The translations under genes were made by a program, and so were the position numbers. A stretch of DNA of 55,026 nt from an uncultured Methanosarcinales archaeon (GTDB taxonomy: Archaea > Nanobdellota > Nanobdellia > Woesearchaeales > JASKKU01). The notes beneath the pieces are model-generated. The model did no database searches, was not told where the DNA came from, and worked only from the letters and a program-made list of their open reading frames with translations. The stretch's first letter is position 1; every line of letters begins with the position of its first letter. Below are positions 1 to 55,026 of the stretch, piece by piece. The stretch covers positions 1 through 55,026 of the forward strand of contig CAYUJZ010000005.1 of assembly GCA_964445165.1 (NCBI GenBank), given 5' to 3'.

Positions 1-2
1 TT

Positions 3-299
3 GATGAAATAAAGAAAGAAGATCAGATACATTATGATTATTACATTAAGCTCTTGAAACTGCAGCATTTGCTGGAGGAAAGCAGGTTTGATGAAGCAGA
101 TAAGCTTATCAGTTATCTAAGCAAAAAGATTTCACAGATAGGGAATGAAAATGAAAAATATAAAGAACTCCTTTCCTCACTCTTAGACAAGCTTAAGAAA
201 AAGGCGGAAGAAAAGAAATCTTCCTCATTTATGTATAAGGTAAAAACCAGGGTAAAAGGACTGGCAGATCTTCTTAAGGAAAAGTTTAGCCAAGATTAA
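3..299 (+). CDS. C-terminal fragment of a hypothetical helical protein (ORF open to the window edge)
   Basis: Frame 3 is open from nt 3. The only start offered is TTG at 54, and the stop is at 297-299. The K/E-rich helical end 'LLEESRFDEADKLISYLSKKI' resembles the C-terminal motif of the proteins at 27770 and 35574. Confidence 0.4.
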   Translation, partial: DEIKKEDQIHYDYYIKLLKLQHLLEESRFDEADKLISYLSKKISQIGNENEKYKELLSSLLDKLKKKAEEKKSSSFMYKVKTRVKGLADLLKEKFSQD

Positions 300-1617
300 A
301 GCTTTTGTCAAAAATAGCTTTCTTAATTGTGCCTACATCATCTTTTAGGAATTCCAGTTCTTCTTTCTTGGCTAGGAAATCGAGTTTTGACTCAATCTTT
401 GTTAAGCTAACAAGCAGCTCCTTTATTGTGTCCTTGTTGCTGTTGGCAGTATTGAAAGACTCATTAATTTTCTTGAGGGATTCCCTAATGTTCTGGCTAA
501 TTATCTCAACTTTTGACGCTGCTTTATCAGTCTCACCGCTCATTTTCTTGATTCTTTCTTCAACACCTTTTATCCGTTCTAGCTCCTTAACAACATTTTC
601 AAAGCTTTTAATCCTACTCATTGTGTTCAGGTATTCATTTAGCTTATCCTCCAAGATTTGGAGTTTATTCTCAACCTTTCCGATAATCGCATCCTTTGTT
701 ATCATCTCCTTATTTATATCCTCAAATCTTTTTTCCATATTCTTCGGGCTAAATGTATTCACGATGAACTTAACATTATTGAAGTCTTCTTCCATCTTGT
801 TGAAAACACGCTCTCTTCCAAGCACTGTGCTTCGGAGTTCTCCTATCTTCTCATTTATTGCCTGTATTCTTTCAGAAGTCTCATCACCTTTTTGAATTAG
901 CATCTCTATCTTTCCAGACAGCTTTGATGCAAAGATAGAGTCCTCCTCAACCTGTTTTTGAAGCTTCTTTATCTTTTTGGATACTTCTCTCTGGCTTAAT
1001 AAATCTATTTTCTCTTCTTTATCTTTGTCATTGTCGTCTTCCTTGCCCTTGTTTTTGTTGAAAAGCGTGCCAAATACTGACTTGTTTTCCTTATTTTCCA
1101 GTTTTTCAAATTCTTCAGGGGTGAAAATATCCTTATCTCTGTCAAATCCTTTTTTCTCTTCCTTCTTTTCGTCTTTTGTTTGCTCTTCTGTTGGCTCTTG
1201 CTTTTGTGGCGGTTCTTTTGCCTTTGCTTCTTGCGCTGTTTTTGGTTGCTCTTCTTCCAGTTTTAGCTTTTCCTGCTGCTCCTTCTGTTTTAATCTCAAT
1301 TCATCCAGCTTTTGCCTTTGTTCTTCTTCCTGTTTCTTTTGGATTTGGTCGGGTTGTTTTTGTTCAAAAACTTCCTTCTTCTCCTGTTTGCTTATAGCTA
1401 ATAGCTCTTTTAAAATATTTTGATCCAGCTTGAATTTTTTGAGTTTTGCAACAATTTCCTCATCATTCTTGCCCTCTCTTCTAGATGTATAGACAATCTC
1501 TTTTGCTATTTGATACTTAAGGTTCTTTAAAACATTCAAGACTTTCTCTCGTCTTCTATTTTGATCTACAGAATCGTTTACTACATCCTTAGAGCGGTTA
1601 TACTCTTCCCCAGGCAA
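286..1617 (-). CDS. Coiled-coil protein with a central K/E/Q-rich low-complexity segment, function unknown
   Basis: 443-codon ORF. The TTG start at 1615-1617 is preceded by GGTGG a few nt upstream, and the first ATG is far internal. The C-terminal half is long and heptad-like. The antisense ORFs 305-895 and 977-1423 are S/L/F-rich mirror artefacts. Confidence 0.6.
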   Translation of the reverse strand: MPGEEYNRSKDVVNDSVDQNRRREKVLNVLKNLKYQIAKEIVYTSRREGKNDEEIVAKLKKFKLDQNILKELLAISKQEKKEVFEQKQPDQIQKKQEEEQRQKLDELRLKQKEQQEKLKLEEEQPKTAQEAKAKEPPQKQEPTEEQTKDEKKEEKKGFDRDKDIFTPEEFEKLENKENKSVFGTLFNKNKGKEDDNDKDKEEKIDLLSQREVSKKIKKLQKQVEEDSIFASKLSGKIEMLIQKGDETSERIQAINEKIGELRSTVLGRERVFNKMEEDFNNVKFIVNTFSPKNMEKRFEDINKEMITKDAIIGKVENKLQILEDKLNEYLNTMSRIKSFENVVKELERIKGVEERIKKMSGETDKAASKVEIISQNIRESLKKINESFNTANSNKDTIKELLVSLTKIESKLDFLAKKEELEFLKDDVGTIKKAIFDKSFNLG

Positions 1618-1761
1618 AAAACCACCTTTTTTTGATATTGCAGTAATTTAAGTTAATTACTTTTATAAATCTTTTTACTCGAAGAGGTTCTCCACTTTAA
1701 AATTACGACAGAAGCAGGCATTTGCCTTTTGCAAGTGTTAAAGCTGGTTAAAGAAGTTTGC

Positions 1762-1884
1762 TGCCGGCGGGGGGAATTGAACCCCCGACTTCCAGATGCC
1801 TCAGCAGAGCGTTTTATCATTGCACATGGCTCAACACTCAAATCTTATGAGTCTGGCGCTCTAACCAGGCTAAACTACGCCGGC
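1762..1884 (-). tRNA. tRNA-Met (anticodon CAT, G1-C72 so elongator-type or Ile2-type) with a 48-nt intron at the canonical 37/38 position (intron 1798-1845)
   Basis: Hand-folded cloverleaf with acceptor GCCGGCG/CGCCGGC, D stem GTTT/GAGC, anticodon stem CCAGA/TCTGG, loop CTCATA|A and T arm GGGGG-TTCAATT-CCCCC. Intron nt 43-46 (UGAG) pair with loop nt 32-35 (CUCA) as a 4-bp helix flanked by two 3-nt bulges (UA|A and GC|A), which is a BHB motif. A TATA-like element, gttttaaaa on the minus strand, lies at 1910-1918. Confidence 0.85.
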
Positions 1885-1962
1885 GCATCTGATTGAGCAA
1901 AGCCTTTTCTTTTAAAACTTTTTGCTTCTCTTTCTCCCAAGTGTCACTTTCCAATAGTAACC

Positions 1963-1970
1963 TTTAAATA
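1963..1970 (+). promoter_or_regulatory. TATA box (TTTAAATA) about 25 nt upstream of the ATG at 1995; implies a leaderless or very short-leader mRNA
   Basis: Exact TTTAAATA at 1963-1970. The same element and spacing recur in front of many genes and all four tRNAs in this window. Confidence 0.45.
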
Positions 1971-1994
1971 CTGCTCTTCTTTCCTTTTCCATGT

Positions 1995-2912
1995 ATGAAA
2001 CCAAAAATAAAGAATTATAACAACACTTTTTACAGGCCTCCTGATTTTACAGGGCTTTCAGAGCTGATACTTTTTCCTGACAGTGAAGTAAAAAGGAGAG
2101 GCTCTTATGATATTCCCAACAGCACGATATGGGTTTTTGATACAAGAAATCATAAGCATAAGTATATTTCCCAAATACTTCATGATGATGTAGGGTGCGG
2201 TATGACTGCATTTATTACTGAGCCTCTTGATATTAAAGCAGCCGCTGATAATGTTTTAGGTGAATTAAAAGGAAAAAAGATACTAGGCCGGGGAAATCAT
2301 TTTGTAGATTTCTGCTCTGGAATAAAGTCTCTTAGCGAAGACTACAAAAGCCATAACCTTATGCTTTTACATACAGACGTAAAAAGCTATAATCCCGAAT
2401 TGCCGACAAGCATTGATGAAGCCGTTCAAAAGCAGCGTGATGCTGAAGAATTCAGAGAGATGCTTGGTTCAAGCCTTCTTGAAAAGCTTGGCGCGAGCTA
2501 TCAGCTCTTGGGAAACTGGAACCACAATTCTGTTGAGTCTATTGATGCTGATGATAAGGTTGTATATAGAAAAGGAGTTGTAAAGCTAAACCCGGGTGAA
2601 TTGGGGGTTTTCCCTGCCAGCCTTGGAAGAATGATTCTTTTTTATACTCTAAATGAAGATACTCCACCCGAATACAATTCTTTTCCACATGCAACAGGAA
2701 GAGCAGGGCCGAGAGGCGCTACAAAAGTTTCACTGGAGGAAGCTTCAGAATTAAGAAACAGCTTGTATATCCCTGAAGAAATAAAAGACACAGCGCTGCG
2801 TTCTGAGCATCCCAGCTGCTACAACGATTTTGAAAATATCTTGAATAAACTATCTAAAAAAATTCATCTTATCGGAGAATCAGAAATTCTTGGCTACGTC
2901 GGCAAAGTTTAA
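1995..2912 (+). CDS. Compact RtcB-like RNA ligase homologue (305 aa)
   Basis: The order and spacing of RtcB-type motifs are kept: 'HDDVGCGM', 'GRGNHFVDF', 'NWNHNSVE', 'YRKGVV..FPASLG', 'PHATGRAGPRG' (position of the His nucleophile) and a C-terminal 'YVGKV'. It is much shorter than typical RtcB proteins (over 400 aa). Confidence 0.5.
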   Translation: MKPKIKNYNNTFYRPPDFTGLSELILFPDSEVKRRGSYDIPNSTIWVFDTRNHKHKYISQILHDDVGCGMTAFITEPLDIKAAADNVLGELKGKKILGRGNHFVDFCSGIKSLSEDYKSHNLMLLHTDVKSYNPELPTSIDEAVQKQRDAEEFREMLGSSLLEKLGASYQLLGNWNHNSVESIDADDKVVYRKGVVKLNPGELGVFPASLGRMILFYTLNEDTPPEYNSFPHATGRAGPRGATKVSLEEASELRNSLYIPEEIKDTALRSEHPSCYNDFENILNKLSKKIHLIGESEILGYVGKV

Positions 2913-3745
2913 GCTGCAATTAAGTGAATCTCTTTCTTCTTTCCATGGATTATGACAGTTAAATTTATGTGGGGCTCTTTTAAGTCTGTGTTCAGGTCTA
3001 TTTCTGGCTCCTGGGTTTTTCTCCACCATCTCCTGAATATAACCCTGTAGCGTGGGTCCTCCCAGCTATTTATAATCTCAGCTTCTCTCTGAAAATCGGA
3101 CAGTTGCTCTTTGCTCATTCTCACACAATTGCCTTTAGCTTCATGCACTTTGACTACTAAAGGCACTAGTTTTAAAGAAACAGCCTCCTTTGCTGCTTTT
3201 TCCTGCTTTTTCTCAGAGTCATGAAAATCTTTAGAAAGCTTGCCTACTTCTGCAATCACTGCATTGAGCTTTGCAAGAGTATCTCTCTCATTCTCTTTTT
3301 TATAAAGAAAATTCTCAATTATTTTATCAGAGCCAGCAATCACTTTCTCTATGTCTTTCAGTAGCTTTAGAATCCGCTTAAGCTCCTGTTTCTCTATCTC
3401 ACTTACAGGCCTGTTTTTATTAAGGTTTTCTGCATGAAAGAATCTTCTTTCACTCTCTTTTTCAAGCTTAGTCAAGGCATAAATAAGCCCTGCTTCTTTA
3501 TTTTTAATGGTATCATCAAGAAAGTCTCCCTTTTCTTTGTGAAGGAAGCCCGTAGGGCCAGCTTTTCCGCGCTTAATCTTAGCAACCATCTTTTTATCAA
3601 CAATCTCTTTCTGAAGTTTTCTTATTTTTTCTAATTTATCTCGATTCTTATGGGCTTTTTCATTGATTTCAGAGTAAAGTTCAATAATATCAGGATGTGG
3701 CTCATTTCTTTGAAATAGGCTCAAGACATATTCAAAAAAGCTCAT
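2909..3745 (-). CDS. Hypothetical coiled-coil protein (278 aa)
   Basis: Long ORF whose ATG overlaps the stop of the upstream pyruvate-kinase-like gene by 4 nt (3742-3745). No recognisable motif. Confidence 0.6.
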   Translation of the reverse strand: MSFFEYVLSLFQRNEPHPDIIELYSEINEKAHKNRDKLEKIRKLQKEIVDKKMVAKIKRGKAGPTGFLHKEKGDFLDDTIKNKEAGLIYALTKLEKESERRFFHAENLNKNRPVSEIEKQELKRILKLLKDIEKVIAGSDKIIENFLYKKENERDTLAKLNAVIAEVGKLSKDFHDSEKKQEKAAKEAVSLKLVPLVVKVHEAKGNCVRMSKEQLSDFQREAEIINSWEDPRYRVIFRRWWRKTQEPEIDLNTDLKEPHINLTVIIHGKKKEIHLIAA

Positions 3746-4461
3746 TTGTTCTCTCCTCCTCTAAAAGGGCATGTTTCACTTGACTCTACCACAGAGCGCA
3801 TTACCCTTACAGCCTCAATAGGGTATTTGCCTATGGCTGTTTCTTCAGAAAGCATCACTGCAGACGCATTGTCAAACACAGCATTCCCAACATCAGAAAC
3901 CTCAGCCCTTGTAGGTGTTGGGCTTTTTACCATGGATAATAGCATTTCCGTAGCTATCACGAGAAATTTGCCTTTTTCTATTGTTTTTCTTGTAAGCATC
4001 TTTTGGATGCAGGGCAGCCTTTCAAGGCTGACAGACTCTCCCAGGTCTCCCCTGCCCACCATAATGCCATCGGATGCGTCCAGAATCTTATCAAAGCTCT
4101 TTACCCCTTTTTTGCACTCAATCTTTGAAATAATCATTGTGCCCTCGGGAAACATCTTCCTTATCTTTATTGCTTGGGAAGCAGTTTCAACAAAAGATAC
4201 AGCAACAATATCGGGAATCGCCATCCCCTCAAAAATCTCCCATTTGCCAGGCTTCAGGTCAAACAATAGCAGGGCTTTGCTTTTTCTTCTCTTGTTTTCT
4301 TTCTTTATTTCATCTGTTAATGCTTTGTACTGCCTCTTTGTTCCATAGGCAGAATTAAACCTTATGATGTCAGCACCCTCCTTGATAAGCATCTTGAGCA
4401 CATTCTTGCCAAGGCTTGCAGGGCCTGCAGTTGCAATGATTTTTGTTTTTCTTGCTCCCAT
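3742..4461 (-). CDS. Pyruvate kinase-like protein, A (TIM barrel) domain only (239 aa)
   Basis: PK signature blocks occur in order: 'KTKIIATAGPAS', 'IIRFNSAYG', 'LFDLKPG', 'ISKIECKKG', 'IMVGRGDLG', 'VIATEMLLSM', 'PTRAEVSDVGNAV', 'VMLSEETAIGKYP'. The B (lid) domain is reduced to a few residues and there is no C-terminal domain. Confidence 0.65.
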   Translation of the reverse strand: MGARKTKIIATAGPASLGKNVLKMLIKEGADIIRFNSAYGTKRQYKALTDEIKKENKRRKSKALLLFDLKPGKWEIFEGMAIPDIVAVSFVETASQAIKIRKMFPEGTMIISKIECKKGVKSFDKILDASDGIMVGRGDLGESVSLERLPCIQKMLTRKTIEKGKFLVIATEMLLSMVKSPTPTRAEVSDVGNAVFDNASAVMLSEETAIGKYPIEAVRVMRSVVESSETCPFRGGENK

Positions 4462-4552
4462 TCTGCTTCCTGTGTTCTTTTAAGTTATAAATCTTCTTTT
4501 TTAGTAGAATTAATTCTCAAAAAGCTTAAATACAACCAGTAACCTTTGCGAA

Positions 4553-4984
4553 ATGATGAACCAAAATCCAGCAGAAACAAACACAAACCCGACAAAACTT
4601 TTCTTAAGAGACCTTTCAGAGATGGGCTACTCCTCTAATTCATCAACATATAATGGCTATTCTGGCTCATCCTCAACTCAAATCAGGCTTTTTAAGGATA
4701 TTTATGTCGCTTTTTCCGAAACTGAATTAGGTGAGCTAGCTAATGAAAGCCTTCATATTGGTGACATGCTTATAGATAGAGATCCAAAAGATAATAATAG
4801 ATTGGTTTGCATCCTAAAGATGGAAGAGCTACGGTTCCAGAAAGAGCTTGAGCCAGTATTAGAAAAGCTGTCAGAAAAATACAATATGAAACTTGTCCTC
4901 AATAAACTTGCATGCGAGATAAGCCCAGATTTATCTGATGATATTGACCTCTTATTATTCAAGGATTTTGAAGATTATGAATAA
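4553..4984 (+). CDS. Hypothetical protein (143 aa)
   Basis: ORF with ATG at 4553 and a TATA-like CTTAAATA at 4525-4532. No recognisable motif. Confidence 0.55.
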   Translation: MMNQNPAETNTNPTKLFLRDLSEMGYSSNSSTYNGYSGSSSTQIRLFKDIYVAFSETELGELANESLHIGDMLIDRDPKDNNRLVCILKMEELRFQKELEPVLEKLSEKYNMKLVLNKLACEISPDLSDDIDLLLFKDFEDYE

Positions 4985-4998
4985 CAAAATTTAATAAT

Positions 4999-5014
4999 AA
5001 AAAACAAAAAAAAA
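4999..5014 (-). terminator. Oligo-T tract (TTTTTTTTTGTTTTTT on the minus strand) downstream of the helicase/Zn-ribbon genes
   Basis: The A-run at 4999-5014 on the plus strand lies about 30 nt past the stop at 5044. Archaeal termination typically uses T-tracts. Confidence 0.4.
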
Positions 5015-5043
5015 CTCAAACGCTTAAACTAGCCGAAAAAGAA

Positions 5044-5208
5044 TCAGAACCTTCTTCTTTTAGAGTAGCACTCTTTGCAGTACACTGGCTTGCCTTCAGT
5101 TGGCTTGAAAGGAACTTCACATTCCTGTCCGCACTCTGAGCAGACTGCCTTGTGCATCTCTCGTGGCCCAAAATTGTTTCGGAAGCCACCTCTGTTAAAA
5201 TCTCCCAT
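5044..5208 (-). CDS. Small zinc-ribbon protein with an RGG-like N-terminus and CxxC-x17-CxxC
   Basis: 'MGDFNRGGFRNNFGPRE..CSECGQECEVPFKPTEGKPVYCKECYSKRRRF'. The ATG at 5206-5208 is preceded by GGAGG 6-7 nt upstream. The longer TTG-started ORF reaching 5265 is less likely. Confidence 0.6.
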   Translation of the reverse strand: MGDFNRGGFRNNFGPREMHKAVCSECGQECEVPFKPTEGKPVYCKECYSKRRRF

Positions 5209-5298
5209 TTTTTTCCTCCGTTTTAGCATAAAAGAATTCTTTAAGAAATCGGTTATGCTTAACAAAGGCGTAATTGGGTTTCTTTATAAACCTTGCGG

Positions 5299-6504
5299 TT
5301 ATCTTCTCTGCCTGTTTCCCCTGTTTCTGTTAAAACCCCTGTTTCCCTGCTGAAAAGGCCTGCCTCTCTGCTGAGGTCTGGAGAAACTTAGCTGCTTTAC
5401 CTTAGGTGTTTCCAATCTTTCCACAGAAAGCGACCTGTCCTCAAGAATCCTTGCAAAATTCTCATAGTCATCATCAGAAACCAGGGAAATTACCTTTCCC
5501 TGCTCTCCTGCTCTTGCTGTCCTGCCTATCCTGTGCACATACTCCAATGCGGTTTTAGGCAGGCTGTAGTTGATTATAAGGGTAACATCCTTGATGTCAA
5601 GCCCTCTTGCAGCCACATCTGTCGCAACAAGTACAGAAAGCTCCTTCCTGTGAAACGCATCCATCACCTGTTTCCTTACATGTTGGGTTATTCCCCCATG
5701 AAGCGCTTTTGATTTTATGGATTGATTCAGCAGGTTCCTGTTTACAGAGTCAACAAGATGCCTTGTTCCGCAGAAGACGATAGTAAGCCCATCAGCATGC
5801 TCCTTAAGTATATGCACAAGAAGCGAGAACTTCTCACGCCTGCTCACATCATAGTAAAACTGGGCAAGCTTGCCCTCATCAACATGGCTCTGCATCCTTA
5901 CCTTTTTTGGATGGTTCATGTAAGCATCAACAATATCCATTATTGCAGTAGGCATGGTGGCGCTAAAAAGCAATTTCTGGCTGTCTTCAGGAATTCTCGA
6001 TATAATTCTCTTAATATCATCAATGAATCCCATCTCGAACATCTTGTCAGCTTCGTCAAGCACAAGCATCTTTACCTTGCTTAAGTCCATGGTGCCTCTG
6101 GAAAGATGATCTAATAGCCTGCCCGGTGTTCCGAGCACAACATCAGCCCTTTCAAGATTGCGAATCTGAGGCATTATTGAAACCCCTCCGTAAACATCAA
6201 CAATCTGCATTTTTTTGTACTTTGTAAATTTCTTAAACTCCCTGGTGACCTGGTTGCATAACTCCCTCGTGGGCAGTATAACAAGCAGCTGGATGCCTTC
6301 TCCAGGCACAACCTTTTCAAGAGTAGGAAACCCAAAAGCAGCGGTTTTCCCCGATCCTGTGAAGGAAAGCCCTATTAGGTCTTCCCCATTCTGAATCATT
6401 GGTATGGACTTCTCCTGAATCTCTGTAAATTCATCAAAGCCCAGGTCCAGCAGAGCCCTTTCAAACTCTGGCTTTAATTTTATTCCGTTCGTTTTCATAT
6501 CCAC
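5299..6504 (-). CDS. DEAD-box ATP-dependent RNA helicase with an R/G/N-rich C-terminal tail
   Basis: Motifs Q 'FTEIQ', I 'TGSGKT', Ia 'PTREL', Ib 'TPGRL', II 'DEAD', III 'SAT', V 'VATDVAARGLD' and VI 'HRIGRTAR'. The tail is 'QQRGRPFQQGNRGFNRNRGNRQRR'. Confidence 0.95.
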   Translation of the reverse strand: MDMKTNGIKLKPEFERALLDLGFDEFTEIQEKSIPMIQNGEDLIGLSFTGSGKTAAFGFPTLEKVVPGEGIQLLVILPTRELCNQVTREFKKFTKYKKMQIVDVYGGVSIMPQIRNLERADVVLGTPGRLLDHLSRGTMDLSKVKMLVLDEADKMFEMGFIDDIKRIISRIPEDSQKLLFSATMPTAIMDIVDAYMNHPKKVRMQSHVDEGKLAQFYYDVSRREKFSLLVHILKEHADGLTIVFCGTRHLVDSVNRNLLNQSIKSKALHGGITQHVRKQVMDAFHRKELSVLVATDVAARGLDIKDVTLIINYSLPKTALEYVHRIGRTARAGEQGKVISLVSDDDYENFARILEDRSLSVERLETPKVKQLSFSRPQQRGRPFQQGNRGFNRNRGNRQRR

Positions 6505-6568
6505 AAGGATTTTGAGGTTGCTTTTAAATCTTTACAATTTAAAAAAAGAAATTTTATTAATAAGCCCA

Positions 6569-7324
6569 ATGCCAACGCTAACTATGGCACCAATTATAAT
6601 AGTTCTTATAATAAGTGTCCTCGGGCCAGTTGTTGGCTCTCTAATTGGCGTTATAAAAAAGCCAACCTCTAGCTTCATTCACTTAATGCTTGCTTTTGCA
6701 GCAGGGGTTATGCTTGCAGTATCTTTTCTTGAGTTAATACCTGAATCAGTAGAGCTCTCTGGGGCTTTTCTTGCAGTAGTTGGAATCGTTATTGGTTCGG
6801 TTATTATGTATGCTTTAGATAAGCTTATTCCGCATATTCACCCGGAATTATGCAGCCAGGAGCAGGGCGCGAGTCTCAAGAAAACCTCAATCTATTTAAT
6901 ACTTGGAATCTTCCTGCACAACTTTCCTGAGGGCATGGCAATTGCAATTGGCAGGGTTACAGACTTCAGGACAGCTCTTATAATTGCAATCTCAATAGCA
7001 ATCCACAACATCGCAGAAGGCATCTGCACAAGCGCCCCTTTCTATTTCTGCACAAAGAAAAGGCTCAAGTCTTTCCTTGTTTCATCTATGACAGCAATTC
7101 CAATTCTGGTTGGCTTTATAGTAGCTTATTTCGCTTTTGGCATGCTCAGCCCAACTTTGGTTGGAATCATTCTTGCAGCCACAGCAGGCCTTATGATTTA
7201 CATCTCAGCAGATGAGCTGATTCCAAGCGCCTGCAGCAAGGCTAGAAAAGAATGGAGCCACGCAACAATCTTTGCACTTATTGCGGGTATTGTGCTTGTG
7301 ATGCTTTTGGGGCTGGTTGTGTGA
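6569..7324 (+). CDS. zupT: ZIP-family divalent metal transporter (ZupT-like)
   Basis: Polytopic membrane protein with paired 'HNFPEGMAIA' and 'HNIAEGI' motifs. I prefer the ATG at 6569 over the TTG at 6512. TTTTAAAT lies at 6522-6529. Confidence 0.85.
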   Translation: MPTLTMAPIIIVLIISVLGPVVGSLIGVIKKPTSSFIHLMLAFAAGVMLAVSFLELIPESVELSGAFLAVVGIVIGSVIMYALDKLIPHIHPELCSQEQGASLKKTSIYLILGIFLHNFPEGMAIAIGRVTDFRTALIIAISIAIHNIAEGICTSAPFYFCTKKRLKSFLVSSMTAIPILVGFIVAYFAFGMLSPTLVGIILAATAGLMIYISADELIPSACSKARKEWSHATIFALIAGIVLVMLLGLVV

Positions 7325-7378
7325 TTCTCTTGGAAAAGCAAAAACTCTTTAAATCAGCCAATCTTTACAGGTGTTAAA

Positions 7379-8410
7379 ATGAGCCCGGAAGAAAAAAAAC
7401 AGCTGATAGTAAGAGACCTGCAGGAAGTAGTCGGAGAGGAAGAGCTTCTTGAAATCCTGAAAAAGAGGATCCTTAAGGTATATTGGGGCGCAGCAACAAC
7501 AGGCAAGCCTCACGTTGGCTACTTTGTACCCATGTTTAAGATAGCTGACCTGCTGAATGCCGGCTCAGAAGTCACAATCCTCTTTGCAAACCTTCATGCC
7601 TACTTAGACAACATGAAGACAAGCTGGGAACTCCTGGAAAAAAGAACCGAGTTCTACCAGCTTGTAATAAAAGAGATGCTTAAAAGAGTTAATGTTCCTC
7701 TTGAAAAGCTGAAATTCATCAAAGGCACAGACTTCCAGCTTCAGGAAAAATATACGCTTGACATGTATAAGGTTGCAGCCCTTTCCACTGTGAAAGATAC
7801 ACAGAAAGCAGGCGCAGAGGTAGTAAAGCAGATGGAGAACCCAAAGATGAGCAGCCTGGTTTACCCGATACTGCAAGCCCTGGATGAAGTCTATTTAGGT
7901 GCAGATGCACAGTTCGGGGGAGTAGACCAGAGGAAAATCTTCATGTTTGCCCGAGAATTCCTTCCAAAAATTGGCTATAATAAAAGGATTCACCTAATGA
8001 ATCCAATGGTGCCAGGACTTGGACAGGGCGGCAAGATGAGCAGCAGCGACCCAAACTCCAAGATAGACTTTGAAGACTCTGACAAGGAAATTGGAAAAAA
8101 GATTAACAAGGCTTACTCTGAAGATGGCGTGGTTGAGGATAACGGCCTGCTTGCAATGGCGAAATATGTAATCTTTAAGTTCCTTGAAAAGGAAAAAAGA
8201 GACTTCAAAATCAGCAGGCCTGAGAAATATGGAGGCAATGTTTCCTACAAGTCCTATGAAGAACTGGAGCTGGACTTTAAAGACAGGAAGCTTTCCTCCA
8301 TAGACCTTAAGTCAGGGATGTCTGAAGAGCTGATTAAGCTCATAGCACCAATCCGGGAAGTTCTCCTTAAGCACAAGAAGCTGATACAGGAGGCATATCC
8401 AGAAAAATAA
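7379..8410 (+). CDS. tyrS: Tyrosyl-tRNA synthetase (archaeal/eukaryotic type)
   Basis: HIGH-type 'PHVGY' and KMSKS-type 'KMSSS' motifs, 343 aa, with a TATA-like CTTTAAAT at 7347-7354. Confidence 0.95.
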
Positions 8411-8414
8411 CTTT

Positions 8415-8729
8415 CTATAATTCTGATTTAAGCTTTTTCATCTTTTCCTTAATCAGCTTTACCAGCTCCGGCTGGCCGCAGTAGTAAATGTCAGGGATGC
8501 CAAGGCAGGCAATTCTATTCTTAAGGCATTCAGCCGGAAACCTCTGCTGCAGCTCATCCTGCTGGAAATCTTCCATCACAATAATTAATTCTGCCCACTC
8601 AACATCATTTTTAGATACAGGCGTTAGGCTGAACAGCCCGGCATACCTAATTTCATATTTGTCTTTAAAGAGATTAGCAGCAGTCCTGCTTCTGTGTTTT
8701 CCCTGGTTGCATACAAAAAGCATTCTCAT
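8415..8729 (-). CDS. Small low-molecular-weight protein tyrosine phosphatase-like protein
   Basis: N-terminal CX5R(S) P-loop 'VCNQGKHRSRTA'. About 104 aa counting from the ATG at 8727-8729; the ORF track starts at a GTG at 8747. Confidence 0.6.
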   Translation of the reverse strand: MRMLFVCNQGKHRSRTAANLFKDKYEIRYAGLFSLTPVSKNDVEWAELIIVMEDFQQDELQQRFPAECLKNRIACLGIPDIYYCGQPELVKLIKEKMKKLKSEL

Positions 8730-9104
8730 TGTGAAGGAGGAAAACACTTGGCTTTTATTATTCCTTCAAAAATCAGAATTCAATACATAACTAAAGCATA
8801 AAAAAGCATAAAGGCAGCCTGCGGCAACAGCTCTTTGGAAACGCCAAATTTAGCTGCTTAAGGCTAGAAGCACCTAAGGAACCTGACAATCAAGCCACGC
8901 TTTTTCTCTCTACTTTGGATAGCAATTCTAACAGGCTGATAACTATCTTTGATTCTGTGCTAAGCAATAGCAACCTGCAAATCAGCGACAGGGCGCAGTA
9001 TTCGCTGGATAAAATCATCTCGCTTGAGTTAGCTCCGCTCCTTGAAAGGAATTTTTGAGTTTTTTCTGCAAACATTTATTAACAACCTTCAGCACAGTCA
9101 TTTT

Positions 9105-9260
9105 ATGAAATACCTTTTTATCCTTCTAGCGCTGTTGCTTACCGGCTGCCAGGCAGTAAGCCTGCAGGTTGAAAAAAGCGAAAGCCTTAGAGAATACCTG
9201 AAGGAGTGCAAAGAGTCAAAACCAGACTTTTCTGATTTCGATAAGTATAGTAGACCTTAA
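9105..9260 (+). CDS. Small putative lipoprotein (51 aa)
   Basis: 'MKYLFILLALLLTGCQ' is a signal peptide plus lipobox-like LTGC. ATG at 9105. A TATA-like CATTTATTA lies about 25 nt upstream. Confidence 0.4.
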   Translation: MKYLFILLALLLTGCQAVSLQVEKSESLREYLKECKESKPDFSDFDKYSRP

Positions 9261-9267
9261 AGAAACC

Positions 9268-9275
9268 TTTATAAA
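9268..9275 (+). promoter_or_regulatory. TATA box (TTTATAAA) 26 nt upstream of tRNA-His
   Basis: The position relative to the tRNA 5' end at 9301 matches archaeal -26/-27 TATA spacing. Confidence 0.45.
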
Positions 9276-9300
9276 CAAACCTCTTCTTCATATGGCTGCT

Positions 9301-9374
9301 GGTGGCGGTGATGTAATCTGGCAGCATATGAGGTTGTGGCCCTCACAGTCCGGGTTCAAATCCCGGCCGTCACC
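9301..9374 (+). tRNA. tRNA-His (anticodon GTG) with genome-encoded G-1
   Basis: Hand fold: G-1, acceptor GTGGCGG/CCGTCAC, D stem ATGT/GCAT, anticodon stem TGAGG/CCTCA, loop TTGTGGC, T arm CCGGG-TTCAAAT-CCCGG. Discriminator C pairs with G-1. Confidence 0.85.
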
Positions 9375-9378
9375 CTTC

Positions 9379-10284
9379 TCAAATATTTTCAAGAATGCTT
9401 TTCAGCAACAAAGCCCGTTCAGAAAAAGGAACACTGCTCCAATTTTTATCCTTGTCCAGCATTGAGCACAGAATCTTTTCTGCATCACAACTGAGAGCAT
9501 CACCCTTACCATCTGCAATCCTGCCAAGGTTTTCAAAGGTTTTCTTCCTGTTAAGCTCAACAAGCCTGTTAACACTCTCTTTTTCTTCAATTTTCTCTAC
9601 AGCCTCTTTGACTTTCTTAATAATATAAATACACTTAACAGCATCTCTCAGCAGCCTCTCTTCCATAGTCAGTTCCCCGTCAAGAAAAGAGCATGAGTTA
9701 TGCAGCTTATCAATGAGCTTGATTAGGATTATACATCTCCCGGAGTCATCAACCCCTTCTTTTACAATATTCTGCACATAGCTCGCGTAGCTCTCCTTTC
9801 TGTTTCTTGTAAGCGCAAGAACATTCTCAAAGACAATTTCCTGCTCTTCATCTTCAAGCCCAAGTTTTCTCAGGTACTCCCTAAACTCCATTCTCAGTTC
9901 AAGGAAAAGCCTTTCCTTCTCTGCCTCGGCCCATTCCCCGCCTCTGATAAGGAAATCCCTCCTGTCCTCAATCCAGTCATGGCAGAACGCAACCAGCTTT
10001 CCGGTCTCATCTTCGTTTTTTAACAAAGAAAACAGCCATGTTACAGATATCTGGTGCGATATCGTAGGCTCAAAGTTTTTTCTGAGGTCTTTAGCAATCT
10101 TCCTGTAAAATTCAATTTCCTTAAGAATTATCTTTGATGCAAGCATTGCATCTAGCCCGAATAACTCAGAATTATTATTTATTTCCTTGTATACAGGCTC
10201 CGGCTCATTAAGCACCATCAGCTTTCCGGATAAAGCAGAAATCTTCCTGAATCCTTTCTCAATCTCTTTGAGGTTATTAAGCAT
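9379..10284 (-). CDS. HD-domain protein resembling the RelA/SpoT (Mesh1-type) (p)ppGpp hydrolase domain
   Basis: 'SHQISV' ... 'FCHDWIEDRRD' ... 'ESYASYVQNI' ... 'ILIKLIDKLHNS' parallels the SpoT hydrolase blocks H..., LHDxxED, KLADRLHN. ATG at 10282-10284; a TATA-like element on the minus strand lies at about 10305-10316. Confidence 0.55.
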   Translation of the reverse strand: MLNNLKEIEKGFRKISALSGKLMVLNEPEPVYKEINNNSELFGLDAMLASKIILKEIEFYRKIAKDLRKNFEPTISHQISVTWLFSLLKNEDETGKLVAFCHDWIEDRRDFLIRGGEWAEAEKERLFLELRMEFREYLRKLGLEDEEQEIVFENVLALTRNRKESYASYVQNIVKEGVDDSGRCIILIKLIDKLHNSCSFLDGELTMEERLLRDAVKCIYIIKKVKEAVEKIEEKESVNRLVELNRKKTFENLGRIADGKGDALSCDAEKILCSMLDKDKNWSSVPFSERALLLKSILENI

Positions 10285-10340
10285 GCAAAAGAGCACAAGA
10301 TAGCTTTTATATATTTTTTCATTAAAAATAAAGAAAAGAG

Positions 10341-10414
10341 TGAATCCTGGGGGCTTCGAACCCCCGACCTTCCGGTTAAGAGCCGGATGCTCTACCAGGC
10401 TGAGCTAAGGATCC
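10341..10414 (-). tRNA. tRNA-Lys (anticodon CTT)
   Basis: Hand fold: acceptor GGATCCT/AGGATTC, D arm GCTC-AGCCTGGTA-GAGC, anticodon stem TCCGG/CCGGA, loop CTCTTAA, T arm GGGGG-TTCGAAG-CCCCC. A TATA-like element on the minus strand lies at about 10436-10446. Confidence 0.85.
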
Positions 10415-10460
10415 ATGTATCTTTGGCATTCTGCTTTTATTTTTAAAGCTTTTGCCTTAG

Positions 10461-12359
10461 CTACCTTAACCTGATGGCATCAAGGTTTCTTGGAACCATA
10501 GTTTCAATCCTGTAAGCCTTGTGCAGGCTGCTCGCAAGGTCAATTGCCCTTGACACCTCACCATGCAGAATAATAACCTTTTTTGGCTTTGGGTTCAGTG
10601 CACCGACAAAGCCCATAAGCTGCTTTCTGTCACTATGCCCGGAGAGCCCCTCTATTGTAACAATCCTAGTCTTTAGCTGGAGCACTTCATGCCGGTTCTC
10701 CCCAGATGCAAAGGCAACCTCTCTTTCCCCGTTCTGTATCCTTCTTCCAAGAGACCCCTCACCTTGATAGGAAACAAACAGAAGCAAGTTCTTAGGGTTA
10801 TCGCCGAAATTCTTAAGGTATTCAACACTGGGGCCGCCGACAAGCATTCCTGACGTTGCAAGCACAATGCATGGCTCTCCATCAATAACCTCCTGCCTTT
10901 CCTTGGCAGAGCCAACCTGCCTGAAAACTTCCGAAAGGAAAGGATTTAAGTCCATATGAAAGATAAGCTTCCTTAAGTGCGGGTTGAAAAACTCAGGATA
11001 GGCAGAGTAAATCGCAGTAATGTCCCAGACCATCCCATCAATAAAAACAGGATGCATTGGCAATTTTCCCTCCCTCATTGCCTTTTCAATCAGCATCATA
11101 ACCTCCTGCGCCCTTCCAGACCCAAGCACAGGCACAAGCACCTTGCCGCCATTATTCAAGGTTTCTTTCACAGCCGAGATAAGCATCTCCTCGCTCTCTT
11201 TCTTAGTCATAAGCACATTGTCTTTTCCGCCATAAGTGCTTTCAATAATCAATGTTTCAAGCCTGGGAAACCTTGTCTCTGCCTGGTCAAGCAGCAGGCT
11301 TTTCGCATACTTTAAGTCTCCCGTGTAAAGGATATTGTGAAGCCCGTTTCCAATATGCAGGTGAACCATCGAGCTTCCAAGAATGTGCCCGGCGTTGTAC
11401 AGCGTTATCCTGATATCAGGAGTAATGTCAGAAACCTCCTCATAATTAAGCGTTACAGTGTGCTTGATGAACTCCTTAATGTCATCCATGGAAAATATAG
11501 GGTCTTTCCTCTTGTCCATCATGACTTTTATATAATCAATAAGCAGCATTGCAGAAACATCCCTGGTTGGCTCAGTGCAATACACAGGGCCCCGGTAGCC
11601 GAACTTAAACAGGTATGGCACAAACCCAACATGGTCAAGGTGAGAGTGGCTGATTATCACAGCATCAATCTCATCAATCTTAAAATCAGGAGAGTCCAGG
11701 AAAGGGTACCCGTTGCTTGAGTCAGTGATGTCAACGCCACAGTCAATCAACACCCTTGATTCCGGAGTCTGCAGAAGCAGGCAGCTCTTTCCCACCTGCC
11801 TGGCCCCACCAAGAAAGCTCATCCTTACCCACTCTTCCCTTTTGTTTCTTGTCCACCCATCGTAAATCCTGTGCCCGACTTTATTTAAGAAATCCCTCCT
11901 GTACTCAGACTCAATAAAGAGCACTTTTCTTATGTCATCCACAATCTTTGACTTGACAGGCGGAGCCCTTCTCACATTAGGTATCCAAAGAGTTTCCTCT
12001 TTAATTTGCTTTAAAAGTGAGCCTTCCTTTCCAATAACCAGTCCCGGCTTAAGCGCCTCAATAACAACCACAGACCTCGCCGGATCAAACAGTATATCCT
12101 TTATTTCAGCTTCTTCAGGAACCATGTCCCTTATGCTTTTCTCAACCTCTTTCTGGCTTTTAAGAATGCTTGGGTCAGCCCTAAGCTCAATTCTTTTCTT
12201 GAGCATGTCAACAGCCCTTTTAATGTCATCCCCGGGGTCAAGCAGGTAATTCCTGTCAGTAGTATAAAGGACAATATTCGCACCCTCAAAAAAAGCCTTG
12301 CTTATCCTTTCCTTTTCAACAACTTCATAAATCTCTTTAATAATGTCTAGCTTCGGCAT
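10461..12359 (-). CDS. aCPSF1: aCPSF1/FttA-type KH-KH-metallo-beta-lactamase-beta-CASP ribonuclease
   Basis: 632 aa with an N-terminal KH region including a GxxG motif 'VIGKEG', the 'HSHLDHVG' metallo-beta-lactamase motif, and beta-CASP length and architecture. Confidence 0.9.
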   Translation of the reverse strand: MPKLDIIKEIYEVVEKERISKAFFEGANIVLYTTDRNYLLDPGDDIKRAVDMLKKRIELRADPSILKSQKEVEKSIRDMVPEEAEIKDILFDPARSVVVIEALKPGLVIGKEGSLLKQIKEETLWIPNVRRAPPVKSKIVDDIRKVLFIESEYRRDFLNKVGHRIYDGWTRNKREEWVRMSFLGGARQVGKSCLLLQTPESRVLIDCGVDITDSSNGYPFLDSPDFKIDEIDAVIISHSHLDHVGFVPYLFKFGYRGPVYCTEPTRDVSAMLLIDYIKVMMDKRKDPIFSMDDIKEFIKHTVTLNYEEVSDITPDIRITLYNAGHILGSSMVHLHIGNGLHNILYTGDLKYAKSLLLDQAETRFPRLETLIIESTYGGKDNVLMTKKESEEMLISAVKETLNNGGKVLVPVLGSGRAQEVMMLIEKAMREGKLPMHPVFIDGMVWDITAIYSAYPEFFNPHLRKLIFHMDLNPFLSEVFRQVGSAKERQEVIDGEPCIVLATSGMLVGGPSVEYLKNFGDNPKNLLLFVSYQGEGSLGRRIQNGEREVAFASGENRHEVLQLKTRIVTIEGLSGHSDRKQLMGFVGALNPKPKKVIILHGEVSRAIDLASSLHKAYRIETMVPRNLDAIRLR

Positions 12360-12444
12360 TTACATAAACCTCATCCATTTTTTCCAAAAATCACTCAAAA
12401 GAAATTTTTTAACCAATCTTTTTTATCAAGCTTAGCTTCCGGGC

Positions 12445-13089
12445 TTATTCAGGCTTCTCTATGCTGAACTCCTTGTCAACATCAACCTTAAAGCCGCTAT
12501 CTGTTACGCTTACAATCTCTATTCCATTTCCAGACCCTATGTCCCTGTTCAAAGCCCCATAGAGCGCCTTGTAGGCAAGCTTAACCCCTTCTTTGGCAAG
12601 AAGCCCCTCTTTATACTCGTTTTCAAGCATCCCATAGGCAAACACGCTTCCGCTACCAGAACAGATAAAGTTTTTGTGCTCCGAGACAGAGCCGTCCGGG
12701 TAAAGGTCATATAGTGAATACCCCTTTGGATCCTTTCCCCCAAGCACAAAATGCGTAATTGATGGAATTGCAGAAAATGACCTAATCTTCTGGTAAACTA
12801 TCAGCCCCAGCAGGTTTGCAATCTCGCTCACGCTTGGGTCCCTTTGGCACCTCAGTGCAAAAAGCTTAATCTCTGCCTTTATCAGCTTAATCAGGAGCTG
12901 GGCATCAGAAACCGACCCGGCAATAGTAAGAGCCAAGTTTTTGTCTATCTGGTGAATCTTCTTAGCCTTTTTGTCAGCAATAAGATAGCCGGCAGTAGCC
13001 CTTTTGTCAGAGCCAAGGACTACGCCATCCTTGCAGATTATGCCTACAGTTGTTGTGCCAGTTTTAAGAACATTTTCTTCCTTAATCAT
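12445..13089 (-). CDS. psmB: Proteasome beta subunit
   Basis: A short propeptide is followed by 'TGTTTVGIICKDGVVLGSDKRAT', which carries the N-terminal Thr nucleophile context. 214 aa. Confidence 0.9.
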   Translation of the reverse strand: MIKEENVLKTGTTTVGIICKDGVVLGSDKRATAGYLIADKKAKKIHQIDKNLALTIAGSVSDAQLLIKLIKAEIKLFALRCQRDPSVSEIANLLGLIVYQKIRSFSAIPSITHFVLGGKDPKGYSLYDLYPDGSVSEHKNFICSGSGSVFAYGMLENEYKEGLLAKEGVKLAYKALYGALNRDIGSGNGIEIVSVTDSGFKVDVDKEFSIEKPE

Positions 13090-13193
13090 TTCTTAACCTC
13101 TTTTCAGAAGAAACCAATAAACCTGTGTAGGAAGCATTTTGTTTAAATATTTTTCCCTTTTTCGTTTTACAATTCCAGTGAAAAGAGAAATCT

Positions 13194-13201
13194 TTTTAAA
13201 T
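13194..13201 (+). promoter_or_regulatory. TATA box (TTTTAAAT) about 31 nt upstream of the ATG at 13232
   Basis: Supports the internal ATG at 13232 as the true start of the KaiC-like gene. Confidence 0.4.
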
Positions 13202-13231
13202 GTAACCTCCAAAGAGCATTTAAGTGAGAGC

Positions 13232-13918
13232 ATGGCAGAGCGAATGAAGACAGGCATTTTAGGATTTGATGATTTAATAAAAGGCGGCCTTATTGTAAAC
13301 TCAATAAACCTGGTAACAGGTGGTCCCGGAAGCGGAAAAAGCATTTTCTCAATGGCCTTTTTGTATATGGGAGCAAGCAAGTTCAATGAAAAAGGCCTTT
13401 ACATAACATTTGATGAAAACATAGATGACCTGAAAAAAGATGCTGCCGAGCTCGGCTGGGATTTTGGTGAGTTAGAAAAAAAAGGGCTGGTTAGGTTTGT
13501 TTACATACACCCTTACGAGCCTGAAATAAACCAGCGCATAGAGTCAGAGATTGTCTCTTTCTCACCAGAAAGGGTCGTTGTGGACTCAATCTCAACCTTG
13601 AGCATGTCATTTGCAGATGCCTACGAAGTCAGGAAGGAGCTCTACAAGCTAGCTTTCTTTTTCAAGAAATCCGCCTCAACCACGCTTCTGACAAGCGAGA
13701 TGCAGTCAGAAAAAGACATGTATTCAAGATACGGCGTGGAGGAATTTGTTGCAGACTCTGTATTTGCATTCCACTACGGAGGCTTTGGCGGTCCCGACGA
13801 CAGGACAGTCAGGATAATAAAAATGAGGCGCTCTGGCCATGAAGACGGCCCAATACCTTTCAAGATAACTAGGAAAGGAATTGCGTTCAGCAAAGAAGCC
13901 TCAAAAATAAAGCTTTAA
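13232..13918 (+). CDS. Single-domain KaiC/RadA/ArlH-like RecA-superfamily ATPase
   Basis: 'GILGFDDLIKGG', Walker A 'GGPGSGKS' and Walker B-like 'RVVVDSIS'. About 228 aa. Confidence 0.8.
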   Translation: MAERMKTGILGFDDLIKGGLIVNSINLVTGGPGSGKSIFSMAFLYMGASKFNEKGLYITFDENIDDLKKDAAELGWDFGELEKKGLVRFVYIHPYEPEINQRIESEIVSFSPERVVVDSISTLSMSFADAYEVRKELYKLAFFFKKSASTTLLTSEMQSEKDMYSRYGVEEFVADSVFAFHYGGFGGPDDRTVRIIKMRRSGHEDGPIPFKITRKGIAFSKEASKIKL

Positions 13919-13927
13919 GGTGAGTAA

Positions 13928-14287
13928 ATGAGAAAATTACAAAAAGAAAAAAGCATCAGGCAGACAATAAGGGCAGTCTCAAGGCGAATCACTGATGCAG
14001 AAAAGCAGTTCATAAGCCTTAAAGTAGAGAAAGCCAAGCTCACAAGGGAAAAGGCAAAGCTTGTGCTTATAGGCTCATTTATGGTGTACTTTGCAGCAAT
14101 ATTTCTCTCAGTTATGGCTTATTCCGGTGGGCTTAGGGACAAGATGATAATCAGCTTCATAATTGGCGGAGCCACAATAGTATTTATTGTAAGCATCTTT
14201 CCTTACCTTCTTGAGACCAGAAAAGAGGAGAAAGAGATCTCAGACATGATTAATGAGCTTACAGACTCAGACAACTTCGGTGATTAA
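13928..14287 (+). CDS. Small membrane protein (coiled-coil N-terminus, two TM helices)
   Basis: Starts 10 nt after the ATPase stop, with GGTGA just upstream. TM segments are 'LVLIGSFMVYFAAIFLSVMAY' and 'IISFIIGGATIVFIVSIFPYLL'. Confidence 0.55.
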   Translation: MRKLQKEKSIRQTIRAVSRRITDAEKQFISLKVEKAKLTREKAKLVLIGSFMVYFAAIFLSVMAYSGGLRDKMIISFIIGGATIVFIVSIFPYLLETRKEEKEISDMINELTDSDNFGD

Positions 14288-14293
14288 GCAAGT

Positions 14294-14545
14294 TTAGAAG
14301 TCAGAAATAAGCTCATGGATGACCCTTAGCTTTTCTATCTTAACAGGCCATACAACCATTGCCCTGTCTATTCTCTTGACCCGCACAGAGCCCTGCTCTT
14401 CAAGCTTTCTTATGTGATACATCATCTTGGAAATGTTCGCAGTGCTTTCCTTGATATCAAGAATCCTGCAGATCTCAGTAGGGTAAGTAGGCCACTTGCT
14501 TTCAATTATCCTAAGAATCTCCGCCCTTAAGCTCTTTCCCCTCAT
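14294..14545 (-). CDS. Small winged-helix (ArsR/MarR-like) DNA-binding protein
   Basis: 'LRAEILRIIESKWPTYPTEICRILDIKESTANISKMMYHIRKLEEQGSV' has a typical wHTH pattern. ATG at 14543-14545. Confidence 0.55.
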   Translation of the reverse strand: MRGKSLRAEILRIIESKWPTYPTEICRILDIKESTANISKMMYHIRKLEEQGSVRVKRIDRAMVVWPVKIEKLRVIHELISDF

Positions 14546-14663
14546 TGAGCACACCAATGCATAAGCCTTTTTTCAGCATTTATAAATGTTCTTCTTTCCG
14601 GCACCTAAAGCCAGGTAAAGCCAAGTAGAAAGCTTTATTTATTAAAGGCATTTTGTTGAGGTT

Positions 14664-15119
14664 ATGGCAAAGGCAATTGTTGACAAGCCAATACAAGAGG
14701 TAGTGTTAAGAAGATATGAAAAGCCAGGCGCACTTTCAGAGAGAGAGCTCGTAAAAAGGGTATGCCTAAGCCTAGGCCTCCTGAACCCGGGAGACTCAAG
14801 GGACGTGGTAGTGGACATCCTTTATGTTTTTCTTAAAAGGAAAAAGAATTTTGACCTTAGCTCACTTGAAAAGGCAGTTTACAGGGCAAGAAAAATGTTT
14901 AAGAGGCCGCAGATTGGAATAACCCCGTCAAACATCACAAGGCAGCTAAGGAAGCTAAGAGAGCTGCAGATAATCGAAAGGGCAGATAAGCTTTACAAAA
15001 TCCGTGAAAATCTCTCCCTCTCAGAAATCTTTGAGTCAAAAATCGAGAGAATACTTATTGAGCCAACTATTGAAAGAATCAAGGAGTACCTGGCATTAGC
15101 AGATGAAAAGCTCAAGTAA
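14664..15119 (+). CDS. Hypothetical protein with a probable winged-helix segment (151 aa)
   Basis: 'ITPSNITRQLRKLRELQIIER' is HTH-like. A TATA-like element lies about 30 nt upstream. Confidence 0.5.
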   Translation: MAKAIVDKPIQEVVLRRYEKPGALSERELVKRVCLSLGLLNPGDSRDVVVDILYVFLKRKKNFDLSSLEKAVYRARKMFKRPQIGITPSNITRQLRKLRELQIIERADKLYKIRENLSLSEIFESKIERILIEPTIERIKEYLALADEKLK

Positions 15120-15241
15120 CCAAAGTCAGCCAGGAAATAGCCTTTTTTATAGCCCTTTTTACACTGTTTTCCCTCGAATAAAACACAAAGTTTAAATAAT
15201 ACCTCCTCCTAAACGCTTCAGACGGTTTTAGAGGTAAAAAA

Positions 15242-15472
15242 ATGGGACAAGTTGTTTTTAAAGCAGGAGTAAAAAAAGAGCCTGGCTTCTTGTATTTTGT
15301 AGACAAGAACGGAAACATCTCCAGAGTTGAGATGGCCAGAGGAAAGAGCAAGTCTAGGAAGAAGAAAGAGGTAGTGTTTAAGGCAGGAATCACAAAAGAG
15401 TCCGGCTTTCTGTACTACGTAGACAAGAATGGAAACATCTCCAGGGCCAAGATGGCCAGGGGAAGGAAGTAA
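15242..15472 (+). CDS. Small basic protein made of two tandem 32-aa repeats (76 aa)
   Basis: The two repeats are 'VVFKAGVKKEPGFLYFVDKNGNISRVEMARGK' and 'VVFKAGITKESGFLYYVDKNGNISRAKMARGR', joined by 'SKSRKKKE'. Confidence 0.6.
   Translation: MGQVVFKAGVKKEPGFLYFVDKNGNISRVEMARGKSKSRKKKEVVFKAGITKESGFLYYVDKNGNISRAKMARGRK
15251..15466 (+). repeat. Intragenic tandem duplication, 2 x 96 nt with a 120-nt period
   Basis: 15251-15346 and 15371-15466 align without gaps and differ mostly at synonymous or conservative positions. Confidence 0.8.
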
Positions 15473-15524
15473 GCCTTTCTAGCTTTCAAAAGCTTTTTAT
15501 TTTTTTATTTTCTATCTTTTTCTT

Positions 15525-16097
15525 ATGAAGTATGAATTTAGCGATGATTCAGCATTGTTGCTTGGCTCTGCAAAGCGATTTTTCAGGGAAGGAAGAATTC
15601 TTGAGATGGGCTCAGGCACAGGCGAAATAACCCTTAAGCTTGCCTCAGAGCATCCCGAAAGCACCTTTCTAGCAGCAGAGCTGGATGAAGAATCAGCCAG
15701 AGAAGCAGCGAAAAGGCTTTCCCAGCTTGAAAACGCAAGATGCATTCAAACAAATCTCTTCTTAGCAATAAGCCCTGAGGAAAAATTCGATATGATTCTG
15801 TTTAACCCGCCTTACCTTCCGGATGACCCTGAGTTTAGAGACAAGGCACTTCATGGAGGCAGGAAAGGAAACGAGCTTACAATAGAATTTTTAGGGCAGG
15901 CATTCCAAAGGCTTAACAGCACAGGCATACTGCTTTTTATAGCAAGCACCCTTTCATATCCAGAAGAGATTGAATTCAGGATGCAAAAGTTAAGCCTGGT
16001 ATTTGATATCGTCGGCACAAAAAGCCTCTTTTTTGAGAAGCTCTTGGTATATAGGGCACAAAAGGCAAAGCAGAATGAAAAAAATTACAAGCAGTGA
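15525..16097 (+). CDS. HemK/Mtq2-like SAM-dependent (NPPY) methyltransferase
   Basis: SAM motif 'ILEMGSGTGEITL' and catalytic 'FNPPY'. 190 aa. Confidence 0.8.
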   Translation: MKYEFSDDSALLLGSAKRFFREGRILEMGSGTGEITLKLASEHPESTFLAAELDEESAREAAKRLSQLENARCIQTNLFLAISPEEKFDMILFNPPYLPDDPEFRDKALHGGRKGNELTIEFLGQAFQRLNSTGILLFIASTLSYPEEIEFRMQKLSLVFDIVGTKSLFFEKLLVYRAQKAKQNEKNYKQ

Positions 16098-17064
16098 GAC
16101 ACAGTATAAAATAGCACAGCTAAAGGAAAAGTACCCGGCTGCAAAGCAATTTGCAAAAGGAAAGCGGAGCATTGTATTCTCGTTAGGAAAAAGCAGGTGC
16201 ATAAAGCTATCTCTGGGCAAGGTAACCCTGGATAGAGAGTACAAAACCCTTCAGCTGCTCAACAGGCAGGGCATTGGCCCAAAAGCATATTCCTATGACA
16301 GCATGCTTGACTGCCTTGAAATGGAGAGAATTTATGGCAAGCTGATTGAAGAGTTTGCCTCGCAGGAAAAAAGCAGGATAAAGGTCCTTTCCATAATATA
16401 CGCTGTGGCAAAGCAGCTTTTTGCCCTTGACCAGCTTAGCCTGAGCAAAGAAGAGATGCACCACCCTGCCAAGCACATCATTATCTCAGAAAAAGGCCCT
16501 GTGCTTATAGATTTTGAAAGGTGCCATTACTCAGGCAAGCCAAAGAATATCACCCAGTTTTTTCAGTACCTTACCCAAGGAGCCCTCTTTCAAATAATCA
16601 GCAGGCGAGGCTTTGTAGTGTTAAGGGAAAATCTCAGAAAAACCCTTAAATCCTATAAGGAAAAGCCTTCAGAGCAGGCATTTTATGCTCTCTTATCGCA
16701 GCTTTGTTTATCACCAAAAACAGATTTTGAAAAGATATACACAGCAGCAAGGCTTATACCAAAAGGAAAGCTTGCCACCTATAAAAGCATCGCAACGGTA
16801 TCAGGCACACTCCCAAGAGTGGTAGGCTTTGCGATGAGCAAAAACCCTTTCGCACCTATCGTGCCCTGCCACAGGGTAGTCGCCTCATCAGGAATTGGCG
16901 GTTTTGCATCAGGAATAAAAAACAAAAAGAATCTCCTTATCTCAGAAGGCATAAGCCCAGAGTCACTTAAATCCTTTCTTATGCCGCCCAATAAGCTAGC
17001 CAGCTCAAATGCATTATTTCTAAAGAAGCTAAAAAAGAAGCCAAAGCAAAATCAGAACTTGTAA
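16075..17064 (+). CDS. Fusion of a small RIO/Bud32-like kinase-fold domain (atypical catalytic loop) with an O6-alkylguanine-DNA alkyltransferase domain
   Basis: The C-terminal MGMT block is 'IPKGKLATYKSIA...RVVGFAMSKNPFAPIVPCHRVVASSGIGGF...NLLISEGI', containing the PCHR active site. The N-terminal ~230 aa has a kinase-like layout: 'KGKRSIVF', 'EMERIYG', 'HHPAKHIII' and 'LIDFERC'. The ATG at 16075 overlaps the previous gene by 23 nt. Confidence 0.75.
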   Translation: MKKITSSETQYKIAQLKEKYPAAKQFAKGKRSIVFSLGKSRCIKLSLGKVTLDREYKTLQLLNRQGIGPKAYSYDSMLDCLEMERIYGKLIEEFASQEKSRIKVLSIIYAVAKQLFALDQLSLSKEEMHHPAKHIIISEKGPVLIDFERCHYSGKPKNITQFFQYLTQGALFQIISRRGFVVLRENLRKTLKSYKEKPSEQAFYALLSQLCLSPKTDFEKIYTAARLIPKGKLATYKSIATVSGTLPRVVGFAMSKNPFAPIVPCHRVVASSGIGGFASGIKNKKNLLISEGISPESLKSFLMPPNKLASSNALFLKKLKKKPKQNQNL

Positions 17065-17552
17065 AGGTTAAGGAAGCTCCTTACCTCATTCTTAAGCTCA
17101 TTAACCTCTGCATTAAGCTCAGAGGCAAAATTAGACTGCTCTCTCTTGAATATAATCTTATCAAACACAGTCTTCATAAAAAAGTAAATAGGCTTAGCAT
17201 CCCACCGGTTCTGGTAATCTGTTTCAAGCACACCAGCAAAGCTGCATTTTATATTGCCCTTCTCAACAGCAAGCTTTTGCCCTTCCTTCTCAATCAGGAC
17301 ATTCTCTACATCAGAGAGCACAACCTCAATTTTTATGATAAACTTGGCATAGTCGCTTATCTTCTTGAAAGGCTCAAGCTCATGCTTTGCAAATGTTTTT
17401 GTTTCATTATTCTTCTGGAAAGCGCTTTTTTCAGATTTTTCATACCCATTATCCTTAAGCCACCTGTCTATCACAAGAAAAAGCTGCTTTGCCTCAAAAA
17501 AGCCCTTGTAGGATATTGAGCTTTTCTCTGCCACAATGCTCTTCTCAGCCAT
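17052..17552 (-). CDS. Hypothetical protein, paralogue A of a tandem pair (166 aa)
   Basis: Aligns along its full length with the upstream neighbour, sharing blocks such as 'WL...YE..E', 'KI..Y.K..I' and 'F.K.i.KR'. Its start overlaps the neighbour's stop at 17552. Confidence 0.6.
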   Translation of the reverse strand: MAEKSIVAEKSSISYKGFFEAKQLFLVIDRWLKDNGYEKSEKSAFQKNNETKTFAKHELEPFKKISDYAKFIIKIEVVLSDVENVLIEKEGQKLAVEKGNIKCSFAGVLETDYQNRWDAKPIYFFMKTVFDKIIFKREQSNFASELNAEVNELKNEVRSFLNLYKF

Positions 17553-18058
17553 CAGAATACACCCTTGTCTAACTTCATGTTAAGCTTATGTTTTATAAAA
17601 TCTACGAAATGAACCGCATCATAATAAGCCTGGCCCTCATATAGCATGTCAATATCCCTTTTAAGAACCCATTTGTTAAAGAATTCTTTTAGCTTTATTA
17701 AAAAAGGAGTTGATTCCCATTCGCTTTTATCTTTAAGGTAATCCTCGTACCCCAGCTCAACATCTGGCTTAACCTCAATCCTTACCCTAGCCTTAAGCAT
17801 CTTCTTTTTTGTGTTGCTCTTTATAACCTCTACTTCTTTCATATTCCAGAAATAAAAATCCACATCAATTTTTTGCTTCACATAATGTGTTATTTTCCTA
17901 TCAGTTTTCCAGGCGATCTCAAGCTCAGGCGGCTTGTTTTTGTACTTGGTTTCCTTTACCTCATACTCTCTCTCAGTAAGCCAGTCATTCATCGCATTGT
18001 AAACCTCATCAAAGTCAAAGATGCCGTCAAATTTTATCCTGAAGGTTTCAAGAGGCAT
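17552..18058 (-). CDS. Hypothetical protein, paralogue B of a tandem pair (about 168 aa)
   Basis: I prefer the ATG at 18056-18058 over the TTG at 18097. A TATA-like TTTATATA on the minus strand lies about 25 nt upstream. Confidence 0.6.
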   Translation of the reverse strand: MPLETFRIKFDGIFDFDEVYNAMNDWLTEREYEVKETKYKNKPPELEIAWKTDRKITHYVKQKIDVDFYFWNMKEVEVIKSNTKKKMLKARVRIEVKPDVELGYEDYLKDKSEWESTPFLIKLKEFFNKWVLKRDIDMLYEGQAYYDAVHFVDFIKHKLNMKLDKGVF

Positions 18059-18130
18059 ACAGCCTTTCCTGCTAAGCTTATATAAATACTTTCGCAAAAA
18101 TCTTTTTAAATTAGCCCTTTCTTTTCATTG

Positions 18131-19162
18131 ATGATGCTATTTAACAAAGAGCTTTTGGAAGAGCTTGGAGCTAGGGCAGGAGCAAAAAGCAAAATCGGCA
18201 AAGAGGAAAGAGCGCGGTCCTTTGAAGGCTTTGGCCCGGTTGCTTTCAGCAAAGATTCCTTCTTCACTCTATCACAAAAAGACACGAAGGCTTACAAAGC
18301 CGCTCTTGCAGTTGATGGGGGAAACCAGCCCCTGCTTGAAGGAGAGTCTTTTGCCCTTGACTTCATAAGGGTTTCCTTTTGCCTGTTCTCAGATGGAAAA
18401 ATAAAAGAGGCAAAGTCATATTCAGGCTTTGTGCTAGCCTATCTTGACAAGTTTGCGTATGGAAAGGACGAGCTGGCCATAAAAGCATTAGTTTTCGACT
18501 CAAAAGGCCTTTCCGGGATTTCTGATGGCTCCTATGGCTTCACCTACGAAGCAGACAGCTCCCAAGTTTTTTCAAAGATGAGGGAATCAATAAATGCAGT
18601 CCGGAGGAGCATAGAGCTAAACCTGTGCCTGCAGGAGGCAGGCAAAGCCAAAAACTCGTTTATCCTGGCTGACGGCCCATTGTATGACAGCCAATCTCTA
18701 CCTTTGATTAAAAAGCTCTCTGCAATATCTGCTTCAAATTCACTTATGGTTTTTGGAATATCAAAAACAAGCTCGCTTTTTACAGAGTCAGGCAGGCACC
18801 TCCCTTCGCTTCTGATGTCAGACTCACCTGAAAGCGAATGGGGCATTCAGATAGCAGAAAGCACATTTTCCCCAAAAGCAAATGTATTCTTCGCAAGGCT
18901 TCACAGAAAGTCAAAGCTCTGCTTTCGCATAGATACACTAGAAGACGACCCCTCATCCCTTTCAAGCCTGCTGCCCCTTTCAACCCATTCTGCCTTTCTT
19001 GGCTACCCCTACCCGCTCATAGTTGCAGATAAGACTGCAAGAGTGAAAAACCAGGAAAAGCAGTTCCTTTCGACATATTTAAAAAGAGCGATAAATGACA
19101 AGCAGTTTGACGTAGTTGAAAACCTGCTTAATGCGCATAGCTTTTTAGACACAATAGGCTAG
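18131..19162 (+). CDS. NurA-like nuclease domain protein
   Basis: 'LAVDGGNQ', 'FILADGPLY', 'GYPYPLIVADKTARV' and a C-terminal 'NAHSFLD' follow the NurA-type acidic-residue layout. 343 aa. No HerA, Mre11 or Rad50 gene is adjacent. Confidence 0.5.
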   Translation: MMLFNKELLEELGARAGAKSKIGKEERARSFEGFGPVAFSKDSFFTLSQKDTKAYKAALAVDGGNQPLLEGESFALDFIRVSFCLFSDGKIKEAKSYSGFVLAYLDKFAYGKDELAIKALVFDSKGLSGISDGSYGFTYEADSSQVFSKMRESINAVRRSIELNLCLQEAGKAKNSFILADGPLYDSQSLPLIKKLSAISASNSLMVFGISKTSSLFTESGRHLPSLLMSDSPESEWGIQIAESTFSPKANVFFARLHRKSKLCFRIDTLEDDPSSLSSLLPLSTHSAFLGYPYPLIVADKTARVKNQEKQFLSTYLKRAINDKQFDVVENLLNAHSFLDTIG

Positions 19163-19233
19163 GCGGTTAAGCAAATGCTGCTAATAAGCCCTAAAATAAT
19201 AAAAGGGAAAAAGCCAAAAAGGAAAAAGAAAAA

Positions 19234-19875
19234 ATGAAAAGAGTTTTAGTGGCTTGCGCACACTCAGATGACCAGATCTTTGGCCCAGGAGGAACCCTTT
19301 TTAAGTATAGCTCAGATGAGACAGAGATTTACACAATAATTTTCTCTTTTGGGGAAAAAAGCCATCCGATGTTCAAAAAAAAGGTAACAGCAAAAGCACG
19401 GGTAAAGGAAGCAAAAGAAGTAAATGCCCTCCTTAATGGCAAAGACCTGATTTTTCTGGGATTAAAAGACGGACAGTTCCAAAAAGAAATTCCTAAAAAA
19501 AACACAGAGGAAAGGCTTTTGAAGCTCATAAGAAAGTTCAGGCCAGACAGAATACTGACGCATAGCCCAGATGATCCCCTCCAAGACCACAGGGAGGTTT
19601 ATAAGTGTGTGCTCTCAGCAGCAGAAAAGCACAATTTCAAAGGTGAAATTTTCTGCTTTGATGTATGGACCCTGTTCAACTTGAAAAAGTCAGGCCTCCC
19701 TAAAATCTACGTTGACACATCCGAATTTTTTCATAAAAAAGTTGAAGCCCTGAAAATGTTCAAAAGCCAGAAGCTATCCTTTTTAATCCTTATCTTGCCA
19801 ACATTCCTAAGGGACTTTATCAACGGCCTAAAGAACCACTCAAAGTATGCAGAAGTCCTGTACAAGGCATACTAA
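19234..19875 (+). CDS. PIG-L/LmbE-family N-acetylglucosaminyl deacetylase
   Basis: 'VACAHSDDQIFGPGGTL' and the 'HSPDDPLQDH' histidine/aspartate motif. Confidence 0.8.
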   Translation: MKRVLVACAHSDDQIFGPGGTLFKYSSDETEIYTIIFSFGEKSHPMFKKKVTAKARVKEAKEVNALLNGKDLIFLGLKDGQFQKEIPKKNTEERLLKLIRKFRPDRILTHSPDDPLQDHREVYKCVLSAAEKHNFKGEIFCFDVWTLFNLKKSGLPKIYVDTSEFFHKKVEALKMFKSQKLSFLILILPTFLRDFINGLKNHSKYAEVLYKAY

Positions 19876-19886
19876 AACCATTGAAA

Positions 19887-21026
19887 ATGAAGCCCAAACT
19901 ACTTATTGTAAGCGACTCTTTCCTTCCAAGATGGGACGGAGTTTCAAGGTTCCTTTATGAGCTTCTGCCTTACCTTAAGGACGATTTCTCAATAACCCTT
20001 TTAATTCCGGATTTCGGAAAAATTCCTTCTTACAAAAACCTTGAGCGAGTGAAAATTGAACGAATCCCACTCTCAAAAAAGACATACTCAGACTACCAGC
20101 CCCCAAAGCTAAAAACACTAAAATTAAGAAAGCTTGTGAAAAAGGCAGACATTGTATTCACAAACACCCTTGGGCCTTTGGGAATTCAGTCAATTATTTT
20201 TTCAAAACTCCTGAGAAAAAGCCTGGCTTCCTTTGTGCATTCAATAGAATGGGAGCTCTTTTCAAAGAGCATTGCAGGAAAGGCCAAGAAAAAGCTCGTT
20301 TACTTTATAACCAAGCCAATTGTAACCTTGCTCTACAACCTTACAGATATGCTTATAGTCCCAACCGAGGAAGTAGCCTCAATCATGTCCAGAAACAGGA
20401 TTCTCTCCCCAAAAACCATAGTCCGGCTGGGAGTAAAGACTGACTTCTTCAGGCCGCCAGAGAACAAGAGCAAGGCAAAAGAGGAACTCGGGCTGAAAGA
20501 CTGTCTTGTTGTTGGCTTTTGCGGAAGGCTTGCTCTGGAGAAAGACCCGATGACATTGCTAAGGGCTTTCAGGCTTTTTCTTGTTAAGAACAAGGAAGCC
20601 AGGCTTCTTGTTGTTGGCTCAGGAATTAAGCTCCTTGAAGAAAGGTTCTCAAAATCAAGAAATGTTGTTTTTGTTGGCAGGCAGGACGATGTAAGGAAAT
20701 ATTACTCTGCAATGGATGTTTTCTGCTCCACTTCGCTTACAGAGACAACCGGCCTGACAATCCTGGAAGCAATGGCTTCAGGCATTCCAGTAATATCCAC
20801 AAAAGTTGGCGTTTCGACAAAAATAATATCCAACGGAAAAAACGGGTTTCTCGTGGATTTCAAGGATTCTTACTCGATATCAAAAATTCTTCAGAAGCTA
20901 GGCAGGGACAGGGTGCTCAGGGAAGAAATCGGAAGAAAAGCAAGAAAAGCGGTTGAAGAAAACTTCTCCTGGGAAAAAACCTGTGAAGGCATAAATAATG
21001 TCTTGCATTCCATGCCAAAAAGCTAG
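19887..21026 (+). CDS. GT4-family (GT-B) glycosyltransferase
   Basis: C-terminal 'SLTETTGLTILEAMASGIPVIST' is the E-x7-E region. ATG at 19887; the ORF track uses the TTG at 19881. Confidence 0.85.
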   Translation: MKPKLLIVSDSFLPRWDGVSRFLYELLPYLKDDFSITLLIPDFGKIPSYKNLERVKIERIPLSKKTYSDYQPPKLKTLKLRKLVKKADIVFTNTLGPLGIQSIIFSKLLRKSLASFVHSIEWELFSKSIAGKAKKKLVYFITKPIVTLLYNLTDMLIVPTEEVASIMSRNRILSPKTIVRLGVKTDFFRPPENKSKAKEELGLKDCLVVGFCGRLALEKDPMTLLRAFRLFLVKNKEARLLVVGSGIKLLEERFSKSRNVVFVGRQDDVRKYYSAMDVFCSTSLTETTGLTILEAMASGIPVISTKVGVSTKIISNGKNGFLVDFKDSYSISKILQKLGRDRVLREEIGRKARKAVEENFSWEKTCEGINNVLHSMPKS

Positions 21027-21048
21027 CTGAATTGCAAGTTGATTATTA

Positions 21049-24000
21049 TCAGGCTTTGAGTACCTCACCTTCAACCTTCAGGGATATTATCTTGCTTAAG
21101 TTGACTTCCTTATCCATGCTTACTCCATACAGGTAATCAGCACCGCTCAGGACTTCGTCATTATGGCTAATCACAACATACTGCGCCTTTTTGCTGTACT
21201 CCTTTATCCAGCCAGCCAGCTCCCTGGAATTGACCTTGTCAAGAGCCGAGTCAACCTCGTCAAACACATAAAACGTTGAAGGCTCATAGTCCTGCAGCGC
21301 AAAGATGAACGAAAGCGAAGTAAGGGTTTTCTCACCGCCAGACAGGCTTCTCAGCTCAATAAACCTTGATTTATTGAGCCTAACCTTGATTTTAAGCCCT
21401 CCCTCAAATGGCTCTTCCGGGTTTTCCATCTCAAGAAATGCCTCGCCCTTAGGAGCAAGCTTCTGGAAAATTGCCTGGAATGAGTTGTTTATGCTCTCAA
21501 ATGTCTTAAGAAACTTTTCTTTTCTCTTGCTTTCAATCTCGCCAATAAGGTCAAGCACATCTTCCCTCTCCTTGCTAAGCTTTGCAATCCTTTCAACCAG
21601 CTCATTAAACTCCTTCTCAGCCTGCTCAAACACCTCAATCGCCCTCATGTTAACCGCGCCGATGGATGCAATAGCCTGCTCCAGCTCAGCAAGCCTGGTT
21701 TTTATCTGCCTTTCACCCAGGCCAACAGGCTCAAGGTCTTTGTACTGCTTCATTTCCTCATCAAGAGTTTCAATCTCGGTCTTAAGCTGAGCCTCTTTGT
21801 ATCTTATGTTGCTGATAGACTTCTCAATCTCCCTTGTTTCAGTATCCAGCAGAATAGCCTTATTGTCATGCTCCTGATTTTCATTCTCAAGCCTGTTTCT
21901 CTTTTCAATTAGCTCCTTGAACTCAGAGAAGAATTTTTTCACAATCTCTTCTTTCTTGCTGATTTCCTCTTTAAGAGACTTCAATCCTGCCTGAATGCCT
22001 TCAAGCTTCTTTTCAAACTCCTGCTTTTGCTTATCCAGGTCTTCCATTATGGCATCAGAAGACTTCTTGTCATGCTGAAGCACCTCTAGCTTGGTGTCTA
22101 TCCTGCTTAATTCAGACTCAAGGCCCGCAATCCTCTCATTAATCCCTTTTCTGCTCTCTTCATATGCCCTTAGCTCAGCAAGCTTTGAAGGGTCGCTAAT
22201 CTCAGAAAGCTTATCCCTGAGTTGCTGCTTCTTTCCCTTAAGCTCAGTTATCTCCTTAAGCAGGCTCGAAATGCTTGCCTGGTTTTTTGCTATCATCTCA
22301 TCAAGGTTTCTTACTTCCTTTCCAATCCTTTCCTTTTCCTCAGCGCTTGCACTTAAGTCAGAGTCCTGGATGTAAAGGCTTTTTTCCCTTTTGATAATCT
22401 CTCCTTCCAGCTCAGCCTTTTTTGCCCTTAGCTGGTCAATCTTCTCCCCAATCTCGCCCTTTCTGCTTTCCATCGAGCTAATCAGGCCAGACGCATCATT
22501 AATCTCCTTAACAAGCGCATCAAGCTCGCTCCTGGCATTCTCATCCTTGAACCTGGCAGCAGCCTTGCCCTTTGAAACATGCCCGCCAAACATCACGCCA
22601 GAAGCCTCAGCAAGGTCACCCTCAAGAGTTACCATTCTCACATTTCCAATTCCTATCTTTCTTGCAGTATCAATATTATCCACAACAAGTGTGCCGCCAA
22701 AAACATACTCAAAAGCCTTCCTGAATTTATTGTCAAACCTAATCAGGTCAAGTGCAGGCCCTACAACACCCTGAGCCTTTGCAACAGCTTCCTTAGCCTG
22801 CTGGCTGATTCCATGCGACTTAATCTTGTTTAGCGGAATAAAAGAGGCGGTTCCCAGCTTGTTTTCTTTAAGAAACCTAATGCATTCAGCAGCAACCTGG
22901 TCATTTTCAACCACAATCTGATTCATCCTTGAGCCAGCAGCAATGCTCAGCGCAAGCTCATGCTCCATGTTTGCAGAGCCAAGCTCAGCCACTGTTCCAT
23001 AAATTCCCGGCTTCTGCTGCTTAAGCTCCATTATCTTTTTTATTGCGATGTTTCTGCTAAGCAACTCCTCCCTTTCCCTGTCCTTTATGTTAAGCTTGAC
23101 CTCTTTCTCCTTCAACTCAACAAGGGTTTTTCTAAGCTTAATCAGCTTGTTTGCAATCATAGAATCCTCATTTAGCAGCCCTGCAAGCTCCATTGTATCC
23201 TTTTTGAACTCCTCTTTCAGCTTCTTAATCTCATCAATCTCTTCCTTGTGCTGCTTCTCAATCTGCTTCATCTTGGCAATCCTGGAATCAATTCCCTCAA
23301 GCTCCATCTCAAGCCTGTCCTTTTCCCTGATGAAAGACTGCTGCTTCTCTCTCAGAGACTGGATCTCCTGGCTTTTCTCTTCCGTTTCTGCATCAATGCT
23401 TTCGATTTCTTTGTTAATCTCGTCAAGTGAGCCAAGGTTCAGCTTTTCGTTAAACCTCTTAATGTCAGACTCTGCCTTCTCTTTGTTTGCCTTCTCCCTA
23501 TCAAGCAGCCCAGAGACCTCTTTTCTCTTTCCCTCAAGGCTTTTGATATTTTCCTGAATCTCTTTTAGTGACGATAGAACATTCTCCTTCTTAGACTGAA
23601 TGTTCCTAAGCTGCTCATTGAAATTGTTCTGCTCGGAAACCATGGTAGCCATTTCAATCCTTTTCTGCTCGAGCTCCCTGTTCATCTCAACCTGCTCTTT
23701 CTCTCCCTTGTCTTCAATGGTTTTAGTAATCTTCCTGATTTCCTCCTTATTCTTTGCAATATTCTCTTTGAGGCCTTTAATCTCCTCATTCTTTTTCCTG
23801 ATTTTTTCCTCACTGCCAGCAACCTTTTCAGACGCCTGGGAAAGCTCAGCAGCCTTCTTCTCTTTCTCTTTCACAAGCAGGCTAAACTTAAGCCTCTCTA
23901 TTTCAGATGACGCTTCCTTGAACTTCAGTGCCTCTTCCCTGTCCTTTCTGAGCTCATCCATGTACTGCTTTCTTTCCTCAAGAATTATCTGTGCGTCCTT

Positions 24001-24567
24001 TGTTCTCTGCTCAACATTCAGAAGCTCCTGCTCAGCTTTTTCCTTCCTTTCCCTATAAACAGAGATTCCAGCAGCCTCTTCCAGGATCATCCTTTTGTTA
24101 ACGCTTGACATGCTGATAAAGCTGCTGATGTCATCCTGAAGCACAATATTGTAACCATCTGGGTCAATCCTTGCAGCAGAAAGAATTGTAAGAACCTCCT
24201 GCCTGGTTTTCGTTTTGTCATTAACCCTGTAAACGCTGTTTCCCGCGCTCTTAACCAGCCTGCTTACCTTAACCTCATCAGCATCAACAGGAAAGATTCT
24301 GTCAGAATTGTCAAAGACAATGCTGACCTCAGCCTCCTTTGCAGCCTTGCCTTTCTTGCCCCCATTGTAAACCAGGGCAGATAGGTTTTCAGCTCTCATG
24401 CTCTTAGCACTGCTTCTTCCAAGAACAAAGCATACAGCATCAATCACATTTGATTTTCCAGAGCCGTTTGGCCCGATAATTGTGTTGAAAGTATCTCCGA
24501 ACTCTAGCACGGTTCTTTTCCCAAAGGTCTTAAACCCATGCATAATCAGCCTCTTTATCTTTGTCAT
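21049..24567 (-). CDS. smc: SMC chromosome segregation ATPase
   Basis: 1172 aa with Walker A 'GPNGSGKSN', long coiled coils, a hinge, signature 'LSGGEKTL' and Walker B 'FYVFDEVD'. Confidence 0.95.
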   Translation of the reverse strand: MTKIKRLIMHGFKTFGKRTVLEFGDTFNTIIGPNGSGKSNVIDAVCFVLGRSSAKSMRAENLSALVYNGGKKGKAAKEAEVSIVFDNSDRIFPVDADEVKVSRLVKSAGNSVYRVNDKTKTRQEVLTILSAARIDPDGYNIVLQDDISSFISMSSVNKRMILEEAAGISVYRERKEKAEQELLNVEQRTKDAQIILEERKQYMDELRKDREEALKFKEASSEIERLKFSLLVKEKEKKAAELSQASEKVAGSEEKIRKKNEEIKGLKENIAKNKEEIRKITKTIEDKGEKEQVEMNRELEQKRIEMATMVSEQNNFNEQLRNIQSKKENVLSSLKEIQENIKSLEGKRKEVSGLLDREKANKEKAESDIKRFNEKLNLGSLDEINKEIESIDAETEEKSQEIQSLREKQQSFIREKDRLEMELEGIDSRIAKMKQIEKQHKEEIDEIKKLKEEFKKDTMELAGLLNEDSMIANKLIKLRKTLVELKEKEVKLNIKDREREELLSRNIAIKKIMELKQQKPGIYGTVAELGSANMEHELALSIAAGSRMNQIVVENDQVAAECIRFLKENKLGTASFIPLNKIKSHGISQQAKEAVAKAQGVVGPALDLIRFDNKFRKAFEYVFGGTLVVDNIDTARKIGIGNVRMVTLEGDLAEASGVMFGGHVSKGKAAARFKDENARSELDALVKEINDASGLISSMESRKGEIGEKIDQLRAKKAELEGEIIKREKSLYIQDSDLSASAEEKERIGKEVRNLDEMIAKNQASISSLLKEITELKGKKQQLRDKLSEISDPSKLAELRAYEESRKGINERIAGLESELSRIDTKLEVLQHDKKSSDAIMEDLDKQKQEFEKKLEGIQAGLKSLKEEISKKEEIVKKFFSEFKELIEKRNRLENENQEHDNKAILLDTETREIEKSISNIRYKEAQLKTEIETLDEEMKQYKDLEPVGLGERQIKTRLAELEQAIASIGAVNMRAIEVFEQAEKEFNELVERIAKLSKEREDVLDLIGEIESKRKEKFLKTFESINNSFQAIFQKLAPKGEAFLEMENPEEPFEGGLKIKVRLNKSRFIELRSLSGGEKTLTSLSFIFALQDYEPSTFYVFDEVDSALDKVNSRELAGWIKEYSKKAQYVVISHNDEVLSGADYLYGVSMDKEVNLSKIISLKVEGEVLKA

Positions 24568-24695
24568 CCACTCGCTTAAAATCTGATTTTATTTATAAAC
24601 TTTGTTTTTACCCAAAAGAGAAAACCCCCAATTCTTGTTCTTTTTTTAATAGCGAAAAGCCAATTCCTTTTATTTTCCCTTCAAAAGTGATAAAC

Positions 24696-24703
24696 TTTAA
24701 ATA
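24696..24703 (+). promoter_or_regulatory. TATA box (TTTAAATA) 22 nt upstream of the ATG at 24726
   Basis: Supports the internal ATG at 24726. A second, minus-strand TATA (TTTATAAATA, about 24590-24599) serves smc. Confidence 0.45.
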
Positions 24704-24725
24704 TTTAGGTGTTTTTAACACTTTT

Positions 24726-25631
24726 ATGAAATATGAGCTGGGCAGGGTTTTGAATGTTCTGAGAGAGTCACTTGAGTTTAGGTTTTCCCCAGTATCAATG
24801 GGAGAAAAGCCAGCAAAAGCCAGGTTTACAGGCTATGGGCTTAACAGAATCCCGGGATTGATGCTTTCAAGGCTAGTAGAAGTGCAGGTTTCCGGCACGA
24901 ACCAAGCAGCGAAAGACAAGTTAGTCGTGCTCTTTGCTGATGAGGGCAACGAAGACGATCAGGACTTGTACAGGAGCTTTGTCCGATCAGGAAGCAAAAT
25001 TCTCGTATTCTCCAGAAACCAGAAGTTTGAGGAGCTTTGCAGGATAAACGAGAGCCTTTTCGTAAAAATGCCTGAGTTGAAGTATCCGGAGCTTACCTTT
25101 TTCTCCCAGTTCCTTATAGCAGCAAGGGCATTTTTTGACCTTGGGCTGGTCTCAACATTCCCATCAGAATCCTTGTCTTCATTCATTTCAAAGATGGACT
25201 TCTCAGCAAGCGTAAGCAGCTTTCATGAGAAGATGTGGCAGAAAAACATTTTGCTGCTCTCATCAGAAGAGGCATACCCACTTGCAGAAGCATGGAGAAT
25301 ATTCATAACAAGGTATGCAGGAATCCCAGCTTCACTGGACAGAATCATTGACTCGCTTTATTTCAGGCTGAGTTCACTCTCAAAAGACTCTTTTGTGCTT
25401 TTCTTTATTTCAGACACTGATTCAAACATACTGAAAAGAAAGCTTAAGGTAATCCGGGAGGTCCTTCCGTTTAACTCAACCCAGATGGTGCTTAAAGGAG
25501 AGTTTGCAATCTATAAGGTGCTTCTTTCATCGCTTCTTGGGTTTTTCCTCTCAATAGAGCTCTCAGAAAAGGAAGACCCGCTTGATTACAGCAAAGTTCT
25601 TAAAGATTACAGCTCAAGGAGATTTGTATGA
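24726..25631 (+). CDS. Hypothetical protein; size and spacing reminiscent of the archaeal SIS-fold PGI/PMI family, but hallmark motifs are not recognisable
   Basis: 301 aa from the ATG at 24726. The stop overlaps the ROK kinase start (ATGA at 25628-25631). Confidence 0.5.
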   Translation: MKYELGRVLNVLRESLEFRFSPVSMGEKPAKARFTGYGLNRIPGLMLSRLVEVQVSGTNQAAKDKLVVLFADEGNEDDQDLYRSFVRSGSKILVFSRNQKFEELCRINESLFVKMPELKYPELTFFSQFLIAARAFFDLGLVSTFPSESLSSFISKMDFSASVSSFHEKMWQKNILLLSSEEAYPLAEAWRIFITRYAGIPASLDRIIDSLYFRLSSLSKDSFVLFFISDTDSNILKRKLKVIREVLPFNSTQMVLKGEFAIYKVLLSSLLGFFLSIELSEKEDPLDYSKVLKDYSSRRFV

Positions 25632-26461
25632 GCAGGAGCATTGCACTTGACATAGGCGGCACAAAGATTTTTCTTGGAAAGTTTTCAGGCAAGAACCTGG
25701 TTTCAGTTAGAAAGCTTAAGACAAAAAGCCTTAGGCAGCAGCTTTTCTTTGAGCTGGACAAGGAACTTAAGAGCCCTGCCAGCAAAAAAAAACAAATCCA
25801 CGCAATAAAAATTTCCTGCGCAGGCCCGGCAGACTACTCAAAAGGCATCCTTAAAAAGCCATCCAACCTAAAGCCGGCAGGCTTTAAGATAGTTGAAGAG
25901 CTAAGAAAAAGATACAGCACAAAGGTCTTCTTTGAGAACGATGCATCCTGTTTTGCCCTCTACCACGCAATTTCAGGAAAGGCAAAAAAATTCAGGATAG
26001 TTTCAGCCCTGACTCTTGGGACAGGCATAGGCTGCGGCCTCACCATATCCAAAAAGCCCTTCCGCGGAAGAAGCGATGCCTGCGAGCTCGCCCATATCAC
26101 ATTAGGAGGCTCAACCCTTGAGCAGGCTTACCGGCAGTTGCCCAGAAAGCATAAATTTTCTTCTTTTCTTGAAGCAGCACAGGCACTTTCTTCGAATGCT
26201 TCAAAAAGCACTAAATGCCGGGCAGAAAGCCTGTTTACAGAGCTAGGCAGGCTTGCTGCACTCGCCTGCTATAATGTAAGGCTTCTCTACGACCCCGAAA
26301 CCATAGTAATCGGAGGCGCTGTTGCACATGCAGAGCCGCTCATGCTGAAATCTTTCAATAATGAAACCAAAAAATTAAATAGAAAGTTTGGTTTTGGTGA
26401 AATAGGCATAGTTTTTGATGCAGATGAGCTGGCATCCCTGAAAGGCGCGGCACTCCTTTAA
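25628..26461 (+). CDS. ROK-family sugar kinase-like protein
   Basis: 'IALDIGGTKI', 'NDASCFAL' and 'TLGTGIGCG'. The cysteine-rich ROK zinc motif is not evident. Confidence 0.75.
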   Translation: MSRSIALDIGGTKIFLGKFSGKNLVSVRKLKTKSLRQQLFFELDKELKSPASKKKQIHAIKISCAGPADYSKGILKKPSNLKPAGFKIVEELRKRYSTKVFFENDASCFALYHAISGKAKKFRIVSALTLGTGIGCGLTISKKPFRGRSDACELAHITLGGSTLEQAYRQLPRKHKFSSFLEAAQALSSNASKSTKCRAESLFTELGRLAALACYNVRLLYDPETIVIGGAVAHAEPLMLKSFNNETKKLNRKFGFGEIGIVFDADELASLKGAALL

Positions 26462-26483
26462 AAAAGCAGGGCAAAAAGATAAA

Positions 26484-26936
26484 ATGAGCATTTCAGAAAT
26501 AATACAGGAAATCTCAGAAATGGAAGAGCTTAAAGGCTACTACCTTTATCTTTTATTTTACAACATTGACTCAAAGAAAGAAAGCCAGGAGATAGGCTTT
26601 TACAGCCCTGATGAGAAAAAAATCAAGACAGTAAGCATTACCAACAACAACTCAATCAGGGAAGAAGATGAGACAATGTCCGGGGAAATCCCGGTCCCGC
26701 TTGATGTAGAAAAGGTAAAGCTATTTAAGGAAGAGGTAATGGAAATCCTGAATAAGAGATTTTCGCTAAAGGTTGCCAGGCTTCTTATGATTTTATCAAC
26801 AGAGCAGCCAATCAAAGAGCCAATTTGGACAATAACAATGATGAGGGCAGACAACACAATTTACAACCTAAAGATGTCAGCAAATGATGGCAGGATAATT
26901 TCCCAGGGTGAAGTCAGCCTTTTTGGCTCACCTTAA
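26484..26936 (+). CDS. Hypothetical protein (150 aa)
   Basis: ORF with an ATG start and a compatible reading-frame context. No motif recognised. Confidence 0.5.
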   Translation: MSISEIIQEISEMEELKGYYLYLLFYNIDSKKESQEIGFYSPDEKKIKTVSITNNNSIREEDETMSGEIPVPLDVEKVKLFKEEVMEILNKRFSLKVARLLMILSTEQPIKEPIWTITMMRADNTIYNLKMSANDGRIISQGEVSLFGSP

Positions 26937-26979
26937 GCTGAGCTATATCAGGCCATATCAAACGCCTGGTTAAGCCAGC

Positions 26980-27636
26980 TTACCTGCTTTTCTTCACACT
27001 GATTCTAGGGCATAAGCCCTTTATAGGGCATCTTGAGCAGAAAGGGCTCACAGGCAGGCATATGTTCTGCCCAAAGGCAACCAGCAGCTTATTGTATTCA
27101 ATCCAGCACCTCTTAGGCAGCACCTTCATCAGCTCCATCTCGCTCTCAAAAGGGCCTTTTGACTTAATCAGCCCAATCCTGTTGCTAATCCTGTGCACAT
27201 GAGTGTCCACGCAGATAGCAGGCCTCCCGAACCCCTCAGCAATCACCAGGTTTGCTGTTTTCCTCCCGACCCCCGGAAGCTCAAGCAGCCTTTCCATAGA
27301 ATCCGGCACCTTGCAGCCTTTCTTTTCCAGAATCTCCGCAATCTCCTTAATTCTCTTAGCCTTTGTCTTGTAGAAGCCAACAGGATAAATCAATTTCTCT
27401 AACTCTTTTGCATCAAGCTCAATAAGCTTTCTGCAGGAATCCGCAGCCTCAAAAAGCCTCCTCGATGCCTCAATAGTAACCCTGTCCTTAGTCCTTAGGC
27501 TAAGAATGCAGCTAAAAAGCACATGAAAAGGGCTCCTATTGAAGTGGCTTACAGCAGGAACCTCAAAAGGCTTCACCGCTGTTTTAATCTCATTAAGCAC
27601 AAGCCCTATGTTTTCAGCCGAAATTACCTTTTTCAT
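26980..27636 (-). CDS. nth: Endonuclease III (Nth) DNA glycosylase/AP lyase
   Basis: HhH 'LPGVGRKTANLV', 'DTHVHRISNRIG' and the 4Fe-4S loop 'CLPVSPFCSRCPIKGLC' (C-x6-C-x2-C-x5-C). Confidence 0.9.
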   Translation of the reverse strand: MKKVISAENIGLVLNEIKTAVKPFEVPAVSHFNRSPFHVLFSCILSLRTKDRVTIEASRRLFEAADSCRKLIELDAKELEKLIYPVGFYKTKAKRIKEIAEILEKKGCKVPDSMERLLELPGVGRKTANLVIAEGFGRPAICVDTHVHRISNRIGLIKSKGPFESEMELMKVLPKRCWIEYNKLLVAFGQNICLPVSPFCSRCPIKGLCPRISVKKSR

Positions 27637-27737
27637 GCCTAAATCACATCCCGAGAAAAGGCTCTTTATTAGCTTTGCCTATTTTGTTCCCCTTTCCTCT
27701 TTTGTTTTTGATTGTTTTTTATTCCCAAATAGAAACT

Positions 27738-27745
27738 TTTAAATA
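27738..27745 (+). promoter_or_regulatory. TATA box (TTTAAATA) 25 nt upstream of the ATG at 27770
   Basis: Consensus element at the standard spacing in front of the giant surface-protein operon. Confidence 0.45.
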
Positions 27746-27769
27746 CTTTATTTTTAAAGTTTAGCCTGA

Positions 27770-30700
27770 ATGGATAACAGTAGAAATCTCCTGGTTTTAT
27801 TAGGCATCCTGGTTTTTACAGTCTCAACAGCAATCCAGGCTGGCCTGATAGTTGATATGGCTGCTCTTTCCGCTAGGCTGACTAAAACAGGCGTAGGCGA
27901 CATCCATTTCTGCGTGGAAGATCTTTCTATTGAGAGAGTTTCCCATACCTTTAATATACAGGAAGGACAGGTCCTTTCAGGGATTGAAACCGTACAGGTC
28001 AATGTGTCAAATTATATTTCTTCAGAGAATGTAACTGTCTACTATACACTGACCGATAGAACGGGCGGGCTTCATTTTAACAATAAAGCAACAATGAATG
28101 TATTAGGGGAAGGAATGGCCCAGTTCCTTTATCATCTTAACACTATAGATTACCCGGAGAGAAATTGTTTTTATAGTTTAGAATATAATTTGCACACCAA
28201 TAGAAGTTCATGTATTAAGAGATATTCTGCTTTTCGCGATGAACTATCCATTAATAACTTTGATAGCCCTCCAAGATGGGAGCAGTTCAGGAACGAGAAC
28301 TCAACCGACTTAGATGCTTTTTCTAGTTGGGTAAGAATAAGCGACATCACTCTTTTTAAAGAGGATGTAGGCAGGCTTGAGTTTGGCGGTTACTGGAATT
28401 TTGATGATGCAGACCTGGATGCCCACATTATATTTGATCAGAAAAGGTTTGCAGTTAGCCCGAATCATCTTTATTGTTTTCATAGGCCAATCTTTGTAAC
28501 GTTCTTCAATTTTACCTGGCCAGTTCCTATGATGTATAAAAATGGAGTGTATTGCGATGGTCCTGAAGACGGCTGTGAGCTGATTGATCATAATACTGAT
28601 GAGAATACAGTTTCGTATCAACTTTATGCTCCAGGAAATTTTGAGTTCTTAAGAATTCTTGGTGCGAGTGTTCGACTAAATGTATATTCAAAAGATGAAG
28701 AGTCCGAAGAATATTATATTAATCAGAATTTCGTTTTAGAGCAAGATATTTTTTTCCATACGAATTATACTGTTTCAGGTGAATTTATCAACTTCAGCAA
28801 GGTAAATTGCTCTCTAGCAATAATAGACAGAGATGACGGTGAGAGAGAGATTGCTCGTTATGGTATGGACTTGAACATTTCAAGAGCAGTTTATTATGAG
28901 GCTCGTCATTACTCTTTTATAGACCATTGGATAAATGTATCCTCAAGTTCTTTTGGCATTGGGTCCTACCTTGCCCGGGCAGAATGCAATGCTTCTGATG
29001 CAGATCCAGATGTTCCCTTTAGACAAGACGGATTTCAATTCTATGTTGACCCATATCCTGTTGATGTGGCTTTCTGGTCAGAGACTCAACCCCTTGAAAC
29101 GAATTCAACGAACTTTTCAGAGAGTATCAAAAAGCAGTTTTCAATTGGCAGCTCAAACAGGAAGATAAGATATAATAATGATACTCCTCTGGCTTTTATT
29201 TCTGTTGCATTCAAAAACAAAACATCGTCTGAGCTTCAACCGCTTACTAATCATTATGAGTGCTTTGTAAATTGGGGTGATGGGACCCAGCAGAACATAA
29301 CCCTGAACACTTCGGATATGATAAGAAACTTAACAGTTTGCGATACTCTTGGTTTTAATTGCACTGAGCACATTATTGCAGAGATTCCACACAGTTTCGA
29401 ATGGCCTGGAGATTATGTGGTTTCCATTAACTGTGGTCTTATAGAAGGAAACCTCTTCTCGAGCTTTTCTGGTCAAACAGCCGTTAATATTACTAACAGG
29501 CGCCCTCTTCATATACACCCTATACCGGATGTTACCTGGCTCCAGGGGAGGCAATACTCCCCTTTTCACCTTGACTGGTACTTCTTTGAGCCAGATGGCG
29601 AGAAGATGACTTTTTCTGTTACCAACCCTGCCCCGATATTGGTATACATAAACCAGGAAACGTCTTTAGTAGAATTGATTTCAGATGATGATTTTTCGGG
29701 TACTGTTACAGTATATTTTACGGCAACTGATCCCTGGGGGGCATATGCTACATCTAACCCTGTAAACCTTACTGTTATCCCTTTCGAGAAAGAAGAAACA
29801 AAGGAATTTGATGAAGATGATGGCCTCTATGGAGAAGAGCTCTTCTTAGAAAGGTGCCAGGAGAAGTGGAACTGCACAGAATGGGGACCCTGCCTTCCTT
29901 CTGAAATACAGCTAAGGACTTGTGTTGACATGGAAAGCTGCAATACTACTTTTAATAAGCCGCCAGAATGGAGGTTCTGCTTTTATACCCCGACCTGTTA
30001 TGACGGCCTGAAAAACCAGGGAGAATTAGGAGTTGATTGCGGCGGCCCTTGCTCGCCCTGCCCAAGCTGTAATGATGGAATCAAAAACCAGGGCGAAGAA
30101 GGCATAGACTGCGGCGGCCCTTGCCCGCCCTGCCCAACATGCTATGACGGAATACAGAACTGCCACATTATGCCAGACGGCAATATACTTTGCGAAGAAG
30201 GCATAGACTGCGGCGGTCCTTGCCCACCATGTGTTGACGAGCAAAGGCCGGGCATTGTGAGGAGCATGTTGATAAACCACCTCAACGAGTTCCTTATATT
30301 TGGCGCCCTGGCATTTCTTGCAGCATCAATTCTTTTAATCGCAGCTTCAAAAATCCCAAAAGTCGCCCTCTTTTTGTCTAAGGCATTTGACAAAATGCTG
30401 AATGCGCTAACCCTTCCGACTTTCAAGGAATTCAACCTTTACACCGAAATCATGGTCAAATTAAGCAATCTTGAGAAGTATTTCGAAAAAGGCAAAAGGG
30501 ATGTTATTCTTTCCAGGATAGACAGTACATTCAAGAAGTTTTCAGGCTTTTTGTTTTCCTGCCCTGAGGGAAGCACAGAGCAGGAGGTAATCGAGAAGGC
30601 AAGCCAGAGCAGCCTCAGAGAAGCTGACAAGATGCTTATAGAGCTATTCCTGACAAAGCTTAGCCTGGTTAAGTATTCCGGAGATGTCAAATCTGTCTCT

Positions 30701-31057
30701 AAAGCAAGATTGAGAGACCTCTTGGTAAAGCTTAAGCTTATAGTCATGAGGAGCAAGGACCTGCTCTATAAGGTTCAGGTTGAGAAAGAACTGGATGCTA
30801 TTAGGGTTAAGATGTCTTCAGCACCCAATGCAAGAAGCTTGGCAGAGTCAAGGCTCCTTTACAATATAATAAGGGAAACTTACCTCTTTTCAGGCTATGT
30901 TGAAACAAAAAAGCTTAAAAATGCGCTTCAGGCATACGAAAACATACAAAAATTATATAAACAGCTAAGATGGTGGAACAGGATTAAGGTATACCCCAGA
31001 ATCGCCCCAAGGGCAAGAATGCTTAAAGAGATGATGAGGAAGAACAGGCAAAAATGA
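27770..31057 (+). CDS. Giant type-I membrane surface glycoprotein (1095 aa): signal/anchor, large ectodomain, one cadherin/Ig-like domain, 3 x DCGGPC cysteine modules, TM helix, about 235-aa helical cytoplasmic tail
   Basis: The N-terminal hydrophobic segment is 'LLVLLGILVFTVSTAIQA'. I count about 23 N-x-S/T sequons by eye in the ectodomain. The TM helix 'FLIFGALAFLAASILLIAA' is encoded near 30290-30350. The stop overlaps the next ATG (ATGA at 31054-31057). Confidence 0.85.
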   Translation: MDNSRNLLVLLGILVFTVSTAIQAGLIVDMAALSARLTKTGVGDIHFCVEDLSIERVSHTFNIQEGQVLSGIETVQVNVSNYISSENVTVYYTLTDRTGGLHFNNKATMNVLGEGMAQFLYHLNTIDYPERNCFYSLEYNLHTNRSSCIKRYSAFRDELSINNFDSPPRWEQFRNENSTDLDAFSSWVRISDITLFKEDVGRLEFGGYWNFDDADLDAHIIFDQKRFAVSPNHLYCFHRPIFVTFFNFTWPVPMMYKNGVYCDGPEDGCELIDHNTDENTVSYQLYAPGNFEFLRILGASVRLNVYSKDEESEEYYINQNFVLEQDIFFHTNYTVSGEFINFSKVNCSLAIIDRDDGEREIARYGMDLNISRAVYYEARHYSFIDHWINVSSSSFGIGSYLARAECNASDADPDVPFRQDGFQFYVDPYPVDVAFWSETQPLETNSTNFSESIKKQFSIGSSNRKIRYNNDTPLAFISVAFKNKTSSELQPLTNHYECFVNWGDGTQQNITLNTSDMIRNLTVCDTLGFNCTEHIIAEIPHSFEWPGDYVVSINCGLIEGNLFSSFSGQTAVNITNRRPLHIHPIPDVTWLQGRQYSPFHLDWYFFEPDGEKMTFSVTNPAPILVYINQETSLVELISDDDFSGTVTVYFTATDPWGAYATSNPVNLTVIPFEKEETKEFDEDDGLYGEELFLERCQEKWNCTEWGPCLPSEIQLRTCVDMESCNTTFNKPPEWRFCFYTPTCYDGLKNQGELGVDCGGPCSPCPSCNDGIKNQGEEGIDCGGPCPPCPTCYDGIQNCHIMPDGNILCEEGIDCGGPCPPCVDEQRPGIVRSMLINHLNEFLIFGALAFLAASILLIAASKIPKVALFLSKAFDKMLNALTLPTFKEFNLYTEIMVKLSNLEKYFEKGKRDVILSRIDSTFKKFSGFLFSCPEGSTEQEVIEKASQSSLREADKMLIELFLTKLSLVKYSGDVKSVSKARLRDLLVKLKLIVMRSKDLLYKVQVEKELDAIRVKMSSAPNARSLAESRLLYNIIRETYLFSGYVETKKLKNALQAYENIQKLYKQLRWWNRIKVYPRIAPRARMLKEMMRKNRQK
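29996..30232 (+). repeat. Three tandem cysteine-rich modules C-x-DG-x-x-N-x-x-E-x-G-x-DCGGPC-x-PC (coding repeat)
   Basis: The modules start at 29996, 30068 and 30140. A near-identical 31-nt segment gaagaaggcatagactgcggcgg(c/t)ccttgccc occurs at about 30095 and about 30195. The GC content is locally elevated. Confidence 0.85.
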
Positions 31058-34000
31058 ATAAATTAAGGCTTTACTCGCTGATAGTGGGTATTCTTGCATT
31101 AGTTTATGTGTATACTTATACCCTTCCTATAGATACAAAGCTACAGATAGTTGATTTCTTCAGCCTGAGCCCCGGCAGGGATATGATTACCGGGCATCTT
31201 ACAAAGGGAGAATATCTCGGTGAATGTACAGAGCCTAACCAATTACCTTATTTCAACGACTCTTTTTTCGGAGGAGTAATCACCTTGTATGTTAATGAAA
31301 GCTTCACTCACCAGATTGGCTATGTTGACCCTGACGGTGATCCAGTTCTAGTTTTGGCAGAAGGGTCTTGGGATAAACTAACAGAACCTAATGTTTTGAA
31401 CTACAGCGGTTACCTGAACCTTACAAATCTCAGAAAGCAGGATGTTGGAATGCATATGGTTACTTTTTATGCTCATGATGCTTGTAATTATCCTCGGGGC
31501 TGGGTAGACTCAGACAGCGTTAATTTCTCAATACTGAACATCAACGTCCCGCCAGAAATAATAGGTTACTCCCCGGAAATAGACCCGCCCGCAAATGTCT
31601 CACTGAAAGAGGGCAATTCCACAAGCTTCAACATAACAGTATATGACCCCGACCTGCTTGTTAACCCTAACTTCTACAATGAGACGCTTACATACAATTG
31701 GTATCTTGACACAGAGCTTAATTATACATCAGGAGCCAGCCGGACAAATATTTCAAGCTTTACATTTTCTCCAGGCTTCTGCGACTCTGGGCTATGGAAT
31801 GTTTCTGTGAATGTTACAGATAAAGAAGGAGAATCCGAAATACATTATTGGCTCGTTGATGTTGAGGATGTCAACAGGCCTCCACACCAGAATGCGTCTT
31901 TTCCCCACAACATTACAATCAATGAGACAAAGGACTGGAGCACAGACCACATAAATGTCCTGAATCTCAATGATTACATCATAGACCCTGATGTTATTGA
32001 GTGCAGTGATCAGGATGATAACATAACATACATAAGCCATCACCCTTTTGTGCTGGTTGATCAGGCAAGCGGCAATATAACGATAAACACAACTGAGTAT
32101 TACTTTGGCAACTTCACAGTTAATTTCACAGCAACCGATACCAAGGCAGACTCCCTAGTTACTGGGAACTTATGGATAATTGTGGAAAACATTCCTGACG
32201 CTCCCATATTGAACTCAACAAGCCAGATGATAGCTTCGGGATACTTGTTTGAGTACCTGATTTCTGCGTTTCATCCAGATGGATTTAATATGAGTTTTGA
32301 TTACTCCCTGCAATATGACAGCGATGAAGTAGAGCCTGGAAGCGTGGGTTTTGACACAAGCACGGGAAACATAAGCTTTACTCCGGAGCTCCAAGGGGCA
32401 AACACCCAATCAATAATCAGGATAAACATAACCGCAACAGATGATGGGCACAGGACGGACGGAGAAGGCCCCTTCAACTCTTCAACCACATTCAACCTTA
32501 CAGTGTTTCTGAATGAGCCTCCCCAAATACTCGACTGTAGAGACATTACCACAACAGAAAATCAGATGACAACCATTGATTTCAGGTATTTGGATCCCGA
32601 AGGGGACGATGTTGAGATCTCCTTTTATAATTCATGGTTCTCATTTAGCATACATAATTCCACCCACATCAGAGCAGAATTTACGCCCCTGGATGAGCAT
32701 GCTCACGAAATTCATACTATTACAGTAAACCTAACTGACATTTGGGACATGTCGGGCTCATGCACCTTTGACTTAACTGTTATAGACATAAACAACCCGC
32801 CAGTACTGGAGATCTCTGATTTTCATCCCCTAAGAATTGGTTATCCTTATTATTACGAGGCGAACGTTACCGACTTAGACCATAATGACATTCATAACTT
32901 TACTGATAATGCAACGTTTTTTAATATCTCAACCCAGAACAGGAAAGGAATCATAAACATTTCCGAAGTAGAAGAAGAGCATGAAGGGCTTCATATTGTA
33001 AACATAACTGTCTGTGACGACGGAAACCGCCATAACCACACGATTGAGTGCGACACAAAGATAGTAGAGTTTTTGGTTGAAAGAAACAGCCCTCCTTATT
33101 TTATTGACCTTCAAGATTACTTTGAGTGTGAGCAGTATAGTGTTTGCATAATGGAATTTACCGCAGGAGACCCAGAAAACGACATACTGAACTTCTCCGT
33201 AAATGTTTCTATTTTTAACATAACTTCTACTTTTAATGAGACAACAAACCATACACTCGGAAGAATAAACTTTACACCATATATGAGGCCAGGAACAATA
33301 AACTTTACTCTTACAGTAACAGACCCCTGGGGCGATTTTAACTCTACTGAAGTTATCCTGAACATAACTGAAGTTAATACCCCTCCCGAGGTTAGTCCTG
33401 AGAACAGCACCTTGAACATTGTTACCTGGGTTAATGAGCCAACTGAAGTTCATATTTATGTACATGACAGGGAAGATGATGAAATTGGGATAACTTTAAA
33501 TGACACAAGCCTGTTTAATCTTGAAGAAATCAGCAAGTCAGACCATGGAACCTATTATGAGACCTACTTTAATGCAAGCTTTACCCCTTTAGACAACGGC
33601 ACATGGATTATTGAGATGAACATAACTGACGGGACCCATTATGTTTATGAGAACCTTACAATTGAAGTCAGGCCTGAAAATCATCCGCCTGTTTTTGGCA
33701 ACTTCTCTCCAGCTGATCCGGACGGCGAGCCGCTTATTCTGTTGGAAAAGGATACTTTGGAATTAGCTTTTGACGTTTCTGACCCTGAGGGAGATGATTT
33801 TATTGTTGAGATTTTTCTTAATAACCAGCTCGCAAAAGAAAGCAATGAGACCTCCCAAAATTACACATTCACCCCTGGCTGGTATGATGCAGGAGAGCAT
33901 TATATAAAAGCAGTTGCAACAGATGAATATGGAAAAAACAGCTCAGTAGAGTGGAGAGTTCAGGTGCTTAACCGAAACAGGCTTCCTATTGGATGCAAAA

Positions 34001-35523
34001 GGGTATTTAATTCAACAATGGATTTGGATTGGCTTAACAATAGTATCCTGGATAATGTAGAAATGCTGGTTTCTGGCGAATTTGCCCTTGAAAGAAACCC
34101 TTCTGGAAATTATTACCAATCAGGCTATTTAACTTTCCCAACGATTTACTTCAGGACAGAGGATGTTATTAACCCTTCCGTAATCCTGAGTGCTAATTTC
34201 TCAGAATATCTGGAAAATTCGACATCCTGCTTTACCAACTTAAGCATACAATACCGCTACGGCCGAAATTCTCCACCTTTGGAGATGATAAACCAGCTTA
34301 TCTGGTCAAGTTGGTCTCCGGAAAATTATACTCTGAATCAGGGTCTGCAGATGCCCGATAATATAACCCCGAAGTACTGGAACTTCAGGGTAAACTTTCA
34401 TACAACCTGCCAGAACCACTCCCCTCTGCTTGAATCAGCGCATTTTAGTTATTCTCCTAGGAAAAAAACCTTCCTTCAGGGAGCAAACATGTCACAATGG
34501 GTCTTTATGGATGATTTCTTTTATGACCCAGATGCCGATAACCTGCTTTCTTTTGATTACAATACCTCTTTAGGCCCAGCAAACAGCTCTCCGGTTTCTG
34601 TTCACACTGACCCTCCCGGCAGGACTTGGCCTCCAAACGATTGGCTTTATATAGCTTCTCCAACACTTTACACCGGTGATGTAATTATCAATCTTTTTGT
34701 TCATGATGAATATGATGCGGATGCACAATGTGCCTTTAACCTAAGTTTTATGCAGAGGCCTTCTGATGTTGGGACTCAGATAAGGTACGAGATACAGACA
34801 AGAACAGAAGTAATCTACGAAGAAAGAATTGTTGAGAAGGAGATTCCTGAGTTAATTTCCTTTAACCTTTTGGTTCCTGAATCAGTTACTATGTACCCGA
34901 ACGATACAATTGTTGTTCCTATCACTCTGGACAATTACGGGAATCATACTCTTAAGAATATAAAGCTTTTTGCAAATTCCTCGCATGAGCAGGCAGAATT
35001 GCTTTTATCAAAAGACGATTTTGAGTTAATCCCGGCGGGGCACCAGGAGAGGACTGAGCTTTTTATTACTGCAAAGAACATCCACGGCCAGTTTGATGTC
35101 TGGGTTCAGGCTTATGTTGAAGAGCCGCATTACAACGACACAGCAAAGATAATTATGGCTACCCTTGAAAAAGGAGAGCACAACTCAACCCAGCTCAACA
35201 CCAAGGTTACATATACTAAAGACCTTCTTAGGGCAAACCTGGAATGTGCAGAGCTTTATGAGATGATTGACGAGGCAGAGCGGCTGATCCAGCAAGGAAA
35301 TCTCTATAGCGCTGAGGAGATTCTTCGCTCAGCTACAGAAGCATGCAAGTACATAGTTTCCCTGGAGAGGCCTCAGGATATAACAGTAAGCAGGAGAGCC
35401 ACAGACATCAGGCTTTCATTGGAAAACAATGCATTCATAATCATGTTCCTTATTGCAGCTTCTTTTGTGCTTCTTGTAGTATTGATATACTGGATAACCC
35501 TCCCTAAAAAAGAACTAAAATAA
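31054..35523 (+). CDS. Giant surface glycoprotein (1489 aa) with about nine tandem cadherin-like domains and a C-terminal TM anchor
   Basis: The N-terminal hydrophobic segment is 'LIVGILALVYVYTYT'. Inter-domain linkers of the type (V/I)-x-(D/E)-x-N-x-P-P recur every 93-110 aa. I count about 70 N-x-S/T sequons by eye. The C-terminal TM is 'FIIMFLIAASFVLLVVLIYWI', followed by 'LPKKELK'. Confidence 0.85.
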   Translation: MNKLRLYSLIVGILALVYVYTYTLPIDTKLQIVDFFSLSPGRDMITGHLTKGEYLGECTEPNQLPYFNDSFFGGVITLYVNESFTHQIGYVDPDGDPVLVLAEGSWDKLTEPNVLNYSGYLNLTNLRKQDVGMHMVTFYAHDACNYPRGWVDSDSVNFSILNINVPPEIIGYSPEIDPPANVSLKEGNSTSFNITVYDPDLLVNPNFYNETLTYNWYLDTELNYTSGASRTNISSFTFSPGFCDSGLWNVSVNVTDKEGESEIHYWLVDVEDVNRPPHQNASFPHNITINETKDWSTDHINVLNLNDYIIDPDVIECSDQDDNITYISHHPFVLVDQASGNITINTTEYYFGNFTVNFTATDTKADSLVTGNLWIIVENIPDAPILNSTSQMIASGYLFEYLISAFHPDGFNMSFDYSLQYDSDEVEPGSVGFDTSTGNISFTPELQGANTQSIIRINITATDDGHRTDGEGPFNSSTTFNLTVFLNEPPQILDCRDITTTENQMTTIDFRYLDPEGDDVEISFYNSWFSFSIHNSTHIRAEFTPLDEHAHEIHTITVNLTDIWDMSGSCTFDLTVIDINNPPVLEISDFHPLRIGYPYYYEANVTDLDHNDIHNFTDNATFFNISTQNRKGIINISEVEEEHEGLHIVNITVCDDGNRHNHTIECDTKIVEFLVERNSPPYFIDLQDYFECEQYSVCIMEFTAGDPENDILNFSVNVSIFNITSTFNETTNHTLGRINFTPYMRPGTINFTLTVTDPWGDFNSTEVILNITEVNTPPEVSPENSTLNIVTWVNEPTEVHIYVHDREDDEIGITLNDTSLFNLEEISKSDHGTYYETYFNASFTPLDNGTWIIEMNITDGTHYVYENLTIEVRPENHPPVFGNFSPADPDGEPLILLEKDTLELAFDVSDPEGDDFIVEIFLNNQLAKESNETSQNYTFTPGWYDAGEHYIKAVATDEYGKNSSVEWRVQVLNRNRLPIGCKRVFNSTMDLDWLNNSILDNVEMLVSGEFALERNPSGNYYQSGYLTFPTIYFRTEDVINPSVILSANFSEYLENSTSCFTNLSIQYRYGRNSPPLEMINQLIWSSWSPENYTLNQGLQMPDNITPKYWNFRVNFHTTCQNHSPLLESAHFSYSPRKKTFLQGANMSQWVFMDDFFYDPDADNLLSFDYNTSLGPANSSPVSVHTDPPGRTWPPNDWLYIASPTLYTGDVIINLFVHDEYDADAQCAFNLSFMQRPSDVGTQIRYEIQTRTEVIYEERIVEKEIPELISFNLLVPESVTMYPNDTIVVPITLDNYGNHTLKNIKLFANSSHEQAELLLSKDDFELIPAGHQERTELFITAKNIHGQFDVWVQAYVEEPHYNDTAKIIMATLEKGEHNSTQLNTKVTYTKDLLRANLECAELYEMIDEAERLIQQGNLYSAEEILRSATEACKYIVSLERPQDITVSRRATDIRLSLENNAFIIMFLIAASFVLLVVLIYWITLPKKELK

Positions 35524-35573
35524 CTGAATAAGATTTCTTTTGGATAAACAGATTAATCTTAGCAGCATATAAG

Positions 35574-36245
35574 CTATTGCTTGCTCTTCCTTTTGTTCAT
35601 CTCTTTTTTTATGTCAATGAAAAGCTCAAGGATGTCTCCTTTTATTGATTCTTTTTCCTTTTCATCAAGATATGAGAAGTCTCGTTTTATTCTTTCGTAA
35701 GCTTTTGCAGCTTCCTCCAGGTCAGACCGGTCAAGCAGAAGGTAAGCATTTATTATCATTTTTTCAATACCCTGTTTAGTCCTGTTTTTCTGCCAGAAGA
35801 ATTTTCGTTTCTTTTTTTTGCTTTGCTTCTTTCTGCTCTTCTCATCTGCCTGCTTTTCTTTTCTTTCATTTTCCATCTCGTTGATAATCCTTATAAATTC
35901 GTTTATTGACTCAGTTAATTCAGTAGAGGTGAGCTGGCTTGATGAGAATTCCAGGCTGGAGACCTTGTTGTTATATTCAGCAAGGGCTTTCTTGAACTTG
36001 CTTGAGAAGGCCCTGCTTTTCCTGATTTCATTGTTTATTTCCTCAAAAGATAAAGAATACCTTTCCTTGAGCATCTTAGAATAGTACCTTCTCAATGCAT
36101 GAATAAAATTAATGCATGATTCGTGAACCTTGGTTTTTGATAGCCGTTTTTCAATAGTCCTCAACTCTGAGAGAAGGATGCTTGCAGGGGTTTCTTCTTC
36201 TTCCTTCTTCTTGCCAAAAAGAGAAAACAGCCGCTTCTTTGCCAT
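35574..36245 (-). CDS. Soluble helical K-rich protein sharing a DUF4129-like module with the tail of the 27770 protein (223 aa)
   Basis: 'SLSFEEINNEI...(same spacing)...SLEFSSSQLTSTEL' parallels 'EGSTEQEVIEKA...LVKYSGDVKSVSKARL' in the 27770 protein. It also has the poly-K stretch 'KKQSKKKKRK'. Confidence 0.55.
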   Translation of the reverse strand: MAKKRLFSLFGKKKEEEETPASILLSELRTIEKRLSKTKVHESCINFIHALRRYYSKMLKERYSLSFEEINNEIRKSRAFSSKFKKALAEYNNKVSSLEFSSSQLTSTELTESINEFIRIINEMENERKEKQADEKSRKKQSKKKKRKFFWQKNRTKQGIEKMIINAYLLLDRSDLEEAAKAYERIKRDFSYLDEKEKESIKGDILELFIDIKKEMNKRKSKQ

Positions 36246-36338
36246 ATTTTTCCCATAAGGCTTTTTAAGTTTAAAAAGTTATTCTTAACTAGGGGATTAA
36301 TAAAGAATTTTTTATATGATGCTCGATGTGAAATCAAT

Positions 36339-37325
36339 ATGGCAGACACTCTCCCGGTTGAAGAAGCTAAAAAGATAAAAGAGCAGGTTGATACAGCCAA
36401 AAAAGAGATTAAAAAGATATTCATTGGCCAGGATGAGATTGTAAACAGCTTTCTAACATGTATGTTCTCAAACGGCTCTGTTCTTATCGAAGGAGTCCCG
36501 GGCTTAGGAAAGACGCTTCTTGCACGTACAATTGCTGCAGTCCTTGGATGCAAATTTTCCAGGATTCAGTTTACGCCAGACCTGCTGCCAACAGACATCA
36601 TTGGAGTTACAACATACGAAAAAGAGAGAGGCTTCTATGTTTTAAAAGGGCCGGTGTTCAGCAACATAGTCCTTGCAGATGAGATTAACAGGGCTCCGCC
36701 AAAGGTTCAGTCAGCCCTTCTGGAGTCTATGCAGGAGAAGCAGGCAACAATCGGAAAGGAAACATTTCCCCTGCCGGTTCCTTTCTTTGTGCTGGCTACA
36801 GAAAACCCGCTGGAAAGCCTTGGGACATACCCTCTTCCAGAGGCGCAGCTTGATAGGTTTCTATTTAAGATTTTTATCTCTTATCCCGGATTCGACGAGG
36901 AGCTGATGGTTCTTGATACAAACATCACTTCGAAGAAATTTGAGGATTACAGCATTCAGCCAGTTCTTTCGTCATCTTTAATCATGGACATACAGAGCAA
37001 GGTAAAAGAGGTTTATACAGATGATAAGGTAAAGCATTACATAGTCAAGATAGTGGATGCAACGAGGAATCCAGGGAACTATAAGCTTAAAACCGGGAAA
37101 TATATCAGCTATGGCTCATCTCCAAGGGCTTCCATCGCAACTTACATCAGCAGCAAGGTGGATGCATTGCTCTTGGGCAAGAATTTTGTTACGCCATTCA
37201 ATGTCAAGAGAGTTGTAAGGCACATTCTTAATCACAGGATCGGCATAAACTTTGAGGGAGAGTCTGAAGGCATTAAGCCCTTTGAGATTATTGATGAGAT
37301 AATGGACAAGATACCTGTGCCGTGA
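36339..37325 (+). CDS. moxR: MoxR-family AAA+ ATPase
   Basis: Walker A 'GVPGLGKT' and Walker B/sensor 'VLADEINRAPPKVQSALLESMQE'. 328 aa. Confidence 0.9.
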   Translation: MADTLPVEEAKKIKEQVDTAKKEIKKIFIGQDEIVNSFLTCMFSNGSVLIEGVPGLGKTLLARTIAAVLGCKFSRIQFTPDLLPTDIIGVTTYEKERGFYVLKGPVFSNIVLADEINRAPPKVQSALLESMQEKQATIGKETFPLPVPFFVLATENPLESLGTYPLPEAQLDRFLFKIFISYPGFDEELMVLDTNITSKKFEDYSIQPVLSSSLIMDIQSKVKEVYTDDKVKHYIVKIVDATRNPGNYKLKTGKYISYGSSPRASIATYISSKVDALLLGKNFVTPFNVKRVVRHILNHRIGINFEGESEGIKPFEIIDEIMDKIPVP

Positions 37326-38213
37326 GTGATTCTTATGCTAACAGAGCTCAAAGTAAACCTTAAGCCGCTTGTAAAGAAGCTTGAGGTTTACAGCAAGAAA
37401 AATGTAAGCGGTGAGCTGGCTGGAGGCTACAGGACCTTCTTTAAGGGGCGCGGCCTGGATTTTGATGGTTACAGGAAATACGAAGTTATGGACGACTCTA
37501 ACCAGATTGACTGGAAGGCAAGCCTGAGGGCCCAGGACCTTCTGATTAAGGTTTTTCTCGAAGAGAGGAACCTGGATGTATTCATCCTCTTTGACACAAG
37601 CGCAAGCATGTGCTTTTCTTCAACAGACCAGCTTAAGTGCGAGTATGCAGCAGAGGCGATAGCAAGCATTGCCTTTGCTTCAATTCAGGTAGGGGACAAT
37701 GTAGGCCTGGTTATGTTTAATGACAGCGTAAAGGCTATGATTAAGCCAAAGCAGGGAAAAGCCCAGTTTGGTAAAATTGTGCACACTCTGTCAAACCCCA
37801 AGCACTATGACGGCCAGTTTGACCTTAAAGCTGCAATCAGCGTAGTTAATTCAGTTATGAAGAGGGAAGGCATAGTGATTATAGTCTCAGACTTTATCGG
37901 GTTGCCTGATAACTGGAGGACTTTGCTGGCCGGGCTTACCTCAAAGTGCGACCTTTTTGCAATAATGATAAGAGACCCCAGGGACGAGGAACTCCCAGAT
38001 GAGCTGCAGGAAGTCTCGGTCTCCGACCCCTACTCAAATGAAACTGTGCTCTTTAACACAAGAGAGTTCAAAGAAAGGTTCAACAGGAACGCGATTGCAA
38101 TAAAAGAGGATATTATTCATAACATAAAGCTTTTAAGGGGAAACTTCCTGGAGCTAAAGACAACAGAGCCCTTTGAGAAGAAAATCATATCATTTTTTCG
38201 CAAAGCAGCTTAA
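37326..38213 (+). CDS. DUF58-family protein (vWA-like, MoxR-associated)
   Basis: 'FKGRGLDFDGYRKYEVMDDSNQIDWKASLRAQDLLIKVFLEERN..ILFDTSASM'. Starts (GTG 37326 or ATG 37335) directly after the moxR stop. Confidence 0.8.
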   Translation: MILMLTELKVNLKPLVKKLEVYSKKNVSGELAGGYRTFFKGRGLDFDGYRKYEVMDDSNQIDWKASLRAQDLLIKVFLEERNLDVFILFDTSASMCFSSTDQLKCEYAAEAIASIAFASIQVGDNVGLVMFNDSVKAMIKPKQGKAQFGKIVHTLSNPKHYDGQFDLKAAISVVNSVMKREGIVIIVSDFIGLPDNWRTLLAGLTSKCDLFAIMIRDPRDEELPDELQEVSVSDPYSNETVLFNTREFKERFNRNAIAIKEDIIHNIKLLRGNFLELKTTEPFEKKIISFFRKAA

Positions 38214-38224
38214 GATAATCAAAA

Positions 38225-39184
38225 ATGGCATATCTGGCAATAAACAATGCGGAATTTCTTTGGCTTCTGGTTCTGATAGCCTGGATAATCCTTACGCATT
38301 TGTTCATTTCTTCAAAGATAAAGAGAAAGGCATTTGCCTTTGCAAATTTTGAGGCGCTTAAGAGAGTAGTCTATTCCAAAGAGAAAAGCACGACTAAGAC
38401 GAACAAGGTTTCGCTTAACTTTGACATTCTCTTTGTAAGAATTCTTGCAGTTATGTTCTTTGTTTTTGCACTGACGAATCCTGTTCTTTGGTATGAGGGC
38501 AGTGTTTCAGAGCAAAATTATGTTCTTGCAATTGATGCTTCCAGCTCTATGCTGGCAGACGACCTTCCACCAAACAGGTTTCAGCTGGCAAAGCAGCTTT
38601 CAGAATTCTTCTTGAACAGGGTCAGGGAAATAAGATCTGAGCTGGGCCTGGTTTCTTTTGCTGGCTCTTCACTGATAATCTCTCCCCTCTCGACTGATTA
38701 TGACCGGCTCGGGCTTCTTATCAACTCTCTTGAAATCTCAAGAATCCCTGGAACAGACCTGGGCCAGGCAATTATAACTTCTGTGAACCTGATAGTTGCA
38801 TCCGGGGAGCCTGGTGCAGTTGTGTTGGTTACAGATGGCAGGTCAACTGTCGGAACCCAGATTGAGGAAGCAGTTTACTATGCAAGAGACTCAAAGGTGC
38901 CTGTACACACAGTAGGAGTAGGAACCGAAGAAGGAGGCCAATTTGTAGGAGCTGGCTTCACTAAGCTTGACGAAGAGGCGTTAACAGCAATTTCTGAAGC
39001 AACAGGCGGAACCTTCTTCAGGGCAGAAGATAGGGACGAGTTTGGAGAGGCAATGAGAGACGTGTTTGATATCAAGAAAGGTCAGGTGCCATTTGACTTA
39101 TCAGTATTCTTTCTTATTCTTGGGCTGATTCTTGTGCTGGTTGAGTGGGGGATACTTAACACGCGAAGAAGAATCCTGCCTTAA
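38225..39184 (+). CDS. BatA-like membrane-anchored von Willebrand factor A domain protein
   Basis: Two N-terminal TM helices and one C-terminal TM helix. The MIDAS motif is 'AIDASSSM', followed by 'LVTDGRST'. Confidence 0.8.
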   Translation: MAYLAINNAEFLWLLVLIAWIILTHLFISSKIKRKAFAFANFEALKRVVYSKEKSTTKTNKVSLNFDILFVRILAVMFFVFALTNPVLWYEGSVSEQNYVLAIDASSSMLADDLPPNRFQLAKQLSEFFLNRVREIRSELGLVSFAGSSLIISPLSTDYDRLGLLINSLEISRIPGTDLGQAIITSVNLIVASGEPGAVVLVTDGRSTVGTQIEEAVYYARDSKVPVHTVGVGTEEGGQFVGAGFTKLDEEALTAISEATGGTFFRAEDRDEFGEAMRDVFDIKKGQVPFDLSVFFLILGLILVLVEWGILNTRRRILP

Positions 39185-39195
39185 AAACAATAAGC

Positions 39196-39203
39196 TTTAA
39201 ATA
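39196..39203 (+). promoter_or_regulatory. TATA box (TTTAAATA) 27 nt upstream of tRNA-Phe
   Basis: Consensus element at the archaeal -26/-27 spacing from the tRNA 5' end at 39230. Confidence 0.5.
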
Positions 39204-39229
39204 TAGTTTAGAACTTCTGCGGTTTTCAA

Positions 39230-39303
39230 GGGACGGTAGCTCAGCCTGGGAGAGCACACGGCTGAAGACCGTGGTGTCGGGGGTTCAAGTCCCCCCCGTC
39301 CCA
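39230..39303 (+). tRNA. tRNA-Phe (anticodon GAA)
   Basis: Hand fold: acceptor GGGACGG/CCGTCCC, D arm GCTC-AGCCTGGGA-GAGC, anticodon stem CACGG/CCGTG, loop CTGAAGA, T arm GGGGG-TTCAAGT-CCCCC. Confidence 0.9.
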
Positions 39304-39316
39304 TATCTCCAGGAAA

Positions 39317-39532
39317 TCATAAAAGCTTTTTCTGCTTAACCGCCTCGTCAAGGTCTTTAACAAAAAGAGTTTTTCTCTTGTGCTCCCTGCAGTAGAATGC
39401 AGCGCTCTTGACAGTATTTTTTATCTCTTTTTCGAAGTGCTCTGCAAGCTTCTTAACAAAACCCTTGCTAGCCTTTATGTCCTGCTTTTTTATAATTTCC
39501 CTAACCTGTTTTTTAACAATAAGCCCCCTCAT
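39317..39532 (-). CDS. Histone-fold protein (archaeal histone-like, 71 aa)
   Basis: Its length and pattern match archaeal HMf-type histones: 'VREIIKKQDIK.S..FVKKLAEHFEKEIKNTVKSAAFYCREHKRKTLFVKDLDEAV', including the RKT...D pair. Confidence 0.6.
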   Translation of the reverse strand: MRGLIVKKQVREIIKKQDIKASKGFVKKLAEHFEKEIKNTVKSAAFYCREHKRKTLFVKDLDEAVKQKKLL

Positions 39533-39579
39533 GCCGGCAATATAATAAGGCCAGAGTTAAATATCTTTCTAAAACTTAC

Positions 39580-39789
39580 TTAAATTCCAAGAAAGCCTTC
39601 TATTGCTTCATCAAAGTAGAGCACAGGAGAGCGGAACATTTCAACCTTTCTCCCGTCAGGATAAACAGGAATTAGCAGCTGGTCTTCATCCCTGAAGCCA
39701 TCCCATGAAATAAGCACAAAAGCCAGGAACAGGATTAGAATAATCCCGGCGCTGCCAAACAGCAGAACCCTTCGCAATATTTTTCTCAT
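39580..39789 (-). CDS. Small membrane-anchored protein (69 aa)
   Basis: N-terminal TM 'VLLFGSAGIILILFLAFVLISW'. No motif recognised. Confidence 0.4.
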   Translation of the reverse strand: MRKILRRVLLFGSAGIILILFLAFVLISWDGFRDEDQLLIPVYPDGRKVEMFRSPVLYFDEAIEGFLGI

Positions 39790-39853
39790 CTGAGCAGAAT
39801 GAATCCAGTAGTATTATAAAAAATTTTTGAAAGAAAAAGAGAAAAAACTAGGC

Positions 39854-40594
39854 TTATTCAGTCTCAACCCTTGGGGCAAGAATGAACACCATCTGAATCT
39901 TGTCTTCCTCAACAAACTCAATCCTGAGCGGATAGTCAGCACTAAATCTGATATCAATCTTTTCAGAAAGCTTTGAGGAAATCATCTTCTTAAGGTATTC
40001 AATCGAGTATTTTGACTTGACTTCCTTCTCCTTACAAGCGACAGATGTATCATCATCCTGCGGGATATCTACTTTTACCTTAGAAGTATCCCCCTTTGCC
40101 TCAATTGAAAACACTCCATCCTTAACCAGAAACATCACAGACTCAGACACAATGTCTGCATCGTCAATCGCATCCAGGATTACTTCAGTAGATGTTTTCA
40201 CAGTTGCCTTGAACTCAAGCTCAGGAAGCTTCTGCTCGCTTTCTTCAATATCAATCAGGGGAAGGAAAAAAGTTCTTGTTACCTTGCCTTTAAGCACAAC
40301 CTTAAGCCTGCTGTCATCAGATAGCTCCAGGCTAAGGATATCAGTTTTTTTAGCTCTTCTGAGAATCTTCTTTAGGTTAAGCAGGTTTATTGCAAGCTCG
40401 CTCTCACCATCAACCTTATACTCAATGCAGGCGCTCGAGAACATCTTAAAGATAATCATAGAGATATTTGCAGCATCCATTGCAATCATTTCAAGCGCAG
40501 TAGCGTTAACCTTAAACCTGACTTCGCTTACAAGCTCAGAAATTGTAGATATGCTGTCCCTTAGTATGTCTGGCTGGGCCAAAGTTATTTTCAT
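39854..40594 (-). CDS. pcn: DNA polymerase sliding clamp (PCNA)
   Basis: About 246 aa, acidic, with a two-domain beta layout and a C-terminal 'FILAPRVETE' typical of archaeal PCNA. ATG at 40592-40594. A minus-strand TATA lies at about 40622-40634. Confidence 0.85.
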   Translation of the reverse strand: MKITLAQPDILRDSISTISELVSEVRFKVNATALEMIAMDAANISMIIFKMFSSACIEYKVDGESELAINLLNLKKILRRAKKTDILSLELSDDSRLKVVLKGKVTRTFFLPLIDIEESEQKLPELEFKATVKTSTEVILDAIDDADIVSESVMFLVKDGVFSIEAKGDTSKVKVDIPQDDDTSVACKEKEVKSKYSIEYLKKMISSKLSEKIDIRFSADYPLRIEFVEEDKIQMVFILAPRVETE

Positions 40595-40732
40595 GGCAAT
40601 CACTTTTGAGTATCATGCTGTTTTATATTTAAATTTAACTGTTTTTGTGTATCTTAAGGATAATAGGAATAAGGCAGAGAATTCAGCTAACAAAAAATAT
40701 TTAAACAATTGCTCAGTTTCTTTTAAGCTATA

Positions 40733-41548
40733 ATGATTGATTTTGCAGAGTTATCTGAAAAAGCAGTAGAATGGATTATCGAGTATTCCCCAACCTTTCT
40801 AGTTGCAATTATAACGCTTGTTTTGGGTTTATGGGTAATAGGCATTATCAAGAAAATCTTTGTGCGCCTGATGACAAAAAACAGGCTGGAGCCCTCTCTT
40901 AAGTATTTCCTGGCATCATTTTTATCTGTTTCACTAAAGATTCTGCTCGCAATAACCATTATTGGAATGCTTGGAGTAGAGACTACTTCTTTTGTTGCTG
41001 TAATTGCAGCTATGGGCTTTGCAGTGGGCCTGGCGCTCCAGGGCAGCCTTTCTAATTTTGCAGGCGGGGTTTTAATCCTGATAACAAAGCCATTTAAGGC
41101 AGGCGACTTTATTGAGGCCCAGGGATTTTCTGGCACAGTAAACAAAGTGGAAATCCTTGCAACAACACTAAAAACACCAGACAATAAGACAATTATAATC
41201 CCAAATGGCTCTTTGTCAAACAGCATAATAACAAATTTCTCAACAGAGAAAACAAGAAGGGTTGACATGACCTTTGGCATAAGCTACTCAGATGACATGA
41301 ACAAGGCACATAAAATCCTTGAAAGCCTGGTCAAAAACGATAGCCGAGTCCTAAAAGAGCCAAAATCCCAGATTGTGGTCTCAAAGCTCAATGACTCAAG
41401 CGTAGACTTTACAGTGAGGGCATGGGTAAATTCAGGAGATTATTGGCCTTTCTTCTTTGACATGCAGAAAAGGGTAAAGGAAGAGTTCGACAAGAACAAA
41501 ATATCCATACCCTTCCCACAGCAGGATGTGCATGTTTACAGGCATTGA
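40733..41548 (+). CDS. mscS: Small-conductance mechanosensitive channel (MscS family)
   Basis: Three N-terminal TM helices followed by 'KPFKAGDFIEAQGFSGTVNKVEILATTLKTPDNKTIIIPNGSL'. Confidence 0.9.
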   Translation: MIDFAELSEKAVEWIIEYSPTFLVAIITLVLGLWVIGIIKKIFVRLMTKNRLEPSLKYFLASFLSVSLKILLAITIIGMLGVETTSFVAVIAAMGFAVGLALQGSLSNFAGGVLILITKPFKAGDFIEAQGFSGTVNKVEILATTLKTPDNKTIIIPNGSLSNSIITNFSTEKTRRVDMTFGISYSDDMNKAHKILESLVKNDSRVLKEPKSQIVVSKLNDSSVDFTVRAWVNSGDYWPFFFDMQKRVKEEFDKNKISIPFPQQDVHVYRH

Positions 41549-41607
41549 TGCTTTTGCTAAGGGTTTTTTCTTTTCATAGTCTTTTCTCTGAAATCCAAAC
41601 AATAACA

Positions 41608-41617
41608 TTTATAAATA
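41608..41617 (+). promoter_or_regulatory. TATA box (TTTATAAATA) about 31 nt upstream of the ATG at 41648
   Basis: Consensus-like element in front of the ribosomal protein gene. Confidence 0.45.
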
Positions 41618-41647
41618 AACCCAAGTTTCACAAGGCTTGTGTAAAAA

Positions 41648-42439
41648 ATGGCAGCAGGAAGAGTCAAAAAGAAAAAATGGTTCACGCTTTATGCTCCTTC
41701 AGTGCTTGGAGGAATCGAAATAGGCGAATCCCCGGCATTTGAGCAGAAAGAGCTCTTGGGCAGGTTCGTTACCCTGAACCTCATGGCACTTACCAGGAAT
41801 GTAAGAAACCAGGACTTCAGCATAAAATTTGAGATTAGCGAGCTAAAGGACAAGGATTCTGCAGGCTCAAAAATAATTGAGTTCTACATGAATCCCTCAT
41901 CTGTAAAGAGAATCATAAGAAAAAAAAGAGACAGGATAGACGACTCGTTCGCGCTAACCACAAGCGACGGCACAAAAATCCGAATTAAGCCAGTGATTAT
42001 CACAGCAACAAACCTTTCTGCAGCCAACCAGACCCGAATTATGAAGGCAGCAAGGCACTTCCTTTTCAATAAGATAAAGAAAACAAGCTATAACGACCTT
42101 CTAAACAGCCTGGTAAACCACACCCTCAAGAAAGAAATGGCATCATTCCTAAACCTCGTTGCACCAATAGAGAGAGTAGAGATAAGGTACTTTGGCATAG
42201 AAAATAATGTCAGGGTAAAAGAGCTTACAGAGGCAGGCTTCTCAGGGTTTGAGCCGCCAAAGGAAAAGCCCCAGCCAAAGAAAAAGCCAGCAGCAAAAAG
42301 CGAGCCCAGAGAAGAACAGGCAGAGAGCGAAGAGCAAGGGGAGAAGCCAGAAGAAAAGAAAGAAAAGCCAAAGAAGAGATCACCAGAGCCAGAAGAGAAA
42401 GAGCCCGAAGAAGCAGAAGAAACAGATAAAGAAGAGTAA
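41648..42439 (+). CDS. rps3ae: Ribosomal protein eS1 (S3Ae) with a roughly 55-aa K/E/P-rich C-terminal extension
   Basis: N-terminal 'VKKKKWFTLYAPSVLG'. The tail is 'PKEKPQPKKKPAAKSEPREEQAESEEQGEKPEEKKEKPKKRSPEPEEKEPEEAEETDKEE'. Confidence 0.85.
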   Translation: MAAGRVKKKKWFTLYAPSVLGGIEIGESPAFEQKELLGRFVTLNLMALTRNVRNQDFSIKFEISELKDKDSAGSKIIEFYMNPSSVKRIIRKKRDRIDDSFALTTSDGTKIRIKPVIITATNLSAANQTRIMKAARHFLFNKIKKTSYNDLLNSLVNHTLKKEMASFLNLVAPIERVEIRYFGIENNVRVKELTEAGFSGFEPPKEKPQPKKKPAAKSEPREEQAESEEQGEKPEEKKEKPKKRSPEPEEKEPEEAEETDKEE

Positions 42440-42520
42440 TTCTTTATTTTTTAATTAATGATATTCTTTAATTAACCTTTTTGAATTAATTAATATAGGA
42501 TTAAAAGAGGACAGAATAGA

Positions 42521-42790
42521 TTAAATTTTTTTATCCGTGAGCTTAACCTTGCTGCCAAGAGACTGCCCAGGCATTCCGCTTTCAAAGATAACACGAACAG
42601 CTCCCTTTGAGCCATGCGGAGCACTAACCTCTCCGGAAATTGCCTTCTTTGCAGGGCTCTCCCAGGCAACGCTTTTTCCTACAAGGGCCTTAGCCTTCTC
42701 TTTGCTGTCAACACCCTTAAACTGCACAATCATCTGGTTTGCTGACGTTTTCTTGAGGCTTCTCCTGAAGTTAACAATCACTCCTTCCAT
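42521..42790 (-). CDS. rpl35ae: Ribosomal protein eL33 (L35Ae)
   Basis: 'MEGVIVNFRRSLKKTSANQMIVQFKGV....AKALVGKSVAW....ISGEVSAPHGSKGAVRVIFESGMPGQSLG'. ATG at 42788-42790. Confidence 0.8.
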   Translation of the reverse strand: MEGVIVNFRRSLKKTSANQMIVQFKGVDSKEKAKALVGKSVAWESPAKKAISGEVSAPHGSKGAVRVIFESGMPGQSLGSKVKLTDKKI

Positions 42791-42895
42791 AATGCTCACA
42801 TCCTAAGAGATTTGGGTTTTATTTAAAAACCTTTTCCTTAAGCAGAAGCCCAATATATAGAAACATTTTTAAACTTTAATACAGAGACACAAGCC

Positions 42896-43573
42896 ATGCC
42901 AGCAAAATCAGGCTCCAGAGCAAGGAAAACCCCTTCTAAAAAGAAAAGTGCTTCCTCTAAGCCAAAAACAAAAGCAAAGAAAGCGAAAAAGACCAAAGCC
43001 CCAAAAAGCAGGGAAGCAGCCAAGCTCAACAAAATCTTTGACGAGCTAAAGGAATTCAGGAAAGAAGCCAGCATGCTCTCAGAAAGGATTTCCAGCCTGG
43101 ACAGCTTTAAGGAACTTAAGCACGCTTCAGAATTCAAAGACTCATTAGATAACCTGACATTTGTGGTAAACCGAGTTTACGAGCTTTTTTCCCAGGCCAG
43201 CGATGAGATGTACCAGGAGCACGAGCTCAATTCAGAAAGAATCAACCCCCTGGCATCAAAATTGGACAAGCTGATAGAGTTAAACACAAGGCTTTCTGAA
43301 GGGATACTCGGCTTGCTCAAAGAGCTTAAAGAGCTCAAGTCAAACGAAATCAAGATAGAAAAAGAGCTCCAGACAGTAAAGCTCCGCTCAGACGTAATCG
43401 CACTAAAGGAAGCAGGCAAAGATGTTATAGAAGGTGCACATGACAAGCAGGAAAAAACCCAGGAACACCCGCAGCAGAAGTCATCAGAAAACCCATATTA
43501 CCAACAGCAGCCCGAGCAGGAAAACAGCAACAGCTTCCAGGTAACCAACCCTAAGAGGATTCTCCCGAAGTAA
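42896..43573 (+). CDS. Hypothetical protein with a lysine-rich H1-like N-terminal tail, a coiled coil and a Q-rich C-terminus (225 aa)
   Basis: 'PAKSGSRARKTPSKKKSASSKPKTKAKKAKKTKAPKSREAAK' is followed by heptad-rich sequence. A TATA-like TTTTTAAAC lies about 30 nt upstream. Confidence 0.55.
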   Translation: MPAKSGSRARKTPSKKKSASSKPKTKAKKAKKTKAPKSREAAKLNKIFDELKEFRKEASMLSERISSLDSFKELKHASEFKDSLDNLTFVVNRVYELFSQASDEMYQEHELNSERINPLASKLDKLIELNTRLSEGILGLLKELKELKSNEIKIEKELQTVKLRSDVIALKEAGKDVIEGAHDKQEKTQEHPQQKSSENPYYQQQPEQENSNSFQVTNPKRILPK

Positions 43574-43575
43574 AT

Positions 43576-44370
43576 CTACCTTGGCTTAAAATTAGATACA
43601 ATCTTTCTCATCTCTTCAACATACTCACTGGCTTTCTCCTTTAGGTTATCAATCTCTGCCCCGGAGATGCTTGTAACCTGGTTATGCGCCACCTTTTTGG
43701 AAAGCTCATAAATCTCCTTTGCAAAATCCGCATGCTTCTGCTCAATTATTTTGGTCTTAACGAACTTCTCCTCAATCAGCCTTGGCACTTCCTTTGGCGT
43801 GGCAGGCATTTCACCGATTCTCATCAGGGCAGCATGCGAGGCATCAATCATAGCCCAGTAAAGCTCAGAAACCATCCTCAGGAATCCATACTCCACAGTC
43901 CTTAGGTTCCTTGGCGCCCTCTCATAATAGGCGTAGATAGCTTCCTGGCTCGGCTTTATCCGGCCCTGAAAAAGCAGAATCTGCATCGGCTCAAAAAACC
44001 CAGTATCAATCACAGCATAGCCATCACGCAAGATATTAACCAGCACAGGGTCTCCTGTTTTAGAGTGCTCCCAGAAGTTGGTAAGCTTCATTGTTGTGAC
44101 ATGAATCCTTTTCGATATCTTCTCCAGAATCTTAGCAGTCACAGTCCTGTAGGTCTCAGAAATCACATTATCAACGCTAAACTTTGCATCATCTATCACA
44201 ACCAGCACATCAATATCAGAGTGCGGGTCAAGGTCATTCTTCTTAGCCTGAGAGCCAAAAACAGCAATAACCTTAATCATCTCCCCAAATTCCTTAATCA
44301 TTTGTTTAGAGAAAGCATACACAATTTCAATAGCATCCTTGTCATAAAGGCTTTTCGTATCAGGCTTCAT
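43576..44370 (-). CDS. Pol-beta-superfamily nucleotidyltransferase with a C-terminal helical (KNTase/HEPN-like) domain
   Basis: 'VFGSQAKKNDLDPHSDIDVLVVIDD' is the G-S...D-x-D motif. The C-terminal ~130 aa is helical and lacks an obvious R-x4-6-H motif. It has its own TATA and AGGAG upstream. Confidence 0.7.
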   Translation of the reverse strand: MKPDTKSLYDKDAIEIVYAFSKQMIKEFGEMIKVIAVFGSQAKKNDLDPHSDIDVLVVIDDAKFSVDNVISETYRTVTAKILEKISKRIHVTTMKLTNFWEHSKTGDPVLVNILRDGYAVIDTGFFEPMQILLFQGRIKPSQEAIYAYYERAPRNLRTVEYGFLRMVSELYWAMIDASHAALMRIGEMPATPKEVPRLIEEKFVKTKIIEQKHADFAKEIYELSKKVAHNQVTSISGAEIDNLKEKASEYVEEMRKIVSNFKPR

Positions 44371-44434
44371 TTTTTTATCACACTCCTTGTAATTTTTTCC
44401 TAAATCTTATATTTATCTTATTATTCATGAATGA

Positions 44435-46597
44435 TTACTCAAGCGGAAGCTCGCTCCAGAACTTCCATTCCTGTGTAGGCGCATAACCTCCAACAATATA
44501 GTTAGGCCCTGAAATCTTGTCAAAATAAGAGTGCTCAATATTCGTCCAGGAAGTCGCAGGCTTGTAGCCAGCCCCCCTTATTCCAATAGGCACATCAAAC
44601 TTCTCCCACACCTTTGTAAGCTGCCTCGCCGGACCTTCATCATGCCCTTCCGAGATTATGTCAAAGTTGACCTTATTTTTCTTAAGAATCTCAATTGCCT
44701 CTTTCAAAGGCATACCCCCCTGGCCAGCCGGAAGATGAGAGTGCGCTCTTCCAAAAGAGTCAACAAGGTGCACATGCCCTAAAACACCTTCTTCGGCGAG
44801 CTTCTGAATCTGCTTTTTGTACCACTCATTGAATTCTTTTATCCTCTCCTCTTCATTCCTGAATTTCTTCCCTTCAGGGTTAAAGTATCTCATCCACATC
44901 CCTAAATGCTGGGTATCCAAAGTTGCTTTTATATGATCTTTGGCTATCTTTTCCGCCTCGGATTCCTTCATTTTGTACTCCTGCTTAAGGCGTTCTTTTA
45001 GCTCATTCCTGGAGTCCTTAACTATCTTAATCAGCTCTTCAGGGTGGCTTCCGTAGCCCATCTCAGGAAATACGTTCTCAGGCGCGATATATATCGGTTT
45101 CTTCAGCTTCTTCGCAACAGTTTCCCTGTAGGCATAAAGCCCTGCCTCTGCAAGCCCTCGGCTGCTCCTCTTCTGCCCGAACTCATCCACCGGCTTAATC
45201 CTGTCAAGCTGCTCTTTTAGCTGCTGGGCGCGCTGAAAATAGCTTGAAGCTGTTTCAGACATGTGCAGGTATTCTTTCTCAAGCTGCTTCTTCCTCTCAC
45301 TTAGCACCTCTATAATATTTTTCCTGTCCGGCGGAAGCAGGCCAGCAACATCCGGGTCTCTCATAAGCTCTGTGAAATGCTCATTAAACTTTTCCTCTCC
45401 TATCTTGCCTTTTAGGCCTTCATATCCTTCCAGCACTTTGTTAATCTTGTCAATCTTCTCCTTAATCTTGTCAATCCCATGTGCATAGTACCTTCCCATT
45501 CCCTCAGACTGCCTCACATCCCCCAGCCTGGACTCCTTAAAGATAAAGAGCAGAGGATGCTCTTTTTTCAGCTTCTCATAGTCCTGCTCAATCCTCTGAA
45601 GGTAGCCTTTGGTTCCGTCATCCTTAATATCAGAGTTTTTTGTAATGTCCACAACCCTGCCCATCCATTCAAAAAAGTGTTTTCTTTCTTTATCAAGTTG
45701 ATTAAGGTTCATCATCCTGACCTTAATGTCCCCGCTCTTTCCGTTTTCGTCTACAAACTCAGGTATCCTTTCCTCGGGCGATAATGCAAGGTTATCATTA
45801 ACATTAAGGTAATCGCCTTTCTTTACCTGGACTTCCCTGTTAAGCCTTTTGTCAAAATAAGAGAAGTCCTCCTTTGCAGTTTTCCATTCAGGTACAGGCA
45901 CATTCTCATTTGTCTTAAGCACCTGGTGCATAGAGCCGGTTTTTTCATCCACCACATATATAGGAATCTGCTTGCTCTCATCCCTGAACTGCTCAAAAGG
46001 CCCTCTTTTTATCCCGGTTTCCCCATCAATGTTAATCGTACCAGGCTCGCTTGGAGGTGACTCAGCCATCGAAATTGGCCTGGAGTACTCACCTGTATGG
46101 ACCACTATTGGAACGCCTGAGTCGGGCATGCTTTCATCAGAAGAAATATCCGCGGCAAAATCCACAGCCTTCTTAATCTCATTCAGCTCATATTCCTGAA
46201 GCTCGTTGCTGAATCCCTGCTTCCCGTCAAAGCCGGAGAGGTTCGGGACAGAATTTGTTGGGGTGTGCACAGTCAACTTGAACTTGTTGAACTTTGCAAG
46301 CTGCCTCATGTCTTCTCTTTTTTCATTCCCGTAGCTCTCAGCCCCCACTCCTTTATCTGACCCTTCGGGCATCTGGTTTAGCTCAACTCCTCTCGCCCCA
46401 CTTCTCATAGCCCTCATCATGCCCTGCCTGAAGTCACCGCCTCCGGCTCTTCCTTCTATAATAGAAGGAGAAATATCACTCGGCTGAATCAAAGGCTCCT
46501 CAATCCTGTCACTTGAGCCAATATAGCTTGGGTTTTGGTCATTAGAAATGTAGAAATCCCTTTCCATAGGCCCTTTATAATTATTCCCAAAATCCAT
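44435..46597 (-). CDS. Xylose-isomerase-like/endonuclease-IV-like TIM-barrel protein interrupted by a large (about 270 aa) insertion (720 aa)
   Basis: Barrel strand motifs appear in order: 'GVELN', 'KLTVHTP', 'IVVHTGEY' (aa 165-171), then 'IYIAPEN' (aa 502-508), 'LDTQHLGMW', 'HVHLVDSFGRAHSHLPAGQGGMP' and 'FDIISEGHDEG'. Confidence 0.6.
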   Translation of the reverse strand: MDFGNNYKGPMERDFYISNDQNPSYIGSSDRIEEPLIQPSDISPSIIEGRAGGGDFRQGMMRAMRSGARGVELNQMPEGSDKGVGAESYGNEKREDMRQLAKFNKFKLTVHTPTNSVPNLSGFDGKQGFSNELQEYELNEIKKAVDFAADISSDESMPDSGVPIVVHTGEYSRPISMAESPPSEPGTINIDGETGIKRGPFEQFRDESKQIPIYVVDEKTGSMHQVLKTNENVPVPEWKTAKEDFSYFDKRLNREVQVKKGDYLNVNDNLALSPEERIPEFVDENGKSGDIKVRMMNLNQLDKERKHFFEWMGRVVDITKNSDIKDDGTKGYLQRIEQDYEKLKKEHPLLFIFKESRLGDVRQSEGMGRYYAHGIDKIKEKIDKINKVLEGYEGLKGKIGEEKFNEHFTELMRDPDVAGLLPPDRKNIIEVLSERKKQLEKEYLHMSETASSYFQRAQQLKEQLDRIKPVDEFGQKRSSRGLAEAGLYAYRETVAKKLKKPIYIAPENVFPEMGYGSHPEELIKIVKDSRNELKERLKQEYKMKESEAEKIAKDHIKATLDTQHLGMWMRYFNPEGKKFRNEEERIKEFNEWYKKQIQKLAEEGVLGHVHLVDSFGRAHSHLPAGQGGMPLKEAIEILKKNKVNFDIISEGHDEGPARQLTKVWEKFDVPIGIRGAGYKPATSWTNIEHSYFDKISGPNYIVGGYAPTQEWKFWSELPLE

Positions 46598-46611
46598 TTT
46601 TTAATAAAGCA

Positions 46612-47088
46612 CTAAAACATATTGTCCCTTATTTTTTTAATCATCTCATCAAGCGCAGAAAGCGACTCCTCAACATCCTCATTCTTTATCCCATACTGCC
46701 TGATTGCCTCTGCTTCCTGCTCAATAGAGTAAAGGTCTTTCTTTGCATTATAATCTAAGCCAGTTTCAGGGCTTGCAAGCTCCTTTGCCTCCCGGTAAAG
46801 CTGCTGTGTTCTTGATGATATCTCCTGGTAAAACTTTGCAGGGTTTTGCTCATCTTCCTCCTGTTTCCCTTCACTAACCTCTTCAACAATCTCCGCAAGC
46901 TCATCCTCCTCGCTCTTTGGGCTACTTTCAGTTATCCTCCTTTTTAGCGATTCCTCGCTCTCTTTATCCCTTTCAGCCCGCTTTATGCTCTCTTCAATGC
47001 TCTTAATTTCCTCTTCTCGTTTATTCCTGAGCTCCTCAAGCCGCTTAATCTTTTCTTCACTGTCCATATTTTCGAATTCATCTACCAT
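46612..47088 (-). CDS. Highly acidic coiled-coil protein (158 aa)
   Basis: Its ATG at 47086-47088 overlaps the upstream gene's TGG-TAG (GCATGGTAG), which suggests translational coupling. E/D/K-rich. Confidence 0.55.
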   Translation of the reverse strand: MVDEFENMDSEEKIKRLEELRNKREEEIKSIEESIKRAERDKESEESLKRRITESSPKSEEDELAEIVEEVSEGKQEEDEQNPAKFYQEISSRTQQLYREAKELASPETGLDYNAKKDLYSIEQEAEAIRQYGIKNEDVEESLSALDEMIKKIRDNMF

Positions 47089-48560
47089 GCCAGCATCCCA
47101 TGAGCTTTCTTGAAGATTTCATAGCTTTTGCAGATAGCAACATCAACAGTGCCATAAGCTTTCTTAATCGAGTTTTGGTCTTTAAATTTCTGCATAGCCT
47201 CCTTTTGCGTAAAAGTGTCAATCAGGCTTTTGTGTACAGGCTTGTCTGTTTCAGGAAACAACGGACCGAAAATCTCCTTCATGCCTGAAAACACAGCAGA
47301 AATCGGCTCAAGCATACCCTTGCCCTTTGGCTTTTCTTCCTTTTTTTGCTCTTCTGCTTTCTCCTTCTTCTTATCCTCGTCAAACTCAGCAAGGTATTTG
47401 GTAAGGTCATCCCCAAGCGACTCAAGAACCTCTTTTACGCTTGCATCATATGAGCCGACCATCTCAAGCTGCTCCTTTCGTCTTACCTTGAGAAACTTTT
47501 CAATCTGGTCATTATTCCAGACATAGCCCCTCATAGTAAACTCCATCCTTCCTAAATGGGTAGGACCCCTGTTATATTCATTGGAAAAATTCATATTGGG
47601 CCTCGTCCTGTAGCTGAAGTTAACTATGATGATTGGCTTGAAATTTCCCGCGTCGCTCTTTGTTGCAAGAAACTCCATTTCCATCATGGAAGACTCAAAC
47701 CCAGAAACAACCTCAATATGCCCCTTAAGCTTGTTGCTCATATGCAGCCCCCTTATATTGTCCAGGTAAGGCTTAATCCAGCTGATATAAAGGTTTATTG
47801 CATCATGGTATTGCTTAAGGTATTTTATCGTGAATTTTCTCCTTGTCTTAAGCTCTTTGAAAGTGTGGTCTTTCCAGGTGTAGTATGCCTTGAGTTTTCT
47901 GGCAAGGACATTAACAAGCTGCATAGAAAAGTCTTCCTTGTCCTTAAGCCTGTTAACCTCTCCTTCCACCTCATCAGCATTCTTAAGGTTAACAGAGAAA
48001 AACAGGTCAGGAAGAAGCGAAAACCCAAGCTCATTTGCCATCCCCCAGACTGAAGCAGGGTTTTTAGCGCCTCCCTCAACAAGATCAATCCAGGTACCCT
48101 TAAGTGTAACCTCAGACGATTCCTCACCACAGTAGCTTTTATTGTAAAGAGAAAGCCTCTCATCAAGAATTCTCAGCTCCCTTAGAATCTGAAAGAGCTC
48201 CTTGACCATCTTTCCAATAGTAGCCATGAACTGGCTTGCCTTGTCCTGCTGGATTCCAAGCCTTTGTGCATTGGATCCGAAGAAGCTTGAGCTTTCAGAA
48301 GCAGCAAAGCTGTCCACTATCTTAATCATCCTGTCAAAAGAAAAGTCTGTTTTAAGAAGCTTGACCAGGGAATAGTAAGGCTCTTCCATAGGAAGGTTGT
48401 ATGACTGAAAAATCAGCCTCTGAAACCTGTCTGTATTAGGGTAGTTGCTCTTAGCAAAAACGCCCCTCTCAACTTCAATAGTATGCGCCCCATCATCTTT
48501 AAACTCCTCTTCAATAAACTTAATGCTCTTATCGTAATAATCGTAGTAAAGCTCGACCAT
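47082..48560 (-). CDS. Orphan hypothetical protein (about 492 aa), first gene of the cluster
   Basis: Long ORF with no TM helix and no nucleotide-binding motif. I prefer the ATG at 48558-48560 over the TTG at 48566. A minus-strand TATA-like AAATATATTA lies about 28-35 nt upstream. Confidence 0.6.
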   Translation of the reverse strand: MVELYYDYYDKSIKFIEEEFKDDGAHTIEVERGVFAKSNYPNTDRFQRLIFQSYNLPMEEPYYSLVKLLKTDFSFDRMIKIVDSFAASESSSFFGSNAQRLGIQQDKASQFMATIGKMVKELFQILRELRILDERLSLYNKSYCGEESSEVTLKGTWIDLVEGGAKNPASVWGMANELGFSLLPDLFFSVNLKNADEVEGEVNRLKDKEDFSMQLVNVLARKLKAYYTWKDHTFKELKTRRKFTIKYLKQYHDAINLYISWIKPYLDNIRGLHMSNKLKGHIEVVSGFESSMMEMEFLATKSDAGNFKPIIIVNFSYRTRPNMNFSNEYNRGPTHLGRMEFTMRGYVWNNDQIEKFLKVRRKEQLEMVGSYDASVKEVLESLGDDLTKYLAEFDEDKKKEKAEEQKKEEKPKGKGMLEPISAVFSGMKEIFGPLFPETDKPVHKSLIDTFTQKEAMQKFKDQNSIKKAYGTVDVAICKSYEIFKKAHGMLAW

Positions 48561-48697
48561 GCCCAAATTTATAAAGAGAGTCCTTAATATATTTTTCTCT
48601 TAAAAACCCATTATTCTATAGCAAGGTGCTGGTTTTTGTTTTAAGGACTCTCCAGCCATGACAAAAATTTTTAAAAGGCAAAGAAACATTTGCATTC

Positions 48698-49684
48698 ATG
48701 GACACAGATTCTGAAGGCCAGAGGCATTTTGACATTATCAGCATAGGCTCAGCAACAATTGACCAGTTTGTCTACACAGACATCCAGCTAATACAGATAA
48801 AAAGCAGCACCCTGGCAAAAGAGCTTATTGCATACCCGTTAGGCTCAAAGCTCCTTATAGAGAAGTTCCACCTCTTCACTGGTGGCTCTGCATCAAACAC
48901 CTCTGTTGGTTTCTCAAGGCTCGGGCTAAATGCAGCCTGTATCTCAAACATAGGCCTGGATTACAACGGCGAGATTATACTTAAAGAGCTAAAGAGGGAA
49001 GGAGTTAGCTTCATCGGCTCAACAGACAAAAGCCATCCAACAGGCTTTTCAGTAATACTAGACAGTTTTGCAAAAGACAGGACAATACTCACTTACAAAG
49101 GAGCAAATGACCATCTCACATTAAAAGCCATCGCCCTGGAAGGCATAAGCACCAATGCCCTTTACATAGGCTCCCTTGCCGGGAAAGCATTTGATGAAGG
49201 AGTAAAGCTTATCAGGCAATTTAGAAAAAACAGGAAAAAAGAACTGGTTGTTTTCTTCAACCCCTCCGCATATGTTGCAGACAAGGGACTTAAATTCTTT
49301 TCAAAGTACCTTTCGCTTGTTGACTTTTTAATTCTAAACAAGGAAGAGGCAAGGCTTCTCCTGGAAAACCCTCACCTGTCCAGCCCTGTTGATATCATTA
49401 CTGCTCTTCACATGAGGACAAAAAAGCCCATTGCAATGACAGACGGCGCAAACGGCGCATTCTATTATGACGGAAAGTCATTCCACCACAAAAAGGCAAG
49501 AAACATTAAAGTGGTTGAGTCTACAGGCGCAGGCGATGCATTTTCGGTTGGCTTCTGCTTCGGTGTCCTGTCAGGAAAAAAGCCAATTACCTGCCTTGCA
49601 TACGGCATAAAAAACTCAGAGTCAGTAATAAAGGAGATTGGTGCGAAAAACACCCTTTTAAAGAGATTAGCGTTTTCCAGGTGA
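48698..49684 (+). CDS. PfkB/ribokinase-family carbohydrate kinase
   Basis: 'GGSASNTSVG' and 'ESTGAGDAFSVGF' motifs. TTTTTAAAA lies at 48668-48676. Confidence 0.85.
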   Translation: MDTDSEGQRHFDIISIGSATIDQFVYTDIQLIQIKSSTLAKELIAYPLGSKLLIEKFHLFTGGSASNTSVGFSRLGLNAACISNIGLDYNGEIILKELKREGVSFIGSTDKSHPTGFSVILDSFAKDRTILTYKGANDHLTLKAIALEGISTNALYIGSLAGKAFDEGVKLIRQFRKNRKKELVVFFNPSAYVADKGLKFFSKYLSLVDFLILNKEEARLLLENPHLSSPVDIITALHMRTKKPIAMTDGANGAFYYDGKSFHHKKARNIKVVESTGAGDAFSVGFCFGVLSGKKPITCLAYGIKNSESVIKEIGAKNTLLKRLAFSR

Positions 49685-51544
49685 TTTCTTTTCAAAAGAA
49701 GCAAAGAAATCCTTTATTCTTTCAGCATATTCCCTTGGCTGAACCACAATATTCCAGTCATCAGGAAAGCATTTTTTGTAAAGAGGCCATACATACCTTT
49801 CGTCAAGAAAAACAATAATTCCAGTATCCTTCTCGCTCCTGATGCACCGCCCTGCAGCCTGAATAGACCTAATCATAGCAGGATAGACATAGCCGTAAAG
49901 CCTCCCTTTGCCAAACTTCTTTTCGTAATAATCAATAAGCTCACGAATCTCAGTATCAGGCCTTTCAAGCGGCAGCCCGACAATCACAACCCCTTTCAGA
50001 AAGTCTCCCGGAAGGTCAATGCCCTCGCTAAAAGAGCCAGACGCAGCAGCAAGCAGTACAGCGCCCTTCTCCTTCAGCGACTTGAACCTGTTCAGCAGCT
50101 CATCTTTTTCATCTCTTGACAGTGCCCTGTTTTCTGTAAGTATCTCCTTGTCTGTTTCAAGAAACTTAAGCACATTGTTCCGAAAGTCATAGCTGGGAAA
50201 AAACAGCGCAATGTTCCCTTTGCAGGATTCAATAATCTCAGAGCAAATCCCAGCAATGCTTCTGTACTGCTGCTCATTCCTCTCCCTGAAAGTGCTTGTA
50301 GTCCTTGGGATTACCTGCACCAGCCTGTTCTTCTCCGGAAAAGGGCTTTTGTAAGACTCAAGATAAGAGTTCTCTTTCTTAAAGCCAAGAATATCCCTGT
50401 ACATTTCAAGAGGGAAAAGCGTAGCAGACATAAGCACAAATGATTTAGTCTCATCAATAACCTCACCCATAAGCAGCCCTGGGTCAAGGCAGTTGTAGAA
50501 CAACGTAGTGTTGTCTGCCTCATTCTTTATGTACCTCACAAACCCGACATCCTCCTTGGGCCAAAACTCAAGGAACCTCGCAACAGATGAAAGATAAGAG
50601 TTTCTGCTCTGCTCACTCACCCTTTCCCCAGCATCGCTCAATTCAGCAACCGCTTTTTCATACTCATCCATGCTTTCCCATAAGAGATTAAGAAAATCCT
50701 GTTTCTTTACCTTTTTCTCATTCTCAACATTATGCGATAGGAAGTTCATGGCATCCTGAACCTTTACAAGGTAAGGGATTACCTCATTCTCCTTGTATCT
50801 CTTGGCCTGAAGTATAGACCTCTTAATAATTCTCGTAGTTATCCTTGCACTAAGTATATCCCTTAGCCTCTTGGGAAGGTTGTGCGCCTCATCCACTATG
50901 ATAACACTGTCAGAGAGCGAAATTCCCGATTTTTTCAGAAACCCGGCCCTTATGCCAGGGTTGAAGATGTATTGATAATCACAGATAATTAAGTCCGCGT
51001 TTCTTGCAATCTCCATAGCAATCTCATAAGGACAGAGCCTCAGGTCAGACGAAAATTCCCTGATTCTCTCAACATTGCTGAATGTCTTTTCAAGCTGGGA
51101 AACCACCATCTTTGCGTTGTTGGTGAACCCAGCATTTTTTCTTGTATTTGTGTAAAATTCACACCGGTCAGACTTTCTCAAAGACTTGCAGAACTCAAAA
51201 AAGTCGCTTGACCTCATCTTGTCAGCATTAAGCTGAGAGCACATCCACCTCTTGCCAATAATATCCCCTATTTTAAGCGAGATGTTGTTCTTCTCATTAA
51301 TCTTCGAGATTGTCTCAATCGCAATCCTGTGCTGGGTATGCCTGGTTGTAAGGAAAATAATTCTTTTTGCTTTTTTTTCAAGAAGGTGTTTTACAGCAGG
51401 CACAAGCGCAGCAGCAGTCTTTCCAACTCCGGTTGGCGCACTTACAATACAGTGCTTGCCCTCAGAAATCGCCCTGTAAACAATATCCATAAAGCGTTTT
51501 TGCGGCTCTCTTATGTTGTCAAAAGGAAAAAGAGATATCATCAC
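49667..51544 (-). CDS. xpd: XPD/Rad3-family 5'-3' DNA helicase with an Fe-S cluster domain
   Basis: 'APTGVGKTAA' and 'VDEAHNLP'. Four Cys occur in 'WMCSQ...FCKSL..DRCEF...LCPYE'. 625 aa. Confidence 0.9.
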   Translation of the reverse strand: MMISLFPFDNIREPQKRFMDIVYRAISEGKHCIVSAPTGVGKTAAALVPAVKHLLEKKAKRIIFLTTRHTQHRIAIETISKINEKNNISLKIGDIIGKRWMCSQLNADKMRSSDFFEFCKSLRKSDRCEFYTNTRKNAGFTNNAKMVVSQLEKTFSNVERIREFSSDLRLCPYEIAMEIARNADLIICDYQYIFNPGIRAGFLKKSGISLSDSVIIVDEAHNLPKRLRDILSARITTRIIKRSILQAKRYKENEVIPYLVKVQDAMNFLSHNVENEKKVKKQDFLNLLWESMDEYEKAVAELSDAGERVSEQSRNSYLSSVARFLEFWPKEDVGFVRYIKNEADNTTLFYNCLDPGLLMGEVIDETKSFVLMSATLFPLEMYRDILGFKKENSYLESYKSPFPEKNRLVQVIPRTTSTFRERNEQQYRSIAGICSEIIESCKGNIALFFPSYDFRNNVLKFLETDKEILTENRALSRDEKDELLNRFKSLKEKGAVLLAAASGSFSEGIDLPGDFLKGVVIVGLPLERPDTEIRELIDYYEKKFGKGRLYGYVYPAMIRSIQAAGRCIRSEKDTGIIVFLDERYVWPLYKKCFPDDWNIVVQPREYAERIKDFFASFEKKSPGKR

Positions 51545-51652
51545 AAATCCAGTTTAGGCTGGTCTTTAAAATGTTTTCTACTCAAAAACCCGGAAGATCA
51601 TCAAAAAGTTTTTAAAAGGAACCGAAATCCTAGCAATAGAGGCTTGATTCAG

Positions 51653-52180
51653 ATGGCAAAGTTAAGAAAAGCAGTTTGCTACAGGAGGCTAGAAAGGCCA
51701 TACACCCGAGTATCAAAATTCAGGAAACACTCCTTTGTAAAGGCAAGGCCGCACGTTAAAATCACAAAGTTTGACATGGGCAATGTAAAAGGCAATTTTG
51801 CCGTTGCTTTTGACCTGGTTTCCAAGTCAGGCCTTCAGGTAAGGCAGGAGGCCATGGAGGCTTCAAGGCAGATGCTTAACAGGAAACTGGAGCAGAAAAT
51901 AGGCAACGCAAACTACCATTTCAGGGTCAGGAAGTACCCGCACCACATTCTTAGGCAGAATTCCATAGCATCCGGCGCAGGCGCAGACAGGCTGAGCACA
52001 GGGATGCAGCTCGCTTTTGGGAAAGCCATAGGCGTAGCAGCACAGGTAAAGAAAGGAGATACACTTTTCACAATAAAAGTTAACAGGCAGCACAGGAACA
52101 CAGTCAGGACAATACTTACAGCAGTGCGCTCAAAGCTCCCAAACCAATGGTATATAGTTGAAAAAAATCTAGGTGAGTAA
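51653..52180 (+). CDS. rpl10e: Ribosomal protein uL16 (L10e)
   Basis: 'MAKLRKAVCYRRLERPYTRVSKFRKHSFVKARPHVKITKFDMGN'. The ORF-track extension back to 51329 is antisense to xpd and is not credible. Confidence 0.9.
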   Translation: MAKLRKAVCYRRLERPYTRVSKFRKHSFVKARPHVKITKFDMGNVKGNFAVAFDLVSKSGLQVRQEAMEASRQMLNRKLEQKIGNANYHFRVRKYPHHILRQNSIASGAGADRLSTGMQLAFGKAIGVAAQVKKGDTLFTIKVNRQHRNTVRTILTAVRSKLPNQWYIVEKNLGE

Positions 52181-52433
52181 AATGGCAGAAAAGGAAAAAG
52201 AGGTCTCAAAGGATGAGCAGGTTGGCTTCCATAAAGGCTCCATCTCAGTATTATCAAAGGAAAGGGCAGAATTGCTTAAGATAGTCTCAGTAGTTGAGCA
52301 GCTCATCCAGATGCACCTAAAAGCGCTTTCAGAGCTTGGGGTAAGCCTCACAGAAGACCAGAACCCAATATCAGAAAAAAACAAAGACCTGCCAAAGCAG
52401 AAAAAGCCGCCCATTGACGAGCTTCTTCAATGA
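52173..52433 (+). CDS. Small helical hypothetical protein (86 aa)
   Basis: The ATG overlaps the uL16 stop by 8 nt, with AGGTGA upstream. Its stop overlaps the next ATG by 4 nt. Confidence 0.5.
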   Translation: MSKMAEKEKEVSKDEQVGFHKGSISVLSKERAELLKIVSVVEQLIQMHLKALSELGVSLTEDQNPISEKNKDLPKQKKPPIDELLQ

Positions 52434-52840
52434 TTAAAATCACTTTCTCAGGTCACGAGAACATTCTGGGAACACACCCCAAAACATTTGAGTTTACCAA
52501 GCACAGCCACCTAACCACTAATGGAGACTGCATAATAGGCGTGAATTCTGCCGTTAGTTATCCAGAAGAAATTCACTCTCTTCTCAAAGAAAGGCGCAAA
52601 GTAAAAGGGAAAATCTCTGTGGAGCTTGCAGGAAAGAAAGCAGAGGACACCTTTACAGGCATTCTTAACCCGGAGTTCGACATCGGCTCAGAAGAGCTTG
52701 TGCTCAGGCGCTCATTCTTCAGCTCACCAAGAACCATAGTAATCGGGTGCGACAGGACAGCAAGTGAGCTCAGCAGGGAACTTATTGAACTGCTGAAGAA
52801 CAGGGATGCAAGGGGAAGTTGTTACCTGTTGGTGGTTTGA
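52430..52840 (+). CDS. DUF371-like archaeal protein
   Basis: 'KITFSGHENILGTHPKTFEFTKHSHLTTNGDCIIGV' matches my memory of the DUF371 N-terminal signature (GH.N..atH.tT.E.Tk...lt..GDCIiGv). Confidence 0.5.
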   Translation: MIKITFSGHENILGTHPKTFEFTKHSHLTTNGDCIIGVNSAVSYPEEIHSLLKERRKVKGKISVELAGKKAEDTFTGILNPEFDIGSEELVLRRSFFSSPRTIVIGCDRTASELSRELIELLKNRDARGSCYLLVV

Positions 52841-52898
52841 ATCTTTAATAAGCTTTATTAACAGATAAAACTCCCCTTCATTTTGAGGTATCTGACTT

Positions 52899-54869
52899 AT
52901 GAAAAAGAATTCTCTAAAAAAGATAGTTATATCTGTTTTTTTATTGGCATTTTTATCAAGCGCCGTTTTGATGGTTAACGCAGCAAGTGTAGTTCCTGAA
53001 TTGTATCAGGGCAGGGGAAGAGCAGGAAACCCTTCCTGTGCAGACTTGGGCTATGCTTATGAACTAAAGTTTGAGGATGGCGGCTTAGTTCCCGGAACTT
53101 ATGAAATCGGTGAAGGATACGAAGTAACTTGGTCTTTAGATGGCTCAACTGTTGACTGGGAATCAACTCTCTGGATTGATGCAGTGATAATGAAAGGAGG
53201 GCCTGTTGCAAACGTTTATTTCTATCCCGACGGCTCAATGGGCGATGAAGGCCTGGTGACGCCAGACAACACAAACGGCAGGGGAAAAAGCAGGCCTTAC
53301 GGGCTAAGCCACGTCACATTCTGTTTTGATGACCCGGTAGTCTATGTGCTTGAAGTAGAAAAGACAGCAGAGACAGAATACACCAGGACTTACCTGTGGG
53401 GAATAGAGAAAACATCTGATGTTGACGAATTAATGTTGGAAATAGGCGAATCTGTTGACGTTGATTACGAGGTTACCGTCACATTAGAAGGCTATGAGGA
53501 TTCAGGATTCACCGTATCAGGAACAATAACGATAACGAATCCAGCAGATTCTACCAGAAATGCATATATCGCAAGCATAACAGACCTGATTGACGGAGAG
53601 CACGAGGTTGATGTTGTATGTGACCCAGAGCTAACAGAAAACTTTGTTCTCGTTCCAGGAGAATCGTTAGCCTGTGAATACAGCATTGAGCTGGAAGATG
53701 CAACAAGCGAAACCGCAGGAATTAATGAAGTTGTAGTTGCTACAACCGGAAGGGTTCTTGGGAGTAGCGATGAAGCAGGGTTTGGCTTTGCCGAAGCTGA
53801 AGTAGAATATCTGGACACTTCTGTTCAGGTTGACGATGATTGGTTTGGCTCCTTGGGCATGCTGGATGTAAGCGAAGCTCTAGATATATTTGAGTACCGC
53901 CTGCAGGTTGGGCCTTACTCTTATGCAGGAGAGTTTGACTTTGTCAACACAGCAACACTGAAAACCTCAGATACAGAAACAGAGCTTTCAGATGGCCATA
54001 CAATCTTTATTGCTATTGAAGAAGAAACTGGTGTAGAGCTTGAATGCGATTGGGTTTTTGTTGGAAACGAAACAGCCTGGTCAGACGGAGCAAGATATAT
54101 TAATCCAGGCAACTGGGCAACATACACAAGCTACGGTGGTGAAGAAAAGACAGTAACTCTTTATGCAGGCCAGACAATTGATGTAGGCACTGTGCATTTT
54201 TCCGCACCTTCAGCAGAAAACGGATTGGTTACAATAACAATAACCTTAAATGAAGAAGAAGACGGGTTTGTATGGCGATTCCACGACGTTGCAGAAAATG
54301 TTAAAATCCAGGACTATCAGGCAGCTCCTTCAGGAAACCCAGCGCCAGGCTTGTTTGATCACAAAGCAACAGCTACAGAGTCTCCATTCAGCATTGAAGT
54401 GCCGCAAAATCTCTTCTACGGAGTGCATGTGGATGTAGCAAAGTATGAATGGGTTTGTGAAGAAGCAGAAGAGCCCGTATGTGAGTGGGCATGGCTGGAA
54501 CAGGTCGACGTTCCCTCTGATGGAAGCACCGTTTACTCAGAAAACACTCTTAACCTTGGTGAAGAATACAAGCTGATTGCAAGCGGAACCTACACCTATA
54601 ACAATGCAGGGGATTGGGCAGATGCAGAGTGGTACTTGAAAAATGGCGAGATTGTTAAAGGAGACACCGAAGGCTCACAGCCACATGTTCTGGATGTAAC
54701 AGTAAGTGATGATGAAAATACAGACTGGGGCGATTTCAGCGAAGACCATATTTACGATCTGATGTACATCGGAAAAGGAGAGCCAGTCAGCTTTTACATC
54801 TACGACAGCTTTTACCCAGACAACTCCGGCTCAATACAGGTAGACATCTACGAGTGCATCTACAACTGA
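52899..54869 (+). CDS. Secreted, strongly acidic protein (656 aa), no membrane anchor
   Basis: The signal peptide is 'MKKNSLKKIVISVFLLAFLSSAVLMVNAAS'. It is D/E-rich and beta-rich, has few sequons, and contains 'NETAWSDGARYINPGNWATYTSY'. Confidence 0.7.
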   Translation: MKKNSLKKIVISVFLLAFLSSAVLMVNAASVVPELYQGRGRAGNPSCADLGYAYELKFEDGGLVPGTYEIGEGYEVTWSLDGSTVDWESTLWIDAVIMKGGPVANVYFYPDGSMGDEGLVTPDNTNGRGKSRPYGLSHVTFCFDDPVVYVLEVEKTAETEYTRTYLWGIEKTSDVDELMLEIGESVDVDYEVTVTLEGYEDSGFTVSGTITITNPADSTRNAYIASITDLIDGEHEVDVVCDPELTENFVLVPGESLACEYSIELEDATSETAGINEVVVATTGRVLGSSDEAGFGFAEAEVEYLDTSVQVDDDWFGSLGMLDVSEALDIFEYRLQVGPYSYAGEFDFVNTATLKTSDTETELSDGHTIFIAIEEETGVELECDWVFVGNETAWSDGARYINPGNWATYTSYGGEEKTVTLYAGQTIDVGTVHFSAPSAENGLVTITITLNEEEDGFVWRFHDVAENVKIQDYQAAPSGNPAPGLFDHKATATESPFSIEVPQNLFYGVHVDVAKYEWVCEEAEEPVCEWAWLEQVDVPSDGSTVYSENTLNLGEEYKLIASGTYTYNNAGDWADAEWYLKNGEIVKGDTEGSQPHVLDVTVSDDENTDWGDFSEDHIYDLMYIGKGEPVSFYIYDSFYPDNSGSIQVDIYECIYN

Positions 54870-54875
54870 ACGAAC

Positions 54876-54894
54876 TTTTTCTTTTTTTCTTTTT
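54876..54894 (+). terminator. T-rich tract downstream of the 52899 gene
   Basis: tttttctttttttcttttt starts 7 nt after the stop. Confidence 0.4.
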
Positions 54895-54935
54895 AATTTA
54901 GAATTCTAAAAGACACTTATGCGCCTTTTTTCTTA

Positions 54936-55026
54936 TTAATTTCCTTTACCTGCCAGCTCTCTTATAAACAGAGCAACCAGCCACTCATGCCTTGTGCACT
55001 CAGCATAATCACACACATCAACAGAA
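54936..55026 (-). CDS. Possible C-terminal fragment of a gene entering from the right edge
   Basis: The minus-strand frame is open from the edge, reads '...SVDVCDYAECTRHEWLVALFIRELAGKGN', and ends at TAA 54936-54938. Too short to classify. Confidence 0.25.
   Translation of the reverse strand, partial: SVDVCDYAECTRHEWLVALFIRELAGKGN

Follow-up and report, generated by a model that had tools for sequence, protein, structure and literature searches.

Here, we report a gene cluster of DPANN archaea in which one helical domain, the S-module, occurs both as the cytoplasmic tail of a large surface glycoprotein (G1) and as a free-standing protein (S223) encoded beside a MoxR-DUF58-vWA operon. On balance, this is probably a Woesearchaeota/DPANN-specific surface cluster, in which a chaperone triad of MoxR (MRP), DUF58, and BatA/vWA proteins serves, as its dedicated client, a heavily N-glycosylated surface complex of G1 and a second large protein, G2. 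The S-module is best read as a new cytoplasmic domain coupling the MoxR/DUF58 system to the glycoprotein surface complex. No description of the G1-G2-S-MoxR-DUF58-BatA arrangement was found in the searchable literature.

Gene content and assembly support

The window (the whole stretch of DNA analyzed, 55,026 nucleotides of contig CAYUJZ010000005.1) was checked for open reading frames, and all six genes of the block were present at the coordinates given in the preliminary description. The features are as follows.

27770..31057, + strand: G1, a 1,095-aa type-I-like membrane glycoprotein
29852..30235, + strand: membrane-proximal Cys-rich stalk of G1 (a WxCxxWxxC-type segment, then three modules)
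30368..31054, + strand: cytoplasmic tail of G1, the S-module (all-helical domain, ~200 aa)
31054..35523, + strand: G2, a 1,489-aa surface glycoprotein
35574..36245, − strand: S223, a soluble 223-aa protein with no transmembrane (TM) segment
36246..36338: S223-moxR intergenic region (93 bp, divergent, A/T-rich)
36339..37325, + strand: MoxR, an MRP-type AAA+ ATPase (328 aa)
37326..38213, + strand: DUF58 protein, cytoplasmic and vWA-like, with MIDAS motif DTSAS
38225..39184, + strand: BatA-type vWA membrane protein (319 aa), with MIDAS motif DASSS
39230..39303: tRNA-Phe

Several metagenomes yielded these genes on independently built contigs: a 24-kb ENA contig repeats G2-S223-MoxR-DUF58-BatA and the downstream genes, JGI and Logan contigs carry shorter parts of the same stretch, and a separate ENA contig encodes an identical G1. 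Because of this recurrence, an assembly chimera, which the preliminary description had named as a risk, is excluded for the locus. The tRNA-Phe gene, counted there as the closing element of the block, lies 3′ of BatA in close relatives only and is therefore incidental and outside the system.

G1 has a hydrophobic N-terminal signal/TM segment (aa 4 to 33) and a second TM segment (aa ~841 to 866), both predicted, followed by a K/R-rich, 229-aa predicted cytoplasmic tail, in agreement with the tail proposed earlier. Its stalk contains three 24-aa modules (consensus CxDGxxNxxExGxDCGGxCxxC; at aa 756, 780, and 813), which correspond to the DCGGPC cysteine modules previously noted. One to four DCGGxC modules stand directly ahead of the TM segment in every G1 orthologue (known from at least 14 loci), and the stalk had no match among Pfam and PDB sequences. 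The start of G2 overlaps the stop of G1 through ATGA, as first described. G2 is predicted to have an N-terminal signal/TM segment and a C-terminal TM segment (aa 1454 to 1485) with a 4-aa tail. Saturation of both giant proteins with N-glycosylation sequons was borne out: G1 has 23 (9.1 expected), every one in the ectodomain, and G2 has 72 (19.5 expected; Poisson P, ~6e-20). The excess is limited to predicted extracellular proteins (observed/expected, 1.04 in the other open reading frames of the window), and the predicted outside domain of BatA is not enriched (0.62× expected).

The cadherin-like repeats claimed for the giant proteins stood in part. The Ig-like Big_9 domain exceeded the Pfam cutoff in G2 (34.2 versus 23.6 bits) and gave one weak match in G1 (aa 607 to 662); Cadherin_5 passed its cutoff only in the G1 orthologue of locus L017 (27.9 versus 26.5 bits). 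Self-BLAST of G2 fits ~8 to 9 divergent repeats of ~95 aa, which are probably Ig-like and span aa ~70 to 980, and a conserved CARDB-like and disulphide-helical stalk follows (aa ~1260 to 1445).

Domain, TM, and DxSxS evidence confirmed the three remaining assignments, and MoxR, DUF58, and BatA form a MoxR-DUF58-vWA triad of the known, ordinary kind. MoxR (Walker A, GVPGLGKT; Walker B, LADE) matched AAA_3 (5.5e-59), AAA_lid_2 (3.6e-11), and bpMoxR (5.5e-12) in Pfam. The DUF58 protein (DUF58, 7.8e-49; VWA_2, 8e-13) likely starts at the ATG at 37335, giving 292 aa, on the basis of gene calls in locus L001. BatA has three predicted TM segments (aa ~11 to 29, 66 to 86, and 292 to 312), a BatA N-terminal domain (1.3e-6), and a VWA domain (2e-14), and matched NCBIfam BatA at 4.5e-30, under the equivalog cutoff. 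The positive-inside rule and the precedent of BB0173, a three-TM BatA-type protein with a periplasmic vWA orientation (PMC5700661), predict an extracellular position for its vWA domain.

The S-module

The S223 gene is convergent with G2 and divergent from moxR, and TATA-like elements read ~25 nt upstream of both the S223 and moxR start codons may be putative promoters. The helical module that the preliminary description saw in both S223 and the G1 tail proved to be a whole shared domain of ~200 aa. BLASTP missed the similarity pairwise (E = 2.2). With hhalign, the G1 tail matched the S family at 99.2% probability (E = 1.3e-19; score, 130; 198 columns), compared with scores of 15.6 for the reversed profile and 12.6 or less for all 30 column shuffles; judged by these profiles, S223 and the ~229-aa tail are homologous over their whole length. 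The G1 tail also had an HMM match of 2.9e-52, and exhaustive searching picked up G1-type proteins via their C termini. With 72 clusters in 1.84 billion (1.84e9) representatives, the module is rare; it belongs to no Pfam family and gave no significant structural match.

An AF2 model of S223 (pLDDT, 91.3) was all helical; we interpret it as a helical bundle at the N terminus, followed by a long linker helix and then by three helices at the C terminus. Conservation reaches 90% or more of sequences at E69 and Y183. S and G1-tail sequences fall into largely separate groups, suggesting an old duplication; S223 is a free-standing paralogue of the tail. A third paralogue class (type C) is membrane anchored and adjoins primase genes; the module therefore occurs outside MoxR contexts as well and cannot be a tag reserved for MoxR.

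The tail had been called DUF4129-like, a label that the analysis did not bear out: PF13559 (DUF4129) had zero matches in 30 + 38 S-module family members, and hhalign against 13 haloarchaeal DUF4129 domains gave E values of only 0.07 to 0.8, with a register consistent throughout. The parallel is confined to motif register (TxxE ... Y-G/S) and to genomic and topological position, and likeness to the DUF4129/transglutaminase-DUF58-MoxR clusters is one of analogy. In the haloarchaeal and actinobacterial clusters of DUF4129/transglutaminase (TgpA, DUF3488)-DUF58-MoxR type, as here, the neighborhood of DUF58 and MoxR encodes a small helical domain that comes after a TM segment. One copy ends a large membrane protein as its C-terminal tail, another is found in a separate small protein, and the register is TxxE ... 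(R/E)Y(G/S). However, the S-module is three times longer than DUF4129, adding three C-terminal helices that are TPR-like in sequence, its large partner is an Ig/Cys-rich glycoprotein rather than a transglutaminase, and its free copy is soluble rather than membrane anchored.

Conservation and known relatives of the cluster

The preliminary description had proposed comparing neighborhoods across genomes, and in Woesearchaeota-type genomes the giant genes and moxR-DUF58-vWA co-occur far above chance. An S-module gene adjoins MoxR in 19/24 DPANN MoxR loci (forward test), the complete G1-G2-S-MoxR order is seen in 14 loci, with contig ends truncating 3 others; in the reverse test, 5/5 informative contigs with a module match have MoxR-DUF58-vWA within 4 kb. 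The block stays while flanking genes change in nearly every locus; close relatives (L007 to L011 and L056) have even housekeeping flanks in common. G1 and G2 orthologues diverge down to ~25% identity, whereas MoxR holds 57 to 66%. The giant genes are gone from L013 and L059, where S is still divergent to MoxR, and three housekeeping genes set S and MoxR apart in L058 and L063. Five related DPANN MoxR-DUF58-BatA operons (L021, L023, L024, L029, and L030) have no S, G1, or G2 nearby, so the triad is able to work alone. Giant-gene loci fall on either side of the basal DPANN split in a MoxR neighbor-joining tree, which suggests an ancestral linkage with later losses. Accessory surface genes (c4 to c6) are frequently in the same clusters.

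MRP MoxR-DUF58-vWA operons (Bat, Bacteroides aerotolerance; Borrelia bb0170-bb0176) share the core of the present cluster, with AAA_3 MoxR first, DUF58 second, and the MIDAS-bearing, three-TM BatA-type vWA protein third, and the outside-facing vWA domain predicted here has been shown for BB0173. Unlike those operons, the present cluster is archaeal (DPANN) and lacks BatB, BatC, BatD, and BatE (TPR/SH3) genes, carrying instead a pair of large glycoproteins and a helical protein of a new kind. In mycobacterial ripA-ripB-moxR1-Rv1480(DUF58)-Rv1481(vWA), exported envelope proteins are encoded directly upstream of the triad, as here, and MoxR1 is reported to chaperone RipA and to be needed for its export (PMC12067865); unlike G1 and G2, these clients are small NlpC/P60 hydrolases with neither TM segment nor cytoplasmic tail, and the cluster has no common tail/adaptor module. 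Bifidobacterial PFNA (pkb2-fn3-moxR-duf58-tgm) likewise places a large Ig-fold (FN3) surface/secreted glycoprotein beside MoxR and DUF58 (PMC8430577), but it has a Ser/Thr kinase and a transglutaminase membrane protein and lacks BatA; domain scans detected neither a kinase nor a transglutaminase domain in the six proteins of the DPANN cluster.

Proposed function and alternatives

From gene order and domain sharing, we infer that G1/G2 are coupled to MoxR. G1 and G2, cotranslated via the ATGA overlap, would form a membrane-anchored complex with the disulphide-rich DCGGxC modules of G1 as its stalk, the Ig-like repeats of G2 as its distal part, and the S-module of G1 as the sole folded cytoplasmic domain among its components. 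The cytoplasmic MoxR hexamer would work through DUF58, its vWA-like adaptor, whose MIDAS may have the acidic, almost invariant FTxEE motif of the S-module as its ligand (contact with E69 is pure conjecture). The pair would dock on the G1 tail and spend ATP on assembly, maturation, or remodeling of the complex; S223, encoded back to back with moxR, would either be an adaptor or compete with the tail for one binding site, and the outside MIDAS vWA domain of BatA would bind the acidic, glycosylated ectodomains.

An assembly or maturation role, with biogenesis and quality control of an envelope or adhesion structure as the output, is favored over dynamic inside-out control of adhesion, the kind of model put forward in the preliminary description. 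In that reading, MoxR/DUF58 would remodel the G1 tail at the expense of ATP, gated by S223, and so switch the G1/G2 ectodomains and the MIDAS domain of BatA between low and high affinity for a host cell. DPANN archaea are commonly attached to hosts, and an Ig/cadherin-like surface protein with a lone folded domain in the cytoplasm, the predicted external MIDAS vWA domain of BatA, and a soluble paralogue that might compete as talin and filamin do all fit such control. Integrins likewise pair an external MIDAS/vWA domain with a short cytoplasmic domain bindable by soluble factors; this is a functional analogy with no homology. Yet domain scans found no host-binding domain and no kinase, sensor, or other signaling input in the cluster, the MoxR precedent with experimental support, RipA export, concerns export/maturation rather than signaling, and no observation tells reversible regulation from one-off assembly, so we consider inside-out control unlikely.

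Somewhat less likely still, G1 and G2 may be the main S-layer-type envelope glycoproteins, with the triad coregulated for general envelope maintenance and the S-module serving the cytoskeleton or anchoring in some unrelated way. Archaeal envelope glycoproteins are typically large, anchored at the C terminus, and saturated with sequons, the surface genes c4 to c6 often cluster alongside, and Rhizobium mutants in homologous genes show envelope-integrity defects (PMC5700661). Against this stand the fast divergence of G1/G2 between genera, the lack of any S-layer family match to them in domain scans, and the retention of S with MoxR where giant genes are absent, which ties S to MoxR and not to envelope proteins.

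That mere adjacency, inherited in a compact DPANN genome, links S223 and the G1 tail to a MoxR of unrelated function is improbable: the shared flanks of close relatives and the five triads without giant genes would fit, but the block persists through reshuffled flanks in nearly all other loci, and so rare a family adjoins MoxR in both the forward and reverse tests. An NTP-dependent conflict/defense system of the MoxR-vWA ternary type, proposed as such in work cited in PMC12067865, is highly improbable despite the bpMoxR match, as AAA_3 is far stronger, Pfam scans of the six proteins found no beta-propeller or effector domain, PADLOC gave only two weak MoxR matches (DolB, 1.9e-5; IetA, 4e-4), and the locus is chromosomal and vertically inherited with housekeeping flanks.

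The MoxR ATPase system is widespread yet unexplained, and the free twin of the G1 tail beside MoxR offers a testable handle on how the ATPase may communicate with the cell surface.

Gene content and setting of the block

The block at positions 27770-39184 contained all six long open reading frames (ORFs) that a preliminary description had placed there, with a tRNA gene beyond the last:

27770-31057, plus strand: G1, membrane-anchored surface glycoprotein, ORF of 1095 aa
31054-35523, plus strand: G2, membrane-anchored surface glycoprotein, ORF of 1489 aa; start overlaps the G1 stop as ATGA
35574-36245, minus strand: S223, soluble protein, ORF of 223 aa
36339-37325, plus strand: MoxR, ORF with AAA_3 domain
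37326-38213, plus strand: DUF58 protein, ORF; likely start is the ATG at 37335
38225-39184, plus strand: BatA-type vWA protein, ORF
39230-39303: tRNA-Phe, beyond BatA

The moxR stop and the DUF58 start were 0 to 10 nt apart, and DUF58 and BatA 11 nt apart. The tRNA-Phe gene, originally counted as part of the block, was removed from it, as it followed BatA only in the window and close relatives (L007:2887-2962; L056:5925-5999), and none of 13 more distant loci that were scanned had it there. Scans for sigma-70 promoters and terminators stayed at shuffle level, using a model that is uninformative for an archaeon.

Assembly chimerism of the giant ORFs was excluded because pieces of the block recurred in independent ENA, JGI, and Logan contigs: a 24-kb ENA contig repeated the G2-S223-MoxR-DUF58-BatA stretch and its downstream genes, JGI and Logan contigs contained shorter pieces of the same stretch, and G1 was present in identical form on a separate ENA contig. 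The host was identified as an archaeon from the adjoining PCNA, S3Ae, and L35Ae genes, a tRNA with a probable intron, and nearest relatives that are metagenome-assembled genomes (MAGs) labelled Candidatus Woesearchaeota or Nanoarchaeota. This tRNA (1762-1884, minus strand; Rfam, 54.6 bits) was unreported by ARAGORN and probably contains an intron, since the match spans 123 nt, which fits an archaeal host. Several ENA "binchicken" MAGs with a DPANN-type cluster (L013, L015, L016, L022, L024, and L038) bore the label "uncultured Methanosarcinales archaeon"; since their MoxR sequences fall within those of Woesearchaeota, the Methanosarcinales labels look unreliable.

MoxR, DUF58, and BatA are ordinary members of the known MoxR-DUF58-vWA neighbourhood. 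MoxR matched AAA_3 (198 bits; cut-off, 27; E = 5.5e-59) and AAA_lid_2 (43 bits), with intact Walker A (GVPGLGKT) and Walker B (LADE) motifs; its domains, motifs, and directly downstream DUF58 and vWA genes are those of the MRP subfamily of MoxR. The DUF58 protein (PF01882, 166 bits; cut-off, 23.4; E = 7.8e-49) carried a DTSAS MIDAS motif. BatA comprised an N-terminal BatA domain (29.2 bits; cut-off, 25.9), a VWA domain (54.6 bits; E = 2e-14) with a DASSS...T...D motif, and three hydrophobic segments, a double transmembrane (TM) segment at the N terminus and one at the C terminus; against the NCBIfam BatA "exception" model it scored 104.8 (cut-off, 380) and is thus not an equivalog. The vWA domain is predicted to lie outside by the positive-inside rule, as the TM1-TM2 loop holds ~10 Lys/Arg residues and the C terminus is RRR; the same orientation was shown experimentally for Borrelia BB0173 (PMC5700661). 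Hydropathy gave no TM segment in S223, MoxR, or DUF58. BatB, BatC (TPR), BatD, and BatE (TPR/SH3) were absent, with tRNA-Phe and PCNA following BatA in the window and unrelated genes following it in relatives; the locus is therefore not a full Bat operon, and differs in this from the Bacteroides/Leptospira/Borrelia type.

By hydropathy, G1 had an N-terminal hydrophobic segment, a second TM segment at ~aa 841-866, and then a 229-aa basic tail, and G2 had a TM segment at each terminus. N-glycosylation sequons were enriched in both (G1, 23 observed, every one in the ectodomain, versus 9.1 predicted by composition; G2, 72 versus 19.5; Poisson P ~6e-20), with an observed/expected ratio of 1.04 in the other window ORFs. 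Family-wide, enrichment was 3.2-fold for G2 and 2.5-fold for G1, and 0.6- to 1.3-fold for MoxR, DUF58, BatA, and S (the S223-like proteins of relatives). The cadherin-like repeats first ascribed to both giant proteins held for G2, with Big_9 (34.2 bits; cut-off, 23.6), Tandem-95 repeat matches in three stretches, and self-BLAST consistent with ~8-9 divergent Ig-like repeats, and for the G1 orthologue of related locus L017 (Cadherin_5, 27.9 bits; cut-off, 26.5), but not for the window G1, where Big_9 was below threshold (17.4 bits). Every G1 orthologue had one to four 24-aa C-x-D-G-x-x-N-x-x-E-x-G-x-D-C-G-G-x-C-x-x-C modules immediately N-terminal to the TM segment, preceded by a W-x-C-x-x-W-x-x-C segment and an Ig/cadherin-like domain; the N-terminal "head" was variable in length. 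A PDB profile search with the Cys-rich region of G1 gave nothing significant, and paralogy of G1 and G2 was undetectable by BLAST.

The most conserved part of G2 (41% column identity) was membrane proximal (~aa 1260-1445; window 34831-35388), a CARDB-like beta domain with invariant NDT/NxT sequons and, after it, a hairpin of helices bearing an invariant Cys pair; neither Pfam nor a PDB profile search gave a match for this region. Upstream of G1 orthologues, most relatives carried accessory surface genes (L012:2-1026, L017:104-1754, L018:140-2375, and L031:375-3292), namely, c4 (~400 aa, a TM segment at each end, weak CARDB-like matches), c5 (~145 aa, N-terminal TM segment, weak ASH/Ig-like matches), and c6 (~210 aa, N-terminal TM segment, sequon and Cys rich). 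Sequon enrichment was 3.1-fold in c5 and 2.4-fold in c6. A search for all three in the window found none.

The S-module, a helical domain common to the G1 tail and S223

The preliminary description had proposed a helical module in both the G1 tail and S223, and profile-profile comparison bore this out over a whole domain (the S-module, ~200 aa). BLASTP between the two was not significant (E = 2.2). Profiles built from 30 loci fetched via MoxR (15 S-like proteins and 15 G1-type tails) aligned with hhalign at 99.2% probability (E = 1.3e-19; score, 130; 198 columns), near the full length of both; a reversed tail profile scored 15.6, and 30 column-shuffled profiles scored ≤12.6. A joint HMM detected members left out of training (L013, L016, L019, and L022) at 1e-16 to 1e-34 and located two copies, and no more, in the window. 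Among the residues that both families conserve are R52, F-T-x-E-E (S223 65-69), A179, Y183, Y190, and L193. S and tail sequences grouped largely apart and were not paired by genome, so the duplication is old.

An AlphaFold2 model of S223 (38-sequence alignment) was all-helical (pLDDT, 91.3; pTM, 0.61). Its eight predicted helices were read as a bundle at the N terminus that a long helix joins to three helices at the C terminus; the C-terminal part is TPR-like in sequence. Foldseek of S223 against the PDB gave no match at E ≤0.001 with either a shallow or a confident model. The best match of the confident model was a generic HEPN-like four-helix bundle (E = 0.22), and its 50 best matches included no MIT domain; with the shallow model, Vps4 MIT was matched at a target-normalised TM-score of 0.6 and a probability of ~0.75, but at E >3. 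PDB profile searches with the whole S-module or its C-terminal part returned nothing significant, the only matches being helical hairpins of designed proteins or of PPR or TPR type, at E ≥0.002. MIT-like and HEPN-like identities were considered and not adopted, the resemblance being that of generic helical bundles.

The tail had also been called DUF4129-like. PF13559 (DUF4129) did not match the G1 tail or S223 at E up to 10, nor any of 30 or 38 family members; a haloarchaeal protein in L042 served as a positive control (55 bits). Against a DUF4129 profile of 13 annotated haloarchaeal plasmid genes, hhalign gave E = 0.77 (S), 0.068 (tail), and 0.092 (38-sequence profile), with scores of 10-18, near noise. 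The aligned register was nonetheless constant (T-x-x-E, ~25 residues, then [R/E]-Y-[G/S]), and the setting is parallel: the G1 tail directly follows a TM segment, and the genes are linked to DUF58 and MoxR. In a striking parallel, DUF4129, too, serves as the C-terminal tail of a large membrane protein and is also present in a small separate protein beside DUF58. The label therefore stands as a positional and motif analogy, homology not being demonstrated. A haloarchaeal DUF4129 protein used as a query against genome contigs yielded no related loci. On the Halomarina plasmid NZ_CP100452.1 (L042:8857-12360 and 6998-7966), the order was DUF4129-DUF7269-DUF58-DUF7519, with a MoxR ATPase nearby; on several other haloarchaeal plasmids, a DUF4129 gene abutted DUF58, and TgpA/DUF3488 transglutaminase proteins had a DUF4129-like C terminus.

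Word-indexed searches returned two (S223), three (G1), and one (30-sequence module alignment) matches, the families being too divergent and low-complexity for this approach; the survey thus rests on MoxR-fetched loci and an exhaustive hmmsearch of 1.84 billion cluster representatives, which found 72 S-module proteins at E ≤1e-3. These had three architectures:

Type A: free soluble S-module proteins, ~205-260 aa, some 320-670 aa
Type B: G1-type, with signal, Cys/DCGG-rich ectodomain, TM segment, and C-terminal S-module
Type C: N-terminal TM hairpin, S-module at ~aa 100-300, then a 300-500-aa extension

No Pfam family was consistently matched across 30 or 38 S-module members, and we regard the S-module as an undescribed domain family without a Pfam entry. 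The type C extension had no Pfam match. Each type C gene (L055:1922-4183, L060:7998-10406, and L061:3000-4733) had an ORF of ~348 aa as its partner and lay next to the gene for the small subunit of primase; L055 and L060 also had a Cas4-like gene there. None of the three was near MoxR.

Conservation of gene order

The preliminary description had tied the giant genes and their tail to moxR-DUF58-vWA, and this co-occurrence was recovered from both directions. Starting from MoxR, 24 DPANN loci were compared (the window, L011-L031, L038, and L039); none of the Woesearchaeota genomes used came from a culture. An S-module gene lay beside MoxR in 19/24. The whole order G1-G2-S-MoxR-DUF58-BatA was present in 14/24, with S on the opposite strand except in L019, and contig ends cut it in three more. 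Starting from type A and B matches, all five informative contigs (L056-L059 and L063) carried MoxR-DUF58-vWA within 4 kb; in L058 and L063, three housekeeping genes separated S from MoxR. Identity to the window was 57-71% for MoxR and ~25% for G1 and G2.

Two small MoxR subclades (L021/L024/L030 and L023/L029) had no S, G1, or G2 nearby, and L013 and L059 kept an extended S beside MoxR with the giant genes absent. Of the partners of MoxR, S was the most constant. The S-like proteins of L013 (5479-7491, minus strand; 670 aa, with a second partial module copy) and L059 (8733-10145; 470 aa) were encoded divergently to MoxR-DUF58-BatA, with a PPDK_N-domain protein in place of the giant genes. On a neighbour-joining MoxR tree, both branches of the basal split in DPANN contained giant-gene loci, which points to ancestral linkage and later losses.

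Proposed coupling of the MoxR triad to the surface proteins

We consider it somewhat probable that, as a whole, the triad is coupled to a G1/G2 surface complex via the S-module, and we favour assembly or maturation over reversible signalling as its function. G1 and G2 would form a membrane-anchored glycoprotein complex whose sole cytoplasmic handle would be the G1 tail. DUF58, a MIDAS vWA-like protein and the usual MoxR partner, would dock on the S-module, possibly via the acidic FTxEE, with ATP-driven remodelling supplied by MoxR; S223 may act as adaptor or competitor, and the external MIDAS domain of BatA may contact the ectodomains. A client encoded next door has precedents in mycobacterial ripAB-moxR1-DUF58-vWA, where RipA export requires MoxR1 (PMC12067865), and in the bifidobacterial PFNA cluster, fn3-moxR-duf58-tgm (PMC8430577), both of which support this logic; the PFNA cluster differs in that none of the six window proteins has a kinase, FN3, or transglutaminase domain.

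The inside-out regulated adhesion first proposed, with reversible signalling through the same proteins, is unlikely, as the cluster has no component that would supply an incoming signal. A role in an S-layer-type envelope, only loosely coupled to the triad, was rated a little lower again; the S-layer-like features of G1 and G2 (signal peptide, C-terminal TM segment, and sequon saturation) are generic. That the genes are adjacent without functional connection is improbable; the genes surrounding the block vary across nearly all loci, so the shared order is not residual synteny. A conflict system is very improbable, as PADLOC gave only two weak matches, both to MoxR (DolB, 1.9e-5; IetA, 4e-4), and no beta-propeller was matched among the six proteins; the defence reading was rejected for want of PADLOC support.

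The triad is already known, and there are precedents for MoxR-DUF58 genes linked to those of surface or exported proteins. New are the S-module family, its dual use as receptor tail and soluble twin, and the conserved Woesearchaeal cluster with Ig/Cys-rich glycoproteins. Full-text literature searches, incomplete in coverage, found no paper tying Woesearchaeota or DPANN to this MoxR cluster, and a prior description is possible.

Few conserved neighbourhoods in bacteria and archaea are as widespread as MoxR(MRP)-DUF58-vWA operons; to our knowledge, a mechanism is still lacking, and we know of no client for most of them. With assembly or maturation through coupling as the preferred reading, this locus is an unusually explicit wiring diagram, with a surface client (G1/G2), one folded cytoplasmic domain, and a soluble paralogue back-to-back with moxR, from which testable binary interactions follow: tail with S, S-module with the DUF58 MIDAS site, and BatA vWA with ectodomain. 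More speculatively, and in our estimate doubtful, the S-module would be a cytoplasmic recognition element for DUF58-MoxR on membrane-spanning clients, a counterpart of DUF4129 in function and perhaps, very distantly, in evolution; MRP-type MoxR-DUF58 systems as a class would then be machines for remodelling across the membrane, acting on cytoplasmic tails of surface proteins to control assembly or conformation outside, and the Woesearchaeal client would be an Ig/Cys-rich glycoprotein pair for cell-cell contact. The analysis defines a new protein domain family with a confident predicted fold and, for DPANN, points out a conserved surface cluster of 6-9 genes with a possible part in building the envelope or in contact with hosts among Woesearchaeota.

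Follow-up and report, generated by a model that had tools for sequence, protein, structure and literature searches.

A cluster of four genes (G1–G4) in a Woesearchaeota-type DPANN archaeon is co-conserved among relatives and often translationally coupled, and the third of them encodes an endonuclease IV-like barrel that, judging from its metal ligands, is almost certainly an active multi-metal enzyme. We tentatively propose that the cluster is a vertically inherited core operon whose products form a complex around an active tri-metal phosphodiesterase, probably working on nucleic-acid ends or lesions.

The ORF check of the window (the whole 55,026-nt stretch analysed) confirms the arrangement first described, four minus-strand genes amid housekeeping genes, which encode proteins of 492 (G1), 158 (G2), 720 (G3) and 264 (G4) residues. 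One flank holds PCNA, MscS, S3Ae and L35Ae and the other a PfkB kinase, the XPD helicase and L10e, all of them housekeeping genes. The PfkB gene adjoins G1 divergently, both here and in loci L004–L007, and the GC content of the cluster resembles that of the adjacent genes. G1 starts with ATG, with an alternative TTG start at 48566. It overlaps G2 by 7 nt, the ATG of G2 lying inside GCATGGTAG, and G3 begins 14 nt after the G2 stop codon; the sequence thus agrees with the preliminary description, which had placed the G2 start within the stop of G1 and counted the same gap. The AT-rich stretch 5′ of G1 (48561–48640, minus strand), which reads aaaaatatattaagg...tttataaa, is a candidate archaeal operon promoter divergent from the PfkB gene. 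The 64-nt AT-rich spacer between G3 and G4 (44371–44434, minus strand) has a TATA-like stretch and a GGAG-like element and may be an internal promoter of G4. The locus turned up in none of the RNA runs searched. Since each of the four has hundreds of homologues and is under purifying selection, they are real genes and not chance open reading frames.

The split barrel of G3 and its metal site

G3 (44435–46597, minus strand) is an endonuclease IV/xylose isomerase-like TIM barrel. The Pfam model AP_endonuc_2 (PF01261) matches only the C-terminal part of the window protein (E = 1e-11; 45.2 bits against a cut-off of 31.1), and it matches 33 of the 33 aligned family members (best E = 8.8e-20). In the AlphaFold model (pLDDT 82.7, pTM 0.78), a full eight-stranded barrel is interrupted by residues ~179–497, and Foldseek gives a probability of 1.0 to Apn1/Nfo, MJ1311, UlaE, D-psicose epimerase and xylose isomerase. 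Together with the ligand conservation described below, these results bear out the earlier view of G3 as a metal-dependent split TIM barrel with a huge insertion. The N-terminal half of the barrel (residues 38–178; 46064–46486, minus strand) supplies strands 1–4 with H111, H167 and E170, and the C-terminal half (residues 498–668; 44594–45106, minus strand) supplies strands 5–8 with E507, D561, H564, H610, H619, H621 and E650. The insertion of ~320 residues lies between strands 4 and 5 (residues 179–497; 45107–46063, minus strand) and is composed of a β-rich subdomain (~212–296) and a helical bundle (~298–495). Conserved disordered tails are found at both termini. The C-terminal tail (residues 669–720; 44438–44593, minus strand) is aromatic-rich, predicted to be disordered and strongly conserved, with a terminal Glu in 122 of 127 sequences, and is a candidate partner-docking element.

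We compared G3 with endonuclease IV (E. coli Nfo and yeast Apn1; AP endonuclease family 2). The two have in common the TIM barrel (Foldseek probability of 1.0 to 10nh, 4hno and 2x7v), the local motifs DTxH, HLxD and [D/H]xHxxxGxG, and all nine Zn ligands, as mapped by motif and strand order and not by superposition. Nfo residues H69, H109, E145, D179 and H182 correspond to H111, H167, E507, D561 and H564 of G3, and H216, D229, H231 and E261 correspond to H610, [D/H]619, H621 and E650; residue 619 is His in the window protein and Asp or His across the family. The nine equivalents lie on the corresponding strands 3–8 and are conserved in 121–127 of 127 sequences. This complete and near-invariant set is what argues that G3 is almost certainly an active multi-metal enzyme. 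There are also differences. Endonuclease IV is a compact protein of ~285 residues with DNA-recognition loops and AP-endonuclease/3′-diesterase activity, whereas the 720-residue G3 alone has the insertion, the conserved N- and C-terminal tails (the latter ending in P[LM]E-COOH), an operon with G1 and G2, and a net acidic charge, which extends to every segment and is atypical of a DNA-binding surface. No NCBIfam endonuclease IV model matches G3 at E ≤ 0.1, and hhalign of G3 against the single E. coli Nfo sequence is not significant.

The closest solved relative of G3 by sequence, which is also among its top Foldseek matches, is MJ1311 of Methanocaldococcus jannaschii (PDB 3WQO), with an E value of 1.2e-10 over strands 7–8 and the motif HVHxxDNxGYxxEHLxxGxG. 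MJ1311 was deposited as a 'D-tagatose 3-epimerase-like protein' of unknown function, and PMC2770678 gives it as the protein of M. jannaschii predicted to be homologous to endonuclease IV. Unlike G3, it is a compact 293-residue barrel without the insertion. We know of no G1- or G2-like partners of MJ1311.

The sugar-active members of the same Pfam family, namely ketose 3-epimerases, UlaE and xylose isomerase, share with G3 the fold and the E-D-H-E metal core. G3 could be a sugar or sugar-phosphate isomerase or epimerase in a carbohydrate or nucleoside-salvage route particular to the lineage, with G1 and G2 unrelated or regulatory, which we consider unlikely. D-tagatose 3-epimerases are the next sequence matches after MJ1311, UlaE and D-psicose epimerases stand level with endonuclease IV in the Foldseek ranking, and both the acidity of G3 and the divergent PfkB gene here and in L004–L007 would suit such a route. 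However, TIM-barrel epimerases bind one metal, held by E-D-H-E, whereas G3 also keeps counterparts of the His and Asp residues with which endonuclease IV holds its second and third metals, and these five extra ligands are near-invariant. The weak match to the fructoselysine 3-epimerase model, the best NCBIfam epimerase match of G3, reaches 15.9 bits, far under the cut-off of 305, and G3 stays under the equivalog cut-offs of the sugar isomerase branch of PF01261. The families found repeatedly around G1 in clades other than that of the window, moreover, do not include PfkB, and an epimerase would leave the tight coupling of G3 to G1 and G2 unexplained.

Endonuclease IV-type tri-metal sites also occur in oxidative iron enzymes, the multinuclear non-haem iron oxidases (MNIO/DUF692), a point against reading the site of G3 as that of a phosphodiesterase. 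The barrels of MbnB–MbnC and TglH–TglI in this group are xylose-isomerase-like and tri-metal, and are active only with a co-encoded non-catalytic partner. G3, with its putative tri-metal site and its co-encoded partners, is analogous. G2 contains no cysteine, and G1 is unrelated to MbnC/TglI as far as searched. MNIO structures are absent from the top 50 Foldseek matches of G3, and Pfam DUF692 is absent at E ≤ 0.1 from the 33 family members.

Linkage of the genes and their rate of evolution

The preliminary description had made its case depend on the four genes being co-conserved in relatives, and this co-conservation is genuine, so the case stands on that point. Among the 62 loci with at least 3 kb of flank, 59 have G3 downstream of G1; counted from G3, 47 of 57 loci have G1 upstream. 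The two are unlinked in about 5–18% of loci, and one MAG carries both of them on separate contigs (L008 and L087). Of 50 informative loci, 32 have a relative of G2 beside G1 or G3, and in about one third of loci it is missing there. G2 sits between or after the other two, so that the order varies between G1–G2–G3 and G1–G3–G2. Overlaps of stop and start codons recur (−7, −4 and −1 nt), with the −7 overlap of G1 and G2 found in 13 loci. Linkage of G4 to these genes is seen in 40–70% of loci. Of 48 loci, 35 have G1 or G3 no more than 10 kb upstream of G4, and in 34 of these the strand is shared.

The evolutionary rates were compared through the orthologues in locus L005. Identities are 62% for G1, 65% for G4 and 55% for G3, beside 67% for PCNA, 63% for L10e, 62% for L35Ae and 55% for XPD. 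G1 and G4 are therefore as slowly evolving as PCNA and ribosomal proteins.

Gene order may also be kept where no function is shared, and the four could be independent lineage-specific housekeeping genes, for example with G3 as the sole AP endonuclease and G1 unrelated to it. Small DPANN genomes do keep gene order over long distances, as in L004–L007, where the whole 12-kb region is syntenic, and G1 and G3 are apart in some clades. We nevertheless regard this explanation as quite unlikely, since the adjacency of G1 and G3 persists across clades in which the flanking genes are completely different, it outlasts the change of order from G1–G2–G3 to G1–G3–G2, and the codon overlaps are recurrent.

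The companion proteins G4, G1 and G2

G4 (43576–44370, minus strand) had been described as a Pol-beta nucleotidyltransferase with a helical C-terminal domain, and the Pfam models NTP_transf_2 (28.0 bits, cut-off 21) and Polbeta (27.1 bits, cut-off 26.9) both match it above their gathering cut-offs. In the nucleotidyltransferase motif (GS...DxD), G39, D52 and D54 never vary and S40 hardly does, and the conserved helical domain carries the motif DLYWxxIDxxHAALM. The best PDB and NCBIfam matches are to KNTase/ANT(4′)-I, which has the same N-terminal motif and the same two-domain build in 253 residues compared with 264 in G4. The similarity to KNTase and MntA is confined to residues ~10–70, with scores far below the family cut-offs: the alignment to ANT(4′)/KNTase covers only residues 10–67 at 27.2 bits (cut-off 350), and against the NCBIfam MntA model G4 reaches 20.6 bits (cut-off 60). 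Relatives are named 'predicted nucleotidyltransferase / UPF0332 family' by JGI. HEPN domains carry an Rx4-6H motif; the C-terminal domain of G4 has invariant motifs of its own, and it shows neither a Pfam match nor a conserved RxxxxH. No HepT gene lies next to G4, its neighbours being G3 and an unrelated 225-residue protein, and G4, present in single copy and slow to evolve, is unlike MntA of type VII toxin–antitoxin systems or resistance genes. G4 is a kanamycin-nucleotidyltransferase-like enzyme, putatively an MNT plus UPF0332-type fusion.

An enzyme of this kind beside a putative phosphodiesterase could form a module that writes and erases a mark, in which G4, as a KNTase/MntA-like enzyme, would attach AMP or another NMP to a hydroxyl group of G1, G2 or a different target, and G3, as a phosphodiesterase, would take the mark off again. 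The catalytic motif of G4, a second domain resembling the substrate-binding domain of KNTase, the phosphodiesterase-type metal site of G3 and the many invariant Tyr and Ser residues of the G1 family are all consistent with this, and G4 lies downstream of G1/G3 on the same strand far above chance. The module is improbable, however, being purely inferential: G4 is unlinked in 30–60% of loci, where it can sit 90–200 kb away on the same contig, its score against MntA is about a third of the cut-off, and we know of no endonuclease IV-like de-AMPylase.

G1 (47082–48560, minus strand) has a β-sheet core that is split by a large helical insertion, and this insertion carries the most conserved motifs of the family (LKGxWxDxVEGGxKNPASVYG, LPDLFF and RGPxHxG). 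The protein is mildly basic and highly constrained. It had been labelled an orphan, but at least 770 homologues with identities of 40–88% are found; the family forms 704 clusters at 50% identity, and relatives are present in 486 GTDB species genomes. All of the 80 G1-bearing genomes listed are labelled Woesearchaeota/Nanoarchaeota or as a generic metagenome bin. Searches of G1 against Pfam, NCBIfam, PDB sequences, PHROG and PADLOC gave zero matches, and comparison of its AlphaFold model with known folds by Foldseek gave no significant match (best E values of 0.041 in PDB and 0.013 in BFVD; TM ≤ 0.26). G1 founds an uncharacterised family that extends across the Woesearchaeota. The preliminary description had also pointed to an amphipathic-looking end of G1, GMLEPISAVFSGMKEIFGPLFP (47253–47318, minus strand). 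This segment proves to be an internal conserved motif (family consensus PFxSxFxGFxELF), placed after a K/E-rich disordered linker, between two low-confidence linkers, and followed by a 40-residue C-terminal helix; it is not among the segments with the highest hydrophobic moment. The motif may serve as a docking peptide or as a membrane anchor. G2 (46612–47088, minus strand) is an acidic coiled-coil protein (pI 4.5) with the N-terminal motif L[SP]PxERIxKLKxLEE.

The β-sheet core of G1 gives weak, non-significant Foldseek matches to the CERT START domain (probability 0.69, E = 0.08) and PYL receptors, and further ones to Cyt1A/Cyt2B and volvatoxin. These are all lipid-binding or membrane-active folds, and DPANN archaea are unable to make polar lipids themselves. 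G1 might then bind lipids through a helix-grip (START/Bet v1-like) fold and be anchored by the conserved Phe-rich motif behind its K/E linker, with G3 as a phosphodiesterase that remodels scavenged polar lipids. We find this more doubtful still, as the matches fall short of significance, the hydrophobic moment of the motif is not outstanding, and the translations of G1–G4, judged by eye, show no obvious hydrophobic stretch of transmembrane length or N-terminal signal peptide. To our knowledge, no endonuclease IV-like barrel is a lipid phosphodiesterase.

The suggestion of an anti-virus defence or nucleic-acid-modifying island, which came from the composition of nuclease-like barrel, nucleotidyltransferase and large unknown proteins, is very improbable and was rejected as a defence island: among PADLOC-DB 2.0 models, G1 has no match, G2 and G3 have only noise (E > 0.01), and the matches of G4 to PDC-S09 (2e-13), PDC-M05A and, weakly, CBASS cyclases amount to no PADLOC system, the PDC-S09 match being generic because those models are minimal nucleotidyltransferases of ~100 residues. 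No relatives of the cluster were found in the phage, plasmid and viral-contig searches, there is no compositional signal, and G1 is spread over hundreds of species. Stable housekeeping synteny, conservation of ribosomal-protein grade and the lack of mobile relatives together point to a vertically inherited core, not to patchy, fast-turnover defence, although the cluster may still act in nucleic-acid modification. The earlier statement that the cluster fits no described system still holds, and no account of the four-gene cluster was found in the literature searched.

A proposed complex and its significance

Our tentative proposal of a core operon takes G1–G2–G3 as its housekeeping-grade unit in Woesearchaeota-type DPANN archaea, with G4 as a frequent downstream companion. 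G3 would bind three metal ions and hydrolyse a phosphodiester; by comparison with endonuclease IV, damaged or blocked nucleic-acid sites or ends would be its likeliest substrates. The insertion of ~320 residues would lie over the catalytic face and set the substrate specificity. The C-terminal tail of G3 and the Phe-rich motif of G1 are conserved despite low predicted confidence, and we infer a contact between G1 and G3, in which the disordered tails of G3 and the linker motif of G1 would drive assembly of the G1–G2–G3 complex. G1 would serve as a scaffold or substrate-binding subunit and the acidic coiled coil of G2 as an adaptor, and G4 may nucleotidylylate either the substrate itself or one of the proteins in the complex. 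There is a smaller chance that G1 represents a new fold as well as a new family and that G1–G2–G3(–G4) is an unrecognised, lineage-defining DPANN machine, essential to symbiosis. In that case its tri-metal barrel would have been co-opted for a target that is not damaged DNA, for instance an RNA end, a nucleotidylylated protein or a scavenged lipid.

The genomes of DPANN archaea are tiny, and much of their conserved gene content has no known function. Here, an operon of ~5 kb contains a protein, G1, without a detectable relative of known kind or a fold match, which is conserved like PCNA across hundreds of species; this combination makes the operon a well-defined target for study. Since G3 is a recognisable catalytic partner with an intact active site, the function of the operon is directly testable. 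A false lead is also removed, as the cluster is not to be counted as a defence island. Should G3 prove to be the AP endonuclease of the lineage, it would show how a universal repair enzyme came by a large insertion and by obligate partners; otherwise the operon would reveal a novel role for the metal site of endonuclease IV.

Organization and co-conservation of the cluster

The cluster comprises four co-directional minus-strand open reading frames at 43576-48566, which ORF calling gives as 492, 158, 720 and 264 codons: G1 (47082-48560), G2 (46612-47088), G3 (44435-46597) and G4 (43576-44370). An alternative TTG start would lengthen G1 to 494 codons. As the preliminary description had it, G2 starts inside the end of G1, a spacer of 14 nt separates the G2 stop from G3, and housekeeping genes flank the cluster. 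The start codon of G2 lies within the final codons of G1 (GCATGGTAG), so that the two genes overlap by 7 nt. The flanking genes are PCNA, an MscS channel, S3Ae and L35Ae on one side and a PfkB kinase, an XPD-type helicase and L10e on the other. The 64-nt spacer between G3 and G4 is AT-rich with a GGAG-like element, and an AT-rich, TATA-like stretch lies upstream of G1. The GC content of the cluster (0.42-0.455) does not differ from that of the adjoining genes. At least four separate runs of sludge metagenomes, all from 2020, contain the 5.2-kb region in near-identical form (sampled-word fraction 0.9-0.97), so the organism recurs in such reactors; none of the RNA runs searched for the locus contains it.

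To assess co-conservation, we scanned about 235 loci centred on G1, G3 or G4 with family HMMs. The neighbourhood is conserved: starting from G1, a same-strand downstream G3 is found in 59 of the 62 loci whose flank reaches at least 3 kb (median gap about 410 nt), G2 in 32 of 50 and G4 in 14 of the 34 whose flank reaches at least 9 kb. With G3 as the anchor, 47 of 57 loci have G1 upstream; with G4 as the anchor, 35 of 48 have G1 or G3 within the preceding 10 kb, 34 of them on the G4 strand. The genes occur in two orders, G1-G2-G3(-G4) and G1-G3-G2(...G4), and stop/start overlaps recur between G1 and G2 (-7 nt, 13 loci) and between G2 and G3 (-4 or -1 nt). The genes thus form a co-conserved operon, with exceptions: G3 stands alone in some clades, for example amid ribosomal-protein genes; G1 and G3 lie on separate contigs in one MAG (loci L008 and L087); and G4 can be 90-200 kb away from G1 within one contig.

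The comparison loci also show variants. In one clade (L119, L129 and L130), G3 (at about 7.8-10.1 kb) is separated from G1 and lies a few kb downstream of apparent L1/L10-type ribosomal-protein genes, recognised from ORF translations only. In L239, labelled Hadarchaeum, G3 adjoins S3Ae and G1 is absent. At 10547-12598 of L002, a Woesearchaeon locus whose contig is shared with L050, a 683-aa same-strand ORF with no Pfam match lies between G2 and G3 and could be an extra component of the module. PfkB (48698-49684, +) divergently adjoins the cluster in the window and in L004-L007, and in E. coli K-12 a putative sugar kinase gene, yeiI, comes after nfo. The parallel is probably coincidental, as the families recurring near G1 in other clades do not include PfkB.

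Further features were seen around the cluster. A 225-aa protein (42896-43573, +), Lys-rich at its N-terminus, coiled-coil in the middle and Gln/Pro-rich at its end, is convergent with G4, the stop codons being 2 nt apart; it belongs to no Pfam family and has weak matches only, and it occupies the same position in L004 with 70% identity. S3Ae (41648-42439, +) carries a K/E/P-rich C-terminal extension of about 80 residues past its Pfam domain (residues 5-180 of 263). The L10e ORF (51329-52180, +; 283 aa, GTG start) exceeds its L004 orthologue (175 aa) by about 108 codons; as the Pfam domain does not begin until residue 129, translation probably starts at an internal codon. Lastly, a 123-nt tRNA match in Rfam at 1762-1884 (-; 54.6 bits), absent from the ARAGORN output, is probably an intron-containing archaeal tRNA.

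The barrel and predicted metal site of G3

Pfam AP_endonuc_2 is present in all 33 aligned G3 relatives and covers only residues 549-655 of G3 in the window. The AlphaFold model (pLDDT 82.7, pTM 0.78) contains a full eight-stranded barrel, in which strands 1-4 (residues 42-168) are separated from strands 5-8 (residues 502-649) by an insertion at residues ~179-497, in which a helical bundle follows a beta-rich subdomain. Both ends of the protein, the N-terminus (1-33) and the C-terminal tail (671-720), are modelled with low confidence yet strongly conserved, and the terminal residue is Glu in 122 of 127 sequences (P[LM]E-COOH). Conservation in the cluster extends to such predicted-disordered tails and motifs. 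Every segment of G3 is net acidic. An Mvb12 (ESCRT-I) Pfam match at residues ~550-608, seen in seven of the 33 family members at E of about 1e-3, was judged to be chance, being sub-threshold and within a helix-rich stretch inside the barrel.

Foldseek matches G3 at probability 1.0 to the endonuclease IV enzymes Apn1 and T. maritima Nfo, and equally to MJ1311, UlaE, D-psicose epimerases and xylose isomerases. The nearest solved protein by sequence is MJ1311 (3WQO, E 1.2e-10), which an earlier survey (PMC2770678) gives as the M. jannaschii protein predicted to be homologous to endonuclease IV; D-tagatose 3-epimerases come next. None of the NCBIfam endonuclease IV models matched G3 at E <= 0.1, and neither the whole G3 profile nor its barrel part aligned significantly with the single E. 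coli Nfo sequence in hhalign.

The nine metal ligands of Nfo, established from its structure, are H69, H109, E145, D179, H182, H216, D229, H231 and E261. By motif and strand order, each can be paired with a G3 residue that sits on the equivalent strand in a similar sequence context. H69 and H109 correspond to H111 and H167, E145 (IEN) to E507 (PEN), D179/H182 (DTCH) to D561/H564 (DTQH), H216 (HLND) to H610 (HLVD), D229/H231 (DRHxxxGEG) to H619/H621 (HSHxxxGQG), and E261 to E650. Adding Nfo with MAFFT --add reproduced the C-half correspondences (strands 5-7) and shifted the N-half; given this shift and the non-significant hhalign result, the mapping follows strand order in the model. Among 127 distinct G3 sequences from the loci, the equivalents of H111, H167, E507, D561, H564 and H610 are each present in 127, H621 in 121 and E650 in 123, and position 619 is D in 68 and H in 59. 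The endonuclease IV-type ligand set is intact in G3, and its conservation across these sequences indicates that G3 is almost certainly an active enzyme with a multi-metal site of that type.

The sugar isomerases and epimerases among the structural and sequence matches speak for a rival, less probable reading of G3 as such an enzyme. Sugar epimerases of this fold require just an E-D-H-E subset of the ligands, and G3 has equivalents of all nine. On the endonuclease IV-type reading, G3 would be a tri-metal phosphodiesterase. Compared with endonuclease IV and xylose-isomerase-like barrels, G3 adds the insertion, the tails and partner proteins; the insertion, which comes after strand 4 and so at the barrel's catalytic end, may set a special substrate.

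The proposed partner proteins G4, G2 and G1

G4 carries a nucleotidyltransferase motif with invariant G39, D52 and D54 and nearly invariant S40, and a second conserved domain with FWxYxxxGDP, NxLRDG and DLYWxxIDxxHAALM; an RxxxxH motif is not conserved in the family. The best PDB and NCBIfam match, kanamycin nucleotidyltransferase/ANT(4'), covers residues ~10-70 only and is far below the cut-offs. JGI labels G4 relatives 'predicted nucleotidyltransferase / UPF0332 family', and among the 213 matches listed at E <= 0.001, those with a taxonomic name are Woesearchaeota/Nanoarchaeia. Among the KNTase-like MNT fusions, G4 represents a new subfamily. It could nucleotidylylate the substrate of G3 or a subunit. 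The pairing of such a motif with a putative phosphodiesterase would also suit a nucleotidyl write/erase pair, a rival reading of low probability. G2 is an acidic coiled-coil (pI 4.5) without Cys or Trp, conserved in its N-terminal motif L[SP]PxERIxKLKxLEE and poorly in the remainder.

G1 had been described as an orphan; a word-indexed search found at least 770 homologues with 40-88% identity, nearly all labelled Woesearchaeota or Nanoarchaeota. A profile search of 1.8 billion representatives gave 704 clusters at 50% identity, and when each GTDB species was represented by one genome, 486 genomes contained relatives. The family (median pI 8.8) has 47 invariant columns, and its sharpest motifs are LKGxWxDxVEGGxKNPASVYG, LPDLFF, RGPxHxG and the C-terminal FKKxHxMLxW. 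The element earlier taken for an amphipathic end is internal: it is the conserved PFxSxFxGFxELF motif (window 47253-47318), placed between the K/E-rich linker and a second linker, followed by a conserved 40-residue helix and unremarkable in hydrophobic moment. The single G1 protein has no match in Pfam, NCBIfam, PADLOC or PHROGs; Pfam on 51 aligned members gives scattered DivIVA and DUF2999 matches in at most seven members (best E 0.003-0.03). Neither protein nor profile finds a relative among PDB sequences, and hhalign finds no internal repeats.

The AlphaFold model of G1 (pLDDT 78, pTM 0.63) shows a seven-stranded sheet formed by the N-terminal part (strands 25-87) and the C-terminal part (291-348). 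A helical insertion of ~190 residues, with two helices of ~50-60 residues, splits the sheet halves and carries the most conserved motifs. Foldseek gives nothing significant against the PDB (best E 0.041, TM <= 0.26) or the BFVD viral models (best E 0.013), and the matches to EmrA, START, Cyt toxins, axonemal coiled coils and phage tail proteins were rejected as long-helix/small-sheet noise (TM <= 0.26). The sole recurring theme, a non-significant likeness of the sheet to START/Bet v1 and Cyt-toxin folds, is what would favour an improbable rival reading, a lipid-directed phosphodiesterase with a START-like G1. An encapsulin-type cargo/shell pair, prompted by the conserved G3 tail, was also rejected, G1 having no HK97-like match.

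Evolutionary constraint and proposed function

We compared evolutionary rates by the identity of the window proteins to their L005 orthologues. PCNA (67%), G4 (65%), L10e (63%), G1 (62%) and L35Ae (62%) are followed by XPD (55%), G3 (55%) and PfkB (54%), with S3Ae (38%) lowest in the region. In the comparison with L004, the closest relative, G4 (93%) and G1 (88%) rank among the region's best-conserved genes; both are under strong constraint. The preliminary description had suggested a defence or nucleic-acid-modifying island from the composition of the cluster, and the defence reading is not supported: PADLOC matched only the generic nucleotidyltransferase domain of G4, and G1 is constrained like core genes, with no relatives found in IMG/VR viral contigs, phage genomes or plasmids. 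Slow evolution and the lack of mobile relatives argue against defence and fit a vertically inherited core function. Synteny without shared function is a further, less probable reading: the flanking genes (for example a Na+/H+ exchanger, NFACT, type IV pilus genes, a pyrophosphatase and ribosomal proteins) are wholly different between clades, and the G1-G3 link is thus more than regional synteny.

A ~490-aa protein, followed by a small acidic one with an overlapping gene and then by a large coiled-coil protein, recalls MukF-MukE-MukB or Wadjet. This analogy was rejected: the sole match is that of G2 to the JetC coiled coil (E 0.039), an ABC ATPase is missing from G3, and nothing matched a kleisin fold.

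Our preferred reading is that G1 and G2 may dock to G3 via conserved linear elements and serve as scaffold, substrate-binding subunit or adaptor for the metalloenzyme. As an overall explanation we advance this tentatively, at somewhat less than even confidence, and a specific role in nucleic-acid repair or end-processing is more doubtful still. We found no described relatives of G1 and G2, and no description of the cluster in the literature searched; a categorically new machine is rather unlikely. The whole is best classed as an endonuclease IV-family enzyme system with G3 as a new form of the barrel, and G3, as an active endonuclease IV-like metalloenzyme, is likely the centre of a core multi-subunit module.
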